64,000 nucleotides of DNA from positions 576,001 to 640,000 of the forward strand of contig OY760175.1 in the NCBI GenBank assembly GCA_963663165.1, in the 5' to 3' direction. Both the position numbers and the translations under genes were made by a program. The notes under the pieces were generated by a model. The model saw only the letters and a program-made list of their open reading frames with translations. It searched no databases and was not told the DNA's origin. Origin of the DNA: an uncultured Desulfospira sp. (lineage in GTDB: Bacteria > Desulfobacterota > Desulfobacteria > Desulfobacterales > Desulfobacteraceae). Shown here one piece after another: positions 1-64,000 of the stretch (position 1 is its first letter; the number at the start of each line of letters is the position of its first letter).

Positions 1-1
1 T

Positions 2-895
2 TTAGGGAAAAATACAGATAATACAACGTATAAAGATTATAAAAAGATGATCAAAAAAGAGGAACTGGATGCTGTTATCATCTGTGTTCCCAATGCGCTG
101 CATTTTGATATTGCAAAATACTGCATGGAACAGCAGCTTGATGTGTTTATCGAAAAACCCTTTACCTTAAGCGTTGCAGAAAGTTTCGAATTATGTAAGA
201 TCGCATCTAAAAATAATATTAAAGGGCAGGTCGGTTATGTAAACCGGTTTAATCCGGTTTTTCAGAAAGTAAAAACACTGCTTGAAGAAAAAGTGATCGG
301 CGAACCGGTCAGTTATGTGAATAAGATGATCGGTGGTGTTATTTTAAAGAAAAACAGCAAAGGATGGAGAAACGACTATACACAGGGAGGAGGGTGCTTG
401 TTCGATTATGGGCCTCACTGTTTTGATCTTTCAACATATTTTTTTGGTACAAAGGTGAAAGTTAGTTTTTCGTTCCTGGCAAAGGTTTTTTCAACAAATG
501 TTGATGATATCGTTTCCGCTACCTTTTTGCATGAAGACAAGGTGGTTGGATATAATTACATCAATTGGTCTGATGCCTCTGCCAGGAAGGCCAGCAACAC
601 CATTGAAATAGCAGGAACACAGGGAAAGATAGTCGCCAACAAACAGGAAATAAGCGTATTTGTCTCTCAGGGCGGTATTTCAGGCATGAAAGAAGGCTGG
701 AACCAATGCTATATAACTGATGAAAATACTGATATTCCATATTATCTTAGGGGAGAAGATTTTTCAAACCAGATGATGGAGTTTTCTGACTTAATCAATG
801 GAAAAATTGAATGTTCAATATCGCCTTTTGAAAGTGCATTGGTGACAGATCAATTGCTTGATGAGGTTTTTAAAAGAGCCGGAGGTGAAAAATAA
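2..895 (+). CDS. Gfo/Idh/MocA family oxidoreductase (5' end truncated by window edge)
   Basis: Frame is open from base 2; motifs DAVIICVPNALH, VFIEKP, VGYVNRF, GGGCLFDYGPH. Confidence 0.85.
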   Translation, partial: LGKNTDNTTYKDYKKMIKKEELDAVIICVPNALHFDIAKYCMEQQLDVFIEKPFTLSVAESFELCKIASKNNIKGQVGYVNRFNPVFQKVKTLLEEKVIGEPVSYVNKMIGGVILKKNSKGWRNDYTQGGGCLFDYGPHCFDLSTYFFGTKVKVSFSFLAKVFSTNVDDIVSATFLHEDKVVGYNYINWSDASARKASNTIEIAGTQGKIVANKQEISVFVSQGGISGMKEGWNQCYITDENTDIPYYLRGEDFSNQMMEFSDLINGKIECSISPFESALVTDQLLDEVFKRAGGEK

Positions 896-1752
896 TGGAC
901 AGAATTATATTTGGCGATAACCAATTTTTTGGTGTAAACCACATGTCCGAACAGGCGTCAATCCGGCAGTCCCAAAAATACAGAACGCCGGGTGATATAT
1001 ATATGACCCTTGAATATGTGAATAAGATCGGCATCAAAACCTTTATGTTTACAACACATGATATGCTTGAACCTGTTTTTGACAAGATAAGAGAAAACGA
1101 GGAATTTTCTGATTTCAAGCTGGTTCCCTGTATGCCATATGCCCATAAATATGCAAATGCAATGGTTGAACAGGGAATTTTTGAGGCTGTGAATAAATTC
1201 GTACCGGGAAATAAGATCATTTCGGGTTTTAAAGGTTTGAAAGCAGCGGTATCATCAGATCCTGTACCGATTATGAAGTTGCTGGTAGATTCAGAGATGA
1301 AGCAGTTTAAAGGTTTGAATGTTGAGGCTGTTTTTTTACTCAATATTGTTACCGATCTTTTGATGGGTATGGGAATGCATAATATATTTTATGAATTTTC
1401 AAAATATGTTGAAGAACAATATGGAGTCAAAGCAGGTTTTTTTACAATGAACTATGTCATGCTCAAAGATATTCTGGTTAATAACTTGGGCATTGAAAAA
1501 CCATTGATTTGTTCAAATTTTAACAAAATTGGGTTCCGGATGAACCCCTCTAAAGCGGCGGTTGAAAAAAGCCTTAGAGAAAAGAACAGCTTCACCATTG
1601 CCATGTCCATTCTTGCATCAGGTGCAGTCAAACCAGAGGAAGCCGTAGAATATATCGGCAGTCTGGATGGGAATGTAGACGCAGTTTTATTCGGAGCTTC
1701 TTCCCCGGTGCACATCAAGGAAACCAAAGAGCTTTTAGAAAAAATGATATAG
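895..1752 (+). CDS. Hypothetical protein in polysaccharide locus (possibly aldo/keto-reductase-like barrel)
   Basis: 285-aa ORF coupled to upstream gene (TAATG overlap, GGAGG RBS); N-terminal IIFGDNQFFG and C-terminal AMSILASG...VLFGASS only loosely resemble AKR-like proteins. Confidence 0.55.
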   Translation: MDRIIFGDNQFFGVNHMSEQASIRQSQKYRTPGDIYMTLEYVNKIGIKTFMFTTHDMLEPVFDKIRENEEFSDFKLVPCMPYAHKYANAMVEQGIFEAVNKFVPGNKIISGFKGLKAAVSSDPVPIMKLLVDSEMKQFKGLNVEAVFLLNIVTDLLMGMGMHNIFYEFSKYVEEQYGVKAGFFTMNYVMLKDILVNNLGIEKPLICSNFNKIGFRMNPSKAAVEKSLREKNSFTIAMSILASGAVKPEEAVEYIGSLDGNVDAVLFGASSPVHIKETKELLEKMI

Positions 1753-1862
1753 ATGTCACGATCCTTTTGGTCTCTATTATAGGCTAACTCACAACAAAAA
1801 TTGAAAGTCCCGGCCTTTTTTACAAGGACTTTCATATTTAAATTTAAGAAAAGTCTGTCTTT

Positions 1863-3416
1863 ATGAAATTTTCTGATTCAATAAAATCCGGATATGTCAT
1901 TGTGATTGGTATCTACACGGTGCTGTGTATATTCCTTTATCAGTCTGCAGCAGCTAATCTGCTCAAATGGTGGAAAAAGGATGATTATTCCTATTGCTAT
2001 CTAATACCTTTCATTGTTTTATATCTGCTCTGGGAAAAGAAGAATTCCTTTGCTGTTGAAACTATCCGGCCTCAGTGGCGGGGGATGATTCCATTTTTAT
2101 TGGGCATTGTGTTTTACTGGCTCGGAGAGTTGGGAGGGGAGTTTTATTCACTTTATTTATCCTTCTGGCTGGTCATCTTTGGCCTTTGCGTTATGCTAAT
2201 GGGAATGGATAAAGTCAAAACCATTATCTTCCCTTTATGTATGATCTTTACCATGTTTCCGCTTCCCAATTTCATTAATAACAGGATTACCCTGCAACTG
2301 AAGATCCTTTCAACGAAACTTGGCGTGTTAATGATGCAGGCCTATGGCATGAGCGCGTACCGGGAAGGCAATGTCATAGATCTTGGCTTTACTCAGCTTC
2401 AAGTGGTGGATGCCTGTTCGGGCCTGAGATATCTGTTTCCAATGATTGTGCTAAGTATTCTGGTTGCCTATTTTTATCCGGCCCGGTTTTGGAAACGGCT
2501 TATTGTTGTTGTATCTTCGCTTCCTTTAACTATTCTTAGCAACAGTCTCAGGATTGCATTGACAGGGATTTTATCTGAAAAATTTGGTGCAAAAGTGGTG
2601 GAAGGGTTTTTCCATGATTTTGAAGGTATCCTGATATTTATGTTCACCCTTGGGATATTGCTTTTAGAAATCTGGATTATTAGGCTGATATTCCCTGAGC
2701 CTAAGAAAATTCAAGATGACACCTCGATTGTGGAAACTGAATTAGTTGAGGCTGTTGGAAAAGAAAAAGGGACATCTTTAAAATCGCCTAAGTTTGTTGT
2801 TTCTGTCGTTTTGTTGGTCTTGACAATTGGCTTGTCCCAAGGAATTGAATTCAGGGAAGCTATCCCTATAAGTCAGTCTTTTGATAAGTTTCCAAAGACC
2901 ATCGGGGAATGGAGCGGAGAGCGGCAATTGATGGAGAAAAGGTTCATTGATGAACTGGACCTGAGTGACTATTTCATGGCCGATTACAAAACTGGAGATG
3001 GAAAGGCAGTCAATTTTTATGTGGCCTATTATGAAAGCCAGCGAAAAGGGGAGTCTATCCATTCTCCGGCGACCTGTCTTCGGGGCGGGGGTTGGGATTT
3101 TAAACAGGCCGGGAGCCGGAATATTACCCTGGAAGATGGAACGGTCATGCCGGCAAACCGGGCTTTGATTGAAAAGGCACCGGTTAAGCAATTGTCTTAC
3201 TACTGGTTTCCCTGCCGGGGACGGATTTTGACCAATGCATATCAGATGAAAATTTATAACTTCTGGGATGCCCTGACACGGCAGCGGACGGATGGGGCTT
3301 TGGTCCGGGTGATTACACTGGTGTATGAAGATGAAACGATAGAAGATGCTGAAAAACGGATACAGGGGTTTATTTCTGATGTTCAGCCGGTGTTGCGGAC
3401 TTTTTTGCCGGAGTGA
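1863..3416 (+). CDS. xrtD: Exosortase with C-terminal EpsI domain (XrtD-like)
   Basis: Multi-TM N-terminal half with VVDACSGLRY catalytic Cys motif, NSLRI and FHDF; EpsI-type C-terminus (YYESQR..SIHSPATCL, RTDGALVRV). Subtype D inferred from architecture and neighbours. Confidence 0.8.
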   Translation: MKFSDSIKSGYVIVIGIYTVLCIFLYQSAAANLLKWWKKDDYSYCYLIPFIVLYLLWEKKNSFAVETIRPQWRGMIPFLLGIVFYWLGELGGEFYSLYLSFWLVIFGLCVMLMGMDKVKTIIFPLCMIFTMFPLPNFINNRITLQLKILSTKLGVLMMQAYGMSAYREGNVIDLGFTQLQVVDACSGLRYLFPMIVLSILVAYFYPARFWKRLIVVVSSLPLTILSNSLRIALTGILSEKFGAKVVEGFFHDFEGILIFMFTLGILLLEIWIIRLIFPEPKKIQDDTSIVETELVEAVGKEKGTSLKSPKFVVSVVLLVLTIGLSQGIEFREAIPISQSFDKFPKTIGEWSGERQLMEKRFIDELDLSDYFMADYKTGDGKAVNFYVAYYESQRKGESIHSPATCLRGGGWDFKQAGSRNITLEDGTVMPANRALIEKAPVKQLSYYWFPCRGRILTNAYQMKIYNFWDALTRQRTDGALVRVITLVYEDETIEDAEKRIQGFISDVQPVLRTFLPE

Positions 3417-3525
3417 GAAATGGGATATGAGACTTGGGATTTGGGGTATGGGGTGTTGGGTTTCGCTGCGCTCTACCCAACCTACGGGTTGCGGTTATGT
3501 TACAAACAATATGCGCCATTGATTA

Positions 3526-3554
3526 TTGAACAATGAGGCTGTCATCTGTATATT
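3526..3554 (+). promoter_or_regulatory. Putative sigma70 promoter of first TA pair
   Basis: TTGAAC-17 bp-TATATT followed by AAGGAG RBS before ATG 3576. Confidence 0.5.
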
Positions 3555-3575
3555 CAAATAAAAAAAGGAGATGAC

Positions 3576-3809
3576 ATGGAAGGCATATCAGAAAAAATAT
3601 ATGAACAAGCAATCAATCTTCCCATAGATGAACGGCTTATACTTATAGATAGGTTGCTGATTAGTACCAATTTACCGACTCAAAAAGATATTGATCTGGC
3701 ATGGTCAGCCGAAGTTGAACGCCGTTGCCAAGCACTTGACCGTGGAGAAGCAAGACTTATCTCCGGAGAGGAGGTCTTTGAAAAAATTCGGAAGCGATTT
3801 TCAAAATGA
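3576..3809 (+). CDS. Addiction module antitoxin (TIGR02574-like)
   Basis: 77 aa, LPIDERLILIDRL...AWSAEVERR...GEEVF pattern; ATGA overlap with downstream toxin. Confidence 0.8.
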   Translation: MEGISEKIYEQAINLPIDERLILIDRLLISTNLPTQKDIDLAWSAEVERRCQALDRGEARLISGEEVFEKIRKRFSK

Positions 3810-4093
3810 GATTCAGCTTTCATGAAATTGCTGAAAAAGAATTTATTGACGCCATTGAATATTACGAAGAATGCCAGGCCGGGTTAGGCTTGAGATTCTC
3901 TGAAGAAGTTTTCGCCACAATTGAACGAGTATGTGAGCATCCATATGCTTGGACAGGGATTGATGCAAAAACCAGGCGTTGCCTCACAAACAAGTTCCCG
4001 TACGGAATTCTTTATCGGATAGTTAACAACCACATCAGGATTATGGCGGTAATGCATCTGCATAGAAAGCCGGACTACTGGAAAAGTAGATAA
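3806..4093 (+). CDS. RelE/ParE family toxin
   Basis: 95 aa, AEKEFIDAIEYY...RRCLTNKFPYGILY...IMAVMHLHRKPDYW typical of ParE-like toxins. Confidence 0.85.
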   Translation: MRFSFHEIAEKEFIDAIEYYEECQAGLGLRFSEEVFATIERVCEHPYAWTGIDAKTRRCLTNKFPYGILYRIVNNHIRIMAVMHLHRKPDYWKSR

Positions 4094-4302
4094 AAAGTGG
4101 CGGTGTAAATGAGGTGCTTGAATATATTAAACTGAATCCTGGGAAAAATACACGGCAGATACAGCAGGCGTTAAATATTCCTCGAAGAACTTTGGAGCGG
4201 ATGCCAAAAGAACTGAGGGATAAGAAGTCGATTGAGTTTCGGGGAACCCCTAAAGTTGGTGGTTATTTCTTTGTTATTGAGGTATCAATGTCATTAACTT
4301 AA
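4094..4302 (+). pseudogene. Orphan C-terminal winged-HTH fragment (end of a Fic or ATP-binding-type protein)
   Basis: Reads KSGGVNEVLEYIKLNPG...IPRRTLER..KEL....IEFRGTPKVGGYF, a C-terminal wHTH tail, with no N-terminal domain. Confidence 0.55.
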
Positions 4303-4493
4303 GCATCGAGGATGTTATTTGCAGGTCTCCTTTGAATTTAGAAGATTTAAAAATGCCACCAGGAAATATGTTCGAGGCACTAAAGGGAGACCGAAAAGGG
4401 ACTTATAGTATACGAATCAATGATCAATATAGAGTCTGTTTTAAATGGTCAGAATCGGCCCCTGATTTTGTAGAGATAACCGACTATTATTAA
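4281..4493 (+). pseudogene. higB: HigB (plasmid maintenance killer) toxin, N-terminally damaged; not in ORF track
   Basis: Manual translation LNLEDLKMPPGNMFEALKGDRKGTYSIRINDQYRVCFKW...VEITDYY*; in-frame TGA just before 4281 and the RBS-associated ATG at 4288 is in another frame. Confidence 0.8.
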
Positions 4494-4494
4494 T

Positions 4495-4641
4495 TAGTGT
4501 TTGAACGAAAAGTCACCCATCTGCTGTGTTGCAGGAAAAGTTGCAATCCTCACAACCCCATGGTTGCTCCGGTTGCAACTTTTCCTGCGCCTTGCATCTG
4601 GGCAACTTTTCGTCCAAACACGGGTTTCCGTTCAGGCACTA
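4495..4641 (+). mobile_element. MITE-like element, copy 1 (between higB and higA)
   Basis: Imperfect terminal inverted repeats TAGTGTTTGAACGAAAA / TTTCCGTTCAGGCACTA, TA at both ends, long internal inverted repeat; second copy at 40809-40979. Confidence 0.75.
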
Positions 4642-4655
4642 ATTATGAGGTGAGT

Positions 4656-4973
4656 ATGATTAGAATACCAACACATAGAGAGCCTACTCATCCAGGCGAA
4701 ATGCTAATTGAAGAGTTTTTAACCCCGATGGGAATAATCCAAAAGGAACTGGCAAATTCAATACATGTTCCATATCAAAGGGTTAATGAAATTGTAAAAG
4801 GTAAGAGAGGCATAACGCCGAGCACAGCCCTTCGATTGGCAAAATTTTTTGGAATCTCGGAAGATTTCTGGATGAATTTACAATTAAGATGGGATTTGTA
4901 TCAGGCAAAGTTAACTGAAAGTAATGAACTGAAAAATATTAAAACCTACTGCGTACCCGAGTTACAGTCATAA
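4656..4973 (+). CDS. higA: HigA family antitoxin (XRE-HTH)
   Basis: PTHPGEMLIEEFL...VNEIVKGKRGITPSTALRLAKFFG.SEDFWMNLQ; start ATG 4656 after GAGGTGA (track start 4497 lies inside the MITE). Confidence 0.9.
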   Translation: MIRIPTHREPTHPGEMLIEEFLTPMGIIQKELANSIHVPYQRVNEIVKGKRGITPSTALRLAKFFGISEDFWMNLQLRWDLYQAKLTESNELKNIKTYCVPELQS

Positions 4974-4981
4974 AATAATAT

Positions 4982-5092
4982 GCCCAACTACGCGATATAT
5001 CGATTATTGTTACCAGGAATGGCAATGATTTTAGAGGGTCTGAATTGGATGTTTATTCACCCGAAACGTTTGTTGAGCGTTATGGGAAGTGA
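4982..5092 (+). pseudogene. C-terminal fragment of a PIN-domain protein; not in ORF track
   Basis: Manual translation DISIIVTRNGNDFRGSELDVYSPETFVERYGK* matches the IVTRNxxDF...VxSPxxF PIN tail. Confidence 0.65.
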
Positions 5093-5122
5093 GGTAATGG
5101 GGGCTCTTGATTTAGATTACTT

Positions 5123-5305
5123 GAACGACAACCGACAGACTGAGCTTTGATCCGGGTGATTATCCTGGTGGAATCCACTGATGATGCTGAAAGAAGGGGG
5201 CAGGGGTTTATTTCTGATGTTCAGCCAGTGTTGCGGACTTTTTTGCCGGAGTGAGAAATGGGATATGGGGTGTTGGGTTTCGTTGCGCTCTACCTAACTT
5301 ACGGG
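5123..5305 (+). repeat. Diverged direct copy of the exosortase 3' end plus downstream REP (partner 3277-3488)
   Basis: Translates RQPTD*ALIRVIILV-ESTDDAERRGQGFISDVQPVLRTFLPE* versus RQRTDGALVRVITLVYEDETIEDAEKRIQGFISDVQPVLRTFLPE*. Confidence 0.92.
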
Positions 5306-5429
5306 GTTACACAAAGTGGTCCGACTACATAGAGTGTGGTCATGTTGACAAAATGATCTATATTAATGATATATTAGGTATTGAAGGAATAGAAACCGTA
5401 ATGAACAATTTATTCTTGAGAGCTGATAC

Positions 5430-5705
5430 ATGCCCGAGCGAATAATACATATAAATTCCCCGGTAAAAGAAAATATTCTACTGTCAATAAAAGAAACAAA
5501 GGATGAATTCACAAAAAACGTTCTGTTTTTATCTGCGTTACATTTCTATAGGAATCGGCGTTTATCATTAGGGAAGGCGGCCGAGTTGGCAGGTTACACA
5601 AGAATTGAGTTTATCGAGAGACTCAAACAGGAGAAAGAATATATTTTTGATTATAGTGATGATGAAATGGATGAAATTTTTTCCGACGCAAAAAAGATAA
5701 AATGA
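5430..5705 (+). CDS. UPF0175 family antitoxin-like protein
   Basis: ALHFY....LSLGKAAELAGYTRIEFIERL motif; ATGA overlap with next ORF. Confidence 0.8.
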   Translation: MPERIIHINSPVKENILLSIKETKDEFTKNVLFLSALHFYRNRRLSLGKAAELAGYTRIEFIERLKQEKEYIFDYSDDEMDEIFSDAKKIK

Positions 5706-5896
5706 AGATTGTGTCGAATACCACGCCAATTATCTCTTTAGCCTCAATCGGGCAGCTTAATATATTTTTGTTAATTGCCAAAGAAAAGAATATAATCAAA
5801 TCCACAAAGCCATTGCTTGATGAGATGATTTCAAAGGGTCGATGGTATTCAAAAACGGTCTATCTACAATTTCTTGAACGGGCCGGCGAGATGTAG
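5702..5896 (+). pseudogene. DUF3368-type PIN protein with large internal deletion
   Basis: N-terminus MKIVSNTTPIISLASIGQL joined directly to C-terminal LLIAKEKNII....LLDEM...G.W.S..VY..L..AGE; 64 aa, PIN core absent. Confidence 0.75.
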
Positions 5897-6044
5897 ATTT
5901 ATTCACTTTTTATGGGATTTCCTGTTTTAATATCAAAAAAACCAAGAGCATGAAACATATCTTGCTCGGAGCGGGCTATGTCCGCGAATCGCGGGCATGG
6001 CCCGCTCCTACCCAAATTGGTGTTTATTTTTCTGTTATTGAGAT

Positions 6045-6310
6045 AGATGGGAAGCCGGAATGAGAACCGGGACATGGGACTTGGGGCTTGGATTCAACCC
6101 CTTCGGGATTTCATGGTTTTAAACTACAGAGGGCACGGAAGGTTTGGCTTGCGCTAAACTGCACAGAGGGTGGGGCCGGCGTCGATAGTCCGGCTACAAG
6201 AGGGTGTTCATGATGATAAAGGGAACGGATAGATATCAGGGCATTAAGATGCTTTGTTTACAAAAGTGTCCGACTGGCGCATCTTGGTGTGTATAGGGAG
6301 GTGTATGATG
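6045..6310 (+). repeat. Leader repeat L1 (promoter, RBS and ATG of a TA pair)
   Basis: Aligns along its length with 7079-7310; contains TTTACA-17-CATCTT (6257-6285) and GGGAGGTG RBS. Confidence 0.92.
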
Positions 6311-6661
6311 AAAACAGGCATTGCCGATTCCGTCAAAATAAATGACAAATACGCTCAGATTTTATCAACCTTTGACGTTGATTTGCAATCTGCGGTTGAT
6401 GATGCGCTACAAAAGTATTTGATTGAGCAGATAAGAATAAAAATCGTTACCTTGAAACAAAAAGTCAGCGTTTTTAAAAAAAAATATGGATGTGATTATG
6501 AAACATTCCATAAAAAAATATCAGAGGATGAAGCATATGTGAATCAAGTTGAATGCAACATTGATAAAATGTGGGAAACCGATCTGTTTGAGTGGGAATT
6601 ATGCCATAAAGGGATTAAGGATTGGACAGATCAACTTCAGAATGTTTTGATAATGTTGTAA
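6308..6661 (+). CDS. Hypothetical antitoxin-like protein
   Basis: Start after GGGAGGTG (ATG 6305 or 6308); FKKKYGCDYETF...DLFEWE pattern seen in small TA partner proteins; overlaps next ORF. Confidence 0.55.
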   Translation: MKTGIADSVKINDKYAQILSTFDVDLQSAVDDALQKYLIEQIRIKIVTLKQKVSVFKKKYGCDYETFHKKISEDEAYVNQVECNIDKMWETDLFEWELCHKGIKDWTDQLQNVLIML

Positions 6662-7014
6662 AAGCTGCGCACCAAATTTTTCAAGAACTTGATTATGATC
6701 TGGATGTGACACCTGTCCGGTCAATATTAAATATCAAGTGCCGGTATGGGGCATATACGGTTTTTATTTCAGAATTGTTCAGCGACAATACACGAAAATA
6801 CAGTTATTATGTGTTACATGAAAATTGGGTTGAAGCCGGCTTTGACAATGCGCCGGATCCCAGGGCTATTCGGCTCAAATATGGTAGAATTGGTAAAGAG
6901 CATGCCGGACAGAATATTTCCCATTTACATCTGGAAAATAAAACAAAAATTGAGTTAACTCCTGAAATATCATTTTTTGATTTCGTTGAGTGGATTCAAA
7001 ATAACCTTTCTTAA
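6622..7014 (+). CDS. DUF6516/TumE-like putative toxin
   Basis: RKYSYYV.....AGFDNAPD......SHLH resembles the YxY...DNA...HxH signature; family call tentative. Confidence 0.5.
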   Translation: MDRSTSECFDNVVKAAHQIFQELDYDLDVTPVRSILNIKCRYGAYTVFISELFSDNTRKYSYYVLHENWVEAGFDNAPDPRAIRLKYGRIGKEHAGQNISHLHLENKTKIELTPEISFFDFVEWIQNNLS

Positions 7015-7078
7015 GATAGCTGTTCAATCTAAAGTTCTTGGGCTTGCAAAGGCAGAGACTGCTGACCACCGCAGAGCC

Positions 7079-7310
7079 AGATGGGAAGCCGGAATGAGAA
7101 CCGGAACATGGGACTTGGGCTTGGATTCAATCCCCTTTGGTATTTCATGGTTTTAAACCACAGAGGACACCGAGGTTTGGCTGTCGCCAAACTGCACAGG
7201 AGGGTGTTCATGATGATAAAGGGAAGGGACAGATATCAGGGCATTAAGATGCTTTGTTGACAAAAGTGCTTGAGTGGCGCATCTTGGTGTGTATGGGGAG
7301 GTGTATTATG
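7079..7310 (+). repeat. Leader repeat L2 (promoter, RBS and ATG of vapBC)
   Basis: Copy of 6045-6310 lacking a ~34-bp segment; TTGACA-17-CATCTT at 7257-7285. Confidence 0.92.
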
Positions 7311-7508
7311 AGAACCAATGTAGTATTAGATGACCGGTTGATTCAGGAGGCCCTGGCCTTAAGCGGATTAAAAACTAAAAAAGATATTATTTCAATGGCA
7401 CTGCAGGAATTTGTTGATTCCCGGAAAAGGAAAAACTTGCTGGAACTTTCGGGGAAAATTGAATTCCGCCATGATTATGATTATAAAGCCCTCCGACAGG
7501 ACAAATGA
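7308..7508 (+). CDS. vapB: VapB family antitoxin
   Basis: MRTNVVLDDRLIQEALALSGLKTKKDII..AL.EFV motif; ATGA overlap with PIN toxin. Confidence 0.85.
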   Translation: MRTNVVLDDRLIQEALALSGLKTKKDIISMALQEFVDSRKRKNLLELSGKIEFRHDYDYKALRQDK

Positions 7509-7891
7509 TACTTGTCGATACGTCAGTTCTGATCGATTTCTTTAAAGGTGTTTCAAACCCCTCAACCGATAGCTTAAGAAGGATTATTGAACAGCAGATT
7601 CCCTTTGGGATTACCTCTGTCATTTATCAGGAAATTTTGCAGGGGGCCAAAGATCGAAAAGAATATAATCTCTTGAATGAATACCTGGAATGCCAAAAAT
7701 TTTTTCATCCTTTAGACCTGATAGGCTCTTATGCGCAAGCCGCTATAATATATTTTTCCTGCAGAAAAAAAGGAATCACCATTAGAAGCACAATTGACTG
7801 CCTGATTGCTCAAGTTGCTATTGAGCATGGCCCGCTCCTACCCAAAATCAAAATCGGTTTCAAGATTCGTTACAAATTGTGCATAGGATAA
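7505..7891 (+). pseudogene. vapC: VapC PIN toxin, C-terminus replaced at a REP junction
   Basis: MILVDTSVLIDFF...EILQG...STIDCLIAQVAIEH, then homology stops at 7825-7830 where REP sequence begins; the final HxDxDF-type acidic motif is missing. Confidence 0.75.
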
Positions 7892-7918
7892 GGGAGATTG
7901 GTCCGGCGTTGCTGAACC

Positions 7919-8323
7919 TTATTCCCAGTCTTCAAGAATGAGGCCGGATATCCGGATGAATTCCCGGGTATTATGGGTAACGAGGACCGCATCATGGGCG
8001 CGGGCAATTGCGGCAATAAGCATATCATTGGGGCCGATCAGGTTGCCCTGGGCTGTCAGATCGGCTCTGATAAGACCGTATTCATCCGCACATTGATCAT
8101 CAAAGGGCAGGCTTTGCAAAGGGGCGAAGAACAATCTTAAGGCTTGAAGGTTGGCATCTACCCGGTTGCTGTTTCTTGCACCGAAAAGCAGCTCAGCTTT
8201 AACAATACTACAGACCGCAATTTCGGAAGGGGAGCTGGTGCGAAAATGGTGTTCAACAGATTGAGATGTGCCGTTAAGAAAATTGATGCAGACGTTGGTA
8301 TCCAGAAGAAACATTTTATTCAA
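7919..8323 (-). CDS. vapC: VapC PIN toxin (intact)
   Basis: LLDTNVCI...KAELLFGA...IGPNDMLIAAIA...LVTHNTREF.RI.GL.LEDW. Confidence 0.9.
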   Translation of the reverse strand: MNKMFLLDTNVCINFLNGTSQSVEHHFRTSSPSEIAVCSIVKAELLFGARNSNRVDANLQALRLFFAPLQSLPFDDQCADEYGLIRADLTAQGNLIGPNDMLIAAIARAHDAVLVTHNTREFIRISGLILEDWE

Positions 8324-8540
8324 ACCCTGTTCTTTGTTCTATATCTAATTGATCCGGTCGGACGAGGGGCTCTCCCTGCCATGATCCGGCCAGGTCAAAA
8401 TAATTTTCCGGCCAGTCATTGATGGTCTCTTTTTTTACGAGATAGGCCAAATATTTTGAGGTGGACAATCCGGCCTCCTTGGCTTTTTGTTTAAACAGGA
8501 TCGCCAGATTGTCCGGTATGTAACAGTGTAATTGCGCCAT
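8316..8540 (-). CDS. Antitoxin (ribbon-helix-helix-like)
   Basis: MAQLHCYIPD...KAKEAGLSTSKYL; GGAGGA RBS before ATG at 8540; overlaps vapC start. Confidence 0.75.
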   Translation of the reverse strand: MAQLHCYIPDNLAILFKQKAKEAGLSTSKYLAYLVKKETINDWPENYFDLAGSWQGEPLVRPDQLDIEQRTGFE

Positions 8541-8762
8541 GTATTCCTCCAAATATATTTATTGTATGTGTTTTTTATGGTAATGAAATGTTCAGGGTGT
8601 GTCAAGTCTGGTGAGCATGCTTTTTGTGGCCGTGGTCTGTTAGCGAATTTTGGCTTATTTAATTTGTCGTTCAGGCCGGTGGATTGGCCGTTAGATGGTG
8701 GGCAGCGCTTCGCTTTTGCCCACCCTACGGCGCCAACAATAACTATAAAATATAGATCATAG

Positions 8763-10403
8763 ATGAATCTGTTTACTGTTTTTATCCTGTCGTTGTTTTT
8801 GACCATCGCCCTGGTGCCGGTGTTTAAGCGCCTGGCATTCAGAATGAATATTGTGGATGTGCCCAATGCCCGAAAGGTCCATGCGGTTCCCATGCCCAAG
8901 ACCGGGGGGATATCCATGGCCCTGGGGGCCTTTATCCCCATGCTGCTCTGGCTTCCCCGGGACCCTTTTGTCAGTTCTCTGTTTATCGGGGCCGGCATTA
9001 TTGTTGTTTTCGGGGTGATTGATGATATCAAAACCCTGGGAGCCATACAGAAATTTGTCCCCCAGATTGCCGCCACCGTGATTGTGGTTGTTTTCGGGGG
9101 GGTGAGGTTTACCTGTTTCGGGGATCTGCTGCCCGCATCCTGTACGCTGCCGGCATATCTTTCCATTCCCTTTACCGTGTTTGCCATTCTCGGGGTAACC
9201 AATGCCATTAATTTGGCGGACGGACTGGACGGCCTTGCCGGCGGGATATCCATGCTCAGCTATATTCTGATTGTTTTTCTGGCATTGAACTGCGGCAATC
9301 ATAGTGTGGCCATTATTGCCGTTGCCATGGCAGGCGGGATTGCCGGGTTTTTAAGGTTCAATACCCATCCGGCGGTGTTGTTTATGGGCGATGCCGGCAG
9401 CCAGCTGCTCGGATTCGTTTTGGCCGTGCTGGTGGTGGCCCTGACCCAGGCCAATACGCCGTATGCCAAGATTCTGGGCCTGCCGCTGATCGGGTTTCCG
9501 ATTCTGGACACCCTGACGGTGATGTCCGAACGGGTCATAAAGGGAAAATCTCCCTTTGCAGCCGACAAAAACCATTTTCATCACCGGCTGCTCCGGTTTG
9601 GTTTTTTTCATACCGAAGCCGTACTGCTGATCTATATCACCCAGGCCCTGTTTATGATCATGGCGTTGATCTTCCGGTTTTATTCGGACTGGTTTTCCTT
9701 TTTGGGCTTTGTGTCCCTGTCCCTGTTGATTCTCCTGGTTTTCTTTATAGGGGGCAGGGTGAAGTGGAAATTTCGGAGGGAGGGCACTTTTGACTCCGTG
9801 GTGAAACGGCGGCTGAAAACCCTGAAAGACCAGAAGCTGTTTATCCGGACTTTTTTTGGGGGGATACGGTTTGGGTTTCCCCTGGTATTCGGATGCCAGG
9901 CCCTGGTGCCGGTTAAAATTTCCATGCTGGTTTCTGCAATTGCCGCCGGGTTAATGGCTGCCACCGGTATTACCTATTTTTTTGACTGGTCAAGATACCG
10001 GCCCGTTTTATTGCGATTTTCGGTTTATATTTTGGCGCCGCTGACCTTGTACGCCGCTGAAAACGACGCCGGGATCTGGATGACCGAATTTTGGTTAACC
10101 GTGAATAATCTCGGGTTTATTGCCTTGATTTTATTTGTGATCATGACCATGAACCTGACACGGCGGCGGCAGGGATTCAAGGTAACGCCCATGGATATCC
10201 TGGTGTTTATCGTTATCCTGGTATTTCCCAATTTGCCGTCTGTTCATTTTGAAGCCTACCATGCCGGTATGGTGTTGGCCAAGGTGCTGGTGATTTTGTA
10301 CAGCTATGATGTGTTGATGGGAGAGCTTCGCCATGATACAGAACGGATGGTTTTGCCCATGATGATCGCTTTAGGGGCGTTTGTGGTTCGGGCATTGGTG
10401 TAA
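8763..10403 (+). CDS. MraY/WecA family undecaprenyl-phosphate sugar-1-phosphate transferase with extra C-terminal TM region
   Basis: DVPNARKVH..PMP.TGG, GVIDD, NAINLADGLDGLA, LFMGDAGS, DKNHFHH motifs. Confidence 0.9.
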   Translation: MNLFTVFILSLFLTIALVPVFKRLAFRMNIVDVPNARKVHAVPMPKTGGISMALGAFIPMLLWLPRDPFVSSLFIGAGIIVVFGVIDDIKTLGAIQKFVPQIAATVIVVVFGGVRFTCFGDLLPASCTLPAYLSIPFTVFAILGVTNAINLADGLDGLAGGISMLSYILIVFLALNCGNHSVAIIAVAMAGGIAGFLRFNTHPAVLFMGDAGSQLLGFVLAVLVVALTQANTPYAKILGLPLIGFPILDTLTVMSERVIKGKSPFAADKNHFHHRLLRFGFFHTEAVLLIYITQALFMIMALIFRFYSDWFSFLGFVSLSLLILLVFFIGGRVKWKFRREGTFDSVVKRRLKTLKDQKLFIRTFFGGIRFGFPLVFGCQALVPVKISMLVSAIAAGLMAATGITYFFDWSRYRPVLLRFSVYILAPLTLYAAENDAGIWMTEFWLTVNNLGFIALILFVIMTMNLTRRRQGFKVTPMDILVFIVILVFPNLPSVHFEAYHAGMVLAKVLVILYSYDVLMGELRHDTERMVLPMMIALGAFVVRALV

Positions 10404-10478
10404 GGTTTCAGGCTGAAGGTTTTTAGACTGAAGGTGATTAGATAGGTGGTGGGCACAAACAGCGTGCCCACCCTACGG

Positions 10479-10556
10479 CTCATGCGAAGGCGCAAAGGCA
10501 CAAAGCTTCATTGCATAAGCGTTATTAATCTTTGCGGCTTTGTGTCTTTGTGTGAG
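10479..10556. repeat. Inverted array of 8-mer repeats (GCRCAAAG ... CTTTGYGK)
   Basis: CTCATGCGAAGGCGCAAAGGCACAAAG pairs with CTTTGCGGCTTTGTGTCTTTGTGTGAG. Confidence 0.65.
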
Positions 10557-10605
10557 AACATAAAGATATGATAACTCGTTGATAAAAAACTTAAAGGAGC
10601 ATTTG

Positions 10606-13011
10606 ATGAAGGCTATTCTTTCAAAAAATTCGATTTTTCTTCTTGTCATTATGCTGTTTGTGTCCGTTCTTAACGGCTGCGGCAGCCCCGATGATAAAAA
10701 ACAGGCCTTTCTTGACAAGGGGAACGCATTATTTGAGGAAAAAGATTTTGTAAAAGCCAAGCTTGAATATAAAAATGCCATCCAGATTGACCAGAATTAT
10801 GCCCAGGCATATTTCATGCTGGGCAAAACCGAACTGGAACTTAAGAATTTCAAGCAGGCGTTCGGCATGCTGTCCAAGTCCGTTGAGCTGGCCCCGGACA
10901 ACATTGAGGCCAGAACCATTCTGGGCAAGCTGCTGCTGGCCGGAAGGGCGCCGGACCAGGCCCTGGAACAGGCTGAGGCCATTCTGGCCGTAGATAAGGA
11001 GAACCTGGACGGCAACCTGTTAAAGGCATCGGTCCTTTTTGCCCAAAAAGAGTACCTCCGGGGTGAGGAAATTCTCATGGGCCTGTATAAGTCCGGCGCG
11101 ACCTCGCCTGAATTATACGCCCTGCTGTCTTCCGTGGCCCGCCTTCACCAGGACCCGGAACAAATGCGGGCCTATCTGAGTGAAGGAATTGAAAAGAATC
11201 CGGACAATGTTCCGCTCAGGCTGGGGCTTGCCCAGCTTGAGGCCAATGAAAAGCATTTTGATGCCGTGGAGGAAAATCTCTTGAAGGTGATCGAACTTAA
11301 GCCCGATCAGGTTTCCCACCGGCTTAACCTGGCCAAGCTGTACATTAATCAGAACCAGATGGACAAGGCCGAAGAGCTGTTTAATCAGATTCTGGAACAG
11401 GACAGTGAAGATGAAAAAACCAGGATCAAAATTGCAGCGCTCTGGATCGCGTCTAAAAATCTTGAAAAAGCGGAAAAGCTGATTAAGGACGGATTGAAAT
11501 CCCATTCCGACAGTTTTGAATACCGGCTGTTTCTGGCCGAGGTGTATGCCAAAACCCGGCGGCTTGACGAATCCGAATCCATATTGAAAGAAGCCTTGGG
11601 GCTGAATCCTGATCCGGCAAATCCGGGCATCATCCGGACCAAGGTGGCCCTTTCCAGGGTATGCCTGGCCCGGGCCAAAGTGGCTGAAGGGGAAAAGCTC
11701 ATTGACGAGGTTATTGAGAATGACCCCAAAAATGTGGATGCCCATTTTATCAAGGGCAGAATTTACCTGTCCAGAAAAGACGGCGCCAATGCCGTGCCTG
11801 AGCTGAGGCTGGTCACCGAAGACCGTCCTGAAATGGTTCAGGGCTATTTAAGCCTTGCCCAGGCCCACTTACTGAATAAGGATGTCGATCTGGCCATGAA
11901 TGTCCTGGAAAATGCCCATATCAAACTCCCCAAAGAGGCCGCCCTTCTCAAGGCAATGGCCCGGTTAAACCTGGTTTTGAAAAAACCTGAAGCTGCAGAG
12001 AAAAACCTGCAGGCCGCCATTGAAGCCAACCCGGATAACCTTCAGTCCTACATTGACATGGGCGATTTTTACCTGGCCAGAAAATCATATGACAAGGCCC
12101 TTGCCCAGTACAACCTGGTCAAGGAGAAAAAGCCCGACAATGCAAGGGGATGGCTTAAAGCGGCATCGGTTTACACCGCCCAGGAGGATAACGCCTCCGC
12201 CATCAAAGAGCTCAAAGCCGGCTATGCGGCCAATCCGGATGCGGCATTGATTTTGGCCGGGCTTGCCAACCTGTATATTAAGGAAAAGCATTTTGATGCG
12301 GCCATGAAGCTGTGTACGGACCGGCTGGATAAGAACAACGAAGAAGCCTTTACCTGGAACCTTAAGGGGGGAATTCACCTGGCCAAAAAAGAGTTTGAGC
12401 TGGCCCAGACCGGATTTGAAAAGGCCACTGAACTGGCCCCGGAATGGGGAAAGCCCTATGAGAACCTGGCCCGGATTTATCTGATCCGCGGGCAGAAAGA
12501 TGCGGCCATTGAAAAATTCTCATCTGCCCTGGAAAAAAATCCCAAAAACCGGTCTGCCTGGATGATCCTTGGCAGTATTTATGAAAAAGACAAGGATTAT
12601 GAAAAGGCGGCCCGTACCTATGAAGATGCGTTTAAAAACAATCCGCAGCTGTGGCCGGCAGCCAATAATTTTGCGTTTATCCGGTCTGAATCCGCGGCTT
12701 CGGAACATGACCTGCAATATGCCATGGAGTTTGCAACCAAGGCCGAAGCGCTTAAACCCGGGGCCGGGGTGATTCTGGATACCGTGGGATGGCTTCATTT
12801 TAAACTCGGCGATCTGGACGAAGCCTATGCCAAGGTCAGCCAGGCCCTTGAGGAACATCCGGACAACAATATCATCAATTACCATATGGGAATGATCCTG
12901 GATAAGCAGGGAAAGACCGAAGAGGCAAAAATTTACCTTGAAAAATCCCTGTCGTCTGATAAAGACTTTCTTGGAGCTGAAGACGCCGAAAAACGACTCA
13001 AAGAACTTTAA
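10606..13011 (+). CDS. TPR-repeat lipoprotein (PrsT-like, PEP-CTERM/EPS system)
   Basis: AAGGAG RBS, signal peptide with LNGC lipobox, continuous TPR repeats, C-terminal ILDTVGW...INYHMG. Confidence 0.85.
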   Translation: MKAILSKNSIFLLVIMLFVSVLNGCGSPDDKKQAFLDKGNALFEEKDFVKAKLEYKNAIQIDQNYAQAYFMLGKTELELKNFKQAFGMLSKSVELAPDNIEARTILGKLLLAGRAPDQALEQAEAILAVDKENLDGNLLKASVLFAQKEYLRGEEILMGLYKSGATSPELYALLSSVARLHQDPEQMRAYLSEGIEKNPDNVPLRLGLAQLEANEKHFDAVEENLLKVIELKPDQVSHRLNLAKLYINQNQMDKAEELFNQILEQDSEDEKTRIKIAALWIASKNLEKAEKLIKDGLKSHSDSFEYRLFLAEVYAKTRRLDESESILKEALGLNPDPANPGIIRTKVALSRVCLARAKVAEGEKLIDEVIENDPKNVDAHFIKGRIYLSRKDGANAVPELRLVTEDRPEMVQGYLSLAQAHLLNKDVDLAMNVLENAHIKLPKEAALLKAMARLNLVLKKPEAAEKNLQAAIEANPDNLQSYIDMGDFYLARKSYDKALAQYNLVKEKKPDNARGWLKAASVYTAQEDNASAIKELKAGYAANPDAALILAGLANLYIKEKHFDAAMKLCTDRLDKNNEEAFTWNLKGGIHLAKKEFELAQTGFEKATELAPEWGKPYENLARIYLIRGQKDAAIEKFSSALEKNPKNRSAWMILGSIYEKDKDYEKAARTYEDAFKNNPQLWPAANNFAFIRSESAASEHDLQYAMEFATKAEALKPGAGVILDTVGWLHFKLGDLDEAYAKVSQALEEHPDNNIINYHMGMILDKQGKTEEAKIYLEKSLSSDKDFLGAEDAEKRLKEL

Positions 13012-13061
13012 CATTTAAGACCCAAATAGCGTTAACCTTTAAAATGAATTTCAGGAGGCAT

Positions 13062-13616
13062 ATGAAACTGAAAAAACTAATGTTGGCTTTGGCAGTAATG
13101 GGGATCGCCGCGGTTGTACCGGCGGCCCATGCTCAGGATTACCGGATCGGCCCGGGCGATGTTCTTGAAATCGGTGTCTGGCAGAATCCGGATCTTCAAA
13201 AACAGCTGGCGGTTCTGCCTGACGGAAAAATTCATTTTCCTCTGGTTAAGGAAATTCAGGCGGCGGGGCTGACTGTCACGGAACTTGAAACGGTGTTTAT
13301 GGAGAAACTCGAAAAGTTTATACCGGAACCGGATTTGTCCATCAGCCTTATCCAGGTTAATTCTTACATGGTTTATGTGATCGGCAAGGTAAACCATCCG
13401 GGCCGGTTTCTTTTAAACTCCGATATTGACGTCCTTCAGGCCTTAGCCCTGGCCGGCGGGCTCAATGCCTTTGCCAAGGAAAAGGAAGTGGCTATTTTCC
13501 GGAAAGGGACCCAGGAGACCCAGATCATAAAGTTCAATTATGACGAAGTGTCCACCGGTGAAAATCTTGAACAAAACATCATGCTTCAACGGGGTGATGT
13601 TATTGTGGTCCGATAG
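13062..13616 (+). CDS. Polysaccharide export protein (Wza/Poly_export + SLBB)
   Basis: DYRIGPGDVLEI.VW...VLPDGKIHFPLV...VYVIGKVNHPG; AGGAGG RBS before 13062. Confidence 0.9.
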   Translation: MKLKKLMLALAVMGIAAVVPAAHAQDYRIGPGDVLEIGVWQNPDLQKQLAVLPDGKIHFPLVKEIQAAGLTVTELETVFMEKLEKFIPEPDLSISLIQVNSYMVYVIGKVNHPGRFLLNSDIDVLQALALAGGLNAFAKEKEVAIFRKGTQETQIIKFNYDEVSTGENLEQNIMLQRGDVIVVR

Positions 13617-13624
13617 GAGCGGCC

Positions 13625-14875
13625 ATGGATAGAATCAGGATTCTACCGGTGCTGATCCTTCTGGGCTGCCTGGCGGTGCCTTCATTTGGTCTCCGGGCAG
13701 AGCCGGGAGAGTTTGTTCCTTATCTTTCTGTCCGTCAGGAGTATTCGGATAACATCTATTTTGACAGCAGCGATGAAGAAGAAAGCTACCTGACCACAGC
13801 CACGGGCGGCCTGATTTACGACCATAAGTCCGAACGGGTCACGGCCAAGGTGGACGGCAGGGTCAACCGGCTGATTTATTGGAAACATGATGATCTCAAT
13901 GACACAGAGGGCAGGGCCTTTGCCAGTATTGACTATCTGGTGACGGAACGGGCCGGTATTGGCGGGTCTGTGGAATACCGGCAGGATTCCAGGAAAGACC
14001 AGGACTCCGATGATTCCGGCCTGATGAGAGACAGCTTAGGCGAACAGGAAGTCAAAAAAGGCGATCTTTCGGCCAGCTATATGTTTTCCGAGATCACCCG
14101 GGGCGAAATCAGTGTCGGGTATGAAAACACCACCCTTGAGGATATGGATCAGGATGAAGAAGATGACACCATTTCTGTCAGCCTGGCCCTGACCCGGAAT
14201 ATATCTGAGATTTGGGAAAATACCACGGCGCTGCTGAATTTTTCCTATATGCATTATAGTTCGGATGAGGAGCAGGACATAACCTATATAATTTATCCCG
14301 CCCTCAGCTGCCAGGATTATGAGGCTGATGTATTCCAGCTTTATGCCGGTTTTTCCAGGCAGGCCACAGAGCTGTTTTCTTATTATTTTCAGGTCGGAGT
14401 AAGCTATACCGATTCCACCCAGGAAATTGAATATGTACACCGGGATTACGATGTCACCTTTTATGAGGACGATTACAGTGACGACACCTATGGCACTGTT
14501 CTGATATCGGGTCTGGATTACAAAGGGCTTTATACCGATGCCGGTATCTCCCTGTCCCATGATGTCCGGGGCGGGACCGGAACCACAGGTACGGTTGAGC
14601 GAACCCGCGCGTCAATCAATATCAGCCGCCGGATCACCGAAGATTTCTCCCTTACCCTGGCCACTTCGGTTTCCCTGAATACCAGTGAGCGGGAAATCGG
14701 GTCAGATGTGGACAACCTGACCCTTCATTTCATGCCCGGTTTCCGGTATAAATTTTCGGATACCTGGCTGCTGACCGGCGCATACCGGTATACCAATGAA
14801 GATGACCGTGAGGCGGATGAGACTTCGGAAAGAAATCTTTTTTATTTTACCATCAGAAAAGAGTTTGAACTGTAA
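13625..14875 (+). CDS. Outer-membrane beta-barrel protein of EPS export
   Basis: Signal peptide, EYSDNI motif, alternating beta-strand pattern, position between wza and wzz. Confidence 0.75.
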   Translation: MDRIRILPVLILLGCLAVPSFGLRAEPGEFVPYLSVRQEYSDNIYFDSSDEEESYLTTATGGLIYDHKSERVTAKVDGRVNRLIYWKHDDLNDTEGRAFASIDYLVTERAGIGGSVEYRQDSRKDQDSDDSGLMRDSLGEQEVKKGDLSASYMFSEITRGEISVGYENTTLEDMDQDEEDDTISVSLALTRNISEIWENTTALLNFSYMHYSSDEEQDITYIIYPALSCQDYEADVFQLYAGFSRQATELFSYYFQVGVSYTDSTQEIEYVHRDYDVTFYEDDYSDDTYGTVLISGLDYKGLYTDAGISLSHDVRGGTGTTGTVERTRASINISRRITEDFSLTLATSVSLNTSEREIGSDVDNLTLHFMPGFRYKFSDTWLLTGAYRYTNEDDREADETSERNLFYFTIRKEFEL

Positions 14876-14940
14876 CAGTATTTGATGTAGCAGTTGAAGT
14901 CCAATTACCCATAACTATAAATGTTAATTGAGGCAAATGA

Positions 14941-16548
14941 ATGGAAGAAAATGTTCTATCCCCAAATGATTATCTGGCTATTTTAAATCGGCGCAAGTGG
15001 GCCATTATCATCCCTTTTCTTTTGATTGTGTTGATTGCCGGGGCCTTTGCGCTGCTGCTGCCGCCGATATACAAGTCAACCTCTACCATTTTGATTGAAC
15101 AGCGGGAAATTCCCGCTGAGTATGTTACTTCCAGCATGACCACTTACGCGGAGCAGCGGATTCAGAGCATCAACCAGCGGGTCCTGACATCGGCAAGGCT
15201 CATGGAGTTAATTGAGCAGTTTGACCTTTATCCGGATTTGAAGAAAAAGAAAACCGCGGATGAAATTATTGCCAAAATGCAGGAAGATGTTGTCCTTGAA
15301 CCCATCAATGTTGAGGTGGCGGACCGGCGGTCCGGACGGACGGCCACGGCCACCATTGCTTTCAGCCTTTCCTATGAAGGGGAAGATCCCAAAAAAGTCC
15401 AGCAGGTGGCCAACACCATCACCTCTTTGTTTTTAAAAGAGGACATCAAGGTCAGAAAAGACCAGGCCTCTTCAACGTTTGAGTTTTTAAAAAGTGAAAA
15501 GGAACGGGTGGCCCAGAAAGCCGCTGAGCTTGAAAAGGAAATGGCTGATTTTAAACAGGCCAATGTTCATTCCCTGCCCGAGATTTTCCAGGTGAATATG
15601 CAGACCCTGGATAACCTGCAGCGCAGCATTGATGCCCGCCGGGAGAGCCTGCGAGCTTTGATGGAACAGGAAAGCGAATTTCAGGAACAGCTGGCCAATA
15701 CCCCTGAGGATATTGAAGATGCCATGGCGGACCAGAAACCCAAAGAGGATGATGAACGCCGCCTTGAAGCCCTGAAAATGGAGCTGATTAACCTGAAGAC
15801 AAAATACTCCGATCTGTACCCGGATGTTAAGAAACTCAAACAGGAAATCGAAGACCTGACGGTCAAAGTCGAAACTTCCAAACAGGAAAGAAAAGAAGAA
15901 AAAGAAGCCAGCGGCAGCAATGCCGGCAAGAACCCGGCGTATGTCACCCTTTCCGTTCGCCTGGCCGGTATCCGTTCGGATATTACCTCAACCAAATACA
16001 ATATTCAAAAGCTTGAAGATCAGGCCGATGATTACCGCGAGCGGCTGGCCGCCACCCCCGGGGTTGAAGAAAAATACAATTCGATCTTAACGGAAAAAAG
16101 TTTTCAGACCAGAAAACTTGCCGACCTTCAGGCCAAGATGATGGAAGCCAGGGTGGCTGAAGAACTCGAATCCAAACAGAAAGGTGAGCGGTTCACCCTG
16201 GTTGAATCGGCAAGGCTGCCGGAAAAACCTTATAAACCCAACCGTCTGGCCATTCTGCTGATCGGGGTTGTCCTCGGCCTTGGTGCCGGCGTCGGGCTGG
16301 CCTCTTTGATTGAATTTTCAGATACCTCGTTCAGGGATGCCGAGGCCCTTACCCGGGCTACGGGATTCACCGTGCTGACTGAAGTTCCCCGGATTATCAC
16401 CATAGAAGACAAGTCCAAACGAAATGTCCGCAGGCTTGTGACCATCGGTGTTATTATTGCGGCCATTATTTTGGGGATTTACCTGTTTGATACCTTTGTC
16501 ATGGATCTTGATGTCCTCCAGGCCAAGATCATGCGAAGATTTGCTTAA
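14941..16548 (+). CDS. Polysaccharide chain-length determinant (Wzz/GumC)
   Basis: N-terminal TM, PPIYKSTSTILIE, coiled coil with YSDLYPDV, ARLPEKPYKPNR and C-terminal TMs. Confidence 0.9.
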   Translation: MEENVLSPNDYLAILNRRKWAIIIPFLLIVLIAGAFALLLPPIYKSTSTILIEQREIPAEYVTSSMTTYAEQRIQSINQRVLTSARLMELIEQFDLYPDLKKKKTADEIIAKMQEDVVLEPINVEVADRRSGRTATATIAFSLSYEGEDPKKVQQVANTITSLFLKEDIKVRKDQASSTFEFLKSEKERVAQKAAELEKEMADFKQANVHSLPEIFQVNMQTLDNLQRSIDARRESLRALMEQESEFQEQLANTPEDIEDAMADQKPKEDDERRLEALKMELINLKTKYSDLYPDVKKLKQEIEDLTVKVETSKQERKEEKEASGSNAGKNPAYVTLSVRLAGIRSDITSTKYNIQKLEDQADDYRERLAATPGVEEKYNSILTEKSFQTRKLADLQAKMMEARVAEELESKQKGERFTLVESARLPEKPYKPNRLAILLIGVVLGLGAGVGLASLIEFSDTSFRDAEALTRATGFTVLTEVPRIITIEDKSKRNVRRLVTIGVIIAAIILGIYLFDTFVMDLDVLQAKIMRRFA

Positions 16549-16579
16549 CCGGACCTGGAACTTTGAGGAGATAAACATT

Positions 16580-17401
16580 ATGAAACTAAGAAAAGCGCTT
16601 GATAAGGCTAAAGAAGATAGAGGCGATGTCCAGGCTCCGGAAATGGAACCCCAGGTTCAGACCAGTGCGCCTGCCCCGACGGCAGGCCCTGCCGTCCCCC
16701 AGAAAAACGGTGACGCCTGGAAATCGCCGACCTATTCGGATTCCATTCAACACCGGATTGACCTTGGGGTGGTGGAAAAAAACCGCGGGGTCAGCATTAA
16801 TCCGGATTCCAAAGAGATTGAACGGTATAAGATCTTAAGGACCCGGATCCATCATCAGGCCAAGAACCGGAAACTGAATACCATCATGGTTACCAGTCCC
16901 CACCCCAATGAGGGGAAAACCGTGACCACCATCAACATGGGGCTGGCCTTTGCCAAGGATTTAAAGCAGACCGTCCTTCTGGTGGACTGTGATTTCAAAG
17001 GCCAGGATATTCATAAATACTTAGGGATTGAGAGCAAGTACAGTCTTATAGATTATTTTCTGGATGATGTGCCCATGAACCGGCTGATCATCTGGCCGGG
17101 GATTGATAAACTGACCCTGATTTCAGGGGACCGGACAGTCCAGGATTCTTCCGAGCTGCTGTCTTCTGAAATGATGGAATCCCTGGTCAAAGAAATGGGG
17201 GATCGGTATGATGACCGGTATGTGTTTTTTGATGCGCCGCCGGTGCTGGAACGTTCAGAAGCCATTTCATTGGCCCCCATGATGGACGGGATCATCATGG
17301 TTGTTGAAGCGGGACAGACCTCCAAAAAGGATGTCAACAAAGCCCTTTCCATGATCCCTCAAGACAAATTGCTTGGGTTCGTTTTAAACAAGCAGGAATA
17401 A
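16580..17401 (+). CDS. Polysaccharide biosynthesis tyrosine autokinase (CpsD/CapB family)
   Basis: ERYKILRT, TSPHPNEGKT Walker A, LLVDCD, FFDAPP; GAGGAG RBS before 16580. Confidence 0.88.
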   Translation: MKLRKALDKAKEDRGDVQAPEMEPQVQTSAPAPTAGPAVPQKNGDAWKSPTYSDSIQHRIDLGVVEKNRGVSINPDSKEIERYKILRTRIHHQAKNRKLNTIMVTSPHPNEGKTVTTINMGLAFAKDLKQTVLLVDCDFKGQDIHKYLGIESKYSLIDYFLDDVPMNRLIIWPGIDKLTLISGDRTVQDSSELLSSEMMESLVKEMGDRYDDRYVFFDAPPVLERSEAISLAPMMDGIIMVVEAGQTSKKDVNKALSMIPQDKLLGFVLNKQE

Positions 17402-17407
17402 CATCCC

Positions 17408-18532
17408 ATGTATAAAGAACATTTCGGGTTCAGGGAAAAACCCTTTAACCTGGTCCCCAATCCGGCATACCTGTTTCTTTCTTCAAAACATGCCAATGCG
17501 CTGACCTTTCTTGAGTACGGCCTGACTGAAAAGGTGGGGTTTGTCATGCTGACCGGTGAAATCGGAATCGGTAAAACCACCCTGGTCAGGCACCTGCTCA
17601 ACCAGGTTGAAAAAGAAATGGATGTGGCGGTTATTTTTAATACCAATGTCCTGTCCGATGACCTGATCAATATGATCTTAACGGAATTCGAAATTGAGTA
17701 TGAGGATGGGATCGGCAAGGCCAAAGCCCTGGAGATACTGTATAATTTTTTAATTCAGCGGTACAGCCAGGGCAGAAATGTTCTGTTGATCATTGATGAG
17801 GCCCAGAACCTGACCCAGGAGGTTCTCGAAGAGATCCGGATGCTGTCCAATCTTCAGACCGATGAGGACATGCTGCTTCAGATCATGATCGTCGGACAGC
17901 CGGAACTTCGGGATAAAATCCAGGACCCGAGGCTTGAGCAGTTTGCCCAGAGGATTGCGGTCAGTTACCATTTATCGGCCATGACTCTGGAGGAGACCTG
18001 CGAATATATCGCCTATCGGGTGGAAAAGGCCGGGGGACGGCCGGACCTTTTCCTGCCGGAGGCGGTGGAGATTATTTTTGAGGCTTCGGCCGGGATCCCC
18101 AGAACCATTAACCTGCTCTGTGATGCTGCTCTGGTCTACGGATATGCCGATGAAAAACATGAAATTGATTCGGCGGTCGTGGATCAGGTTATTGAAGATA
18201 AGGGCGGTATCGGGGTATTTATCCGGGAGCGGCAGATTCTAAAGCCCGATCTTGGCGGGGTTGCCGCCCCCGCCGTGGCAGCGCCCAACGCATCTGCAGA
18301 TATTCTGGACCGGATCACCCGGGTGGAAGATGCGTTTGCCCAGCTTAAATCCTGTTATCAGGCCTGTTATTCTGAAATGGATGCCAGGGCAACATTCTGC
18401 CGGGATGAGATGGTGGACGGCCTTAAAAATGCCCTGTCCCTTGAGCGGGAAAAAAACCAGGAATTGGCCGTTCAATATGGACGGATCAAAGAACGGTATA
18501 ATCTGCTGGTAAGGCAGATCAACAAAGCCTGA
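17408..18532 (+). CDS. ExeA-like AAA ATPase (PEP-CTERM system-associated)
   Basis: MYKEHFGFREKPF, GEIGIGKTT, IIDEAQNL, VGQPEL, GIPRTINLLCD. Confidence 0.88.
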   Translation: MYKEHFGFREKPFNLVPNPAYLFLSSKHANALTFLEYGLTEKVGFVMLTGEIGIGKTTLVRHLLNQVEKEMDVAVIFNTNVLSDDLINMILTEFEIEYEDGIGKAKALEILYNFLIQRYSQGRNVLLIIDEAQNLTQEVLEEIRMLSNLQTDEDMLLQIMIVGQPELRDKIQDPRLEQFAQRIAVSYHLSAMTLEETCEYIAYRVEKAGGRPDLFLPEAVEIIFEASAGIPRTINLLCDAALVYGYADEKHEIDSAVVDQVIEDKGGIGVFIRERQILKPDLGGVAAPAVAAPNASADILDRITRVEDAFAQLKSCYQACYSEMDARATFCRDEMVDGLKNALSLEREKNQELAVQYGRIKERYNLLVRQINKA

Positions 18533-18644
18533 ATCATCACAGGCAAACCCATATACCTTGCCTATCGTTGCATGGCCCGCTCCTACCCTACCGCTCAAAC
18601 CAGGGAACTTGACATATTCGGCCTCCCGTCTCCATTCTTTATCC

Positions 18645-20393
18645 TTAGTCCCCGGCAAGCCTGCGGTCATACATGGAGCCCACTCCATATTCATCCCGCC
18701 GCATGAACTTGTCCGTATCCGGTCCGATGAGCTGCATTTCCGGATTTTTCTGCAACACATCCCTTGCAATTCTCATTTCTTTTGTGCAGCCTGTGCTGTA
18801 GGTTGCATCCTTTCCGATCCATTCCGGCGGTATCTTTTTATCCATAAGCGCGAAACTTTGTTCAATATCATCAGCGGTCTGGAACCGCCAGATGTCAATG
18901 TAGGAACTTCTCTGAACGATTTCCCACATGTACATCAGATCGTCTGCATCCATTCCCGGTTCATAGTATAACGACGGGTTGATAATAAACAGGTTGCTTG
19001 ACCGGCTTTGCAGGTGGTCAATAAATACGGTCATGATTTTTTTTGCCACGTCAATTTTTCCGGGGAGGGAACCAATAATGCCGCTGTAAAACATCACGGT
19101 CATGTTTCTGGCTTTGGCCGCCTTCATCTGATCGATAATGGCCCCGGCCTTTTCTTCAAGGTCCTGGTGGGAAAAGTTTATAAAATCAGGATGCCTTGGC
19201 TTATAAATGATGAAAAGCCCTTTGCCGGCTTCCGGGCTGATATTGATAATGTCTCTTGTAAATTTAAAATTGGTATTGATCAGGCGGTTTTTCTGGTTTT
19301 CCCCCCTTGAAACAATGAGATCCGATTCTTTGAAAACCCTTGCAAAGGTGGTGGATGCCAGCAGAAGGTTAAGATCTTCCCTTGTCCCGTCAGACACCAC
19401 GTAAATATTGGCTTCCTGCTTAAGGCATTGGACCAACCGGTTTTTGGAAATGGTTTTGTCGTGGATGAAATGGACATTTTCAAGCTCATTGATCAGGGTC
19501 GGGTCCGTCCGGGTATCCCTAAGGCAGACATGCTTATAAAAAGAGCCTTCCTTAACCACTATAATCACCGTATGGCCGAGATTGGCAAGAAATTTGGCAA
19601 TTCTTATATCCACCACAAAAGAGCCTGAATCATCGGACAGCCAGAGGATCTTGCTTTTTCGTTCCCGGATCAGCTCAATTAAAATTTGAAGCCCCTCCCC
19701 ATGAATGTTGGTGTTGAAAATATTATGAAATTCCCGGAGACCTGGAATTTTCATATTTTTTTCTTTCCAGAGATCCGAACGGGTATACAGGCTTAACAAC
19801 CGCTTAAGCTCAATTTCTTTTATTTTTTCCTTTAATTCCTCCAGGCACAGGTTCTTAATGTCGGTCAGGGCCCCGTCAATTTTATTTAACGCCTTTTTAA
19901 AGGTTTCTGAATTGAACAGCCGTGCCGCTTGCCTGTTCTCCTGCTGTTTTTCCCGGGAATAGGGGTCTTCAATATGGGTCCTGCTCAAAAAAATTTTATA
20001 CAGCCTTTTTTCAAGTCTTGAGGGAATGATCAGGCCCGATTCTACCTCATGGTCATATTTGATCTTGATTAAGGCCTTTAAAAATTTACGGTCATATTCC
20101 TGCTCAATAAATTCATCCACAAGGGATATGACCCGGTTATAGACTTGCTGGTACGCCCGCATTAAATATTCCGGCCTTTTCCTGGACATTATGGCGTCAA
20201 AGGTCTTATCAGAACAAGGATAATAGATTGAGCCCTCATCGGAGTAGACCATAAATTCAGTCTGTTCCGGTGTGCCCACCTTGGTGGGATAGGCAAAGGG
20301 GTCAATGTGGTTTTCCAGGAAAAATGCGGTCAGCCATGCATCATGATCGGGGTTTCGGGTGATTTTAGAAGGTTTGGCAGGTTTTTTCGGCAT
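18645..20393 (-). CDS. ARMT1/DUF89-like domain protein with long extensions
   Basis: 582 aa; central ILWLSDDSG..VVD, IVVKEG, SDGT, DLIVSRGE resemble DUF89 phosphatase motifs. Confidence 0.55.
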   Translation of the reverse strand: MPKKPAKPSKITRNPDHDAWLTAFFLENHIDPFAYPTKVGTPEQTEFMVYSDEGSIYYPCSDKTFDAIMSRKRPEYLMRAYQQVYNRVISLVDEFIEQEYDRKFLKALIKIKYDHEVESGLIIPSRLEKRLYKIFLSRTHIEDPYSREKQQENRQAARLFNSETFKKALNKIDGALTDIKNLCLEELKEKIKEIELKRLLSLYTRSDLWKEKNMKIPGLREFHNIFNTNIHGEGLQILIELIRERKSKILWLSDDSGSFVVDIRIAKFLANLGHTVIIVVKEGSFYKHVCLRDTRTDPTLINELENVHFIHDKTISKNRLVQCLKQEANIYVVSDGTREDLNLLLASTTFARVFKESDLIVSRGENQKNRLINTNFKFTRDIINISPEAGKGLFIIYKPRHPDFINFSHQDLEEKAGAIIDQMKAAKARNMTVMFYSGIIGSLPGKIDVAKKIMTVFIDHLQSRSSNLFIINPSLYYEPGMDADDLMYMWEIVQRSSYIDIWRFQTADDIEQSFALMDKKIPPEWIGKDATYSTGCTKEMRIARDVLQKNPEMQLIGPDTDKFMRRDEYGVGSMYDRRLAGD

Positions 20394-20410
20394 TGGCGGT
20401 CCTTTGGTTA

Positions 20411-20485
20411 ATAAGATAATGGGGTCAAACCTTGATTATGGCCTTTTCTAAAGGCCATAATCAAGGTTTGACCCCATTATCTTAT
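20411..20485. repeat. Perfect palindrome, 36-bp arms and 3-nt loop (copy 1)
   Basis: ATAAGATAATGGGGTCAAACCTTGATTATGGCCTTT-TCT-reverse complement. Confidence 0.95.
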
Positions 20486-20617
20486 CTGTTGACGTATCCG
20501 GATATGGAATTTATGCTGAATCAAAATATATACCTAAATGTATTCAATTAGAATCGAAAGTATGGACAATGGCTGCTTATTTGTCAACGGCAGAAGCACC
20601 GTGAAACAGGAAATTTA

Positions 20618-21256
20618 ATGGATGAGAAGACCGCATTAGAGGTGTTGGGGCTGACCAGGCCGGTGGGGGCAGATGAGCTGAAAAAGGTTTTCCGGGCCAT
20701 GGCCAAACGGTATCATCCTGATTTTTCGGTTGCCTCAGGCCTTGATGTTGAAAAAGCCGATGCCCGGATGAAGCAGATTAATATGGCATTCGGGGTTCTG
20801 GCTTGCCGGTGTCCGGCCCAGCCTGTCAGCAAACCTGAAGCCTCAGGCGGCCCGGAGGGGAAAAGGCCGGGAAAGTCGTTTTTTTCAAAAATGGTTAAAA
20901 ATTTCAAACAACGGGCCAAGATCAAGCCGGTCCAACAAGACAGATTTTCTCCAAACAAGCCGCCTGTCAGAGAGCCAAAGGATTTCAGAACAAATAAGGG
21001 CCGCCGGATTAAAGGGTTTGATCAGGTGCTGGTGCAAAGTTTCCGGCAGGCAGGCATTTCAGGCCGCAACGAACCTGCCGGCCCAAGCCGTATCCGGGTT
21101 AAGTCATGTGGTTCCCCCTATGAGAATTACATGAAGCATATGGCGCTGAAAGATAGGGTTGAAACAAGAAAAAGAATATTGAAGCAGGATCTGCCGGACA
21201 GGATTGAAAAAATATCACCGGTCAGGAAAGTCTCGCCAATGAGTAATGGTGAGTAA
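20618..21256 (+). CDS. J-domain-containing protein
   Basis: ALEVLGL...LKKVFRAMAKRYHPD...MKQINMAF; basic low-complexity C-terminus. Confidence 0.8.
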   Translation: MDEKTALEVLGLTRPVGADELKKVFRAMAKRYHPDFSVASGLDVEKADARMKQINMAFGVLACRCPAQPVSKPEASGGPEGKRPGKSFFSKMVKNFKQRAKIKPVQQDRFSPNKPPVREPKDFRTNKGRRIKGFDQVLVQSFRQAGISGRNEPAGPSRIRVKSCGSPYENYMKHMALKDRVETRKRILKQDLPDRIEKISPVRKVSPMSNGE

Positions 21257-21321
21257 TGGGGTCAAACCTTGATTATGGTCTTTTTTAAAGACCATAATCA
21301 AGGTTTGACCCCATTACTCAC
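21249..21321. repeat. Perfect palindrome, 35-bp arms and 3-nt loop (copy 2)
   Basis: GTGAGTAATGGGGTCAAACCTTGATTATGGTCTTT-TTT-reverse complement; contains the stop codons of both convergent flanking genes. Confidence 0.95.
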
Positions 21322-21813
21322 TGCTTGCCCTGTGTTTAATTCAATGAGCCGGATACCGGTTTTGTCCACAATGGCGTAAGATGCCACCCGGTCTCTGGGG
21401 CGGGCAATGGAACCGGGATTGAGGTAAATGCGGCCGTCTTTTTGCGTAAGCCAGCTCGAATGGGTATGGCCCTGGACAATGATCTGTGCATTATCCGGTA
21501 TCCGGGGGATGGCATGGCCATGGTGAAGAAAAAAACAGCGGCCTGCGGCAGTGAATTCGAGCTGATAATCATATCCCGGGGAAAACGATGGTTCATCACA
21601 GTTGCCGTACACATAATAAAACGGCAGGCTGAGGTCAGACACCGCATTTTTAATGGATTCCGGGCTGTAATCGGGATCGGCAAAACTGCCGTACCGGGTG
21701 TCAAAAAGATCCCCGGCCACCACCAATCCGTCTCCAGGGGCCATCAGTGCCCTTATGGTCAGCCAGGCTGAGAAATTGCCGTGAATATCTCCTGTGATCA
21801 ATAACCGTTCCAT
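21298..21813 (-). CDS. YfcE-family metallophosphoesterase
   Basis: GDIHG, AGDL, GNCD, HHGH, GHTH, NPGS motifs. Confidence 0.88.
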   Translation of the reverse strand: MERLLITGDIHGNFSAWLTIRALMAPGDGLVVAGDLFDTRYGSFADPDYSPESIKNAVSDLSLPFYYVYGNCDEPSFSPGYDYQLEFTAAGRCFFLHHGHAIPRIPDNAQIIVQGHTHSSWLTQKDGRIYLNPGSIARPRDRVASYAIVDKTGIRLIELNTGQAVSNGVKP

Positions 21814-21857
21814 AAACAGGCCTCCTTGCCGGATTTGCGCCCCATTGATACAGCGGG

Positions 21858-23111
21858 TCAGCTATAGGGCTTTAATGCGGCGATTCTCGCCAGAACCGGT
21901 GGATGGGAATAGTTCAAAAACACATAAAACGGATGGGGGGTCAGGTTGGACAGGTTGTGGGCGGACAGTTTTTTTAAGGCGTCCGCCAGGGGGGCGCCGG
22001 ATGAGGTAGTCTCAGCGGCAAACCGGTCGGCCTCATATTCGTATTTTCTGGAAAATATCTGGGTTAAAAGGGAGATCACCATGTCAATGGGGGAAAACAG
22101 CATGGCAAAGAAAATAAGCCCGGCATAGACCGATGGTTCTTGAACATAAAACGCCTTAAACAGGGGTGGGTGGCTGATAAAAATGGACAACAAAAAAAAG
22201 ATTACCCCCATTTGAAGGATGCCCAGGGCCATCTGCCGGATAATATGCTTTTTCTTGAAATGCCCCATTTCATGGGCCAGAACCGCCACGAGTTCTTCAA
22301 CCGTATGCTGGCGGATCAGGGTGTCATAAAGAACAATCCGTTTGTTTTTACCAAAGCCTGTGAAAAACGCATTGGACTTGGTACTCCGCCTGGACCCGTC
22401 CATGACAAAAATGTTGGTAAGGGAAAAAGAAATGGAATTGGCATAATCATGGATAGCCTGTTTTAAAGGCCCCTGTTCCAGTGGCGTGAATTTGTTGAAA
22501 AGGGGCATGATCCACGTGGGCACAATATACTGGACAGCCAGAATAAAGATGGTGGCCGCGGCCCAGCAGTATATCCAGGCCAAACCGCCGAAAGATTCCA
22601 GAAACCAGAGGATCAGCGACAGGATCGGGGCACCGATGATCACAGTCAGGGCCGTGGACCGTAAAATGTCCAGGAAAAATAAAGGTTTTGTGGTTTTATT
22701 AAAGCCGAATTTTTCTTCAATCACAAAGGTGGAATAAAAATTAAACGGGATTGAAATGACCAGTTTGAGCAGGATCAGGATGCCGATAAAAATTAACCCG
22801 CTCAATATGGAGTTGCAGCCCAGTCCTCTGACAAGGGTGTCCAGATACCGGAACCCGCCCAGAAACCAGAATCCGAGAACCAGGACAAGATCAATAGATT
22901 CGGACATAATGCCGAATCCCGTGGTTGCCTTGAGGTACTGTTGAGACTTTAAATACTTCTCGTGGTCGTATACCCCTTGAAATTCCGGGGGAAGCCCCTG
23001 GTCAAGGCAGCTGAGGTTAAGGATGTCGGCAACCATGTTCAGCAAATAGCCGGCAATCAAGGCGGTTAGAATGATGCCGGCAATCAGCTGTTCGGAAAAA
23101 AGAAAATGCAT
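21858..23111 (-). CDS. M48 family zinc metallopeptidase (Ste24p-like)
   Basis: DGSRRSTKSNAFFTG, AHEMGH, EYEAD, YSHPP. Confidence 0.92.
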   Translation of the reverse strand: MHFLFSEQLIAGIILTALIAGYLLNMVADILNLSCLDQGLPPEFQGVYDHEKYLKSQQYLKATTGFGIMSESIDLVLVLGFWFLGGFRYLDTLVRGLGCNSILSGLIFIGILILLKLVISIPFNFYSTFVIEEKFGFNKTTKPLFFLDILRSTALTVIIGAPILSLILWFLESFGGLAWIYCWAAATIFILAVQYIVPTWIMPLFNKFTPLEQGPLKQAIHDYANSISFSLTNIFVMDGSRRSTKSNAFFTGFGKNKRIVLYDTLIRQHTVEELVAVLAHEMGHFKKKHIIRQMALGILQMGVIFFLLSIFISHPPLFKAFYVQEPSVYAGLIFFAMLFSPIDMVISLLTQIFSRKYEYEADRFAAETTSSGAPLADALKKLSAHNLSNLTPHPFYVFLNYSHPPVLARIAALKPYS

Positions 23112-23121
23112 TGAATGGAAA

Positions 23122-23403
23122 TTATGAGTTGATCTGTTCCCTGAGTTTACCCGAGCATTTAAATGTTACCACGCGTCTGGCAGGCAGGGTCATTTCTTCG
23201 TCTGTGGCAGGGTTTCGTCCTTTTCTGGCCTTTTTTTCATTTACACAGAATTTTCCGAATCCGCTGATCATGATGTCTTCGCCGTTTTCGATGGTTTCTT
23301 TTATGATTTCAAGAAATTCTTCCATGATTTCATAGGTGGTTGTCCTTGACAGCTGCAGCTGATCCTGTATTTTTTCTGCAATCAGGGTTTTTGTTAATGC
23401 CAT
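23122..23403 (-). CDS. ihfA: Integration host factor subunit alpha
   Basis: MALTK...ISGFGKF.V.EKKARKGRNPAT.....ARRVVTFK.SGKLR. Confidence 0.85.
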   Translation of the reverse strand: MALTKTLIAEKIQDQLQLSRTTTYEIMEEFLEIIKETIENGEDIMISGFGKFCVNEKKARKGRNPATDEEMTLPARRVVTFKCSGKLREQINS

Positions 23404-23747
23404 GAAATTTACTCCTGCAATGTAATCCGTAATTTACCAACTCGTTTAAGCAAAATGAAAGCTAAAATACTTTAAAAACAATGGGCTTGTCAAGCCGGTT
23501 GATGGACTTAATCAGTAAAAAATATTTAAAATCACCAGAAATTTAGACGCATTTAATATAAGTGAATCTCTTTGGGATTGTTTATTTACAGATGGTTTGC
23601 TATTTTGTCTTGATTGACCGTTAGATTAGTTTTAAAGGAAAAATTTTTTAAAGTCAAACAATTTTAATATGTTAAGTTTCTATCCGGCGGCGGGCCACAC
23701 CAGGACCAAACAGTTTATTCTGCCCGTTGCCATTCAGCGGGGGGACC

Positions 23748-25121
23748 ATGGACCATATCAGGGCAATCAGCCCTTTGGACGGGCGGTATCACAGCCTGAC
23801 CGAAGCACTTGGTGAAATTTTCAGTGAATACGGGCTTATTCGCCACAGGGTGATGGTTGAGGCCCAGTGGCTTAAATTTATATTAAATGATTTAGAGCTG
23901 GCCGGTGACCATGGCCTTGACCTTTCGCCGGTGGATGCCATTGCCCACGACTTTACCCCTGAGCATGCCCTGGAAATAAAGGCCATTGAAAAAAAGACCA
24001 ACCATGACGTTAAGGCCGTTGAATATTTTATTAAGGACCGGCTGGACAGGGCAGGGCTCTCCGGTATCCGGGAATGGGTTCATTTTGCCTGTACATCGGA
24101 TGATATCAACAATACCGCTTACGCCCTGATGCTGGATGAGGGCCGAAAGGTGGTCCTGACCCAGTTGGAAGACTGTCTCAATAAGATTGAAGAAAAGGCC
24201 CTGGCCTATAAATCCATTCCCATGATGTCACGGACCCATGGCCAGCCCGCAAGCCCCACAACCGCCGGAAAGGAATTTGTCAATTTTGCCTGGCGGCTGC
24301 GTCAGGAATTTAATCTGCTGGCGCAAAAAAAAGTCCAGGCCAAAATCAACGGGGCAACCGGCAACTATAATGCCCATTATTTTGTTTTTCCGGAGGTTGA
24401 CTGGATCAAGGCGTCAGAGCAGTTTGTATCCCAATATCTTCACCTTGAGCCGGTATTGTTTACCACCCAGATCAATCCCAATGCGGCCTTATCCTTTATT
24501 CTGCATTCACTGGTCAGAACAGCGGCCATTTTCATTGACCTGGACCGGGACATGTGGGGGTATATCAGCCTTGGGTATTTCAAACAGCAGGTTAAAGAAG
24601 GCGAGACCGGTTCTTCCACCATGCCCCATAAGGTGAATCCCATTGATTTTGAAAACAGTGAGGGGAATATGGGGCTGGCCATCTCAATGATGGAACATCT
24701 GGCCGTTAAACTTCAAAATTCCAGATTTCAGAGGGATTTAACAGACTCCACCGTGCTCAGGAGCCTGGGGTCCGCCTTTGGATATTTTTATATTGGGATG
24801 AAAAACTGCCTTAAAGGCCTTGGAAAGGTGGATATCAATCCGGAAGTAACGGCCCGGGATCTTGACAACAACCCTGAGCTTTTGGCCGAGCCCTTCCAGA
24901 CCGCCATGAGGGTGTTTGGTGAGAGCAACCCCTATGAGCGCCTCAAGGAACTGACCCGGGGCCGAAAAATCGGGAACAAAGAGCTGATCGCTTTTGTCGA
25001 CAACCTTGAAAAAGTCCCTGAAGATTACAAAGACAGAATGAAAAACCTGTCTTCAAAAACCTATGTGGGGCTTGCCCAAAAACTGGTTGGCCTGTATTTT
25101 GAACAGAAAAAAAGCCTTTAA
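23748..25121 (+). CDS. purB: Adenylosuccinate lyase
   Basis: AISPLDGRY, TNHDVKAVEY, SRTHGQPA, GSSTMPHKVNPIDFENSEGN. Confidence 0.96.
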   Translation: MDHIRAISPLDGRYHSLTEALGEIFSEYGLIRHRVMVEAQWLKFILNDLELAGDHGLDLSPVDAIAHDFTPEHALEIKAIEKKTNHDVKAVEYFIKDRLDRAGLSGIREWVHFACTSDDINNTAYALMLDEGRKVVLTQLEDCLNKIEEKALAYKSIPMMSRTHGQPASPTTAGKEFVNFAWRLRQEFNLLAQKKVQAKINGATGNYNAHYFVFPEVDWIKASEQFVSQYLHLEPVLFTTQINPNAALSFILHSLVRTAAIFIDLDRDMWGYISLGYFKQQVKEGETGSSTMPHKVNPIDFENSEGNMGLAISMMEHLAVKLQNSRFQRDLTDSTVLRSLGSAFGYFYIGMKNCLKGLGKVDINPEVTARDLDNNPELLAEPFQTAMRVFGESNPYERLKELTRGRKIGNKELIAFVDNLEKVPEDYKDRMKNLSSKTYVGLAQKLVGLYFEQKKSL

Positions 25122-25135
25122 TAAGGGGGCGACGC

Positions 25136-25471
25136 TTACTGAACCAAATGGGGGACTTTGGCGTTGAAGCTGCTCAGATACCAGGGGGCTGATTTATATT
25201 GCAGCCGGCTCAGTCCCTTGGTTTCAAAAGAGGTGATGGCAAGCTGAAAGGTGTGGTAATCAATTTCAATATCGTCCCATCCAAGGTATTTCAAGCGTTT
25301 GTTTGCCTGGTAATGGGACATGTCCGGGTTGATCAGAAAGGCGTTGGCAAGGCTTCGTATAAACCCTGGAATTAAAGAGGCTTCCACCCCGTTTTCGATT
25401 AATTTGTTGATGAGTTTCTGGTCTACGATCGTCATTTTGTTTGAATCTTTTTTTAGCTTGGATTTTGCCAT
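25136..25471 (-). CDS. Hypothetical protein
   Basis: Compact ORF filling the gap convergent with purB; likely start at MAKSK; no motif recognised. Confidence 0.55.
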   Translation of the reverse strand: MAKSKLKKDSNKMTIVDQKLINKLIENGVEASLIPGFIRSLANAFLINPDMSHYQANKRLKYLGWDDIEIDYHTFQLAITSFETKGLSRLQYKSAPWYLSSFNAKVPHLVQ

Positions 25472-25788
25472 AATGCCATCAATACTATTAAAGTTTAATA
25501 CCAGGGTCAATCCGGATTAAAAAGGTTTCTTATATCGGCCCAATGTCAATATTCAGGAATCTGAACAGTTCCACGGACGAAAGGCAGATTTATCAAAAAA
25601 AAATCCCTGTTTTCCTTTGATTTTGTGACAAAAACTCAATATTTTTAAGAAAACAGACCGGCTATGGGTTGTGTTTTGTTCCATGGTACTTTAAAACTTA
25701 AGGCAGGGCGGCGGTTATCCGGGAAGCAGACCGGCACCACGTTCGTTAAAGCCCACAGACGATAATTGTAAAACAAAGCAGGATCACC

Positions 25789-26064
25789 ATGACCGTTGAC
25801 CAAGACTTACTAGAAGTGATTTTATCCATAGATAATACCAAAGACCTGGACGGGTTCTTTAAAGATATATTTACCCCCGCAGAAAGGGATGATATTTCCC
25901 TTAGGTGGAAATTGCTAAAGGATCTGTATCAGGGCATGACCCAGAGAAAGATTGCAGAAAAATACGGCATCAGCCTGTGCAAGATAACAAGGGGCTCCAA
26001 GGTCCTTAAACAGGATGGGTCCACGGCCTTAAAAGTATTGGACCGGTTATCTGGGAAAAAATAA
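25789..26064 (+). CDS. TrpR/YerC-YecD family regulator
   Basis: FTPAER..ISLRW......GMTQRKIAEKYGISLCKITRGSK.LK. Confidence 0.85.
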   Translation: MTVDQDLLEVILSIDNTKDLDGFFKDIFTPAERDDISLRWKLLKDLYQGMTQRKIAEKYGISLCKITRGSKVLKQDGSTALKVLDRLSGKK

Positions 26065-26655
26065 AAGCGCTAAAGCCAGTTCCGACCACAGTTCCATGTT
26101 CAACTCTTTCAAGGACCTGGTTTCAACCCACTGAAATTGGGACAGCTCCTCCCCCGGGCGATACTGTTCCGGCTGGCCGGTCAGTATCCGGAACACAGCA
26201 CCCGTATGGACACTGCCCACATCGGTGATTTCTTCGTTAATAAGGCCTTTAAATTCAAGGCGGTCCTCTAAAGGCCTTTGGGCAAGCTCTTCGGTAAGCT
26301 CTCTGTTCATGCCGGCCAGCAGTATGTCTTTAAAAGAGGGGTCTGCTGACGCCTGGTCTTCAGGATTAATATGGCCGCCGATGCCAAGGGACCACAGATC
26401 ATGGAGCCGTTGTTCGCTGCCCTGGCGCTTGTAAACGGCGGTTTGTGATGCATCCTGTGTCTGAAGAACGATATAGGGAATAATTTGTTTTAAGGTGTTG
26501 TCATTTTCAGCTTCAGGCCGGTTGACAAATAAGTATCCTGCCTGGGTGCAAACACGAATAAACTCATCAAACGCCACAGGGGTGACGCTTCTTTCTCCTA
26601 CCCATGGTGCTGGCAGATTTTTTCGGGGAATGCATAAAATTTTTTCTTTGGCCAC
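26047..26655 (-). CDS. NUDIX-fold predicted phosphoesterase
   Basis: R.EAE.D...KQIIPY, EQRLHD.WSLGIGGHIN, RELTEEL, VG.VH.G. Confidence 0.75.
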   Translation of the reverse strand: MAKEKILCIPRKNLPAPWVGERSVTPVAFDEFIRVCTQAGYLFVNRPEAENDNTLKQIIPYIVLQTQDASQTAVYKRQGSEQRLHDLWSLGIGGHINPEDQASADPSFKDILLAGMNRELTEELAQRPLEDRLEFKGLINEEITDVGSVHTGAVFRILTGQPEQYRPGEELSQFQWVETRSLKELNMELWSELALALLFFPR

Positions 26656-26792
26656 AATAAATCCCTATATATTTAACAGCGCTTTGTTTTTTGTTTTTCC
26701 GCAACCGGCAGACAGCTGACGGCCGATCAATACATCGGCTTTTCATATCACATTTATTATGGTAAGGGAAACGAGTGTAAGCATCAGGGAGA

Positions 26793-26808
26793 TGGCACGT
26801 GGTCTGCC
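26793..26808 (+). promoter_or_regulatory. Possible sigma54 promoter
   Basis: TGGCAC-GTGGT-CTGC with GG-N10-GC spacing upstream of the cyclodeaminase gene. Confidence 0.4.
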
Positions 26809-26844
26809 CTGTGACGATTTAATTTTGATGATAAGGATAAAGAA

Positions 26845-26953
26845 GGGAGACCGGAAGAAGGGAGACGGGAAATCGGATTTGCAGTTCCCTTAGGCTGAGG
26901 CCGATTTCCAGAATCCGGCTATCCGGTCTGCGGTCTCCTTTCCTCCGATCTCC
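26845..26953. repeat. GGAGAC-rich inverted repeat element (related to 42881-43015)
   Basis: Reverse complement begins GGAGATCGGAGGAAAGGAGACCGCAGACCGGA, matching GGAGACCGGAGGAAAGCAGACCGCAGACCGGA at 42882. Confidence 0.7.
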
Positions 26954-26974
26954 TTGCATTATGAAAGGAAGTTC

Positions 26975-27943
26975 ATGCTGTTTTTAAATAAAGAACATAT
27001 TCGAAATACAGATCAGGGAACCATTCAGAACGCAGTAAGACAGGCCTACAACCTTGTCCTGGATGACGCATTTAACATGCCGGACAGGATGCACGTGGCG
27101 GACAGGGACAACATGCTGCTGTTAATGCCCTGTTTTTCTGAAAAATATATGGCCACCAAGCTGGTATCCGTGTTCCCGGACGCGGGAAAATTCAATCAGC
27201 CGGCGGTGAACGGGACCCTGTCCCTTTGTGATAACCAGAGCGGGGCGCCCCTGGCATTTATGAATGGTGCGGCATTAACCGCCGAAAGAACCGGGGCGGT
27301 CGGCGGCCTGGCCGTTGATCTGCTGGCCCCGGAATCGGTGGAAAAAGCCGGGATTTTCGGTGCCGGTGTCCAGGGGTTCAGTCAGGTTCGGTATCTGCTT
27401 TATAACCGGCAGGTAAAGCAGCTCTGGATTTATGACATGTATCCAAAGTCTTCTGAAAAAATGGCCCAGGCCCTGGGAAAGGCCTATCCGGAATTGGAAC
27501 TTCATATTGCCGCAGATCCCCTGGATCTGGTGAAAGAATCTGAAGTGATCATTGCCGCCACCACCACCAAAACCCCCTTGTTTACCCTGCCAGATGACCG
27601 GGTTTCAGACCATATCAAGTCCAAGACCTTTATTTCCATCGGGTCTTTCAGACCGGATATGAAAGAATTTCCCGACCAGGTAATTGAAACGGCAGATGAG
27701 GTTTACGTGGATACCCCCTTTGCCGCAAAGGAGTCCGGTGACATTGAAGGACCCCTGTCCCGGAATATTATTAAAAAAGAAAAAATACAGCCCTTTGCCC
27801 CTCTGGTAAGAACACCTGTAGACAAGAATGGTCAAACCCGGTTTTTTAAATCCGTGGGCATGGCGTTATTTGATCTCACGGTTGCCGCTGCCGTTTATGA
27901 GCAGGCCTTGAAATTGGGATTCGGCATACCATTGGAGTTGTAG
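26975..27943 (+). CDS. Ornithine cyclodeaminase/mu-crystallin family protein
   Basis: LLMP, KLVSVFP, LTAERTGA, GIFGAGVQG, FKSVGMALFD. Confidence 0.9.
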   Translation: MLFLNKEHIRNTDQGTIQNAVRQAYNLVLDDAFNMPDRMHVADRDNMLLLMPCFSEKYMATKLVSVFPDAGKFNQPAVNGTLSLCDNQSGAPLAFMNGAALTAERTGAVGGLAVDLLAPESVEKAGIFGAGVQGFSQVRYLLYNRQVKQLWIYDMYPKSSEKMAQALGKAYPELELHIAADPLDLVKESEVIIAATTTKTPLFTLPDDRVSDHIKSKTFISIGSFRPDMKEFPDQVIETADEVYVDTPFAAKESGDIEGPLSRNIIKKEKIQPFAPLVRTPVDKNGQTRFFKSVGMALFDLTVAAAVYEQALKLGFGIPLEL

Positions 27944-27988
27944 GTACTAAATTAGAAAATGAGGATTAAAGGATTGCTTTAGAAGAAG

Positions 27989-28063
27989 TGGAGCGGGAAA
28001 CGGGATTTGAACCCGCGACTTCGACCTTGGCAAGGTCGCACTCTACCACTGAGTTATTCCCGC
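27989..28063 (-). tRNA. tRNA-Gly (GCC)
   Basis: Reverse complement GCGGGAATAACTCAGTGGTAGAGTGCGACCTTGCCAAGGTCGAAGTCGCGGGTTCAAATCCCGTTTCCCGCTCCA folds to a cloverleaf with encoded CCA. Confidence 0.97.
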
Positions 28064-28271
28064 TCAGCCAAAAAGCAGACCCTTTCTACTGTATAATGCT
28101 GGCTTTGTCAAGGGCTTTTGGTTGGCAATTTAAACCCCATGCTGCCGTACCATAAGTTTGAGGAGAGTGGAAATTTTTTAATGTATAAAATGGGGACTTG
28201 GGAGATAATACTTAATTCACACTTTCGGGGCATTGATTATTTTACATGGGTTTAACAGCTAAGGAGACAGG

Positions 28272-29267
28272 ATGGAAAATGTTCTCGTGACCGGGGGCGG
28301 CGGCTTCCTTGGAAAGGCCATTGTCAAGAGACTGATGGAAAAAAAGCTGAATGTCAGTTCATTTTCCAGAAAAGCCTATGCCGGCCTTGATGAGATGGGG
28401 GTCAGGCAGATCAAGGGGGATCTGGGTGATATTGAGTCTGTTACCCGTGCGGTCAGGGGAATGGACACGGTCTTTCATGTGGCGGCCAAACCCGGGATCT
28501 GGGGAAAATATAAGGATTTTTACCATACCAACGTCACCGGCACACGGAACATTCTTTCGGCCTGCCGCCATAACCAGGTGGCCGGCCTGATTTATACCAG
28601 CTCTCCAAGTGTGGTCTTTGATGAATCTGAAATGGAAAATCAGGATGAATCCGCTCCGTATCCGTCCCGTTACCTGGCCCCTTACCCTGAGACCAAGGCC
28701 ATGGCTGAAAAGCAGGTTATAAAGGCTGCTGAACAAGGGCTTCCCTGCATTATTCTTCGCCCCCACCTGATCTGGGGCCCTGAAGACAACCACCTGGTGC
28801 CCGGCATTATCGGCCGGGCCAGCCGGCTTAAAAAAATCGGCAGGACCGACGACCTGGTGGACACCATATATGTGGACAATGCCGCCCATGCCCATATTCT
28901 GGCGGCCATTGCCCTTGAAAAAAATCCCGGGCTTTCCGGGAATGTTTATTTTATCAGCCAGGATGAACCGGTTTCCAAATGGGCCATGGCCGATGCGTTC
29001 CTTGAAGCGGCCGGGCTTCCTCCTGTAAAGGGACATATTTCAGCCCAGACCGCTTATGCGGCCGGTTGTTTGTTTGAATTTGCCTATAAGCTGCTGGGGA
29101 TTAAAAGAGACCCGCCCCTGACACGGTTTGCGGCAAGAGAGCTTGCCACATCCCACTGGTTTAACATATCAAGGGCCAAAAAAGATTTGGGATATGTACC
29201 TGAGGTTTCCATCAAGGAAGGGCTTGAACGGCTCAAAGAATGGATGAAAGAGCCGGATATCTCATAA
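28272..29267 (+). CDS. NAD-dependent epimerase/3-beta-HSD family protein (OleD-like)
   Basis: VLVTGGGGFLG, FHVAAKPGIWG, YTSSPSVVF, YPETK, LRPHLIWGP. Confidence 0.85.
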   Translation: MENVLVTGGGGFLGKAIVKRLMEKKLNVSSFSRKAYAGLDEMGVRQIKGDLGDIESVTRAVRGMDTVFHVAAKPGIWGKYKDFYHTNVTGTRNILSACRHNQVAGLIYTSSPSVVFDESEMENQDESAPYPSRYLAPYPETKAMAEKQVIKAAEQGLPCIILRPHLIWGPEDNHLVPGIIGRASRLKKIGRTDDLVDTIYVDNAAHAHILAAIALEKNPGLSGNVYFISQDEPVSKWAMADAFLEAAGLPPVKGHISAQTAYAAGCLFEFAYKLLGIKRDPPLTRFAARELATSHWFNISRAKKDLGYVPEVSIKEGLERLKEWMKEPDIS

Positions 29268-29303
29268 TCATAGATGGTTGGGACACCAGGTCTCCGGAGC
29301 TTG

Positions 29304-30170
29304 TCAGGCTTCGGTGGTGATGATAAAGAAATCCTTGATTTCCTTTTCTTTTCGTTTGAGCTGGTCCAGATTCATTTTGAGTACCGCGTCGGCAAGCCCG
29401 ATTTTCTGGGCCGCATTCTTAACCGTGACCGGGATCGGATTGCCGCTGTGGCCAATGCCGGCTTTCTGGGTCAGGTAGTCGGCTAAATTCAGAATCATGG
29501 CCTGGTGCCGGTAGGCGGTGGGGCAGGACTCTGGACTGTGGTGGAAGCGGCATGGAATCATGATGGACTCAGGAAACTGCCACCGTTTCATGAGCAGGGA
29601 CAGCAACGCCGCATGATCGATTTCAAATATGGTATTTTCCGTCTGATACAGGGTTTTTTTGGTCTCAATGGCCGCATGCCTGACTTTTATGTAGTCTTCC
29701 TTGAATTTAAAGGACAAAATGACCTTGCCCATATCATGGAGAAGGGCCGGGATAAAAATTTTACCGGCAATTCCCGGGTTGGACCGCATGGCCAGGGATT
29801 TGGACATGGTGGCCACGCCAATGCTGTGAATCCAGAGGGCCTTCATATCAAGTCCCATCCCGGATTTATCCGTAAACGAAGACAATATGCCGATACTCAG
29901 TGCAATCCCGATGACCTCATCAAATCCAATGGCGGAAATGGACCGTTTAAGGGTTTCCACCTTGGTTTTCTGGGCATAATATCCCGAATTGGCCAGTTTG
30001 ATTAATTTGGCGGAAATGTCCGGGTCTTTGGCAATAATGTCTGCAAGGGCGTCTGTGGTGGTTTTTTCCTTGGAAGCGGCACTGAGAATTTCTTTGATAA
30101 CACCGGACAGGGAGGGGAGGCGACTGTCCCGTTTGGTGACCATTGCAAGAATGTCTTGTTTGATTCCCAT
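29304..30170 (-). CDS. HDOD domain protein
   Basis: LPSL, DPDISAKLIKLANSGYY, LWIHS, ALLHDMGK, RFHH.P. Confidence 0.9.
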   Translation of the reverse strand: MGIKQDILAMVTKRDSRLPSLSGVIKEILSAASKEKTTTDALADIIAKDPDISAKLIKLANSGYYAQKTKVETLKRSISAIGFDEVIGIALSIGILSSFTDKSGMGLDMKALWIHSIGVATMSKSLAMRSNPGIAGKIFIPALLHDMGKVILSFKFKEDYIKVRHAAIETKKTLYQTENTIFEIDHAALLSLLMKRWQFPESIMIPCRFHHSPESCPTAYRHQAMILNLADYLTQKAGIGHSGNPIPVTVKNAAQKIGLADAVLKMNLDQLKRKEKEIKDFFIITTEA

Positions 30171-30187
30171 TGGCGAACCTGTCCGGA

Positions 30188-30583
30188 TTAATGAAATTTT
30201 GTGATGTTAATGCTGCCCTGGGCCCTCATGTCATCAAATTTTTTTCTTAAAAACCGTTTGAACCGGTTCCGGGTCACGGGCCAGAGCAGCATCAGACCGA
30301 AACAATCGGTGATCAGCCCCGGTGTGATCAGCACCAGGCCGGCAATAAAAATAATCAGCGCATCAATGAGCTCTTCGGCGGGCATGATATTATTCTGAAG
30401 GTTCATTCTGACCTTCATCATGGTGTTCATGCCCTCCATACGGGCAAGCCATGCGCCGATAAACCCGGTTAAAATAACCAGAAGTATGGTATTCACCCCG
30501 CCGATCACCGTGCCGACTTTAATTAACAGGTATAGTTCAATGACAGGAATAAGTGTAAAACAAAGAAACAGACGAAACAACAT
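30188..30583 (-). CDS. fxsA: FxsA family protein
   Basis: P.IELYLLI.VG...G...T.LLV, LITPGLITD.FG. Confidence 0.9.
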   Translation of the reverse strand: MLFRLFLCFTLIPVIELYLLIKVGTVIGGVNTILLVILTGFIGAWLARMEGMNTMMKVRMNLQNNIMPAEELIDALIIFIAGLVLITPGLITDCFGLMLLWPVTRNRFKRFLRKKFDDMRAQGSINITKFH

Positions 30584-30594
30584 GATTTTTCCTT

Positions 30595-31329
30595 TTAAAG
30601 GTTCAGTGCAACCGTATCCTGATCTGGTAATAGGGCTGACAGGATATGGTTGGGGTTCCAGACATCGGTCAATACTTCAGTCTGTATGGCTTCACTAAGC
30701 AAGTTGAGAAAAGAGTGGCGGGAAATTTCCACAGCCCCCATATTGATCAGATGACTGGAGCTGACCTGGCAGTCAATGAAGGAGAATCGGTGGCACCGCA
30801 AATGGTTGGCCAGGGCAACCAGGGCAACTTTTGAGGCATCATTTTCCAGGCTGAACATGGACTCCCCGAAAAATGAATGGCCCAGGCACACCCCGTAAAG
30901 ACCGCCCACCAACCGGTCTTCATGCCAGGCTTCAACCGAATGGGCAATGCCCATTTCATGAAGCCGGATATAGGCATCGATCATTTCAGAAACCAGCCAT
31001 GTGCCCTCGTTGGGTTTTCCCCGGGGCCGTGAGCAGGAGGCGATGACCGATTCAAATGCATTGTCGATGGTGATGGTAAAAAAATTTTTCCGGATCTTTT
31101 TTTTCAGGCTTCTGGATACCTTTATCTGCTTGGGAAACAGGATGAGCCGGGGGTCCGGGGACCACCAGAGAATAGGTTCGGTTTCCGAATACCAGGGGAA
31201 AATACCCTTCTGGTAGGCCAGGATCAACCGGTCAGGACTTAAATCTCCACCGATGCACAGCAGTCCGTCGGCCCGGGCGAGCCAGGCCGGCGGAAACTCA
31301 AGATGTTCTGAAAGTCTGAAGATCGGCAT
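30595..31329 (-). CDS. aat: Leucyl/phenylalanyl-tRNA--protein transferase
   Basis: GLLCIGGDL, AYQKGIFPW, WWSPDPR, AHSVEAW, FFGESMFS. Confidence 0.95.
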   Translation of the reverse strand: MPIFRLSEHLEFPPAWLARADGLLCIGGDLSPDRLILAYQKGIFPWYSETEPILWWSPDPRLILFPKQIKVSRSLKKKIRKNFFTITIDNAFESVIASCSRPRGKPNEGTWLVSEMIDAYIRLHEMGIAHSVEAWHEDRLVGGLYGVCLGHSFFGESMFSLENDASKVALVALANHLRCHRFSFIDCQVSSSHLINMGAVEISRHSFLNLLSEAIQTEVLTDVWNPNHILSALLPDQDTVALNL

Positions 31330-33588
31330 TTACGCCTTGACGCTATAAGTTAGTTCACCATTTTTAAGGCTGATGGAAAGCTTTCCGCCGTTTTCAAGTT
31401 TTCCGAAAAGGATTTCATCGGTGATTTTATCCTTGATTTCGGTCTGGATAAACCGGGCTAAGGGGCGTGCCCCGAATTTGGGATCATACCCCTTTTTGGC
31501 CATAAATGACCGGGCTTTGGCCGAATAGCTCAAAGAGACGTTCTGGGCTTTGAGCAGGATTTTCAGCTCTTTCATATTTTTATCCACGATCATTTCCATG
31601 ACCTGTTCGGATAAATGATTGAACTGGACAATGCCGTCGAGCCGGTTTCTAAATTCCGGGCTGAAGGTCCGCTCAACGGCCTTGCGTCCTTTGCCGCCGG
31701 TTTCCTGAACCGTTGCCCCGAAGCCGATACTGTTGGCGTTCATCTCCCTTGCCCCGGCATTGGAGGTCATGATGATGACCACATTCCTGAAATCAGCTGA
31801 TTTTCCGTTGTTGTCGGTGAGGGTGGCATAGTCCATGACCTGCAAAAGGATATTATAAAGGTCCATGTGGGCCTTTTCAATTTCATCCAGAAGAAGAACG
31901 GCATGGGGGTGTTTTCGGATACTGTCCGTGAGGATGCCGCCCTGGTCAAAACCGACATATCCGGGAGGCGCTCCGATGAGCCTTGAAACCGCATGCTTTT
32001 CCATGTATTCGCTCATGTCAAACCGCAAGAACTGAATCCCTAAGGCAGCGGACAGCTGTTTGGCCACTTCGGTTTTGCCCACCCCGGTCGGTCCGGTAAA
32101 CAAAAAGGAGCCAATGGGGCGATCCGGTGCGGCAAGGCCGGCCCGGGACCGTTTAATGGCCGTTGACAATGTGGTGATGGCATCATCCTGGCCGAAAATA
32201 ACATTGGAAAGCTTATCGGGCAGGGACTCGAGATTGGCCCGGTCTGTGGAGGTCACGCTGCTCACCGGCACCTTGGCAATTTTGGCAACGATATGCTCGA
32301 TATCCCTGGGATTGACGTTTTTGCGGGTCCCCCCGCCTTTAAGCCGCAGGTAGGCACCGGTTTCATCAATGACATCAATGGCCTTGTCCGGCAGGAACCG
32401 GTCATTGATATATTTATCTGAAAGGTAGGCTGCCGCCTCAATGGTCTGATCAGAATATTTGAGCCCGTGGTGTTCTTCATAGTACGGGCGCAGCCCTTTG
32501 AGAATGAGCGCGGTTTCTTCCACGCTGGGTTCGGATACCTCTATTTTCTCAAACCGCCGGGAAAAGGCCCGGTCTTTTTCAAAATGGTTTTTATATTCTT
32601 CATAGGTGGTGGTCCCGATGCATTTTATGTCCCCGGAGGACAGGGCAGGCTTTAAGATATTGGATGCATCCATGGACCCGGAAGTGGTGGCCCCGGCCCC
32701 GACAACCGTGTGAATTTCATCAATGACCAGCAAGGCATTCTCTTTTTGCTCCAGGGCCGTAATGACATCTTTAAGGCGCTGTTCAAAGTCGCCCCGGTAC
32801 TTGGTGCCGGCAAGCAAGGCCCCCATATCAAGAGAGAAAAGCTCACAGTCAGCCAAAAGGTCCGGGACCACATGATCGTTTATTTTAAGGGCCAGTCCTT
32901 CGGCAATGGCGGTTTTGCCGACCCCGGGGTCCCCGACCAGGATGGGGTTGTTTTTTCTTCTCCGGCAAAGGACCTGCATCATCCGGTCGGTTTCGTTGGC
33001 CCGGCCGATCAGGGGATCAATTCTTTTGTTATTGGCCTTTTCAAGCAGGTCGGTGGTATACAGTTCAAGGGGATCTTTTTTCTTTTGCCGCCGGGCTTTC
33101 CGGTCATCCATCTTAAAGGGTTTTTGTGCCGGATCAGGTTCAAAAACCGCTTTTTTTTCAACCGGTTCCGTATGGGAAATCTGCCGTAACACATCCAAAC
33201 GGGTAATGCCTTCGGATTCAAGATAAAAGGCCGCATGGGAATCTTTTTCCTGGAAGATGGACGCCAGGATATCCCCTAAGTTGACTTCGTTTTTTTCGGC
33301 GGACCGGGCATGGTTAATGGCCCGTTGAATCATTCGCTGAAATCCGATGGTCTGCTGAAGCACATACTCTTCTTTAGAGTCGATTCGAGTCAGTTTTTCG
33401 TCAAAGAATTTTTCTAATTCTTCTTTTATCTGTTCAGGACTTCCCCCGCATCTTTCAATGGTTTGAGAACCTGATTCATGGTTAAGGATCGCATAAAGAA
33501 CATGCTCCACGCAAACGTATTCATGTCTTCTTTTTTTTGCCTCCCGAACGGCAAAGCCTAAAGCAGTGCTGAGTTCTTTGCTAATCAT
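31330..33588 (-). CDS. clpA: ATP-dependent Clp protease ATP-binding subunit ClpA
   Basis: Two AAA modules ([16 protein letters not shown]), 752 aa with no ClpB middle domain, adjacent to clpS. Confidence 0.95.
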
Positions 33589-33590
33589 AC

Positions 33591-33899
33591 CTACTCCTTT
33601 TCCATGGTGCTTTTTAAAGGGAACCCTCTGCCTGCGGCCAGTTGGTGGACGGTTTCAACTTTAGTTTCCGCTATTTGTCTTGGATAGATGCCGCAAACGT
33701 CTTTTCCCTTATTATGTACATTAAGCATGATTTGTGTGGCTTTTTCAAGAGATTTTCCAAAAACGCCGGTAAGAATCTCCACCACAAATTCCATGGTTGT
33801 ATAATCGTCATTATGAAGAATAACCTTATACATGGGAGGGGTTTTATCTCTTGTTCTTGGAGAGACAATGGTCCCGGTTCTTGAATCCGGTAATGCCAT
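33591..33899 (-). CDS. clpS: Clp protease adaptor ClpS
   Basis: PPMYKVILHNDDYTTMEFVV...MLNVH..G...GIY....AETK; start reassigned to MALPDS just after the secA stop. Confidence 0.95.
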   Translation of the reverse strand: MALPDSRTGTIVSPRTRDKTPPMYKVILHNDDYTTMEFVVEILTGVFGKSLEKATQIMLNVHNKGKDVCGIYPRQIAETKVETVHQLAAGRGFPLKSTMEKE

Positions 33900-33900
33900 A

Positions 33901-36438
33901 TTATGCTCCGCTGGTTTTGGCCATACAGCATTTTTTGTATTTTTTGCCGCTGCCGCAGGGGCAGGGATCATTTCTGCCGATCTTTCTGGCCGCATTTTTA
34001 ACCGGCTGCTTAACCGTGCTGCCATCAGAGTGGGAGAATTTAAGGTCCTGCTGTTCTTGTTTTTCCATTTCCCCTACCTGGGCCGGGGTGGTGATCTGGA
34101 TTTTAAATAAAATATCCACCACCTCTTCTTTGATCCGTTCCATGAGATCCTGGAACATATCAAACCCTTCTTTTTTATAAATGCGAAGGGGGTCCTGCTG
34201 GGCGTACCCCCGCAGCCCGATGCCTTCTTTTAAGTGATCCATGGACAGCAGGTGTTCTTTCCACCGGGTATCCACGGTCTGAAGAAGGACAAACCGCTCA
34301 AGCCGTCGGGTTTCTTCCGGTCCGATAAGGGCCATTTTCCGGTTGTACTCTGATTTTGCCCGTTCAAATATGGCTTCAGACAACTGGTCGACAGAGGGAT
34401 TTTCCTGAATAATGGTTTCAATATCCGGTGCAAAACCGAACAGCTTGGATACAGCCTCTTTAAACCCGTCCAGGTTCCATTCTTTAACCGGTGTTTTTTC
34501 CGGGGCAAATTCATCCACTAAACCATAAACCTTGTCTTCCATCATTTCCAGCACCACGGAATGAAGGTCTTGTTCTTCCAGGGCTTTTCTTCGCTGCCGG
34601 TAAATGACCTCCCGCTGCTGGTTCATGACATCATCGTACTCAAGCAAATGCTTTCTGATCTCAAAGTTATGGCCTTCCACCTTGGACTGGGCATTTTCAA
34701 TGGCCCTTGAAATTAAGGGATGCTCAATATGCTCGCCCTGTTCAATGCCGAGTTTGTCCATGACCTTATGGATCCGGTCTCCCCCGAAAATCCGTAACAA
34801 GTCGTCTTCCAGGGACAGGTAGAACCGGGATGAACCGGGATCGCCCTGACGGCCGGACCGGCCCCGCAGCTGGTTGTCGATCCGACGGGATTCATGGCGG
34901 GAGGTGCCCAGGATATGGAGCCCGCCAAGTTCCTTTACCCCTTCACCAAGCTTGATATCGGTGCCCCGGCCGGCCATGTTGGTTGAAATGGTGACCGCAC
35001 CTTTCTGGCCGGCATTGGCCACAATCTCGGCCTCTGCCTTGTGGTGCTTGGCATTGAGGACATTATGGGGAATCCCTCTTTTTTTGAGTTTTTTGCTCAG
35101 GTCTTCGGATACATCAATGGAAATGGTACCCACCAGAACGGGCTGGCCTTTCCGGTGCAGCTGGATGATTTCCTTGATGGCGGCCTCATATTTCTCGGTC
35201 TGGGTTTTGTATATCATGTCGGCCATGTCTTTTCGGATCATGGGCCTGTGGGTAGGGATCACCAGGACATCAAGGTCATATATTTTTTTAAATTCAGGGG
35301 CTTCGGTTTCGGCCGTACCGGTCATGCCGGACAGCTTGTCATACATTCTAAAATAATTTTGAAAGGTGATGGAGGCAAGCGTCTGGTTTTCATTTTCAAT
35401 TTTGACATTTTCTTTGGCTTCCAGGGCCTGGTGAAGCCCTTCACTGTACCGGCGGCCGGTCATCAGCCGTCCGGTAAACTCATCAACAATCACCACCTGG
35501 TCATTTTTAACAATATAATCCGTATCCCGCTTAAACAGGGTGTGGGCTTTAAGGGCCTGGTTAAGGTGGTGAAGAATTTCAATATTGGACGGGTCGTAAA
35601 GATTGTCCACATTGAGCAGTTCTTCTCCTTTGGCAATCCCGTCTTCGGTTAAGGAGACGCTTTTGGCTTCCTCGTCTATGGTGTAGTCAATATCTTTTTT
35701 AAATCCGGGGATAATGGCATTGGTCAGGGTATACAGGTGGGTGGATTTTTCAGCCGGTCCCGAAATAATCAGCGGGGTTCTGGCCTCGTCAATGAGGATG
35801 GAGTCCACCTCATCCACAATGGCAAAGTTTAAATACCGCTGGGCCAGGTTTTCCCTTTGAAACTTCATGTTGTCCCGAAGATAGTCAAACCCGAATTCAT
35901 TGTTGGTTCCGTAGGTAATGTCGGACCCATAGGCAGTTTTACGCTCCTGGTCATCAAGGTCGTGAACAATCACCCCGGTACTCAGCCCGAGAAAGCTGTA
36001 AATCTGCGCCATCCAGTCGGCATCCCGTTTGGCCAGATAATCATTGACCGTTACAATATGGACCCCTTTGCCGGATAAGGCGTTCAAATAAGCGGGGAGG
36101 GTGGACATCAGGGTTTTTCCCTCACCGGTTTTCATTTCAGCGATGGTCCCGTTGTGAAGGGTGATGCCGCCGATGAGCTGGACATCAAAGTGGCGCATGC
36201 CAAGGGTGCGGACCGACGCCTCCCGTACCAGGGCAAAGGCTTCGGGCAACAGGTCATCAAGGGATTCGCCATTGGCGTGACGGGTTTTAAATTCAGTGGT
36301 TTTTTCTCTCATCTGATCATCGGACAAGGCCTGCATGTCCGGTTCTAAACTGTTTATCCGTTCAATGATGGGGGAAAAACTTTTGATGATCCTGTCATTG
36401 CTTGAACCAAATATTTTCGTAAAAAAATTAAGCAGCAT
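33901..36438 (-). CDS. secA: Preprotein translocase SecA
   Basis: [38 protein letters not shown]-terminal [18 protein letters not shown]. Confidence 0.98.
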
Positions 36439-36670
36439 AGATTATATTTACCTGACCTTTCTGTTTGTCACGGGGCGGTTTATTGTGATTTAGCGGTTTG
36501 AACCGGGTCGTTTTGATTTTTTCATGTTGAAAACTTATAAGCATTAATTTGAAAAATAAAAACAAAAAATTTTAAAATTAACCAAAACCAAGCTTTAAAA
36601 AGGGGGCTTGCCCTTATGTCGGCCGGCAAACGGGATACGGCCAAAACAACGGCAAAAAAAGGAAGGCGGT

Positions 36671-36740
36671 TTATATGAAAGTCTCACTATTTGTTGTGGG
36701 CGGTTCTTGGCTGGATAACCAGGGCGGCCCGTGGCCGTTA
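36671..36740 (-). repeat. Three-hairpin ~93-bp element, internally deleted copy
   Basis: Reverse complement TAACGGCCACGGGCCGCCCTGGTTATCCAGCCAAGAACCGCCCACAACAAAT-AGTGAGACTTTCATATAA; starts at the TAA stop of the M23 gene. Confidence 0.85.
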
Positions 36741-37664
36741 GTTCAGAATATATTTTAACGGGTTTAACGGAATACCATTGGAAACAACTTCATAGTGGAC
36801 ATGGGGTCCGGTGCTTTTACCGCTGTTTCCAAGAAGTGCAATCACGTCTCCGCGTTTAACCTTCTGGCCCTTGGTGACCAGAATTTTGCTTAAATGGCCG
36901 TATTTGGTTGCTTTGCCGTAGCCGTGGTCAATCACGACCAGGTTTCCGAAATGCATTTTCCGGGCCGCATAGGATACGGTGCCATTGGCCGTGGCAATTA
37001 CTTTTGTACCGATCTTATTGGCGATGTCAAGCCCTGAATGAAAGGTTTGTTTCCCGGTAAAAGGAGACGTGCGATACCCGAATTTTGAGGTGATACATCC
37101 TTTTACGGGCCAGATGGACGGGATGGAGGCCAGCATGTTTTTCTTTTGCTCCAGCTGTTCAATCAGGGCGTTAAAATCAGTTTTTTCTGATTTTACGAGA
37201 GCTTGGGTCTGGTTCACCTGGCTGTGCATTTCCCGTATCAAGCGGTTGTGTCTGGAATCCAGAGGAAGGTCCGGGTCCAGTTCGCTCATGGGAATGCCGC
37301 CAATACCAATAAACCCGCTTTGATCCCCGGTTTTTTTGATATCGGCAATGAGCCTTACCTTTTCACCGAGATCCGTAAGGGCAATGACATTATTTTTTAA
37401 TATTTCAAGGTCAGCGGCAAACTTCTGGATTTGTTTGCGCTGATCTTGGATCAATTGGCTCTTTTTTACCAGTTTGTCCCTAAGCCCGGCATTATCGTAA
37501 AAGGTATGTTTTAATTGAAAATAATCATAGGATATCCATGAAAAGCCACAGATACTGCATAAGAAAATAAGCCCCATAAACCATAGCAGAGACTTGGGAA
37601 GTAAGAATTCTCTGATATCGGAGTTGGGGCCGGTATGATACCATACTTTGATCTGTTTTTTCAT
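36738..37664 (-). CDS. M23 family metallopeptidase
   Basis: TM plus coiled coil, PSIWPV.G.ITS.FG.R, HSGLD, STGPHVHYEV. Confidence 0.92.
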   Translation of the reverse strand: MKKQIKVWYHTGPNSDIREFLLPKSLLWFMGLIFLCSICGFSWISYDYFQLKHTFYDNAGLRDKLVKKSQLIQDQRKQIQKFAADLEILKNNVIALTDLGEKVRLIADIKKTGDQSGFIGIGGIPMSELDPDLPLDSRHNRLIREMHSQVNQTQALVKSEKTDFNALIEQLEQKKNMLASIPSIWPVKGCITSKFGYRTSPFTGKQTFHSGLDIANKIGTKVIATANGTVSYAARKMHFGNLVVIDHGYGKATKYGHLSKILVTKGQKVKRGDVIALLGNSGKSTGPHVHYEVVSNGIPLNPLKYILN

Positions 37665-37699
37665 AGAGTCCCTCTTAATCAGGATATGGGTTATGTTCG

Positions 37700-38473
37700 T
37701 TAATGAAGAATCTGGCTCAAGAAGAGCCGGGTTCGTTCGTTTTTTTGATTATTAAAAAATTCTTCGGGTTCATTGGCTTCGATAATTTCACCGGAATCCA
37801 TGAACAGTACCCGGTGGGCAACGCTTTTTGCAAACCCCATTTCATGGGTGACCACCAGCATGGTCATTCCTTCCCGGGCCAGGCTGATCATGACCTCAAG
37901 CACCTCTTTGACCATTTCAGGGTCAAGGGCTGAGGTAGGCTCATCAAACAGCATGATATTGGGTTTCATGCAAAGGCTTCGGGCAATGGCCACCCGCTGC
38001 TGCTGTCCGCCGGACAACTGCCCGGGAAATTTTTGAGCCTGCTCGGCAATCTGGACTTTTTCAAGGTAGTACATGGCCGTTTCCTCGGCCTCTTTTTTGG
38101 GAACTTTTCGAACCCATATGGGCCCTAAGGTCAGGTTTTCCACAATGGTCAGGTGGGGAAACAGATTGAAATGCTGGAACACCATCCCCACTTCTGATCT
38201 GACCTTTTCAATGTTTTTCAGGTCTTTGGTCAGTTCAATGCCGTCTACGATGATTTTGCCTTTCTGGTGTTCTTCAAGCCGGTTGATGCAGCGGATAAGG
38301 GTGGACTTCCCGGACCCTGAGGGGCCGCAGACCACGATGCGCTCCCCTTTTTTGACCTCAAGGTTGATATTGTTAAGGACATGAAAGTCCCCGTACCACT
38401 TGTGCATTTCAATGATGGTGATAATGGTGTCCCGGCTGGACAAATCTGAATAGCTTAAATTTTCCTGGTTCAT
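37700..38473 (-). CDS. Amino-acid ABC transporter ATP-binding protein (AapP/BztD-like)
   Basis: [33 protein letters not shown]. Confidence 0.92.
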
Positions 38474-38507
38474 AAATGATCACATAAAATTTAAAATTTG
38501 GTTCATG

Positions 38508-39590
38508 TTACAATCCCGTGTCCAGTTCTCTTTCAAGCCGCCGGCTGTAGTTGGACATAAAAAAGCAGCACAGAAAATAAATAATGGCTATAAAAATATA
38601 GGCTTCGGCTGAAAATCCCATCCACCGGGGTTCGGACAATGTGGTCTGGGTGGTTTTGAGCAAATCATACAATCCAATAATCACCACAAGGGAGGTATCT
38701 TTAAAGGCGGAAATGAGGACGCTGACCGAAGGCGGGATAACAATTTTTAACGCCTGGGGCAGGATGATCAGCCGCATGGTCTGGGAATAGTTCAGCCCAA
38801 TGGAATCGGCCGCCTCAAATTGTCCCTTGTTCATTCCCTGAAGACCGCCCCGGACCACTTCGGCAATATAGGCGGCCGTAAAAATGATGATGGCAATCTG
38901 GGCCCTTAAAATACCGTTGATGGTCATGCCTTCGGGTAAAAACAAGGGAAAAACCACCGATGACATGAACAGCAGGCTGATCAGGGGAACCCCCCGGATC
39001 AGTTCAATGTAAACCACACAAAAGCTTTTGATGGCCGGCATTTTGGACTGCCGGCCAAGGGCAAGAATGATGCCCAGAGGATAGGCGGCAGTCAGACCGA
39101 ACACCGACAAGAGCAAGGTCAGAATAAGCCCGCCCCACTTTTCAATTTCAACATGCTCAAGCCCGAGGATACCGCCGGACAGCAGGGTTCCCATGATGAT
39201 CAGTGATACCAGCCAGGTATATCCGAGCCAGGGTTTCCAGTACTGCCGGTTCCGGCTGATAAACAGCAGGATGAACAAAAGAATAATGGCGGTTATCGGC
39301 CGCCAGAGAATGTTCTGGGGATAGAACCCGAATAACATAATTTTATAATTGCAGGTGATCACAGACCAGCAGGCCCCTTTGGCCTCCCGGCAATTGGCAT
39401 CGGGGCTCCAGCAGGCGTCAATGAACGCCCATTGAACAAACGGGATCAGCGAATACCAGAAAACCGCCAGAATAATAAGGGTCAGCATGGCGTTCAGGGG
39501 GCTGCTGAACAGATTCTCCCTGATCCATCCAATAATACCGGTGTTGGCCACCGGTGGTTTGATGTTCTGTTTGTTGGTATCAGCTTCCAT
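38508..39590 (-). CDS. Amino-acid ABC transporter permease (AapM-like)
   Basis: WIRENLFSS, WGGLILT, RGVPLI, AEVVRGGLQ, FKDTSLV. Confidence 0.9.
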   Translation of the reverse strand: MEADTNKQNIKPPVANTGIIGWIRENLFSSPLNAMLTLIILAVFWYSLIPFVQWAFIDACWSPDANCREAKGACWSVITCNYKIMLFGFYPQNILWRPITAIILLFILLFISRNRQYWKPWLGYTWLVSLIIMGTLLSGGILGLEHVEIEKWGGLILTLLLSVFGLTAAYPLGIILALGRQSKMPAIKSFCVVYIELIRGVPLISLLFMSSVVFPLFLPEGMTINGILRAQIAIIIFTAAYIAEVVRGGLQGMNKGQFEAADSIGLNYSQTMRLIILPQALKIVIPPSVSVLISAFKDTSLVVIIGLYDLLKTTQTTLSEPRWMGFSAEAYIFIAIIYFLCCFFMSNYSRRLERELDTGL

Positions 39591-39609
39591 AAGATCTTAA
39601 AATCAAATA

Positions 39610-40800
39610 TTATCTTTCGACTAAAGCCATTTTTTTATTGTACCAGTTCATAAATGCCGAGGTGGACAGGCTGAAGACAAGGTAGACCAGCATGATCAGC
39701 AAAACCCCTTCAATGGCCTGGCCGGTCTGGTTAATGGCGGTTCCGGCAACCGAAACAAAATCAGGGAATCCGATCCCCACCGCAAGGGATGAGTTCTTGG
39801 TCAAATTGAGCATCTGACTGGTTAAGGGCGGAATAATGACCCGCAACGCCTGGGGAAGAATGACCAGATTCAGCACCTGTCCCGGTTTGAGCCCGATGGC
39901 CATGGCGGCTTCGGTCTGACCTTTGGACACCGATTGAATCCCGGCCCTGACCACCTCTGCCACAAATGCTGCCGTATATAAAACCAGCCCGAGAAGCAGT
40001 GCTGAAAACTCAGGGCTGATGGCCAGCCCGCCTTTAAAGTTAAATCCCTTGAGTTCAGGGATATCCATGGCCGTTGGGGTACCGGCCAAAAACCAGCAGA
40101 TCAGGGGAAGCCCGATGGCCATGGCAAGGGAGGACCAGAATACGGGAAATGTCTTTCCTGTAGTATTTTGCCGTTTCCGGGCCCAATTTTTAAGGGGAAA
40201 TATCAGAATACAGGCCGCTACAAAGGCCAGGCCCATATAAAGGTGTGCCGGATGCCCCTGAGGGACGGCAAAAATAAGGCCCCGGTTACACAGGAACAAA
40301 CCGGTAAACGGGCTTAAGGCCTGTTTTGGAGACGGCAGTATTTCATAAAAAAAGGCATACCAGAAAAAAAGCTGGAGCAGAACCGGGATATCCTGGAACA
40401 CCTCAATATAAACTGCAGCACACCGGTTGATCAGCCAGTTTTTGGATAACCGGGCAATGCCGATAAAGGTGCCCAGAACAACAGACAGCACTATCCCGAT
40501 AAACGAGACCAGCAGGGTATTTAAAAATCCGACAAAAAGGGCCCTGGCATAGGTGTCGGCCGCTGAATATTCGATGAGGGATTCCCCGATTTCAAAGGCG
40601 GCCTCATGCTGTAAAAAGCCGAACCCGGTGGCAATGGACTGTCTTTCAAGGTTGGTCATGGTATTGGAAACCAGGTACCAGGCCACCAGGGCAAATAAAA
40701 GAACCGTGCCCACCTGATAAGTTAAGGACCGTTTATCCGGGTCGTGCCAAAAGGATATTTTTTCTGAGCTGTTTTGGGTCGTCACAGAGTCCATTACCAT
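39610..40800 (-). CDS. Amino-acid ABC transporter permease (AapQ-like)
   Basis: IATGFGFL, GFNFKGG, AEVVRAGIQSV.KGQ.EAA, KNSSLA. Confidence 0.9.
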   Translation of the reverse strand: MVMDSVTTQNSSEKISFWHDPDKRSLTYQVGTVLLFALVAWYLVSNTMTNLERQSIATGFGFLQHEAAFEIGESLIEYSAADTYARALFVGFLNTLLVSFIGIVLSVVLGTFIGIARLSKNWLINRCAAVYIEVFQDIPVLLQLFFWYAFFYEILPSPKQALSPFTGLFLCNRGLIFAVPQGHPAHLYMGLAFVAACILIFPLKNWARKRQNTTGKTFPVFWSSLAMAIGLPLICWFLAGTPTAMDIPELKGFNFKGGLAISPEFSALLLGLVLYTAAFVAEVVRAGIQSVSKGQTEAAMAIGLKPGQVLNLVILPQALRVIIPPLTSQMLNLTKNSSLAVGIGFPDFVSVAGTAINQTGQAIEGVLLIMLVYLVFSLSTSAFMNWYNKKMALVER

Positions 40801-40808
40801 TTTTTATT

Positions 40809-40979
40809 TACTGCCGGAACGAAAACCCGTGTTTGGGCGGCTCGCAGAGGAGATTTATCTCACAAAGTTGCCCAGATGCAAGGCGCATAAAAATTTGCAA
40901 CCGGAGCAACCATAGGGGTTGTGAGAATTGCAAATTTTTATGCAACGCAGCAGATGGGTGACTTTTCGTTCAACCACTA
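40809..40979 (-). mobile_element. MITE-like element, copy 2 (inside the aap operon)
   Basis: Reverse complement aligns end to end with 4495-4641 apart from a ~20-bp insertion; its terminal TAG is the stop codon of the binding-protein gene. Confidence 0.75.
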
Positions 40980-41996
40980 TTTAAATGGGGGGGAGTACAT
41001 CAGCCCGCCGTTGGTCCAAAGGGCATTTAATCCCCTTTCAATGCCAAGCTGGGTGTTGACCCCTACGTTTCTTTCGAAAACTTCACCGTAGTTGCCCACC
41101 AGTTTAACGATGTTGTAGGCAAACTTTTCATCCAGTCCCAGTGCCTTACCGTTTCCAGGGGTCTCCCCGAGGAACCGTTTGATTTTGGGATTTTCATTTT
41201 TGAGCATTTCATCAACATTTTTAGATGTAATGCCAAGCTCTTCGGCGTTGATCAGGGCCAGAACAGCATAATTAACAATATCTTTCCACTGGTTGTCCCC
41301 GTGTCTTACCGCAGGGGCCAGAGGTTCTTTTGAGATGATTTGAGGCAAAATGATATAGTCGTCGGGGTTGGGGGCCACAGCCCTTGTCCCGGCCAGCTGG
41401 GAGGCATCAGAGGTCAGGCAGTCGCACCTGCCGGCAAAAAAGGCCTTGGCAAGCTCTGCGGTATTTTCAATCACAACCGGTTTCATCTCCATCCCGTTGC
41501 TCCTGAAATAGTCGGCCACGTTGAGCTCAGTGGTGGTTCCCGGAAGAACGCACACGGTGGCACCGTCCAGTTCCTTGGCATTGCTGACGCCCAGTTTTTT
41601 GGGAATCAGAAATCCCTGACCGTCGTAGTAGTTGACCTGGACAAAATCAAGGCCTAAGGCCGTGTCCCGGCTTAATGTCTGGGTGCAGTTTCTGAAAAGC
41701 ACATCAATCTCACCGGACTGAAGGGCGGTGAACCGGGTTTTGGCGGTAAGGGGAACAAATTTGATTTTATCAGGACTTCCGAACACGGCGGCGGAAACGG
41801 CTCTGGCGCAATCCACATCAAGCCCTCTCCAAACCCCTTTATCATCCGCTTTACCAAACCCGAACAGGTCTCCGTTGACGCCGGCCTGGATGTACCCTTT
41901 GGCCTTAACGTCCTCTAGGGTGCCTGCAAAGGCAGTGGCTGACACGCAGCAAACGGCCAGACAGACGGTCAAAATTTTAAACAGTTTCATAGACAA
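40977..41996 (-). CDS. Amino-acid ABC transporter substrate-binding protein (AapJ/BztA-like)
   Basis: Signal peptide, RFTALQSGEIDVL, YYDGQGF, ISKEPLAPAVR.GD.QW, NALWT.GGLMY.PP. Confidence 0.92.
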   Translation of the reverse strand: MSMKLFKILTVCLAVCCVSATAFAGTLEDVKAKGYIQAGVNGDLFGFGKADDKGVWRGLDVDCARAVSAAVFGSPDKIKFVPLTAKTRFTALQSGEIDVLFRNCTQTLSRDTALGLDFVQVNYYDGQGFLIPKKLGVSNAKELDGATVCVLPGTTTELNVADYFRSNGMEMKPVVIENTAELAKAFFAGRCDCLTSDASQLAGTRAVAPNPDDYIILPQIISKEPLAPAVRHGDNQWKDIVNYAVLALINAEELGITSKNVDEMLKNENPKIKRFLGETPGNGKALGLDEKFAYNIVKLVGNYGEVFERNVGVNTQLGIERGLNALWTNGGLMYSPPFK

Positions 41997-42177
41997 CTCC
42001 CTTTTTTAAAGTTTTCTTAAAATTGTTTTTTATACTTATGGCGATTGGACTTATCGCCAAACCTGAACAGGGTACCAAAACCTTTGTCAGTATTAGCATA
42101 CCAGGATAATTAATCAAGGACTTTCTTGAAGATTTAACTACTTATATTAAAAATTTTGTAAAACTTTTATCAACGGA

Positions 42178-42876
42178 TTGAATATAATGACGTTAAAAGG
42201 TATGAATCAATTCATGTGTACCTGTGATAAAATTTTCAGAGAACCGGTCAATACTATTACTCATATTGCCGGTGCATTGGGGTCCATTGTGGCCCTGACC
42301 CTCATGGTGGTCTTTGCCGCCATCCGGGCCGATGCCTGGTATATTGTTTCCTTTGCCGTGTTTGGCACCACCTTGATGCTCATGTATACCGCAAGTTCGC
42401 TTTATCACGGGCTGCGAATTTCCAAGAAAACCCTGAACCTGTTCCGCCGGATTGACCATATCATGATATTTATGGTGATTGCCGGATCTTACACCCCCAT
42501 ATGTCTTGTCCCGTTAAGGGGGCCCTGGGGATGGAGTTTGTTTGGAACGGTTTGGGGACTGGCCCTTGCCGGTGTATTAATCAAGCTTTTTTTTATGAAC
42601 CTGCCGCGATGGGTGTCCACCCTTATTTACCTGATCATGGGATGGCTGTGTGTGGTTGCGGTTTACCCCATTGTCAAAAGCCTTTGTCCATTAGAGCTGT
42701 TCTGGCTCGCCTTGGGCGGAGTGTTTTACTCCTGCGGCGCCGTGGTTTATGTCCTTAAAAAACCGAATTTTTTCAAAGGCCTTATCGGTTTTCATGAAAT
42801 CTGGCACGTCTTTGTTCTGGCGGGCAGCACCTGCCATGTGCTGCTGATGTTTGCCTGCCTGAGCGAATTTAATTAA
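42178..42876 (+). CDS. Hemolysin III/PAQR family membrane protein
   Basis: EPVNTITH, SSLYH, RRIDH.MIF..IAGSYTP, FHEIWHVFV; exact start uncertain. Confidence 0.9.
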   Translation: MNIMTLKGMNQFMCTCDKIFREPVNTITHIAGALGSIVALTLMVVFAAIRADAWYIVSFAVFGTTLMLMYTASSLYHGLRISKKTLNLFRRIDHIMIFMVIAGSYTPICLVPLRGPWGWSLFGTVWGLALAGVLIKLFFMNLPRWVSTLIYLIMGWLCVVAVYPIVKSLCPLELFWLALGGVFYSCGAVVYVLKKPNFFKGLIGFHEIWHVFVLAGSTCHVLLMFACLSEFN

Positions 42877-42880
42877 TGTA

Positions 42881-43015
42881 GGGAGACCGGAGGAAAGCAG
42901 ACCGCAGACCGGAATGCGAAACCCCTAAGGATGCGCGATCCGGTCTCCCGTTTCCCGACTGACGGTTTCCCTCTTTTCGGTCTCCCGTTTCCGGCCTGAC
43001 GGTTTCCCCCTTTCC
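42881..43015. repeat. GGAGAC-rich inverted repeat element with internal tandem duplication
   Basis: Shares ~32 bp with the 26845-26953 element; CGGTCTCCCGTTTCC..TGACGGTTTCCC occurs twice. Confidence 0.7.
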
Positions 43016-43126
43016 GCGCATCAGTTGTTTTCAATCCCAAGAAGATGATACAAAAATAATGTCGTATTTTGATTTTAGAATATTATATTTGGGTACTGGA
43101 CAATTTTTAAGCCTTCAGGAGACCGT

Positions 43127-43693
43127 ATGAAAATCAACCAAATCGAACAACTGACCCGGCAATCTCACTTGAACCTTTATGCCATTGATTATCTGAACCG
43201 GGAAAACCAGAAAAAAACCTGGGTATATGCCTCAAGAAAGGGCAATGAAAAGACCGAAGGCCTGCCCGATGCCGTTGTGCTGGTTCCCTTCCATTGCCAG
43301 ACCGGAAAACTGGTAATCATTGAAGAGTTCAGGGTGGTTTTGGGCGGGTTCCAGTACGGGTTTCCGGCCGGGCTGGTAGACCCTGGTGAGACCGTGGCGG
43401 ACGCCGGAAAAAGAGAGCTTTTTGAAGAAACCGGTCTTGAAATGACAGCGGTTTTAAAACAGGGGCCGCCGGTATACTCTTCCTCGGGCATGACCGATGA
43501 ATCTGTCAGCCTGCTGTTCGTTGAATGCCAAGGGACCCCGAGCAGTCAGTATACCGAGGCTTCTGAGGAAATTCGGGTTCATATGGTTTCACGGGATGAG
43601 GCCCGGGCCCTTTTAGAGGACCCCCATCTTAAATTCGATGTAAAAACCTGGATTATTTTAAACACCTATGCATTTCACGGAATTTTAAGTTAA
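43127..43693 (+). CDS. NUDIX hydrolase (ADP-ribose pyrophosphatase-like)
   Basis: FPAGLVDPGE.....GKRELFEETG Nudix box, SSGMTDE. Confidence 0.9.
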   Translation: MKINQIEQLTRQSHLNLYAIDYLNRENQKKTWVYASRKGNEKTEGLPDAVVLVPFHCQTGKLVIIEEFRVVLGGFQYGFPAGLVDPGETVADAGKRELFEETGLEMTAVLKQGPPVYSSSGMTDESVSLLFVECQGTPSSQYTEASEEIRVHMVSRDEARALLEDPHLKFDVKTWIILNTYAFHGILS

Positions 43694-43706
43694 GGAACTG
43701 CCGGTT

Positions 43707-45551
43707 TTGTTTTCAAATTTCCTATATTTTCTTGTCGCCCTGGTGATTTACACCTCCTCCCAGCTGTTTGAGCCGCCTAAAACCCTTGACCCGGACAACT
43801 GGTTTTATTTTTTGGCGCTTTCAGGGGCCTTTGTTCTGGCCTGCCGGTTTTTGTTTCACCGTCTGTCCCAAAAGGCCGTACCGCTTGGCCGCGCCGGCCT
43901 TGATCAGCAAGTAAACCGCCTGATCCGCAAGCTGTCGGTCACCGCCCTTGCCATTTATGCGGCCAGTATTTATGTGTTCAAGCTGGACCAGTGGCTGTTA
44001 AAATTAACCGTTTTTGAGATGGTTCCCACCTTTGCGGCGGTTTTGTTTCTGGGATTATTCTTGTTTTATCTGGTGGTGATCTGGAATTTTGCCTTTAAGG
44101 TGCAGTCCATGTTTTTTCCGGGCCGCCTGACTAAAAAAGATTTTCTGGTGTCCCATATTTCTTTTTCTCTTCCGGCGCTGCTGCCCTGGTTCTGCCTGTC
44201 TTTGACCGCTGATTTGATCGGCTTTCTGCCTTTTGAGGGGGTGAAAGCCGTATTGACATCTCCCTTTGGAGAGATCGGGTATATCCTTCTGGCTCTGGCC
44301 GTTATGACGGTTTTCGGGCCCTTTTTGATCCGAAAGCTTTGGCGCTGCGTCAGCCTTGAAGCGGGGCCGTCAAGGGAAATGATCGAGCAGGTATGCCAAA
44401 AAGCCGGGCTGAAATACCGGGATATTTTAAAATGGGAATTGTTCGGCGGGGCCATGATCACGGCCGGGGTAATGGGTGTGGTCAGCCGGTTCCGTTATAT
44501 TCTGGTAACCCCGGCGCTGCTCAATACCCTGAGTGAAGATGAAATAGAAGCCGTGATTTTTCATGAAATCGGCCATGTCCAAAAACATCACATGCTGTAT
44601 TACCTGATGTTCTTTGCCGGGTTCATCGCCATTAATTTTCTTTTTTTTGAGCCGTTAATGCTGCTTTTATACACGGTTTCACCGGCATATGCCGGGTTCT
44701 CGTGGTTAGGAATTCAAAGATCCGATGCCCACGCCGCCATGATTACCATCACCCTGATCGCCTGTTTCATCCTCTATTTCAGGTTTGCTTTCGGGTATTT
44801 CATGAGAAATTTTGAACGCCAGGCCGATATTCATATTTTCAGGTTCAAACCCGATGTGTTCCCCATGATATCCACCTTTCAAAAAATTGCGTTCATGACC
44901 GGGCAGTCCCCTGATAAGCCGAACTGGCACCATTACAGCATCGGGCAGCGGGTTGATTTTTTACAGGCGTGCAGCAAAGACCCTTCCCTTGTTTTGCGTC
45001 ATCATGTCCATGTTAAACGGTTGATTTGGGGGTACCTGTTATTGGTTACCCTGGTCTGTGCCATGGGATACAGTGTCAGCTACGGGGTTGCTAAAGAGCC
45101 GTTTTCACAGTTTGTGACCCAAAAAATCGTTGAACAGGAACTTGAGCTGGACCCGGACAATTCAGACCTTTATGCGGTGGTTGGCGATTACCATTATGAT
45201 CAGAAAGCCTATGGAAAGGCAGTTGAAGCGTATGAAAATGTAATCCGGATTGACCCTGAAAACGTCCATGCCTTAAACAACCTGGCTTGGCTGTATGCCA
45301 CCTGCCCGGAGGAACAGTTTCAAAATCGGGAGCGGGCCCTGGAGCTTGCCGCGACGGCCCTGTCAGTGGAAAGGCCTGCCTATGTGCTGGATACTTATGC
45401 CGAAGCCCTGTTTGTGAACAGCAAAGTGGATCAGGCCGTAGAAGCCGCAAAGGAAGCCCTTGCCGCAGCCGGCGACAAAAAAAGTTATTACCGGGAGCAG
45501 GTTCAGCGGTTTACGCAGTCCTTAAAAACCGATGGGAAAGAAGGTCATTGA
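43707..45551 (+). CDS. M48 family metallopeptidase with C-terminal TPR
   Basis: Multi-TM, HEIGH, FERQAD, HH.SI..R, then TPR (ALNNLAWLYA, LDTYAEA). Confidence 0.85.
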   Translation: MFSNFLYFLVALVIYTSSQLFEPPKTLDPDNWFYFLALSGAFVLACRFLFHRLSQKAVPLGRAGLDQQVNRLIRKLSVTALAIYAASIYVFKLDQWLLKLTVFEMVPTFAAVLFLGLFLFYLVVIWNFAFKVQSMFFPGRLTKKDFLVSHISFSLPALLPWFCLSLTADLIGFLPFEGVKAVLTSPFGEIGYILLALAVMTVFGPFLIRKLWRCVSLEAGPSREMIEQVCQKAGLKYRDILKWELFGGAMITAGVMGVVSRFRYILVTPALLNTLSEDEIEAVIFHEIGHVQKHHMLYYLMFFAGFIAINFLFFEPLMLLLYTVSPAYAGFSWLGIQRSDAHAAMITITLIACFILYFRFAFGYFMRNFERQADIHIFRFKPDVFPMISTFQKIAFMTGQSPDKPNWHHYSIGQRVDFLQACSKDPSLVLRHHVHVKRLIWGYLLLVTLVCAMGYSVSYGVAKEPFSQFVTQKIVEQELELDPDNSDLYAVVGDYHYDQKAYGKAVEAYENVIRIDPENVHALNNLAWLYATCPEEQFQNRERALELAATALSVERPAYVLDTYAEALFVNSKVDQAVEAAKEALAAAGDKKSYYREQVQRFTQSLKTDGKEGH

Positions 45552-46175
45552 TGCTGCCGTATGAACCACCTTGGTAATCAGCCGGCCCGTCCGGTTGGAA
45601 ACAACCAGGGCCATGGTGTCCTGAAGGGCGATTAATTTACCGAAAATACGCTCAAAGCTTAAATTTTTGACCGGACCGTCGCACTGGTTTGTGGCCAGGA
45701 ACAATTGGCCGTCGGCCTGGTACCGGTTGTTGATCCGCCAGACAAAAATTTCAATGTTCCGGGCACTGTTGTACAGGTTTTGCTGGTCCAGAAAATCGAT
45801 CATATAAAGGCTGCATTTTCCGGAATAGGAGGATATGATCATGGTGTACAGCCCATACATGACGGCAAACACGCGGTCACCGGTAAATTCGGGTTCAAAG
45901 CCAAGCAAAATGGCTTCGGTTCCCTGTTTATTGGAAAGTTCGGAAAAATTTTGAAGGGGAGGGCATTGGAAAATTGAAGCAATCCTGGAATCAATGGTGG
46001 CACCCGGGCTTTTTTCAAGCTCATCTGAATTCATCTTGTAGAGCTTGACGGTCAGGGTTTTGAGCAGAGACCGGACTTGCTCGATGTGAATATCGGCCAC
46101 CATATCCACATCGGCTTTTGCCAGATTATTGATTTTAAATCCCGGGGCTTTGACGCTGCACCCGGGACAAATCAA
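45522..46175 (-). CDS. Hypothetical probable lipoprotein
   Basis: Frame stays open upstream through hydrophobic KYLIVFCCLFLICPGC, so the true start is probably slightly upstream of the track start. Confidence 0.55.
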   Translation of the reverse strand: MICPGCSVKAPGFKINNLAKADVDMVADIHIEQVRSLLKTLTVKLYKMNSDELEKSPGATIDSRIASIFQCPPLQNFSELSNKQGTEAILLGFEPEFTGDRVFAVMYGLYTMIISSYSGKCSLYMIDFLDQQNLYNSARNIEIFVWRINNRYQADGQLFLATNQCDGPVKNLSFERIFGKLIALQDTMALVVSNRTGRLITKVVHTAASMTFFPIGF

Positions 46176-46203
46176 AAAAAGGCAACAGAAAACAATCAGA
46201 TAT

Positions 46204-46659
46204 TTATGCCAAATGTCCAGTTCTAAACTCTTGGATCCCCTGATGAAGCGTTTTTACAGCCAGCTGTATGCAATGGTGCTTTTTTTCAGGGATATTTTCA
46301 AGGGCGTTAAATACATCGCCGTCATCAATTTCAAGGGCCTGGTCAAGGGTTTTGCCTTTTACCAGGTCAACGGCTGCCATGGCTGCTGAAACTGCTCCGG
46401 CACATCCTGTAATCTCATACCGGACATCTTCAATAATCTGATCTTCCCCCACTTTGATATAAACTTTCATTATATCACCACAGGAACCGACTTTTTCAGA
46501 TATCTGGTTTGCGTCTTCCAAATGTCCCATGTATTTTTTTTCAAGAAAGTAGTCAATTGCCGGCTGGCCATACCCGGCATCGGCAAGCATTTTTCGTTCA
46601 GATTCCCTGGTTGTAATTTCAATTGCCACTGGTTTTTCCTTTTGTTGGGCCCTTTTCAA
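46204..46659 (-). CDS. IscU/NifU-like Fe-S cluster scaffold protein
   Basis: GSCGD.M, GCAG, KHHC three-Cys pattern; start uncertain. Confidence 0.85.
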   Translation of the reverse strand: MKRAQQKEKPVAIEITTRESERKMLADAGYGQPAIDYFLEKKYMGHLEDANQISEKVGSCGDIMKVYIKVGEDQIIEDVRYEITGCAGAVSAAMAAVDLVKGKTLDQALEIDDGDVFNALENIPEKKHHCIQLAVKTLHQGIQEFRTGHLA

Positions 46660-46978
46660 AATCTTTTATTGCACTGATTTGTTGCGCTGGGCTGTAAAAT
46701 CAAGTCATATATCCTAAACACGTCGCTCATAAAATAATTAATTTCATTTTTATGTCAAGTAAAATTGTCAGGCAGCCCCCTGGGAGCAGATAAATATAAA
46801 AATTAAAAATAAGACTTGTGATTTAGATGCGTTATGGTATGCTAACCAAAACAGGGAACTCGACTAAACAAGCAGATCAATTTTCGTAACAAAATGGTCA
46901 GTTATTCCGCTATGTAACAAATAGCATCTATAGCTATATTGTATATTCACCTTGGCAGACAGAATAGGAGATCCTGCT

Positions 46979-47209
46979 ATGAAAGAATTGATTGAGTATA
47001 TCGCTCAAGCGCTGGTTGACAATCCCCAAGACGTTAACGTACAGGAAATTAAGGCACAACAGACCCTGGTTCTCGAACTTCGGGTCGCAAAGGAAGACCT
47101 CGGTAAAGTTATCGGAAAAAAAGGCAGGACCGCCCAGGCCATGCGAACCATCCTTTCGTGTGCATCTGCCAAGGAACAAAAAAGGGTCATTTTAGAGATT
47201 GTTGAATAA
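46979..47209 (+). CDS. khpA: KH-domain RNA-binding protein (KhpA)
   Basis: [16 protein letters not shown]...[27 protein letters not shown]. Confidence 0.9.
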
Positions 47210-47245
47210 CCTTAAATCATTGTAAAGTCCGTAAAAAAACGGCGT

Positions 47246-48004
47246 TTATCCTAACCAATCTATCGCATCCTTTAAGTGGTGCAGTCCGTTGTCATCGGTA
47301 AGACCCGATTGGATGGGTGAAATTGAAATATAGTTGTTTTTTACGGCATGGGCATCGGTCCCGGCAGGGGCGTCAATTCCCCCCATGGGACCGTACCAAA
47401 AATATTTCCTGTCTCTTGGATCGATACGGCAGTCAAACCGGGTGGACAGATTGGTTTGGGCCGGACGGGTGATTTGAACCCCGCTGACCTGATCAATGGG
47501 AGAGTCCGGGCCATTAATATTTAAAAAGGTGCCGGCCGTTAAGTCAAGCTCCGCCACCCGGTGCACCATGCCGGCCGAGAACCGGGCCATCCCCTTAAAA
47601 TCCATGTACTCGCCTGTCATGAGCGATACCGCTATACAGGAAAGACCATTTAAAGCACCTTCCCTGGCCGCCGCCGCCGTTCCTGAATAATTAATATCCA
47701 CCCCAAGATTTCCCCCGGCATTGATTCCTGAAATAACCAGGTCCGGCCGACCTTTAAATACTTCAAACAATCCGAGCTTAATGCAGTCCACAGGGGTTCC
47801 GTTTACGGCATACCCGGTGTCCTGGCTGTCCAGTTTGATTTTGGTGATTCTCAAAGGCGTGTGCAAAGAAATGGAATGGCTGACCGCACTTTTTTCACGA
47901 TCCGGCGCAATCAGGGTCACCTCGTGAAAGGCAGACAGTTCTTCATACAGCGCATTGATGCCCGGCGCCTTGTATCCATCATCGTTGGTCAGAAAAATTT
48001 TCAT
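47246..48004 (-). CDS. surE: 5'/3'-nucleotidase SurE
   Basis: LTNDDG..APGI, AP..EKSA.SHS, GTPVDC, SGINAG.N.G..INYSGT. Confidence 0.95.
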   Translation of the reverse strand: MKIFLTNDDGYKAPGINALYEELSAFHEVTLIAPDREKSAVSHSISLHTPLRITKIKLDSQDTGYAVNGTPVDCIKLGLFEVFKGRPDLVISGINAGGNLGVDINYSGTAAAAREGALNGLSCIAVSLMTGEYMDFKGMARFSAGMVHRVAELDLTAGTFLNINGPDSPIDQVSGVQITRPAQTNLSTRFDCRIDPRDRKYFWYGPMGGIDAPAGTDAHAVKNNYISISPIQSGLTDDNGLHHLKDAIDWLG

Positions 48005-48585
48005 TTTGTTCCTAATAAAATTTAAGTGTTGCTCAAAACCCCTGAAAAACGGTCCATGCCGGCATGGCGGAACGGTCTTTTTTAAACATATTCAGTTTAA
48101 AGTTTTATTAGCATGTTGCGGTTTTATTGGCCAGAGGGGCATCAGATTCATAATTTCGGGGTTGAGAAGCCGATGTCTCAATTCCAAGCCCACAGACGCT
48201 TTGCTGGCATCAATCCTCCGCCGTATATTTTGTGAATTTTCCTTCACAATCAACAGGTTGTTACGATAGGCGAAAAGGGTTTTTGTCTTTTGACGATAAA
48301 GGGAAATCCGGTTTTGGCAGTATTACCGCCATGCCAAAGATCGTCTGCGATGGTTTCAGCCCGTTTGATTTCCCAATGGAGAAATACAACACAGATTGTA
48401 ACTATTCAGCTAATGCTGAAAACTAAGCAGAACCAGGGTCCGTAACTGTTCATCAGTGCTTCATATAAACGGCCATGGGCCACAAGCCCACAACGAATAA
48501 TGAAACTGAAGATACCAGCAACGGTAGCCTATAAATTGGGCACCGCAGGTGCTTCGCCCTCTTGTCTCTTGTCTCCAGTTTCTTA

Positions 48586-48680
48586 TAAAACGGCCACGGG
48601 CCGCCCTGGTTATCCAACCAAGCACCGCCCACAACGAAAAATGAAAGTCTTCTCAAGATGTTAGTGAGACTTTCATATAA
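48586..48680 (+). repeat. Three-hairpin ~93-bp element, full copy abutting tRNA-Sec 3' end (partial copy at 48466-48505)
   Basis: AACGGCCACGGGCCGCCCTGGTTATCCAACCAAGCACCGCCCACAACGAAAAATGAAAGTCTTCTCAAGATGTTAGTGAGACTTTCATATAA. Confidence 0.9.
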
Positions 48681-48686
48681 AAAAAA

Positions 48687-48784
48687 TGGCGGAAGCACAT
48701 GGGAATCGAACCCACCCGGGACGGTTCTAACGCCCCACATTGGATTTGAAGTCCAAGGGCCCCACCAGTGAGCCGCGTGCTTCC
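48687..48784 (-). tRNA. selC: tRNA-Sec (UCA)
   Basis: Reverse complement GGAAGCAC...TTGGACTTCAAATCCAA...long variable arm...GGGTTCGATTCCCATGTGCTTCCGCCA; UCA anticodon, extended acceptor stem, G discriminator. Confidence 0.95.
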
Positions 48785-48908
48785 GCAACCCGGGTAATGT
48801 ATACCCTGTGTCATGTTTTTGTCAATTTTTTTCCTCAATTTTAAGGGTGTTTCATCTTTGATTTCCTGGGCAAGTTAGGGTATGGGATAATAAAAAACAG
48901 GAGGATAT

Positions 48909-49880
48909 ATGAAAAAAAAAGGGATTTGTTTATGCACATTGGTTTTGTGGGGATGCTGTTTTACCTGGGCTGTATCCGGAACTGCGCCTGAACCGCCTTC
49001 ATATGGAAGCCCAAGCCTTTCAGGCCGCGTTACCGACACTGATCTGCCCGAAATTTCCGGGTTGGCCGGATCTTGTAAAACCCAAGGCCTTTTATGGATG
49101 ATCAATGACAGCGGCAATGCCAATACTTTGTTCGGGGTTTCAGCCACCGGGCAGGTTTTAGGTAAATTTAACATCAAAGACGCTCCGAATGTGGACTGGG
49201 AGGACCTTTCATCATTTACTCAGGGCCGGGAAAGTTACCTGTTAATTGCCGATGTGGGGGATAACATGGCCATGCGGTCATCCTGCTGTCTTTACATTGT
49301 CCGGGAACCTGAAATAAACGGGGCTGAGAATAACCAAACAATTGAAAACCTGGGGCTTTACGCCAAGATAACGTTCAGTTATGAAGACGGGCCAAGGGAT
49401 TGTGAGGCCGTGGCGGTTGATTCTGTAAAACAGAAAATTTACCTGTTAAGCAAACGGACGGTTCCGCCGGTTTTATATGAACTTCCCTTAATCATGAAAA
49501 ATTCAGACGGCATTTATATGGCCACCCCGGTTGCCCGCCTGAACAGTCTTCCTTCGCCTACGCCCGATGACTTAAAGGATAAATATGGAAAATTCAGATC
49601 CCAGCCCACGGCCATGGATCTGAGCCCTGACGGAAATGCCATGGTCATTTTGACCTATAAAAATGCCTACTGGTATGAAAAAGAATCCAAAGAGAATTGG
49701 GATAAGGCCTTTTCCCGGCAACCCGGTTGCCTTACACTGCCCCATCCCCATACCGGGGAACTGCTTATTCGGGAGGCCTTGTGCCTTTGCCCGCAGACCC
49801 AAAACATTTATGTCAGCTCAGAACGGCTGCCGGCCCCGATTTACGTTCTTTGCCCAATTTTGTATGGAATTAAACCATGA
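48909..49880 (+). CDS. Secreted hypothetical protein (beta-propeller-like)
   Basis: Signal peptide; EISGL, W.INDSG, DWEDL, ADVGDN, DCEA repeats. Confidence 0.65.
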   Translation: MKKKGICLCTLVLWGCCFTWAVSGTAPEPPSYGSPSLSGRVTDTDLPEISGLAGSCKTQGLLWMINDSGNANTLFGVSATGQVLGKFNIKDAPNVDWEDLSSFTQGRESYLLIADVGDNMAMRSSCCLYIVREPEINGAENNQTIENLGLYAKITFSYEDGPRDCEAVAVDSVKQKIYLLSKRTVPPVLYELPLIMKNSDGIYMATPVARLNSLPSPTPDDLKDKYGKFRSQPTAMDLSPDGNAMVILTYKNAYWYEKESKENWDKAFSRQPGCLTLPHPHTGELLIREALCLCPQTQNIYVSSERLPAPIYVLCPILYGIKP

Positions 49881-49915
49881 ACTTTAGTATAAAGTAGAAT
49901 TTTGATTTTACTCAA

Positions 49916-50005
49916 AAACGGCCCCGGGCTGTCTTGGTTATCCAACCAAGAACCGCCCACAACAAATAATGAAAGTTTTCTCAGGATGTTAGTGAGAATT
50001 CATAC
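49916..50005 (+). repeat. Three-hairpin ~93-bp element, full copy
   Basis: Aligns with 48586-48680 along its length. Confidence 0.88.
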
Positions 50006-50023
50006 AAAATGAGGCTGTATGAA

Positions 50024-51163
50024 ATGATCAATGCTCAGCGATTGGGAAATGTATTTACCGAGCTTGTCCGGATTGATTCCGAATCCCGGAATGAGGCTGC
50101 CATTGCCGCCGATCTTGAAAAACGGCTGACCCGGCTGGGTGCAACGGTAAGGTTTGACAATGCCGCCCAAAAAACCTTGGGCAACGCCTCCAATATGGTG
50201 GCCAGATTCAACGGCAACCAGGATGTGGCCCCCTTGTTTTTGTCCGGCCATATGGATACGGTAAAACCGGGGAACAACATTAAGGTGATTTTTGAAAACG
50301 GGGTTTTCAGAAGTGACGGTACCACCATTCTCGGAGCCGATGACAAGTCTGCCCTGGCCATTATTCTTGAGGTCATGGAAGTTGTTCTGGAAAATGATCT
50401 GCCCTGCCCCCCGGTGGAGGTGGTGATAACGGTTTGTGAAGAAATCGGACTGGTAGGGGCCAAAAATTTTGATTTTTCCCTGATGGAGTCGACTTTTGGC
50501 TATATTCTGGACTCCACGGAAACCGACGGTATTGTGACAAGGGCACCGGCCGCCAACCAGATCAAAGCCGTGGTTTACGGCAAGGCCGCCCATGCCGGCG
50601 CAGAGCCAGAGAACGGGGTAAATGCCATTTATGCCGCCGCCAAGGCCATTTCAAAAATGACCCTTGGCCGGATAGATGAGGAAACCACCTGCAATTTAGG
50701 GATCATTAAAGGCGGCATGGCCACCAATATTGTTCCCGAACAGGTAGAAATTCTTGGAGAGGCCAGAAGCCATGACCTGTTAAAGCTTGAAAAGGTTACC
50801 GCCCACATCACGGACACCTTTGAGAATACCATTAAGGAACTCCGGGGTGAAAATGACCTTCCAACGGTGAAAGTTGAGGTGCTCACCGATTTTACGGCCA
50901 CCCGGATCCCTGAAGATCATTTGGTGGTCAAGCTGGCCCGCAAGGCCAGTGCCAATCTGGGCAAACCCCTTGTGTCCCAGACCATCGGCGGCGGTGCCGA
51001 TGCCAATGTTTTTTTTGGCAAAGGCGTTGTGGCAGGGGTTTTAGGGACAGGCATGACCGATGTTCATACCCTCAAAGAGTCCATAAAACTAAAAGATATG
51101 GTCAACGCCGCCAACCTGGTGCTTGAAATTCTCAAGGTTCATGCCCTGAAGGAAGACCTTTAA
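50024..51163 (+). CDS. M20/M25/M40 metallohydrolase (peptidase T-like)
   Basis: HMDTV, LGADDK, EEIG, GKAAHAG, GG.DAN, VHT..E. Confidence 0.9.
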   Translation: MINAQRLGNVFTELVRIDSESRNEAAIAADLEKRLTRLGATVRFDNAAQKTLGNASNMVARFNGNQDVAPLFLSGHMDTVKPGNNIKVIFENGVFRSDGTTILGADDKSALAIILEVMEVVLENDLPCPPVEVVITVCEEIGLVGAKNFDFSLMESTFGYILDSTETDGIVTRAPAANQIKAVVYGKAAHAGAEPENGVNAIYAAAKAISKMTLGRIDEETTCNLGIIKGGMATNIVPEQVEILGEARSHDLLKLEKVTAHITDTFENTIKELRGENDLPTVKVEVLTDFTATRIPEDHLVVKLARKASANLGKPLVSQTIGGGADANVFFGKGVVAGVLGTGMTDVHTLKESIKLKDMVNAANLVLEILKVHALKEDL

Positions 51164-52384
51164 ATGATTCTTTATCTGGATGTTTTTTCCGGCATCAGCG
51201 GGGACATGACCTTAGGTGCTTTTGTGGACCTTGGGGTGCCGGCGGCCTATATTGAAGAACAGCTTGGCCCCATGTTCAACGGATTTGGCCTTAAGGTGGA
51301 AACCGTGTACCGGCATCACCTCAAAGCCACCAATGTTTTTGTGGATGTGACAGACCACCAGACCTCAAGGCATTACACGGACATTCAACACATTATTTCA
51401 GATTCAAACCTGTCAGACGGGGTAAAAGAAAAAAGCCTTAAAGCCTTTGAAAAAATTGCCCTGGCCGAATCATCCATTCATGGACAAGATATCAAGACGG
51501 TCCATTTTCATGAGGTGGGCGCCATAGATTCCATGGTGGATATTATTGGCAGCTTTTTGTGCGTGGAATACCTTGGCATCCAAACCGTTTTTTCCTCGGT
51601 TATCCCATTGGGCTCGGGATTTATTGAATGTGCCCATGGCAAAATCCCGGTCCCGGTGCCGGCGGTGACCAGGATTCTTGAAGGGGTTCCGGTGAAAGGA
51701 TCTGATGCCACAACGGAGATTGTGACCCCCACAGGGGCCGCCATTGCCACCACCCTTTGCTCAGATTTCGGGCCCATGCCGGATATGAAGATTCTTAAAA
51801 CCGGGTACGGGGCCGGAAAACGAAAAACCGGTTCATCCCTGCCCAACCTGCTGCGCATGGTTTTGGGAAAGGCCCTCCCGGATAATGAAAATGCCCCGTA
51901 TCCTAAAACAGGAGAGGATGACCCGGTTTATGTGGTTCATACCAACCTGGATGATATCACCCCGGAAATTCTCGGATTTGTCATGGACCGCCTGTTTGAC
52001 AAGGGGGCCCTTGATGTTTCATACGCCCCGATTCAAATGAAAAAAAATCGGCCCGGGACACGGCTTGAGGCCATTGTCAGACCTGAGGACCTTTCTTTGG
52101 TCACGGACACCATTTTATCTGAAACCAGCGCGTTAGGGGTCCGGTATGCCCCCTGGGACCGAAAAACCTTGAAACGCGAGCCGGTGGACATAGAGACCGA
52201 ATTTGGAACAATCCGTTTCAAGCGGGTGTTATCCCTGTCCGGGACCTGGAACCTGGTTCCGGAATATGAGCAGTTAAAAGATATTGCCCTTAAGGAAAAC
52301 CTCCCTTTGAAAGCGGTATATGCCAGAATTGCGGCTCAATTGGATGACCTTGGCAGCCTTGACAGCAAAGGACCTAAAGGGTAG
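51164..52384 (+). CDS. larC: Nickel-pincer cofactor biosynthesis protein LarC
   Basis: LYLD.FSGISGDM.LGA, VHFHEVGAIDS, TPTGAA, TNLDD, MKKNRPG, PEYE. Confidence 0.92.
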   Translation: MILYLDVFSGISGDMTLGAFVDLGVPAAYIEEQLGPMFNGFGLKVETVYRHHLKATNVFVDVTDHQTSRHYTDIQHIISDSNLSDGVKEKSLKAFEKIALAESSIHGQDIKTVHFHEVGAIDSMVDIIGSFLCVEYLGIQTVFSSVIPLGSGFIECAHGKIPVPVPAVTRILEGVPVKGSDATTEIVTPTGAAIATTLCSDFGPMPDMKILKTGYGAGKRKTGSSLPNLLRMVLGKALPDNENAPYPKTGEDDPVYVVHTNLDDITPEILGFVMDRLFDKGALDVSYAPIQMKKNRPGTRLEAIVRPEDLSLVTDTILSETSALGVRYAPWDRKTLKREPVDIETEFGTIRFKRVLSLSGTWNLVPEYEQLKDIALKENLPLKAVYARIAAQLDDLGSLDSKGPKG

Positions 52385-52395
52385 ATAGTGGTGTG

Positions 52396-52866
52396 ATGAA
52401 AGCCCATTTGAAAGACCGTCTCATCCTGTTTGCCGCCACCGGGTTCGGGCTTGGCAAAGCCCCTTTTGCCCCGGGGACTTTTGGCACCCTTGCCGGCATC
52501 CCCCTGATCTGGCTGATGGCCGTCATTCCCGGTCTCTGGTCCGGATTTGTCCTGACCGGAATTATACTGGTTTCGGTCTTTACGGCTGACAGGGCTGAAG
52601 CCCTTCTGGGGGTGAAAGACCCCGGGGCTATTGTGATTGATGAAATGGCAGGGTACTGCGTTACCATGTCCCTGGTACCGGTGGGGTGGGCTTCTCTTGG
52701 CGCGGGGTTTATCCTGTTCAGGTGTTTTGATATTTTCAAACCCTGGCCGGTCATTTATTTTGAAAAGAATTTTACCGGCGGGGCCGGGATTGTCCTGGAT
52801 GATCTCATGGCCGGGATGATGGCGGGCTTTTGTCTGAAGCTTATCAACTGGACCGGGCTGATCTGA
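52396..52866 (+). CDS. pgpA: Phosphatidylglycerophosphatase A
   Basis: APGTFGT, DPG.IVIDE.AG, FR.FDI.KPWP, G.GIVLDD..AG. Confidence 0.93.
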   Translation: MKAHLKDRLILFAATGFGLGKAPFAPGTFGTLAGIPLIWLMAVIPGLWSGFVLTGIILVSVFTADRAEALLGVKDPGAIVIDEMAGYCVTMSLVPVGWASLGAGFILFRCFDIFKPWPVIYFEKNFTGGAGIVLDDLMAGMMAGFCLKLINWTGLI

Positions 52867-53008
52867 GATAACGGCCCGCAACCAATAATGAAAGTCAGAG
52901 GCCATCAGAAACTGAGCCGGTTACGGATCAGGATGCCTGCAAAAAAACAAAGGGTAACCCCAAAAGACGGCAAAAGGGGTTGCACAAAAAACAGGTTGGA
53001 GAACAACA

Positions 53009-54034
53009 ATGGGAAACAACTTAGAAAAACAAAAAGCGGTGATGACGGCCATGAGCCAGATCGAACGTCAGTTCGGCAAAGGGTCTATTATGAAACTGGG
53101 CGGCCGGGAAATCGAAGCGGTTCCCGTGATCCGGACTGGTTCCCTGGCCCTGGACAAGGCCCTGGGGGTCGGCGGTTATCCCAGGGGCCGGATCATTGAG
53201 ATTTACGGTCCGGAATCTTCGGGGAAAACCACCCTGGCCCTTCATGCCGTGGCCCAGGCCCAGCGGAAAAACGGGATCGCGGCCTTTATTGATGCCGAGC
53301 ATGCCCTGGATGTGGCCTATGCCAGACGCCTTGGCGTGGACTGTGATGAACTTTTGGTCTCTCAGCCCGATACCGGAGAGCAGGCCCTTGAAATTGCCGA
53401 TATGCTGGTCAGAAGCGGCGGTATCGATATCATGATTGTGGACTCTGTGGCCGCCCTGGTTCCCCGGTCGGAAATTGAAGGGGAGATGGGCGATTCCCAC
53501 ATGGGGCTCCAGGCCAGGCTCATGTCCCAGGCCTTAAGAAAATTGGCCGGAACCATCGGAAAAACAAACACTACCATTATTTTTATCAACCAGATCCGCA
53601 TGAAAATCGGTGTGGTATACGGCAACCCCGAAACCACCACCGGCGGCAATGCCTTAAAATTTTATGCGTCCATGCGGCTTGAGATCCGGAAAGCCGCCGC
53701 CATCAAAGCTGGGGAGGAAATTCTCGGCAACCGGACCAAGGTCAAGGTGGTGAAAAACAAACTGGCCCCGCCATTTAAAAATGTTGAATTTGACCTTATG
53801 TTCGGAGAGGGGATTTCCAGAACCGGGGACCTTCTGGACATGGGGGTTGACCTTAATATTGTAGAAAAAAGCGGGTCCTGGTATTCCTATGGCGGGGAGA
53901 GAATCGGCCAGGGCCGTGAAAATGTAAAAATTTTCCTGAAAGACAACCCGGATATTTTTGAAAATATTGAGACCCAGGTAAGGCAGGAGCTGGGCATCTC
54001 GGATCCTGCTCCAGCCCCAGAAACCAAAGAATAG
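53009..54034 (+). CDS. recA: Recombinase RecA
   Basis: [38 protein letters not shown]; no intein. Confidence 0.98.
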
Positions 54035-54149
54035 TACCAAACAGGGCAGGCCTCAAGAAATACGCCCCAAAAGGCCTGCCGGCAGCGATAGTTGAAAGCC
54101 ATTAACCTTTCAGCTAAAAGCTAACTGCTAATTGCTAACAGCGAAGCTT

Positions 54150-54242
54150 TTATATGAAAGTCTCACTAACAAGCTGAAAAGACTTTCATTTTTCGTTGTG
54201 GGCGGTGCTTGGTTGGATAACCAAGGCGGCCCGTGGCCGTTA
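54150..54242 (-). repeat. Three-hairpin ~93-bp element, full copy (inverted)
   Basis: Reverse complement matches 48586-48680; preceded by NNGCTAA heptamer repeats at 54111-54145. Confidence 0.9.
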
Positions 54243-54266
54243 TATTGAATCAGGAGTGCAAATACC

Positions 54267-56885
54267 ATGACAGGCAACGAAGCCCGGAAAATTTTTCTCG
54301 ATTATTTTAAAAAACACGGCCATCAGCATGTCCGATCTTCTTCCCTTGTTCCCCAGGACGACCCTACGCTTTTGTTTGTTAATGCGGGCATGGTTCAATT
54401 CAAGCGGGTGTTCACCGGTGATGAAAAAAGAGATTACGCCACGGCCGTGACATCCCAAAAATGCGTCAGGGCCGGCGGCAAACACAATGATCTTGAAAAT
54501 GTCGGGTACACGGCCCGCCACCATACCTTTTTTGAAATGCTGGGAAATTTTTCCTTTGGCCATTATTTTAAAGATAAGGCCATTGAATTTGGCTGGGATT
54601 TGCTCACCAACGGGTATGGGTTTGATCCGGAAAAACTGTATGTATCCGTATTTCTAGATGATGATGAAGCCTATGGCATATGGCGGGACAACATCGGCGT
54701 GCCCGAAGACCGAATCGCCCGGTTAGGGGAAGAGGACAACTTCTGGGCCATGGGGGATACCGGTCCCTGCGGCCCGTGCAGCGAGATTCACATTGACCGG
54801 GGAGAAGCCTTTGGCTGCGGCCGCAAAGACTGTGCTGTCGGGTGCGACTGCGACCGGTGGCTTGAGCTTTGGAACCTGGTGTTCATGCAGTTTGAACGGG
54901 ATGAACAGGGCAACATGACCCCCCTGCCCAAACCCAGTATTGATACAGGCATGGGCCTTGAACGGATCATTTCTGTTCTCCAGGATGTGCCCACCAACTT
55001 TGATACAGACCTGTTTGTCCCCATTATGGACAAGGTCGGGGAACTTTCCGGCAAAAAGAGAAATCAGTCCCGGGAAGTGGAAGTGGCCATGAAGGTCATT
55101 GCCGACCACTCCAGGGCCTCGGCCTTTCTGATCAGTGACGGGGTGCTGCCCTCCAATGAAGGGCGGGGATACGTGCTTCGCCGCATCATGCGCCGGGCCA
55201 TCCGGTACGGCCGAAGCATCGGCCTTGTAAAACCCTTTCTCCATGAAACCGTTCAAACCGTATTTTCCATTATGGATGAGGCCTATCCGGAGCTTAAAGA
55301 ATCCGCCGCCTTTATTTTGAACGTGGTGAAAAACGAAGAAGAAAAATTTCTTGAAACCCTTGAAACGGGAATGAAACTGCTGGAATCCACCCTGGAAGAC
55401 CTTCATGCCCAGAACCAGAAGGTGATTCCCGGAAAGGTCATCTTCAAGCTTTATGATACCTATGGGTTCCCGGTGGACATTATTACCGACCATGTCAAGG
55501 AAATGGACATGGACCTGGACATTGAGGGATTTGACCGGGCCATGGCCGAACAAAAGGCAAGATCCAAATCCAAAAAGAAATTTGAAGGGGTAGGTGATGT
55601 TTATAAACCCCTGACCTCATCCGGTGTGAAAACCCGTTTTAAAGGGTATGATGCCCTTGAGATTGAATCGGAACTGCTCATGGCGGTAAAGGATGACCAG
55701 GAGGCCAATCCGGCCAATTCGGGAGATGAGGTTGAACTGGTCACCAGAGAAACCGTATTTTATGCCGAATCCGGGGGCCAGGTTGGTGACCGGGGCGTTT
55801 TTGAAAACAGCGCCTGCACCATTAACATCACAGACACGGTGTCGGACCCCTCCGGGCTTTATATTCATAAGGGCAAGGTGATTTCAGGATCATGCCGGAA
55901 AGGGGATGTCTTTACCCTTAAGGTGGATGCCCGGCGCCGCCAGGCAACGGCCATTAACCATACCGCCACCCATATTCTTCATTCGGCCTTGCGAAACGTC
56001 TTAGGAGATCATGTTAAACAGTCCGGCTCCCTGGTCACACCGGACCGGTTCAGGTTTGACTTTACCCACTTTAGCGGTGTTTCGGCTGATGAACTGGCCG
56101 CCATTGAGACTGAGGTCAACCAAAGAATCCGGGAAAACCATGTGGTGTCCACCCGGGAAATGAAAATGGATGATGCGGTCAAATCAGGGGCCACCGCCCT
56201 GTTCGAAGAAAAATACGGGGATGTGGTCAGGGTGGTTTCCCAGGGGGAATTCAGTCAGGAACTTTGCGGCGGCACCCATACCAGGGCCTCGGGAGATATC
56301 GGGCTGTTCCGGATTTTGTCTGAAGGGGCCGTGGCCTCCGGGGTCCGGCGGATTGAGGCCGTGACCGGCCAGGCAGCCCTTGACACGGTCCATGCAGACC
56401 GCAATACCATTGAAACCGCTGCCGGCCTGCTCAAGGGAGCCAAGGATGAGGTGGTGACCAAGGTGGAAACCCTGATCAGCGAAAAAAAGGCCCTTGAAAA
56501 AGAGCTTGAATCTATTAAGGCAAAACTGGCCTCAAAATCCGTTGAAAACATTGAAGACAATATCCGGGAAATCAACGGCATTAAAGTGCTTTCCAAACGG
56601 GTTGAAATTGAGAACCCCTCCCAGCTTCGGGACCTTGCCGATAAATTCAAGGCAAAGCTTGGCTCGGGCGTTCTGCTGCTTGGGGCCCAGTCCAATGAAA
56701 AGGCCCTGTTGATTGCCATGGTCACCGATGACCTGACCCGGCAGTACAAGGCCGGAGATATCGTTAAAAAGGCGGCCGGGATTGTAGGCGGCGGCGGCGG
56801 CGGACGGCCTGACATGGCCCAGGCAGGGGGCTCAAAACCCGAGAACCTGGATAAGGCTTTGGAATCCGTGTTTGAGCTTTCATAA
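54267..56885 (+). CDS. alaS: Alanine--tRNA ligase
   Basis: DPTLLF.NAGM.QFK, RHHTFFEMLGNFSFG.YFK, HTATH, ELCGGTH, GGGGRPDMAQAGG. Confidence 0.98.
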   Translation: MTGNEARKIFLDYFKKHGHQHVRSSSLVPQDDPTLLFVNAGMVQFKRVFTGDEKRDYATAVTSQKCVRAGGKHNDLENVGYTARHHTFFEMLGNFSFGHYFKDKAIEFGWDLLTNGYGFDPEKLYVSVFLDDDEAYGIWRDNIGVPEDRIARLGEEDNFWAMGDTGPCGPCSEIHIDRGEAFGCGRKDCAVGCDCDRWLELWNLVFMQFERDEQGNMTPLPKPSIDTGMGLERIISVLQDVPTNFDTDLFVPIMDKVGELSGKKRNQSREVEVAMKVIADHSRASAFLISDGVLPSNEGRGYVLRRIMRRAIRYGRSIGLVKPFLHETVQTVFSIMDEAYPELKESAAFILNVVKNEEEKFLETLETGMKLLESTLEDLHAQNQKVIPGKVIFKLYDTYGFPVDIITDHVKEMDMDLDIEGFDRAMAEQKARSKSKKKFEGVGDVYKPLTSSGVKTRFKGYDALEIESELLMAVKDDQEANPANSGDEVELVTRETVFYAESGGQVGDRGVFENSACTINITDTVSDPSGLYIHKGKVISGSCRKGDVFTLKVDARRRQATAINHTATHILHSALRNVLGDHVKQSGSLVTPDRFRFDFTHFSGVSADELAAIETEVNQRIRENHVVSTREMKMDDAVKSGATALFEEKYGDVVRVVSQGEFSQELCGGTHTRASGDIGLFRILSEGAVASGVRRIEAVTGQAALDTVHADRNTIETAAGLLKGAKDEVVTKVETLISEKKALEKELESIKAKLASKSVENIEDNIREINGIKVLSKRVEIENPSQLRDLADKFKAKLGSGVLLLGAQSNEKALLIAMVTDDLTRQYKAGDIVKKAAGIVGGGGGGRPDMAQAGGSKPENLDKALESVFELS

Positions 56886-56977
56886 AACCGTCACGGACGG
56901 CCTGGATTATCCAACCAAGAACCGTCCACAACGAATAATGAAAGTCTTATCAGGATGTTAATGAGACTTTCATATAA
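56883..56977 (+). repeat. Three-hairpin ~93-bp element, full copy starting at alaS stop
   Basis: Aligns with 48586-48680; first hairpin shows compensatory changes. Confidence 0.88.
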
Positions 56978-56996
56978 AAAATAAGGGACCCGCGCC

Positions 56997-58028
56997 ATGA
57001 CCGCCTATTTTATCCGAAGGCTTTTGCTGGTGATCCCGACCTTTATCGGGATCACGGTAATGGTGTTTACCATTACCCGGTTTGTCCCCGGCGGTCCCAT
57101 TGAACGGATTATTGCCGAAACCAGGGCCATGCAGATGGGGCAGGGCGGTTCATCAGGTTCCAGGGCGGCCCCGGGAGCAGGCCAGCCCCTTTCCCAGGAT
57201 CAGATTGACCACCTCAAGGCCTATTACGGTTTTGATAAGCCGGTCCTTACCTCTTACATGATCTGGCTTGGCAAGGTCCTCAGAGGCGATCTGGGGCGAT
57301 CCACCCGTTACCATGATCCGGTATGGGACATGATCCGGGACCGGATTCCCATTTCCCTTTATTTTGGAATCTTAAGCCTTTTACTGATATACGGGGTCTG
57401 TATTCCCCTTGGGGCGGCCAAGGCCATATCCCATAAAACCCCATTTGACAACATCACATCGGCCGTGATTTTTACGGGATACGCCATCCCGGGCTGGGTG
57501 GCCGGGGTTTTACTGCTGGTCATGTTTTCTTCAAGGATTGACCTGTTCCCCCTTGGGGGCCTGACCTCCGACTTTTTTGACGACATGGGGGTGATGGAAA
57601 AAATCCTTGATATCCTGTGGCATACGGTGTTGCCGCTGTTTGCCTATGTGGTGGGTTCTTTTACCGTGATGACCTTGCTGATGAAAAACACCCTTATGGA
57701 CAACCTGGCGGCCGATTACGTCAGGACGGCCATTGCCAAGGGACTGACCTTTAAAAAGGCGGTGTTCCGCCATGCCATGAGAAACAGCCTGATTCCCATT
57801 GCCACCAGTTTCGGCAACAATATCTCCATTATTCTTATGGGATCTTTTTTGATTGAAAAGGTGTTTAATATCGACGGCATGGGGCTTCTTGGATACGAAT
57901 CGGTCATTGACCGGGATTATCCCGTTGTGATGGGGATTCTGGTGATTTCCTCTTTGCTGTTTATGATCGGCAATATTTTGTCGGATATTTGCGTGGCCAT
58001 GGTAGACCCGCGGGTCAGATTCAAATAG
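56997..58028 (+). CDS. Peptide ABC transporter permease (YejB-like)
   Basis: YFIRRLLLVIPT.IGIT, PGGPIE, YGFDKP, DYVRTA.AKG, RDYPVV. Confidence 0.88.
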   Translation: MTAYFIRRLLLVIPTFIGITVMVFTITRFVPGGPIERIIAETRAMQMGQGGSSGSRAAPGAGQPLSQDQIDHLKAYYGFDKPVLTSYMIWLGKVLRGDLGRSTRYHDPVWDMIRDRIPISLYFGILSLLLIYGVCIPLGAAKAISHKTPFDNITSAVIFTGYAIPGWVAGVLLLVMFSSRIDLFPLGGLTSDFFDDMGVMEKILDILWHTVLPLFAYVVGSFTVMTLLMKNTLMDNLAADYVRTAIAKGLTFKKAVFRHAMRNSLIPIATSFGNNISIILMGSFLIEKVFNIDGMGLLGYESVIDRDYPVVMGILVISSLLFMIGNILSDICVAMVDPRVRFK

Positions 58029-59093
58029 GTGATGATGTCTATGGAAGGCAGATTTTTTAATCCGGTCACCATCAAAAAATTAAAGCGGTTTTATTCCATT
58101 CGCCGCAGCTTCTGGTCATTGGTGATTATTCTGGCCATGATCGGGGCCAGCTTTTTTGCCGAGCTGCTCATCAACTCTAAAGCCGTTCTGGTCAAATACC
58201 AGGGGCGGTTTTATTTTCCGACCTATTCAGACATGATCCCGGGGTCAACCTTTGGGCTTGATTATGATTACCAGACCAATTACCGTGAGTTGAAAGCCAG
58301 GTTCGACCAGGAAAAAAACGGGGATTTTTTGATTATGCCCCTGGTGCCATTCAATCCATTTGAAAATGATTTAAAGCTCAATCAATACCCCCCCTTTGCA
58401 CCAAGCTTCAAAGACCGGCACTTTCTGGGAACCGACAACGTGGGAAGGGATATCCTGGCCCGCTTGGTTTACGGGTTTCGCACCGCTATTTTATTTTCGC
58501 TTTTTTTATTGGTGATGAACTACACCATCGGCATTACCATTGGCTGCTCCATGGGGTATTTTGGGGGTAAATTTGATCTGTTTTTCCAGCGGGTGATTGA
58601 AATCTGGTCCAACATTCCTTTTTTATATGTGATCATTATTGTGTCTTCCATTGTGGTGCCCAATTTTATGATTTTAATTTTGATCATGGCGTTTTTCGGA
58701 TGGATCGGCATTACCTGGGTGATGAGAACCGTGACCTACAAAGAAAAAGAGCGGGAGTATGTGCTGGCGGTCCGGTCCCTTGGGGCCTCGCACTTCAGGA
58801 TCATCTTCCGGCATATCATCCCCAACACCATTTCCATTATTGTGACCTATGCCCCTTTTGCCGTGTCCGGCGGTATCGTCTCTTTAACTTCGCTGGATTA
58901 CCTGGGATTCGGCCTGCCCGCGCCCACCCCCTCCTGGGGGGAACTGTTGTCTCAAGGGTGGCAGAACATGGAGGCCTGGTGGATATCGGCCTCGGTGGTG
59001 GCCGCCCTGATCATTACCCTGGTGACGGTCACCTTTGTGGGCGAAGGAATCCGGGAAGCCTTTGATCCCAAGCGTCATACGATTTATGAATAA
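58029..59093 (+). CDS. Peptide ABC transporter permease (YejE-like)
   Basis: AELL.N.K, LGTD..GRD.LARL.YGFR, LDYLG.GLP..TPSWGELL, GE..R.AFDP. Confidence 0.88.
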   Translation: MMMSMEGRFFNPVTIKKLKRFYSIRRSFWSLVIILAMIGASFFAELLINSKAVLVKYQGRFYFPTYSDMIPGSTFGLDYDYQTNYRELKARFDQEKNGDFLIMPLVPFNPFENDLKLNQYPPFAPSFKDRHFLGTDNVGRDILARLVYGFRTAILFSLFLLVMNYTIGITIGCSMGYFGGKFDLFFQRVIEIWSNIPFLYVIIIVSSIVVPNFMILILIMAFFGWIGITWVMRTVTYKEKEREYVLAVRSLGASHFRIIFRHIIPNTISIIVTYAPFAVSGGIVSLTSLDYLGFGLPAPTPSWGELLSQGWQNMEAWWISASVVAALIITLVTVTFVGEGIREAFDPKRHTIYE

Positions 59094-59387
59094 AGGAGAC
59101 CGGATGTTGCGGCCGCCCTTAACCTGACGGTCAAGCCCACAATTTCGTCTGGTGGTGAAAAATCACCACATCATCGAACAAAATTGGTTAAATATAGCCA
59201 ATTTTGTTCAATCTCCATAGGTGTTTGGTTTCTTTTTTCTTTTTTTATTCCTTGCCAGATGACCGTGATTTCACAGGGAAAGCTGACGAACTAACCTCAG
59301 ATATAGGCTTACCATTGGCCTGAACGGTGATGGTTCTTGTATTTTAAGGCAGATTTACTATAATAACCCATGCACATGGTGCACTCA

Positions 59388-59403
59388 TGGTACCGCTTTT
59401 GCT
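59388..59403 (+). promoter_or_regulatory. Putative sigma54 promoter of the minor-pilin operon
   Basis: TGGTAC-CGCTT-TTGCT, exact GG-N10-GC spacing, 40 bp upstream of the first pilin ATG. Confidence 0.6.
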
Positions 59404-59443
59404 TATCTTTTAAATTATAGATCAAACTGGGTTAGGGAAATAT

Positions 59444-59920
59444 ATGCCAAAATATCAGGAAAAAGGATTCACCTTAGTGGAGTTAATCACGGTGATCAGC
59501 ATTGTGGCTATCATTTCAGCCATTGCCCTACCCAACATGGCCGGCATGATCAAAGACTATCGCCTCAGAAGTGCCGGCCGGCAATTGTTTTCCACCCTTC
59601 AAAGATTGAAAATGCGTGCGGTAAAGGAGAACATTGATACCAAGATTTATTTTGACCAGGACGGGACTTCAGGCCAATACTTTTATCAATCCTTTGTGGA
59701 TACGGATGATGATGATGCCATTGACACGGATGAGGCCTTTGACCGGGTGGATCTTGATGAAAACCTGACCATCGCCTACACCGGCAGCAACCCTAAAGGG
59801 TTTACCCCCCGGGGAAGGCCGTATGGCACCACGGGAAGCACCATCACCATCTCCTTGAACAATACCGGCAAGCAGGTGCAAATTGTTATGAACAGTGTTG
59901 GAAATATCAGGGCCCAATGA
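59444..59920 (+). CDS. FimT/GspH family minor pilin
   Basis: Prepilin site KG/FTLVEL, hydrophobic helix, C-terminal F.PRG...N.VG.I. Confidence 0.88.
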   Translation: MPKYQEKGFTLVELITVISIVAIISAIALPNMAGMIKDYRLRSAGRQLFSTLQRLKMRAVKENIDTKIYFDQDGTSGQYFYQSFVDTDDDDAIDTDEAFDRVDLDENLTIAYTGSNPKGFTPRGRPYGTTGSTITISLNNTGKQVQIVMNSVGNIRAQ

Positions 59921-60600
59921 AACCATTAATCCATCATAACGGAGAACACGGGTTCACCCTCATCGAATTGCTTATTGCCATGGCCCTGATCGGTATCGTT
60001 GCGGCAAGCCTGATCACCTCATATACGGGCCAGCAGGAATCCGAGCTGTCCCAAGAGCAGATCCTGGAAATGCAGGAGAATATCAGGGCAGGGCTCCACA
60101 TGATGACCTCGTACATCCGCATGGCCGGATATGATCCCTATGAGGGGCAGTATAACACCGGGATCACCCAGGCCGGAGACGGATTAAGTTCAGGATCTGC
60201 CCTTGAATTCACCTATGTGGATGAAAGCACCGGCAGTGTGAGCATCAAAACCATTTCCTTTTACCTTTATGATGCCAGCGCAGATGGGGATAATGATCTG
60301 GCCATGTCAGATGACGGATTAACCGGGGCTATTGCCGAAAATATTGTCAATGTATCTGATGCCAGTGATCCCTCCTATATTGCCGATACCACCAGCGCTG
60401 CCTACAAGGCCATGCGCCTGTTTGTCTATAAGGACGAAGATGGGGACGAGATAACTGATCCATCCAGTAATCTGGATGATATCCGGGCTGTTGAAATCCG
60501 CCTGACGGCAAGAGTGGACATCGGAGAAACAGATTATACGGTGAACAGCGCCACAAGGACGGTAACGACCCTTGTGCTGTGCAGAAATTTAGGATTGTGA
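59917..60600 (+). CDS. PilW-like minor pilin
   Basis: HG/FTLIELLIAM, MQENIRAG...M...IRMAGYDP, C-terminal RNLGL. Confidence 0.85.
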   Translation: MKPLIHHNGEHGFTLIELLIAMALIGIVAASLITSYTGQQESELSQEQILEMQENIRAGLHMMTSYIRMAGYDPYEGQYNTGITQAGDGLSSGSALEFTYVDESTGSVSIKTISFYLYDASADGDNDLAMSDDGLTGAIAENIVNVSDASDPSYIADTTSAAYKAMRLFVYKDEDGDEITDPSSNLDDIRAVEIRLTARVDIGETDYTVNSATRTVTTLVLCRNLGL

Positions 60601-61034
60601 TGAAACAAAGAATCTTTATAGAAAATCAGGGATTTACGCTTCTTGAACTGATGATTGCTTTAGGGATCCTTGCCATTGGCTTTCTGGCTGTCATCAGCCT
60701 TCATGTCAGCGCCATTCAGAACAACGAAAACGCTTCCCACTTTACCGAGGCCGCCTTTGCCAATCAGAGCCAGGCCGAGTATTTTATTTTAAGACCCTAT
60801 GCCAGCATTGACAATACCGGGGCTGGAGCCAACGGCTACACCACCGTCACCAACAGTAATTTCCCCAACCTTTATGAAACCATTCCTGACGGCTATACCT
60901 TAGAGTATAAAATGGTTCAAACCTTAGATTATAATTCCGACGGCACGGATGATGCAAAAGAGATATCCTTGAGAAGCATTGACAGCAATGGGGATGTTAA
61001 GTCTAACTTAACCTTTATCAAAACCAGGAACTGA
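60600..61034 (+). CDS. PilV-like minor pilin
   Basis: QG/FTLLELMIALGILAIGFLA; TGATG coupling to the previous gene. Confidence 0.82.
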   Translation: MKQRIFIENQGFTLLELMIALGILAIGFLAVISLHVSAIQNNENASHFTEAAFANQSQAEYFILRPYASIDNTGAGANGYTTVTNSNFPNLYETIPDGYTLEYKMVQTLDYNSDGTDDAKEISLRSIDSNGDVKSNLTFIKTRN

Positions 61035-61037
61035 TTT

Positions 61038-61628
61038 ATGGAAAAAAACCAGGCCCCCTATAAATTCAGACCCCGTTTTCCAGGGTGGCGGTTAAACCGG
61101 TTCCCAGAGTTGTCGCTTAACCTCAAGGGGAAATGTTCGTCCGGCCGTCCGACCGGCAATGAACAGGGATCCGTTTTGATCCTGGCCCTGATTCTTATGT
61201 CTGTCATAAGCATTCTTGCCGTCACTTCGGTCACCATGACGTCCACGGAATTTAAAATAGTCAGAAACGAACGCATTTACCAGGATAACTTTTACCGGGC
61301 TGAATCCGCAGCCCGCCAAGGCATTCAAACCCTTGAGGAGGCTTCAACCCGGGACCTTGAAGACAGAAGTTTTCAAACGCTGGCCTGGTTAAGCCAGGAA
61401 GATGACAATGCCGATATGTCCGACACCTCTTTGTGGGACAGCAGCAACTCAGCTTCGGCCAGCATTTCCAATGCCGATTATGCCGTAGTGGAAACCGGGA
61501 TCTCCCAGGGCAGCTCCCTTGACATGACCGCCACCAGCAATCTGTATAAATACGTTTCTTATGGGCACGGGCATTCCGGGAACGGGGGCACCTCTGTCAT
61601 CGAAATCGGTTATAAGATGAGGCATTGA
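61038..61628 (+). CDS. PilX-like minor pilin
   Basis: NEQG/SVLILALI (no E5), E..I.RN.....NFYRAESA. Confidence 0.82.
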   Translation: MEKNQAPYKFRPRFPGWRLNRFPELSLNLKGKCSSGRPTGNEQGSVLILALILMSVISILAVTSVTMTSTEFKIVRNERIYQDNFYRAESAARQGIQTLEEASTRDLEDRSFQTLAWLSQEDDNADMSDTSLWDSSNSASASISNADYAVVETGISQGSSLDMTATSNLYKYVSYGHGHSGNGGTSVIEIGYKMRH

Positions 61629-61643
61629 TGAAAGGAGAAAAGT

Positions 61644-64000
61644 ATGACCAACCGTAACCATTATATGTTTTATGCTATATATTTCCTTTTTTCTTTGATG
61701 CTGGTTCCCCCGACTGCCTTTGCCAAGCCCCCGAACCAACAGCCATCCACGATCACCTTGACCATTTATGCTTATCCCCAAGAGGTTTCCAGTACGAGCC
61801 CCAGTTTTCTGCTGCGGGTTAAAAACAAATTTAATCAATGGGAAACCCAGACCGTTCAGGCCTCCCAAAGCGTCACCATAGATAAAAACAACGATTTTGA
61901 ATTGATCATTTCCGATGTCGGGGGATGTACCTTAAATTACTGGTACCTTCAGAACGGTTATTACTGGTATTACGGAACCTCCACGCCGGTTTCGTTTACC
62001 TCCGGCCAAAGAAATATTGTTTTTTATATCTTTTACGACTGCTCCGGAACCACCTATTACAGGGACGCCGACGGTGACGGCTATGGGGATCCCAACAACA
62101 GCACCGTGGCCACATCCCAGCCGTATGGTTATGTGGACAATGATGATGACTGCTATGACAATGATGCCACAAAATATCTGGGAGAGACCTGGTTTAAAGA
62201 CAGTGATGCTGACGGGTACACGGACGGATCAACCCAGACCGCCTGTAACCGGCCGTCCGGGTACAGCCTTGAAACGGAACTTTTAGGGCAGGACGATTGT
62301 GATGATGACAATGCCGCCATTAACCCCGGGGCCACGGAAATCTGCCAGGACGGGGTAGACCAGAACTGTGACGGCAGTGATGCCTGCGGGACCCCCTATT
62401 ATCTGGATGCGGACCAGGACGGGTACGGGGATTCAGGTTCTGTTCTCTATGCCGAGTCCCAGCCCGCGGGGTATGTCACCAATGGAGATGACTGCGACGA
62501 CAACGATGCCGATGAATACCCGGGCCAGATCTGGTACCTGGATGCGGACCAGGACGGGTACGGCAGCGGTACCAGTGTGACCGCCTGTTCCCAGCCGGGT
62601 GGCAACTACAAGGTATCTAATGACCTGTCCGCTGTATCCGGGGACTGCAATGACAATGACGGGTCCATTCATCCCAATGCCACCGAAGTTTGTGAAGACG
62701 GTATCGACCAGGACTGTGACGGGTCAGATTCAAGCTGTCTTTCCGATAACGACGGGGACGGATCACCGGCCACAGAGGACTGTGACGACGGCGATGATAC
62801 CATTTGGCCCGGGGCGGTTGAAATCCCGGGGGACGGCATTGACCAGAACTGTGACGGGTCCGATGCCACGGCCGACACCTGTGTGGATTTAGCCGATGCG
62901 CCTTTGGACACCCAGCTCGATGCCTCAGCCCCCAACCTCATGTTCGGGTTAGATGATTCAGGCAGCATGGACTGGGAAATCATGACCAGCGAAACAGAGT
63001 CCCTTTTTGAAGTGGGGAACAGGGATTATGAATATGTGTTTGCGGATCCAGGGGACAATCTTTATCAGACCGGCGTTTACTCCTACAGCGTCAAAACCAG
63101 CGGCAAACAGGATTATTGGCGGTCCCAGTGGCACGAATATAATGTGATTTACTATAACCCCAGTGAAGATTATGACCCCTGGAACGATACCCTTGGGGAC
63201 GCGGATCCCGACAATCCCAGATCTCATCCCTATTACGACGCCAACTATTTTGACTTAAGTGCCCTTTACGGCTCCATTGACGGGGTGACCATCCCCAATG
63301 CCCATTACTATGTCTGGTCCGATGCGGCTTCTTTGCCTTATCTGGTCATTATAGACGGCGGTGCCATCACTTATTATAAGGTCAATGAAACTGGAGAGCG
63401 CATCGGAACCGGGGACCTGTCACAGACTTCAAGCCCGCCAGCGGATGTGGTGACCGGCCGGACCTATGCCGAAGAACGGCAGAATTTTGCCAACTGGTAC
63501 TCTTATTACCGGAAAAGAAGATCCACATCTGTTTCGGCCATTGCAAAGGTTCTGCCCGAGCTTCAGGGGGTGATGGTGGGGATGCGGAGCATTAACGGCC
63601 ATATTATTCAGTCGGTTCTCCCGGTGGGCGTGGAAGGCGTTGACCAAAGTGAGCAAGTTCTTGACAAATTGTTTTCCTACCATCCCGGAACCCACACCAT
63701 TGGCGGAACCCCTTTGCGCAAGGGCTTGAAGAAGATTGGACAGTACTATCATGTGGATGAGACCATCAACCCTTCGGAACCGGAACTGGCCACCTCTCCG
63801 TTGTCCATTGATGCCAGCGGAGAATGCCAGCAAAATTTTGCCATCATGTTCACAGACGGGGCTTACAACGGCCTGTCGCCGGGGCTTGGCAATGTGGACG
63901 GCGCCTACTCCGCGCCCTACGCCGATGACGCCTCCAACACCCTTGCCGATGTGGCCATGTACTACTGGCAGGAAGACCTGGCACCGGGCCTGGATGACAA
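61644..64000 (+). CDS. PilY1/PilC-like pilus tip adhesin with MopE-like Cys/Asp repeats (runs off window; not in ORF track)
   Basis: AAGGAG RBS, signal peptide MTNRNHY...PTAFA, repeats DCDDDNAAINPGATEICQDGVDQNCDG, then APNLMFGLDDSGSM, QNFANWYSYYR, GGTPLR, CQQNFAIMFTDG. Confidence 0.88.
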   Translation, partial: MTNRNHYMFYAIYFLFSLMLVPPTAFAKPPNQQPSTITLTIYAYPQEVSSTSPSFLLRVKNKFNQWETQTVQASQSVTIDKNNDFELIISDVGGCTLNYWYLQNGYYWYYGTSTPVSFTSGQRNIVFYIFYDCSGTTYYRDADGDGYGDPNNSTVATSQPYGYVDNDDDCYDNDATKYLGETWFKDSDADGYTDGSTQTACNRPSGYSLETELLGQDDCDDDNAAINPGATEICQDGVDQNCDGSDACGTPYYLDADQDGYGDSGSVLYAESQPAGYVTNGDDCDDNDADEYPGQIWYLDADQDGYGSGTSVTACSQPGGNYKVSNDLSAVSGDCNDNDGSIHPNATEVCEDGIDQDCDGSDSSCLSDNDGDGSPATEDCDDGDDTIWPGAVEIPGDGIDQNCDGSDATADTCVDLADAPLDTQLDASAPNLMFGLDDSGSMDWEIMTSETESLFEVGNRDYEYVFADPGDNLYQTGVYSYSVKTSGKQDYWRSQWHEYNVIYYNPSEDYDPWNDTLGDADPDNPRSHPYYDANYFDLSALYGSIDGVTIPNAHYYVWSDAASLPYLVIIDGGAITYYKVNETGERIGTGDLSQTSSPPADVVTGRTYAEERQNFANWYSYYRKRRSTSVSAIAKVLPELQGVMVGMRSINGHIIQSVLPVGVEGVDQSEQVLDKLFSYHPGTHTIGGTPLRKGLKKIGQYYHVDETINPSEPELATSPLSIDASGECQQNFAIMFTDGAYNGLSPGLGNVDGAYSAPYADDASNTLADVAMYYWQEDLAPGLDD

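Follow-up and report, generated by a model that had tools for sequence, protein, structure and literature searches.

A toxin-antitoxin gene array beside an exosortase gene of Desulfospira, probably assembled by repeated insertion with long target duplication

How can an array of toxin-antitoxin (TA) pairs accumulate beside a core gene when no integrase is encoded there? The question is raised by a locus in a stretch of 64,000 nt from an uncultured Desulfospira sp., called the window below. The array is located between the gene of an XrtD exosortase, with which a variable polysaccharide cluster ends on the right, and a WecA-like gene, and it consists of TA pairs plus several 3' gene remnants. 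A preliminary description had interpreted it as an integron-like but mechanistically different array that grows by insertion at the 3' junction of the exosortase gene. The features are listed with their coordinates in the window; G001 is the genome of a close relative from the same genus, and J1 to J4 are the junctions.

1863..3416, + strand: live gene of exosortase XrtD, EpsH fused to an EpsI domain (TIGR04152, 601 bits, cut-off 400)
3278..3488, + strand: J1, left copy of a ~210-bp duplication, with the last ~46 exosortase codons, a heptamer tract and a REP-like half (74% over 211 columns to 5125-5305)
3576..4093, + strand: block B, addiction-module antitoxin and ParE, both intact (PF09720, PF05016; 516/518 identical to G001)
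4095..4285, + strand: 3' remnant of an AlbA_2/RecG-C/HTH gene, from its internal GGVN repeat onward (tblastn to the full-length gene L108)
4286..4493, + strand: HigB toxin lacking its 5' part (PF05015 positions 41-81 of 91; open frame of 70 aa)
4491..4645, no strand: palindromic MITE-like repeat between higB and higA (>100 genome hits)
4656..4973, + strand: HigA antitoxin, intact (TIGR02607, 105 bits, cut-off 47.7)
4994..5124, + strand: 3' remnant of the block A PIN toxin and a short linker to the exosortase copy (112/128 identical to G001)
5125..5305, + strand: J2, exosortase 3' end (residues ~471-517) as a decayed copy, with heptamer and REP-like half (109/130 to the live gene; tblastn 72%)
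5430..5896, + strand: block C, intact UPF0175 and DUF3368 with a large internal deletion
5959..6062, + strand: REP-like palindrome, then a second AlbA/HTH 3' tail, the stop of which is the 6054 motif
6045..6315, + strand: J3, left copy of a 272-bp leader (79.8% to 7079-7315; 33 hits for the region)
6308..7014, + strand: block D, a 117-aa partner of no family and a TumE-like toxin, both open (698/707 to G001)
7079..7315, + strand: J4, right leader copy, serving block E
7308..7846, + strand: block E, intact VapB and truncated VapC (PF09957, PF01850, NF047959)
7919..8552, - strand: block F, small putative antitoxin and intact VapC (NF047863, 147.7 bits, cut-off 140)
8695..8729, no strand: REP-like repeat ahead of the downstream core gene (20 genome hits)
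8763..10403, + strand: WecA/MraY-family glycosyltransferase, the conserved right flank (PF00953; TIGR02380 below cut-off; 91.9% to G001)

Six TA pairs are indeed present, as had been reported, but of their toxins three are broken (HigB, DUF3368 and the VapC at 7505) and there are five toxin families, since VapC occurs twice. The DUF3368 protein, identified by visual inspection and from its UPF0175 partner with no Pfam hit, has 64 aa compared with 158 aa in its likely paralogue. The VapC of block E breaks off at about residue 108, where short homology joins it to a REP-like scrap, and its counterpart in G001 is an intact gene for 133 aa. Likewise, the remnant at 4994..5124 reads the same as the C-terminus of the PIN toxin of block A in G001, where this toxin is intact. 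The match of the block D toxin to PF20126 was below the cut-off (E = 0.0078), with ESM Atlas TumE clusters at 0.92, and the antitoxin candidate of block F gave a weak NikA-like hit only. An Rfam scan of positions 1500-11000 returned no match, and a promoter scan with 17 sites versus 13.3 ± 3.8 in shuffles was uninformative.

According to the preliminary description, four blocks start with one motif, the end of the exosortase gene. Exact copies of the 23-mer are located at 3407 and 5245, the P-E-stop reading is found at all four positions, and the copy at 6054 matches 3407-3444 at 31 of 38 positions. The interpretation held for 5245, which belongs to a long exosortase copy, but not for 6054 and 7088, which consist mainly of an AlbA/HTH tail and repeats. 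Within the 40 nt upstream of the motif, 39/40 positions agree with the live gene at 5245, compared with 11/40 at 6054 and 6/40 at 7088, where at most ~13-15 nt can be derived from the exosortase gene. The four junctions do not represent one motif, and the sole substantial exosortase copy is that at 5125-5305. The 6054/7088 pair is a separate duplication of 272 bp, made from the tail of an AlbA/HTH gene and genome-wide repeats; the J3 leader is composed of this tail, a heptamer tract, a piece of a ~30-copy repeat, a ribosome site and a start codon. The 31/38 match mostly reflects the heptamer tract, which is found 269 times in the genome. Since the 15 nt ahead of the 6054 tract match the exosortase gene better (12/15) than those of the next best tract (10/15), a short exosortase stub above background is indicated, inseparable from the native end of the preceding AlbA/HTH gene. 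The proposed decrease of similarity in the distal copies is weak, with 38-mer scores of 31 at 5245, 31 at 6054 and 29 at 7088. Direct repeats longer than 30 bp around inserts shorter than 20 kb are provided by J1/J2 (211 bp) and J3/J4 (272 bp).

The reported lack of an integrase in the array was borne out, with no match to a tyrosine recombinase or a Y1 transposase in the window. Repeats near the integron integrase gene of this genome, taken for attC sites, were rejected as such; by their motif we presume them to resemble group II intron 3' ends. No convincing attC site was recognized in the array either, as in the preliminary description: the scan, run without a positive control, gave one weak core-site pair away from the junctions (4982-5078, -7.5 kcal/mol). 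The blocks might be integron cassettes (CALIN) served in trans by the IntI encoded at C1:4194663 (456 bits, over the cut-off), and TA cassettes are common in integrons according to the available part of PMC2654758. Yet the duplications, of 210-270 bp, consist of host sequence and IntI lies 3.6 Mb from the array, not adjacent to it, which makes this origin extremely improbable. Like integrons and tRNA-anchored islands, the array is TA-rich, variable and accumulates on one side; unlike them, no attC, attI, adjacent integrase or tRNA was found in it, and long variable host duplications form its bounds.

The gain and loss of blocks at the junctions, on which the preliminary description depended, were seen in the comparison with G001. 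The array of G001 differs in content and order, with five motif-like copies, an intact block A between two copies of the exosortase end, and block B after a J2-type copy, while it follows J1 here. Third-position differences amount to 1/174 in block B and 2/249 in block D, compared with 97/547 in wecA. A monotonic age gradient along the array was rejected on the grounds of 0/79 third-position differences in the block F antitoxin and of an identity gradient that is not monotonic. The upstream cluster has little collinear homology (about 21 kb here, 42 kb in G001) and the downstream DNA is ~92% identical; TA genes and local duplications exist at the left border of the cluster as well (C1 551-559 kb). 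An empty interval was found in distant relatives only, with no empty allele seen in the same genus, and the order of events is not unique because the array is known in only one close relative. Searching metagenomes yielded no exosortase above 68% identity, except a 43-residue piece at 72%, and no close strains. Excision of J1-J2 or J3-J4 was not among the joints listed for the probable source run (contigs of four runs; contigs drop rare forms).

Is the exosortase gene itself the target? A dedicated integron-like system, adding cassettes at its 3' junction by a site-specific mechanism, would fit the confinement of the motif to this locus: the 23-mer has four genomic hits at up to 4 mismatches, three of them in the array, and among the GTDB species genomes, a set that may lack the genome of the window, a degenerate motif pattern found only the G001 locus with its motif-like copies. 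The 6054 stub and the 11 of 31 exosortase-wecA-type intervals longer than 500 bp, nine of which contain TA or defence-like cargo, point in the same direction. However, 20 of the 31 intervals have 300 bp or less, no exosortase stub occurs in the seven filled clade-A intervals of relatives (clade A being the XrtD clade of the live gene), and J3/J4 is mainly a different duplication. The exosortase 3' end is duplicated as one long copy here and as copies of 45 nt and 140 nt in G001; across genomes, stub lengths are about 140, 85, 45 and 27 nt (the last two read by eye). Because the lengths vary this much, a fivefold spread, insertion was not site-specific, and no fixed crossover point in the exosortase gene was found. 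With the same anatomy at unrelated genes, described below, a dedicated system is very unlikely. By tblastn, a clade-A stub was detected at 3/9 loci with a live clade-B exosortase and at 1/22 with clade A, and a fourth was recognized by eye at a clade-B locus, i.e. displaced 3' gene ends lie behind the replacing allele.

Islands that carry an integrase typically leave a displaced 3' fragment as their scar. The locus could hence be a graveyard of islands that targeted the exosortase 3' end and brought a spare gene end, with only the TA genes left, and many tyrosine recombinases are indeed encoded elsewhere in the genome. Still, an integrase match is absent from the window and from the 43 selected ORFs scanned in nine larger intervals of relatives, including G001; together with the variation in stub length and with the small inserts elsewhere (0.7-2.8 kb), three of which have clean empty sites, this renders such a graveyard quite improbable.

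Turning to the rest of the genome, near-unique direct repeats of 40-500 bp flank 10 of the 59 TA loci outside the array, about one in six, compared with 67/3967 ORFs of at least 200 aa, a control unmatched for accessory-gene status, and 112/5000 random points (Fisher p about 1e-7; for inserts up to 2.5 kb, 6/59 versus 16/3967). The 49/59 TA loci lacking such a repeat count against the explanation favoured below. A first scan for 3'-end copies had shown no 3' bias (29 downstream, 21 upstream, many 5' copies) and was replaced by the near-unique-repeat test because it was swamped by multi-copy repeats. The inserts mostly hold little beyond a TA or defence pair and no mobility gene. In G001, three of six hand-picked loci lack the insert and carry a single repeat copy (with overlaps of 97, 104 and 432 bp), two are filled too and one has no syntenic match. 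An empty site may also originate by loss between repeats. Since the host genes include EamA, enoyl-CoA hydratase, ComF-like, Tex and others, and the anatomy occurs in another genus (L142), it is not exosortase-specific, and the proposed mechanism aimed at the exosortase junction was not supported.

We consider it probable that several insertions with long target duplication took place at the seam where a polysaccharide cluster was swapped, and that the resulting array was reshuffled at the repeats by recombination and trimmed by deletions. The right seam of this swappable cluster would be a hotspot for horizontal transfer, built by host recombination with no dedicated integrase. Small TA blocks would enter with 50-450 bp of target on both sides, leaving the host gene whole; the anatomy of this step is observed, and its enzymology is inferred. 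Two such insertions, into two different targets, would be represented by block A, flanked by J1 and J2, and by block D, flanked by J3 and J4. The duplicated ends may then have served as homology for exchange with relatives, moving and reordering blocks, as block order and identity suggest. Finally, older genes would lose their 5' parts and toxins would be broken through one-sided displacement and short-homology deletions, with 3' stubs and intact antitoxins as the residue.

The likeliest route would be that a recircularised fragment is integrated by a single RecA-dependent crossover, or that taken-up DNA undergoes homology-facilitated illegitimate recombination. Genes of the ComEC and DprA families exist in all three genomes of the genus, which says little because they are common in control genomes too (ComEC 10/14, DprA 11/14). 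The rate of such events in E. coli, 1e-9 to 1e-10 (PMC3240628), counts against it. Moreover, several junctions lie ~5-40 bp from a TA stop codon and block D begins with the start codon that the duplicated leader provides; random ends would predict less tightly placed junctions, which argues against insertion with long target duplication.

Junctions beside repeats and near stop codons would be accounted for if a Y1/HUH (RAYT-like) transposase, acting in trans, nicked the REP-like or heptamer repeats and thereby started insertions or excisions. REP-like, heptamer or MITE-derived pieces occur at every junction, the genome has 14 Y1 matches, and in genus g3 blocks are delimited by the ~30-copy element, which is present as a single copy at empty sites. 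We regard this as unlikely, however: the long duplications elsewhere are mostly unique host DNA (in a test that kept only near-unique pairs), the window contains no Y1 gene, and the repeats are scattered genome-wide with TA cargo not shown for them. Also rather unlikely is the idea that TA pairs of Desulfospira and relatives are themselves mobile units with a specific route, perhaps a trans-acting HUH nickase or toxin damage. They would insert near gene ends with duplications of 50-450 bp, sometimes as promoterless TA genes fused to the start codon of a resident leader, and the duplicated ends would be reusable landing pads for integrase-free, integron-like arrays.

Restriction-modification genes are known to be inserted with long target duplication, as described by Furuta, Abe and Kobayashi in 2010 (PMC2853133, available part); work by Nobusato from 2000 is cited on this subject as well. 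Common to both are an addictive unit, the lack of a mobility gene, long variable host repeats, a single copy at the empty site and enrichment over average genes. The array differs in that its cargo comprises type II and IV TA pairs and that events were stacked at one hotspot and reshuffled later; also, the double-strand-break argument made there for restriction enzymes cannot be extended to the majority of its toxins. Because the cargo is TA and not a restriction-modification system, the array is a variant and not a strict member of this class. For the T6SS effector-immunity arrays of Vibrio cholerae, sequential displacement by homology-facilitated illegitimate recombination was proposed (PMC5361080, available part, where Rhs orphan arrays are cited). 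These arrays are similarly integrase-free and polar in an integron-like manner, with 3' ends shifted back, protective genes kept and toxins lost; they are, however, anchored on the very gene of an exported toxin, whereas here an unrelated core gene anchors unrelated intracellular TA pairs. Together with PMC3240628 and PMC5635113, these two studies provide precedents for the process. Hotspots of horizontal transfer that lack mobility genes (Oliveira 2017, PMC5635113, available part) share the fast turnover between conserved flanks, the lack of an integrase and recombination in the flanks, but flank double crossover alone does not make duplicated gene ends as seen here. The available part of PMC3874152 mentions long target duplication for restriction-modification systems only, and that of PMC2654758 not at all. 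Among the papers listed in searches on long target duplication with TA cargo, GxxExxY repeats, REP/RAYT with TA and exosortase with TA, which covered few subscription papers and no supplements, none dealt with such insertion of TA pairs.

The array is no evidence for a new exosortase-targeting system. Integrase-free insertion with target duplication is a known but unexplained route of gene gain, which was also observed at unrelated genes of this genome and of which the TA cargo here represents a variant. The exosortase array is its stacked form and illustrates the formation of an integron-like array without an integrase. So far, it is poorly understood how solitary TA pairs reach a chromosome when they have no carrier element. 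With about one sixth of the surveyed TA loci bearing the scar of long target duplication, and matched empty sites in a close relative, the process becomes countable across genomes and testable in culture. If TA pairs were themselves mobile, solitary chromosomal pairs could spread without any carrier element.

The array of toxin–antitoxin (TA) pairs occupies the interval 3417-8762, flanked by an XrtD exosortase gene (TIGR04152 over cut-off) and a WecA/MraY-family gene. It is AT-rich, with a GC content of 41% compared to 50% for the genome, and holds six TA pairs:

Block B: addiction antitoxin/ParE
HigB/HigA pair
Block C: UPF0175/DUF3368
Block D: unassigned partner and a TumE-like protein (Pfam below cut-off; ESM Atlas 0.92)
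Blocks E and F: two VapBC pairs

The toxins of 3/6 pairs are broken while their partner antitoxins are intact, and among the gene remnants are two AlbA/HTH tails as well as the 3′ ends of a PIN gene and of the exosortase. The motif counts of the preliminary description were correct on recount. It had also noted a missing integrase, and profile and tRNA searches indeed yielded no tyrosine-recombinase, Y1-transposase or tRNA matches within the array. Genes for tRNA-Gly (27989-28063) and tRNA-SeC (48687-48784) lie away from it. A palindromic MITE-like element with >100 matches across the genome sits between higB and higA (4491-4645).

By alignment, the four junctions (J1-J4) are two separate duplications, one pairing J1 (3278-3488) with J2 (5125-5305; 74% over 211 columns), the other pairing J3 (6045-6315) with J4 (7079-7315; 80% over 272). 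The exosortase 3′ end was duplicated as proposed, since the 40 nt 5′ of the motif at J2 match the live gene at 39/40 positions. The proposal that one motif is shared by all four junctions did not hold: J3 and J4 form their own duplication and match at only 11/40 and 6/40 positions. Throughout, the DNA 3′ of the motif is a genome-wide repeat, made up of a heptamer tract (269 such tracts in the genome), REP-like halves and part of an element with ~30 copies. In the same-genus relative G001, an AlbA_2/RecG-C/HTH reading frame ends with the J3-like motif, and a full-length relative has a similar native end. The 15 nt 5′ of the J3 tract match J1 at 12/15 positions, the top value among all other tracts (runner-up 10/15), which speaks for the preliminary description; a short exosortase stub at J3 is plausible. 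Several junctions lie within ~5-40 bp of a TA stop codon, and D begins where the duplicated leader has its start codon. Two unrelated TA pairs (leaders 6045-6315 and 7079-7315) have a common leader that runs to just beyond the start codon, which looks as though the frames had been exchanged at the ATG. In run X1, contig depth was ~190 left of J4 (1000-7180) and 134 right of it (7153-11000), a step that may reflect GC bias, strain mixture or amplification.

The exosortase of G001 belongs to a different clade (B) and is 31-33% identical to the clade-A enzyme of the window. It is followed by a 45-nt clade-A stub, intact block A (antitoxin and PIN), exosortase residues 471-517, B, an HTH tail, D, intact E, the last DUF3368 codons, AlbA pieces, an extra VapBC, F and wecA. 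The junction of A to exosortase is common to both genomes, the window copy being more decayed and placed after HigA; B follows J1 in the window and a J2-type copy in G001. Content and order therefore differ, in line with the suggested turnover of blocks at junctions. Third-position differences amount to 1/174 in B and 2/249 in D versus 97/547 in wecA, which points to recent lateral exchange of B and D. The F antitoxin is likewise near-identical, hence the pattern is a mosaic rather than a clean gradient. Little collinear homology was found upstream of the array (~21 kb in the window, ~42 kb in G001); downstream, the DNA is ~92% identical. Two public runs, which may be the source of G001 and are not independent, contained contigs with the G001-type joint; pieces that match the window allele exactly were also present, at low depth. 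At another locus (L179:1688-2153), identity to G001 reaches 99% in a nucleotidyltransferase TA gene but is 88-95% in its flanks; recent TA exchange is therefore not confined to the array.

Among 47 loci examined, both exosortase and wecA were present in 31, with intervals of ≤300 bp in 20 and >500 bp in 11. According to a Pfam scan of 43 ORFs picked from these loci, the 11 long intervals carry TA or defence-like genes in nine cases, and an MBOAT gene in one; the remaining one gave no Pfam match. A clade-A C-terminal fragment was detected by tblastn in 3/9 clade-B loci and in 1/22 clade-A loci, namely the window; a fourth clade-B locus has a 27-nt stub, read by eye. From these survey results, the interval is a family-wide hotspot, in which stubs of unequal length mostly follow the replacement of an allele. 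In the GTDB collection, which may lack the genome of the window itself, a degenerate form of the junction pattern occurred solely at the G001 locus. At L105, L107 and L108, blocks between exosortase and wecA (PDDEXK_3, VapBC, AlbA) are each bounded by a ~60-90-bp repeat, present as one copy in the short intervals of L109 and L115. Two full-length tandem clade-A exosortase genes lie 5′ of wecA in G004 (L047:14359-17411), and three tandem AAA-ATPase/PDDEXK_9 genes occupy the interval in G003 (L048:6297-11131).

Self-comparison of the window's genome yielded 435 local direct pairs; 68 of them were 40-500 bp long and near-unique. Such near-unique pairs straddle 10/59 TA loci outside the array (from an incomplete TA census), 67/3967 ORFs and 112/5000 random points; with inserts limited to ≤2.5 kb, the values are 6/59 for TA loci versus 16/3967 for ORFs. 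As the ORF control consists mostly of core genes, this enrichment may mirror accessory genes in general. Further cases beyond the 59 include YefM/YoeB, AbiEi/AbiEii, DUF4160/DUF2442, Fic and an AAA_21 pair. For six hand-picked loci, empty sites were sought in relatives, and at three of them G001 lacks the insert and has a single repeat copy:

AbiE at EamA, 97 bp
AAA pair at a ComF-like gene, 104 bp
VapBC at enoyl-CoA hydratase, 432 bp

At two others both genomes carry an insert, and the sixth has no syntenic counterpart. With the same anatomy at these and other genes, the process is not exosortase-specific as first supposed. In another genus (L142), an AlbA gene is flanked by 286-bp repeats (97% identity), followed by MazEF. 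On contig C1, the left border of a swapped polysaccharide cluster (551-559 kb) is TA-rich (PIN, ParE, two nucleotidyltransferase genes) and has several local duplications. Also on C1, ~16 repeats that resemble the 3′ ends of group II introns (4179-4189, 1861-1887, 2944, 3148 and 5573-5577 kb), several just 5′ of PIN or HigB genes, cluster beside the genome's only IntI.

Together, the array and the other loci exhibit duplications of long and variable extent, empty sites, reordering, recent exchange and 3′ stubs, and they lack a mobility gene. Entry probably occurs when a recircularised fragment integrates through a single crossover, or else by homology-facilitated illegitimate recombination. 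For conjugation in E. coli, PMC3240628 reports duplications in 56/60 such recombinants, measuring 109-950 bp in the 14 sequenced, a range that overlaps the sizes in this genome. The duplicated repeats would then serve RecA as a landing pad. Deletions breaking the toxin first would be tolerated, as general TA logic has it. The junctions near TA stops and the start of D at the leader start codon lie outside what this entry accounts for.

Insertion with long target duplication is known for RM genes that no further mobile element accompanies, with flanking repeats enriched (PMC2853133), integrase-free displacement arrays were likened to integrons by their own authors (PMC5361080), and many hotspots are without mobility genes (PMC5635113). 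The cargo published in the first is RM genes, whereas here it is TA pairs; an incomplete literature search found no paper with TA pairs as cargo of such insertions. By sequence comparison, the array is a real and dynamic TA hotspot.

Follow-up and report, generated by a model that had tools for sequence, protein, structure and literature searches.

How did two unrelated operons of toxin–antitoxin (TA) type, lying side by side in a Desulfospira genome, come to share the same leader up to the start codon? The question is raised by the window analysed here, a stretch of 64,000 nucleotides (G000:C1:576001-640000) from a genome, G000, that consists of a single contig of 6.74 Mb. A preliminary description of this DNA had proposed a portable expression platform, with coding cargo being swapped at the start codon. 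We arrive at a different answer: probably, a TumA/TumE-like gene pair inserted once at the start codon of a resident vapB gene, duplicating the vapB spacer in the process, and the leader is not a reusable platform.

Results

The shared leader is a duplicated intergenic spacer

The elements of the locus, in window positions, are:

6045..6315, plus strand: duplicated spacer copy 1, the flank upstream of the inserted pair
6045..6091, plus strand: Part A of the leader, the last codons and stop of an AlbA_2/winged-helix gene, followed by a heptamer tract
6092..6170, plus strand: Part B, a dispersed repeat of ~79 bp found genome-wide
6200..6256, plus strand: distal Part C, a locus-specific spacer with two genome copies and a partial third homologue at 5319-5352
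6257..6310, plus strand: proximal Part C, copy 1, with vapB-type −35 (TTTACA), −10, GTGTAT boxes (putative operator), ribosome-binding site (RBS) and ATG, preceding the tumA-like gene
6308..6661, plus strand: inserted gene whose 117-aa product, a TumA-like putative antitoxin, is mostly helical and belongs to no Pfam family
6622..7014, plus strand: inserted gene for a TumE(DUF6516)-like putative toxin, 130 aa, PF20126 at E=0.0078
7015..7078, plus strand: end of the insert together with the right junction, which shares ~8 nt of microhomology with the gene tail
7079..7315, plus strand: duplicated spacer copy 2, which restores the vapB promoter
7257..7310, plus strand: proximal Part C, copy 2, with the native vapB promoter, putative operator, RBS and ATG
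7308..7508, plus strand: vapB (PF09957, by Pfam)
7505..7891, plus strand: vapC (PIN), its C-terminus replaced from ~7825, where a REP-like repeat begins

The two spacer copies (6045-6315 and 7079-7315) are 79.8% identical over 272 columns, one 33-bp indel included, and 91% identical across their final 120 nt. The 33-bp piece is absent from copy 2 only, being present in the three other copies of G000 and its congener G001. The promoter elements are located as originally described, with TTTACA at 6257 and TTGACA at 7257, a 17-nt spacer, CATCTT at 6280 and 7280, the RBS region GGGAGGTG at 6296 and 7296, and the ATG at 6308 and 7308. The exact fusion at the start codon, likewise noted before, is borne out by the identity between the tumA and the vapB copy, which drops from 28 of 30 positions just 5′ of the ATG to 11 of 30 just 3′ of it. 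The duplication is not an assembly slip, because contigs from run X1, possibly the source sample, span both copies (5979-7180 and 7153-9000) with zero differences; an assembly artefact as its origin is thereby rejected. A 6114-7150 joint in run X6 was not taken for an empty allele, one side being 21 letters long and within the dispersed repeat.

The preliminary description treated the repeat as a single leader of ~250 bp; the repeat is real, but it is a composite of Parts A, B and C and not one unit. Since it runs from the stop codon of one gene to the start codon of the next, it constitutes a whole intergenic spacer. The stop of Part A, TGA, lies at 6061-6063 in copy 1 and at 7095-7097 in copy 2, and the complete tail of the AlbA_2/winged-helix gene is found in G001 (L007 13131-13185). 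An assignment of Part A to an exosortase tail was discarded, as the resemblance is weak and heptamer-driven and the winged-helix tail fits better. Part B has 34 matches in the genome at E<1e-3; 27 of these extend over at least 70 nt. The repeat is thus made of resident target sequence, with a dispersed 79-bp middle and a final 110 bp, Part C (6200-6310), that represents the vapB leader and is found exactly twice in G000; among 61 related genomes, Part C is confined to G000 and G001, plus two short weak matches in G057. Another congener, G002, has neither the leader nor a WecA-like orthologue. A 28-nt leader pattern had no match in metagenome contigs and a motif none in viral contigs, while a 19-nt pattern recovered, from genome contigs, the congener and one unrelated archaeal match. 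A structured RNA leader was rejected, since the leader folds no better than its shuffles (z −0.16) and has no match in Rfam; neither spacer copy contains a terminator-like site. As a consensus promoter scan listed neither leader promoter, our promoter call is based on conservation instead.

The promoter belongs to vapB

Searching with the leader plus vapB DNA yielded matches in 13 of 161 family genomes. We inspected 11 non-congener loci, leaving out one 22-nt match (L077). At nine of them, from four other genera, TTGACA-17-(-10)-TGTGTAT-GGAGGTG-ATG precedes vapB in register, which confirms the earlier promoter call; of the two exceptions, one is 5′-truncated and the other spaced differently. 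When eight loci were aligned to the window copies, invariant columns occurred across the −35-to-ATG stretch and none 5′ of the −35 box. A search with the motif only gave 13 matches in 10 of the 161 family genomes (control: 0), of which 11 precede VapB and two precede the TumA-like gene discussed here, in G000 and G001. Because the motif was built from vapB leaders, the informative result is the absence of a third cargo. A looser motif, applied to 401 genomes of the order, produced 12 matches, seven of them new: four precede VapB, one precedes a protein with a weak VapB-profile match (E 0.0012), and two precede genes without a match, one of which resembles another small antitoxin by eye.

TGTGTA-type boxes are present at most 60 nt from the start of 22 of 29 vapB homologues, compared to 2 of 23 tumA homologues and a background rate of 2.2% among 5030 genomic starts. 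Among 44 tumA-homologue loci examined, 38 have an intact 5′ end, and the motif is missing from all of these; four further tumA loci in the family match the window in coding DNA only. These comparisons show the proximal leader to be a vapB leader. Ribbon-helix-helix type II antitoxins bind short repeated boxes over their own promoter; the conserved GTGTAT boxes of the vapB leader are suggestive of an operator.

The pair behind copy 1 is TumE–TumA-like, and tumA aligns from the ATG

The nearest tumA with genomic context, an orthologue in G426, is 65% identical at the protein level (the relative P0002 is 76% identical), and its alignment to the window begins at 6308, the ATG, with agreement at 9 of 30 positions before and 21 of 30 after it. 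This shows the traceable ancestry of tumA to start at the ATG. Taken together, a conserved vapB-type leader and a tumA orthologue that aligns only from the ATG argue that the TumE/TumA-like pair was inserted once at the vapB start codon.

The TumE-like protein (6622-7014) scores 16.6 bits against PF20126, below the cut-off of 23.4; this family is weakly matched by 8 of 14 homologues from other loci, none of which exceeds the cut-off. In the Atlas, the window's protein best matches TumE clusters (0.91-0.92), the recognition score being low. A tumE-like gene is also present at 36 of 47 tumA-homologue loci, some of these loci being short contigs. By layout and weak family matches, the inserted pair resembles TumE-TumA, of which it is a putative member. 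For the model of the TumA-like protein, Foldseek returned no PDB match at E<=0.001. The second copy of the spacer leads into vapBC (PF09957 E 2e-16, PIN E 1.7e-9), with vapB overlapping the downstream PIN gene. The cargoes are thus those named before, a no-Pfam 117-aa protein with a TumE(DUF6516)-like partner after copy 1 and a VapB–PIN pair after copy 2, and the two antitoxins, for which BLASTP gives no alignment and hhalign a probability of ~6%, are, by these comparisons, not close homologues, as had been stated. In G000, vapC has lost its C-terminal 25 residues at the REP-like repeat (7825-7891), such that the toxin is probably inactive; in G001, vapC is intact.

At the left junction, ~7 of 9 bases are common to the two start contexts. 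The insert measures ~0.77 kb, and no integrase or transposase was detected among 15 proteins scanned. Mediation by a REP-transposase (Y1) was considered, with no positive evidence: all 14 Y1 matches in the genome lie outside the window.

At three other loci (L044, L081 and L083), the DNA 5′ of the tumA homologue looks by eye like an integron attC site, and the TumA-like TA family may therefore also travel as a promoterless gene cassette.

The locus is part of a reshuffled TA array

Both operons belong to a larger array, whose further features are:

1863-3416: exosortase gene, upstream border of the array
3417..8762, no strand assigned: polymorphic TA array between the exosortase gene and a WecA/TagO-like gene
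5125..5305, plus strand: duplicated exosortase 3′ end plus REP-like hairpin, a copy of 3278-3488
5319..5352, plus strand: partial third spacer homologue, joined to the UPF0175/DUF3368 operon's own promoter
8763-10403: WecA/TagO-like glycosyltransferase family 4 gene, downstream border of the array

The exosortase and WecA-like genes are adjacent in G004, G018, G011 and G027, i.e. at four of eight loci examined; three loci have other neighbours, and in G003 the slot (L103 569-5331) contains no TA modules but a row of three AAA-ATPase/PD-(D/E)XK genes in tandem. One exosortase-WecA locus ended at a contig end. In G001, the array has a different order and contains stubs of the window-type exosortase tail. 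Because its own upstream exosortase is only 33% identical to that of G000, this points to an exchange of the upstream polysaccharide locus. Exosortase 3′-end stubs recur through the array (window 3278-3488 and 5125-5305; L007 8414-8534 and 9337-9557), and the parDE/higBA genes show the same layout with duplicated flanks (3278-3488, 5125-5305).

A possible remnant of the leader before the UPF0175 pair had been suggested. It does exist as a partial homologue, but its best extent is 5319-5352, aligning to 6188-6220 with a score of 34 that was reached by none of 3000 random windows, and it ends at the −35 box of the UPF0175 operon's own promoter, not at an ATG.

In G001, both spacer copies precede the same two genes, and window positions 5870-6182 match DNA downstream of vapBC. 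The vapB leader copy of G000 agrees with the tumA copy of G001 at 107 of 108 positions, compared to 99 of 108 with its own neighbour, and the tumA leader copy of G000 carries several private changes, −35 box included. These changes in the −35/spacer region (6257-6274) resemble 5307-5326, perhaps by conversion from there or by chance.

Several members of the array seem decayed, judging from a winged-helix gene remnant fused to a 5′-truncated higB (4114-4493) and a short DUF3368 gene, apparently internally deleted (5702-5896). Repeats abound: a ~155 bp palindromic repeat between higB and higA (4490-4645) gives 199 BLAST hits in the genome, perfect palindromes also occur at 20411-20485 and 21249-21321, and a ~100 bp family is found at 48585-48689, 49913-50017, 54148-54245 and 56882-56986. 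A second polymorphic-looking TA array (L139, G000:C1:552000-561500) lies ~20 kb before the window begins; it includes several local duplications and a gene pair, 559627-560303, that looks like the TumA/TumE type by eye.

TA modules between direct repeats elsewhere in the genome

Of 446 local direct repeats genome-wide, 66 are low-copy ones, located in 43 loci. Ten of these loci contain one or more of 64 TA toxin genes (one ParE hit, a duplicate of a YoeB hit, was dropped), compared to a mean of 1.4 and a maximum of 7 in 5000 null draws; this uniform null exaggerates the enrichment, given that accessory DNA is where TA genes as well as duplications are concentrated. The tumAE-vapBC locus is not among the ten, and at least one of them is a duplicated toxin gene and not a bracketed insert. 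For seven of the TA loci, we checked the corresponding positions in G001 and G002: two are empty in G001, two are filled and three are uninformative. The same layout as in the window, a TA module between direct repeats, thus exists with an empty site at two other TA loci:

G000:C1:3941685-3943462 (L151): PIN-toxin TA module between 442-bp duplications, empty in G001
G000:C1:3147648-3148815 (L152): PIN-toxin TA module between 81-bp duplications, empty in G001

At both positions, G001 has a single repeat copy (~432-442 bp and 81 bp, respectively) and no TA genes. The 81-bp empty site is a neat 5′/3′ mosaic of both copies (4 sites), whereas the 442-bp site is not, so that integration of a circle is not established; an empty site can also arise by loss between the repeats. 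For the tumAE-vapBC locus, we found no empty site; the distal leader occurs only in G000 and G001, both of which are filled.

At a further locus (L140, G000:C1:1527621-1530306), three ~240 bp copies separate an ATPase gene, a mazEF-like pair and a vapBC-like pair. Its 3.9-kb stretch is 100% identical in G001, compared to 90-96% for other loci, suggesting a recent exchange.

Discussion

In the scenario that we infer for the order of events, the molecular route, the activity of the promoter, the role of the operator, cross-repression and the TA activity of the insert alike, the ancestral locus would have read AlbA/winged-helix gene, spacer, vapBC. A tumA-tumE-like pair of ~0.77 kb, without promoter or RBS of its own, would then have entered at the vapB start codon in a recombinase-free event that duplicated the entire spacer, giving spacer-tumAE-spacer-vapBC, with short microhomologies marking the left junction (at the start-codon context) as well as the right one (at the gene tail). 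Such a join would be favoured by selection, because the antitoxin is expressed and vapBC kept intact. The insertion would have been single, before or across the split from G001, and recombination among the repeats would afterwards have reshuffled and partly homogenised the copies. As a predicted outcome, a vapB-type promoter would drive tumAE, and VapB or VapBC would act on it as a repressor in trans.

A two-step history would start from a tandem duplication of spacer and vapBC, with the first vapBC coding region subsequently replaced by tumAE and the final arrangement unchanged, or from a transfer, in the manner of a minimal mobile element, out of a relative in which tumAE had already replaced vapBC at this slot. 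The strong reshuffling of the interval between G000 and G001, seen in the displaced match of 5870-6182, and the ATPase-like genes of the G003 slot, as an instance of other cargo, would speak for such a history. However, the DNA separating tumE from copy 2 contains no vapBC remnant, our searches recovered no relative carrying spacer-tumAE by itself, and the one-step layout has precedents with empty sites in the same genome. We therefore regard replacement as improbable.

The portable platform initially proposed, a promoter/RBS cassette exchanging its cargo repeatedly at the start codon, would account for the junction exactly at the ATG, for the recombination between leader copies and for a partial third homologue in front of another TA operon. 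Yet across the 161 family genomes there are only two cargoes and one event: the motif is essentially tied to one gene family, an outcome that the preliminary description had itself named as refuting the platform, with 11 of 13 matches preceding vapB and the other two going back to one shared event. The distal leader is limited to its two genomic copies, a −35 box is the joining point of the third homologue, and no junction at an ATG is seen in the remaining members of the array or at the further TA loci between repeats that we inspected. The leader folds no better than its shuffles and is without an Rfam match. In a scan of 5030 crude Shine–Dalgarno (SD)-bearing starts, 226 non-homologous pairs had in-register similarity upstream, 33 of them at ≥80% in the last 40 nt, but none besides the tumA/vapB pair shared a low-copy leader up to the ATG of unrelated genes, a result that applies to starts with the chosen SD patterns. 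The platform is thus very unlikely. Throughout the genome, many other REP-like and heptamer repeats extend up to ribosome-binding sites.

That the two antitoxins are distant ribbon-helix-helix relatives retaining a common ancestral promoter, for which a collinear hhalign match (57 columns, 19% identity, P ~0.006) could be cited, is hardly credible and largely refuted by the absence of the motif at tumA-homologue loci and the counts on either side of the ATG, BLASTP giving no alignment and hhalign a probability of ~6%; leaders that are still 92-99% identical cannot date from such an old split.

The proposed insertion at the vapB start codon can be compared with published systems. Furuta, Abe and Kobayashi (2010; PMC2853133) describe insertion with long target duplication, defined by repeats of >30 bp, an insert of <20 kb and the absence of any other mobile element. 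According to these authors, such repeats frequently extend across the start or the stop of translation, and operon-like structures can be targets as well. It was described for restriction-modification genes, the survey criterion being R and M genes as cargo, and examples given there, with 44-47 of 46-47 bp identical, are less diverged than the tumAE-flanking repeats. In both cases, a small addiction-type module lies between long direct repeats of resident DNA, without integrase or transposase. The repeat of ~235-270 bp that flanks tumAE is likewise above 30 bp, includes one stop and one start codon and does not disrupt the target gene, and single-copy empty sites exist in a relative for two other G000 loci. 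In contrast, the tumAE cargo is a TA-like pair in place of restriction-modification genes, making it a variant outside that class; it has no promoter or RBS of its own and uses those of another TA operon; and its own locus is without a known empty site. A further reference on this kind of insertion is reportedly Nobusato et al. 2000. Direct repeats of 152 bp also enclose a TA module in Microcystis (PMC7935541).

Other systems resemble the locus in part. The PeSL cassettes of T4-type phages (Arbiol et al. 2010; PMC2839356), many per genome, with terminator stem-loops and repeated shuffling, likewise put small genes of unrelated kinds behind copies of a sigma-70-like promoter, with repeats usable as recombination points, whereas the tumAE/vapBC leader has two copies and two cargoes, no significant structure or terminator, and the promoter of one gene family. 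Minimal mobile elements (Saunders and Snyder 2002; definition via PMC8627216) have variable content between conserved flanking genes, as seen between the exosortase and WecA-like genes, and no dedicated mobility gene. Here, however, cargo piles up in tandem with duplicated flanks and is not replaced, and the upstream exosortase itself differs between G000 and G001 (33% identity). Besides homologous recombination in the flanks, further illegitimate joins are suggested by the stubs of gene tails and by the microhomology at the junctions. In the TumE-TumA superfamily, with its diverse unrelated partners (Durairaj et al. 2023; PMC10584680), the two-gene unit also has the DUF6516-like gene 3′ of a small partner; the inserted pair would be a divergent subgroup, below the Pfam cut-off, with a putative toxin. 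Transcriptional cross-regulation between TA systems by way of similar operators has been reviewed (PMC10305079), for example CopA on pemIK or Axe-Txe with YefM-YoeB. Similarly, the prediction for VapB is that, because an operator is shared, it would repress the promoter of a TA pair not its own; what differs is that the putative sharing stems from a traceable promoter duplication, and that the repression is a prediction.

The general kind of insertion is therefore known, and the new element is a TA cargo taking over the promoter of another TA. No published description of TA promoter capture by such an insertion was found in the accessible literature, the coverage of which mostly excludes subscription journals; a supplementary figure of Furuta et al. 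(2010) shows insertion into an operon-like structure and may be relevant to this novelty. A broader, joint reading would hold that insertion with long target duplication, free of any recombinase, is the main way in which TA modules spread in the genus, that insertion at an antitoxin ATG is recurrent, selected and wires unrelated TAs into one regulon, that the newcomer is subordinate to the resident VapB and derepressed upon VapB loss, and that the shared leader then allows more cargo to be traded between relatives at the ATG; as a package, we consider this unlikely.

While the tumAE/vapBC case reveals no new machinery, it is a clean natural fusion of a promoter and a gene, both parents of which can be traced to the start codon. 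It suggests that a target-duplication route known for restriction-modification genes also delivers chromosomal TA modules in sulfate-reducing bacteria, and it offers a testable route by which one TA system could come under the control of another. The promoter takeover predicts cross-repression of tumAE by VapB; if this is true, the newcomer may answer to its neighbour's antitoxin.
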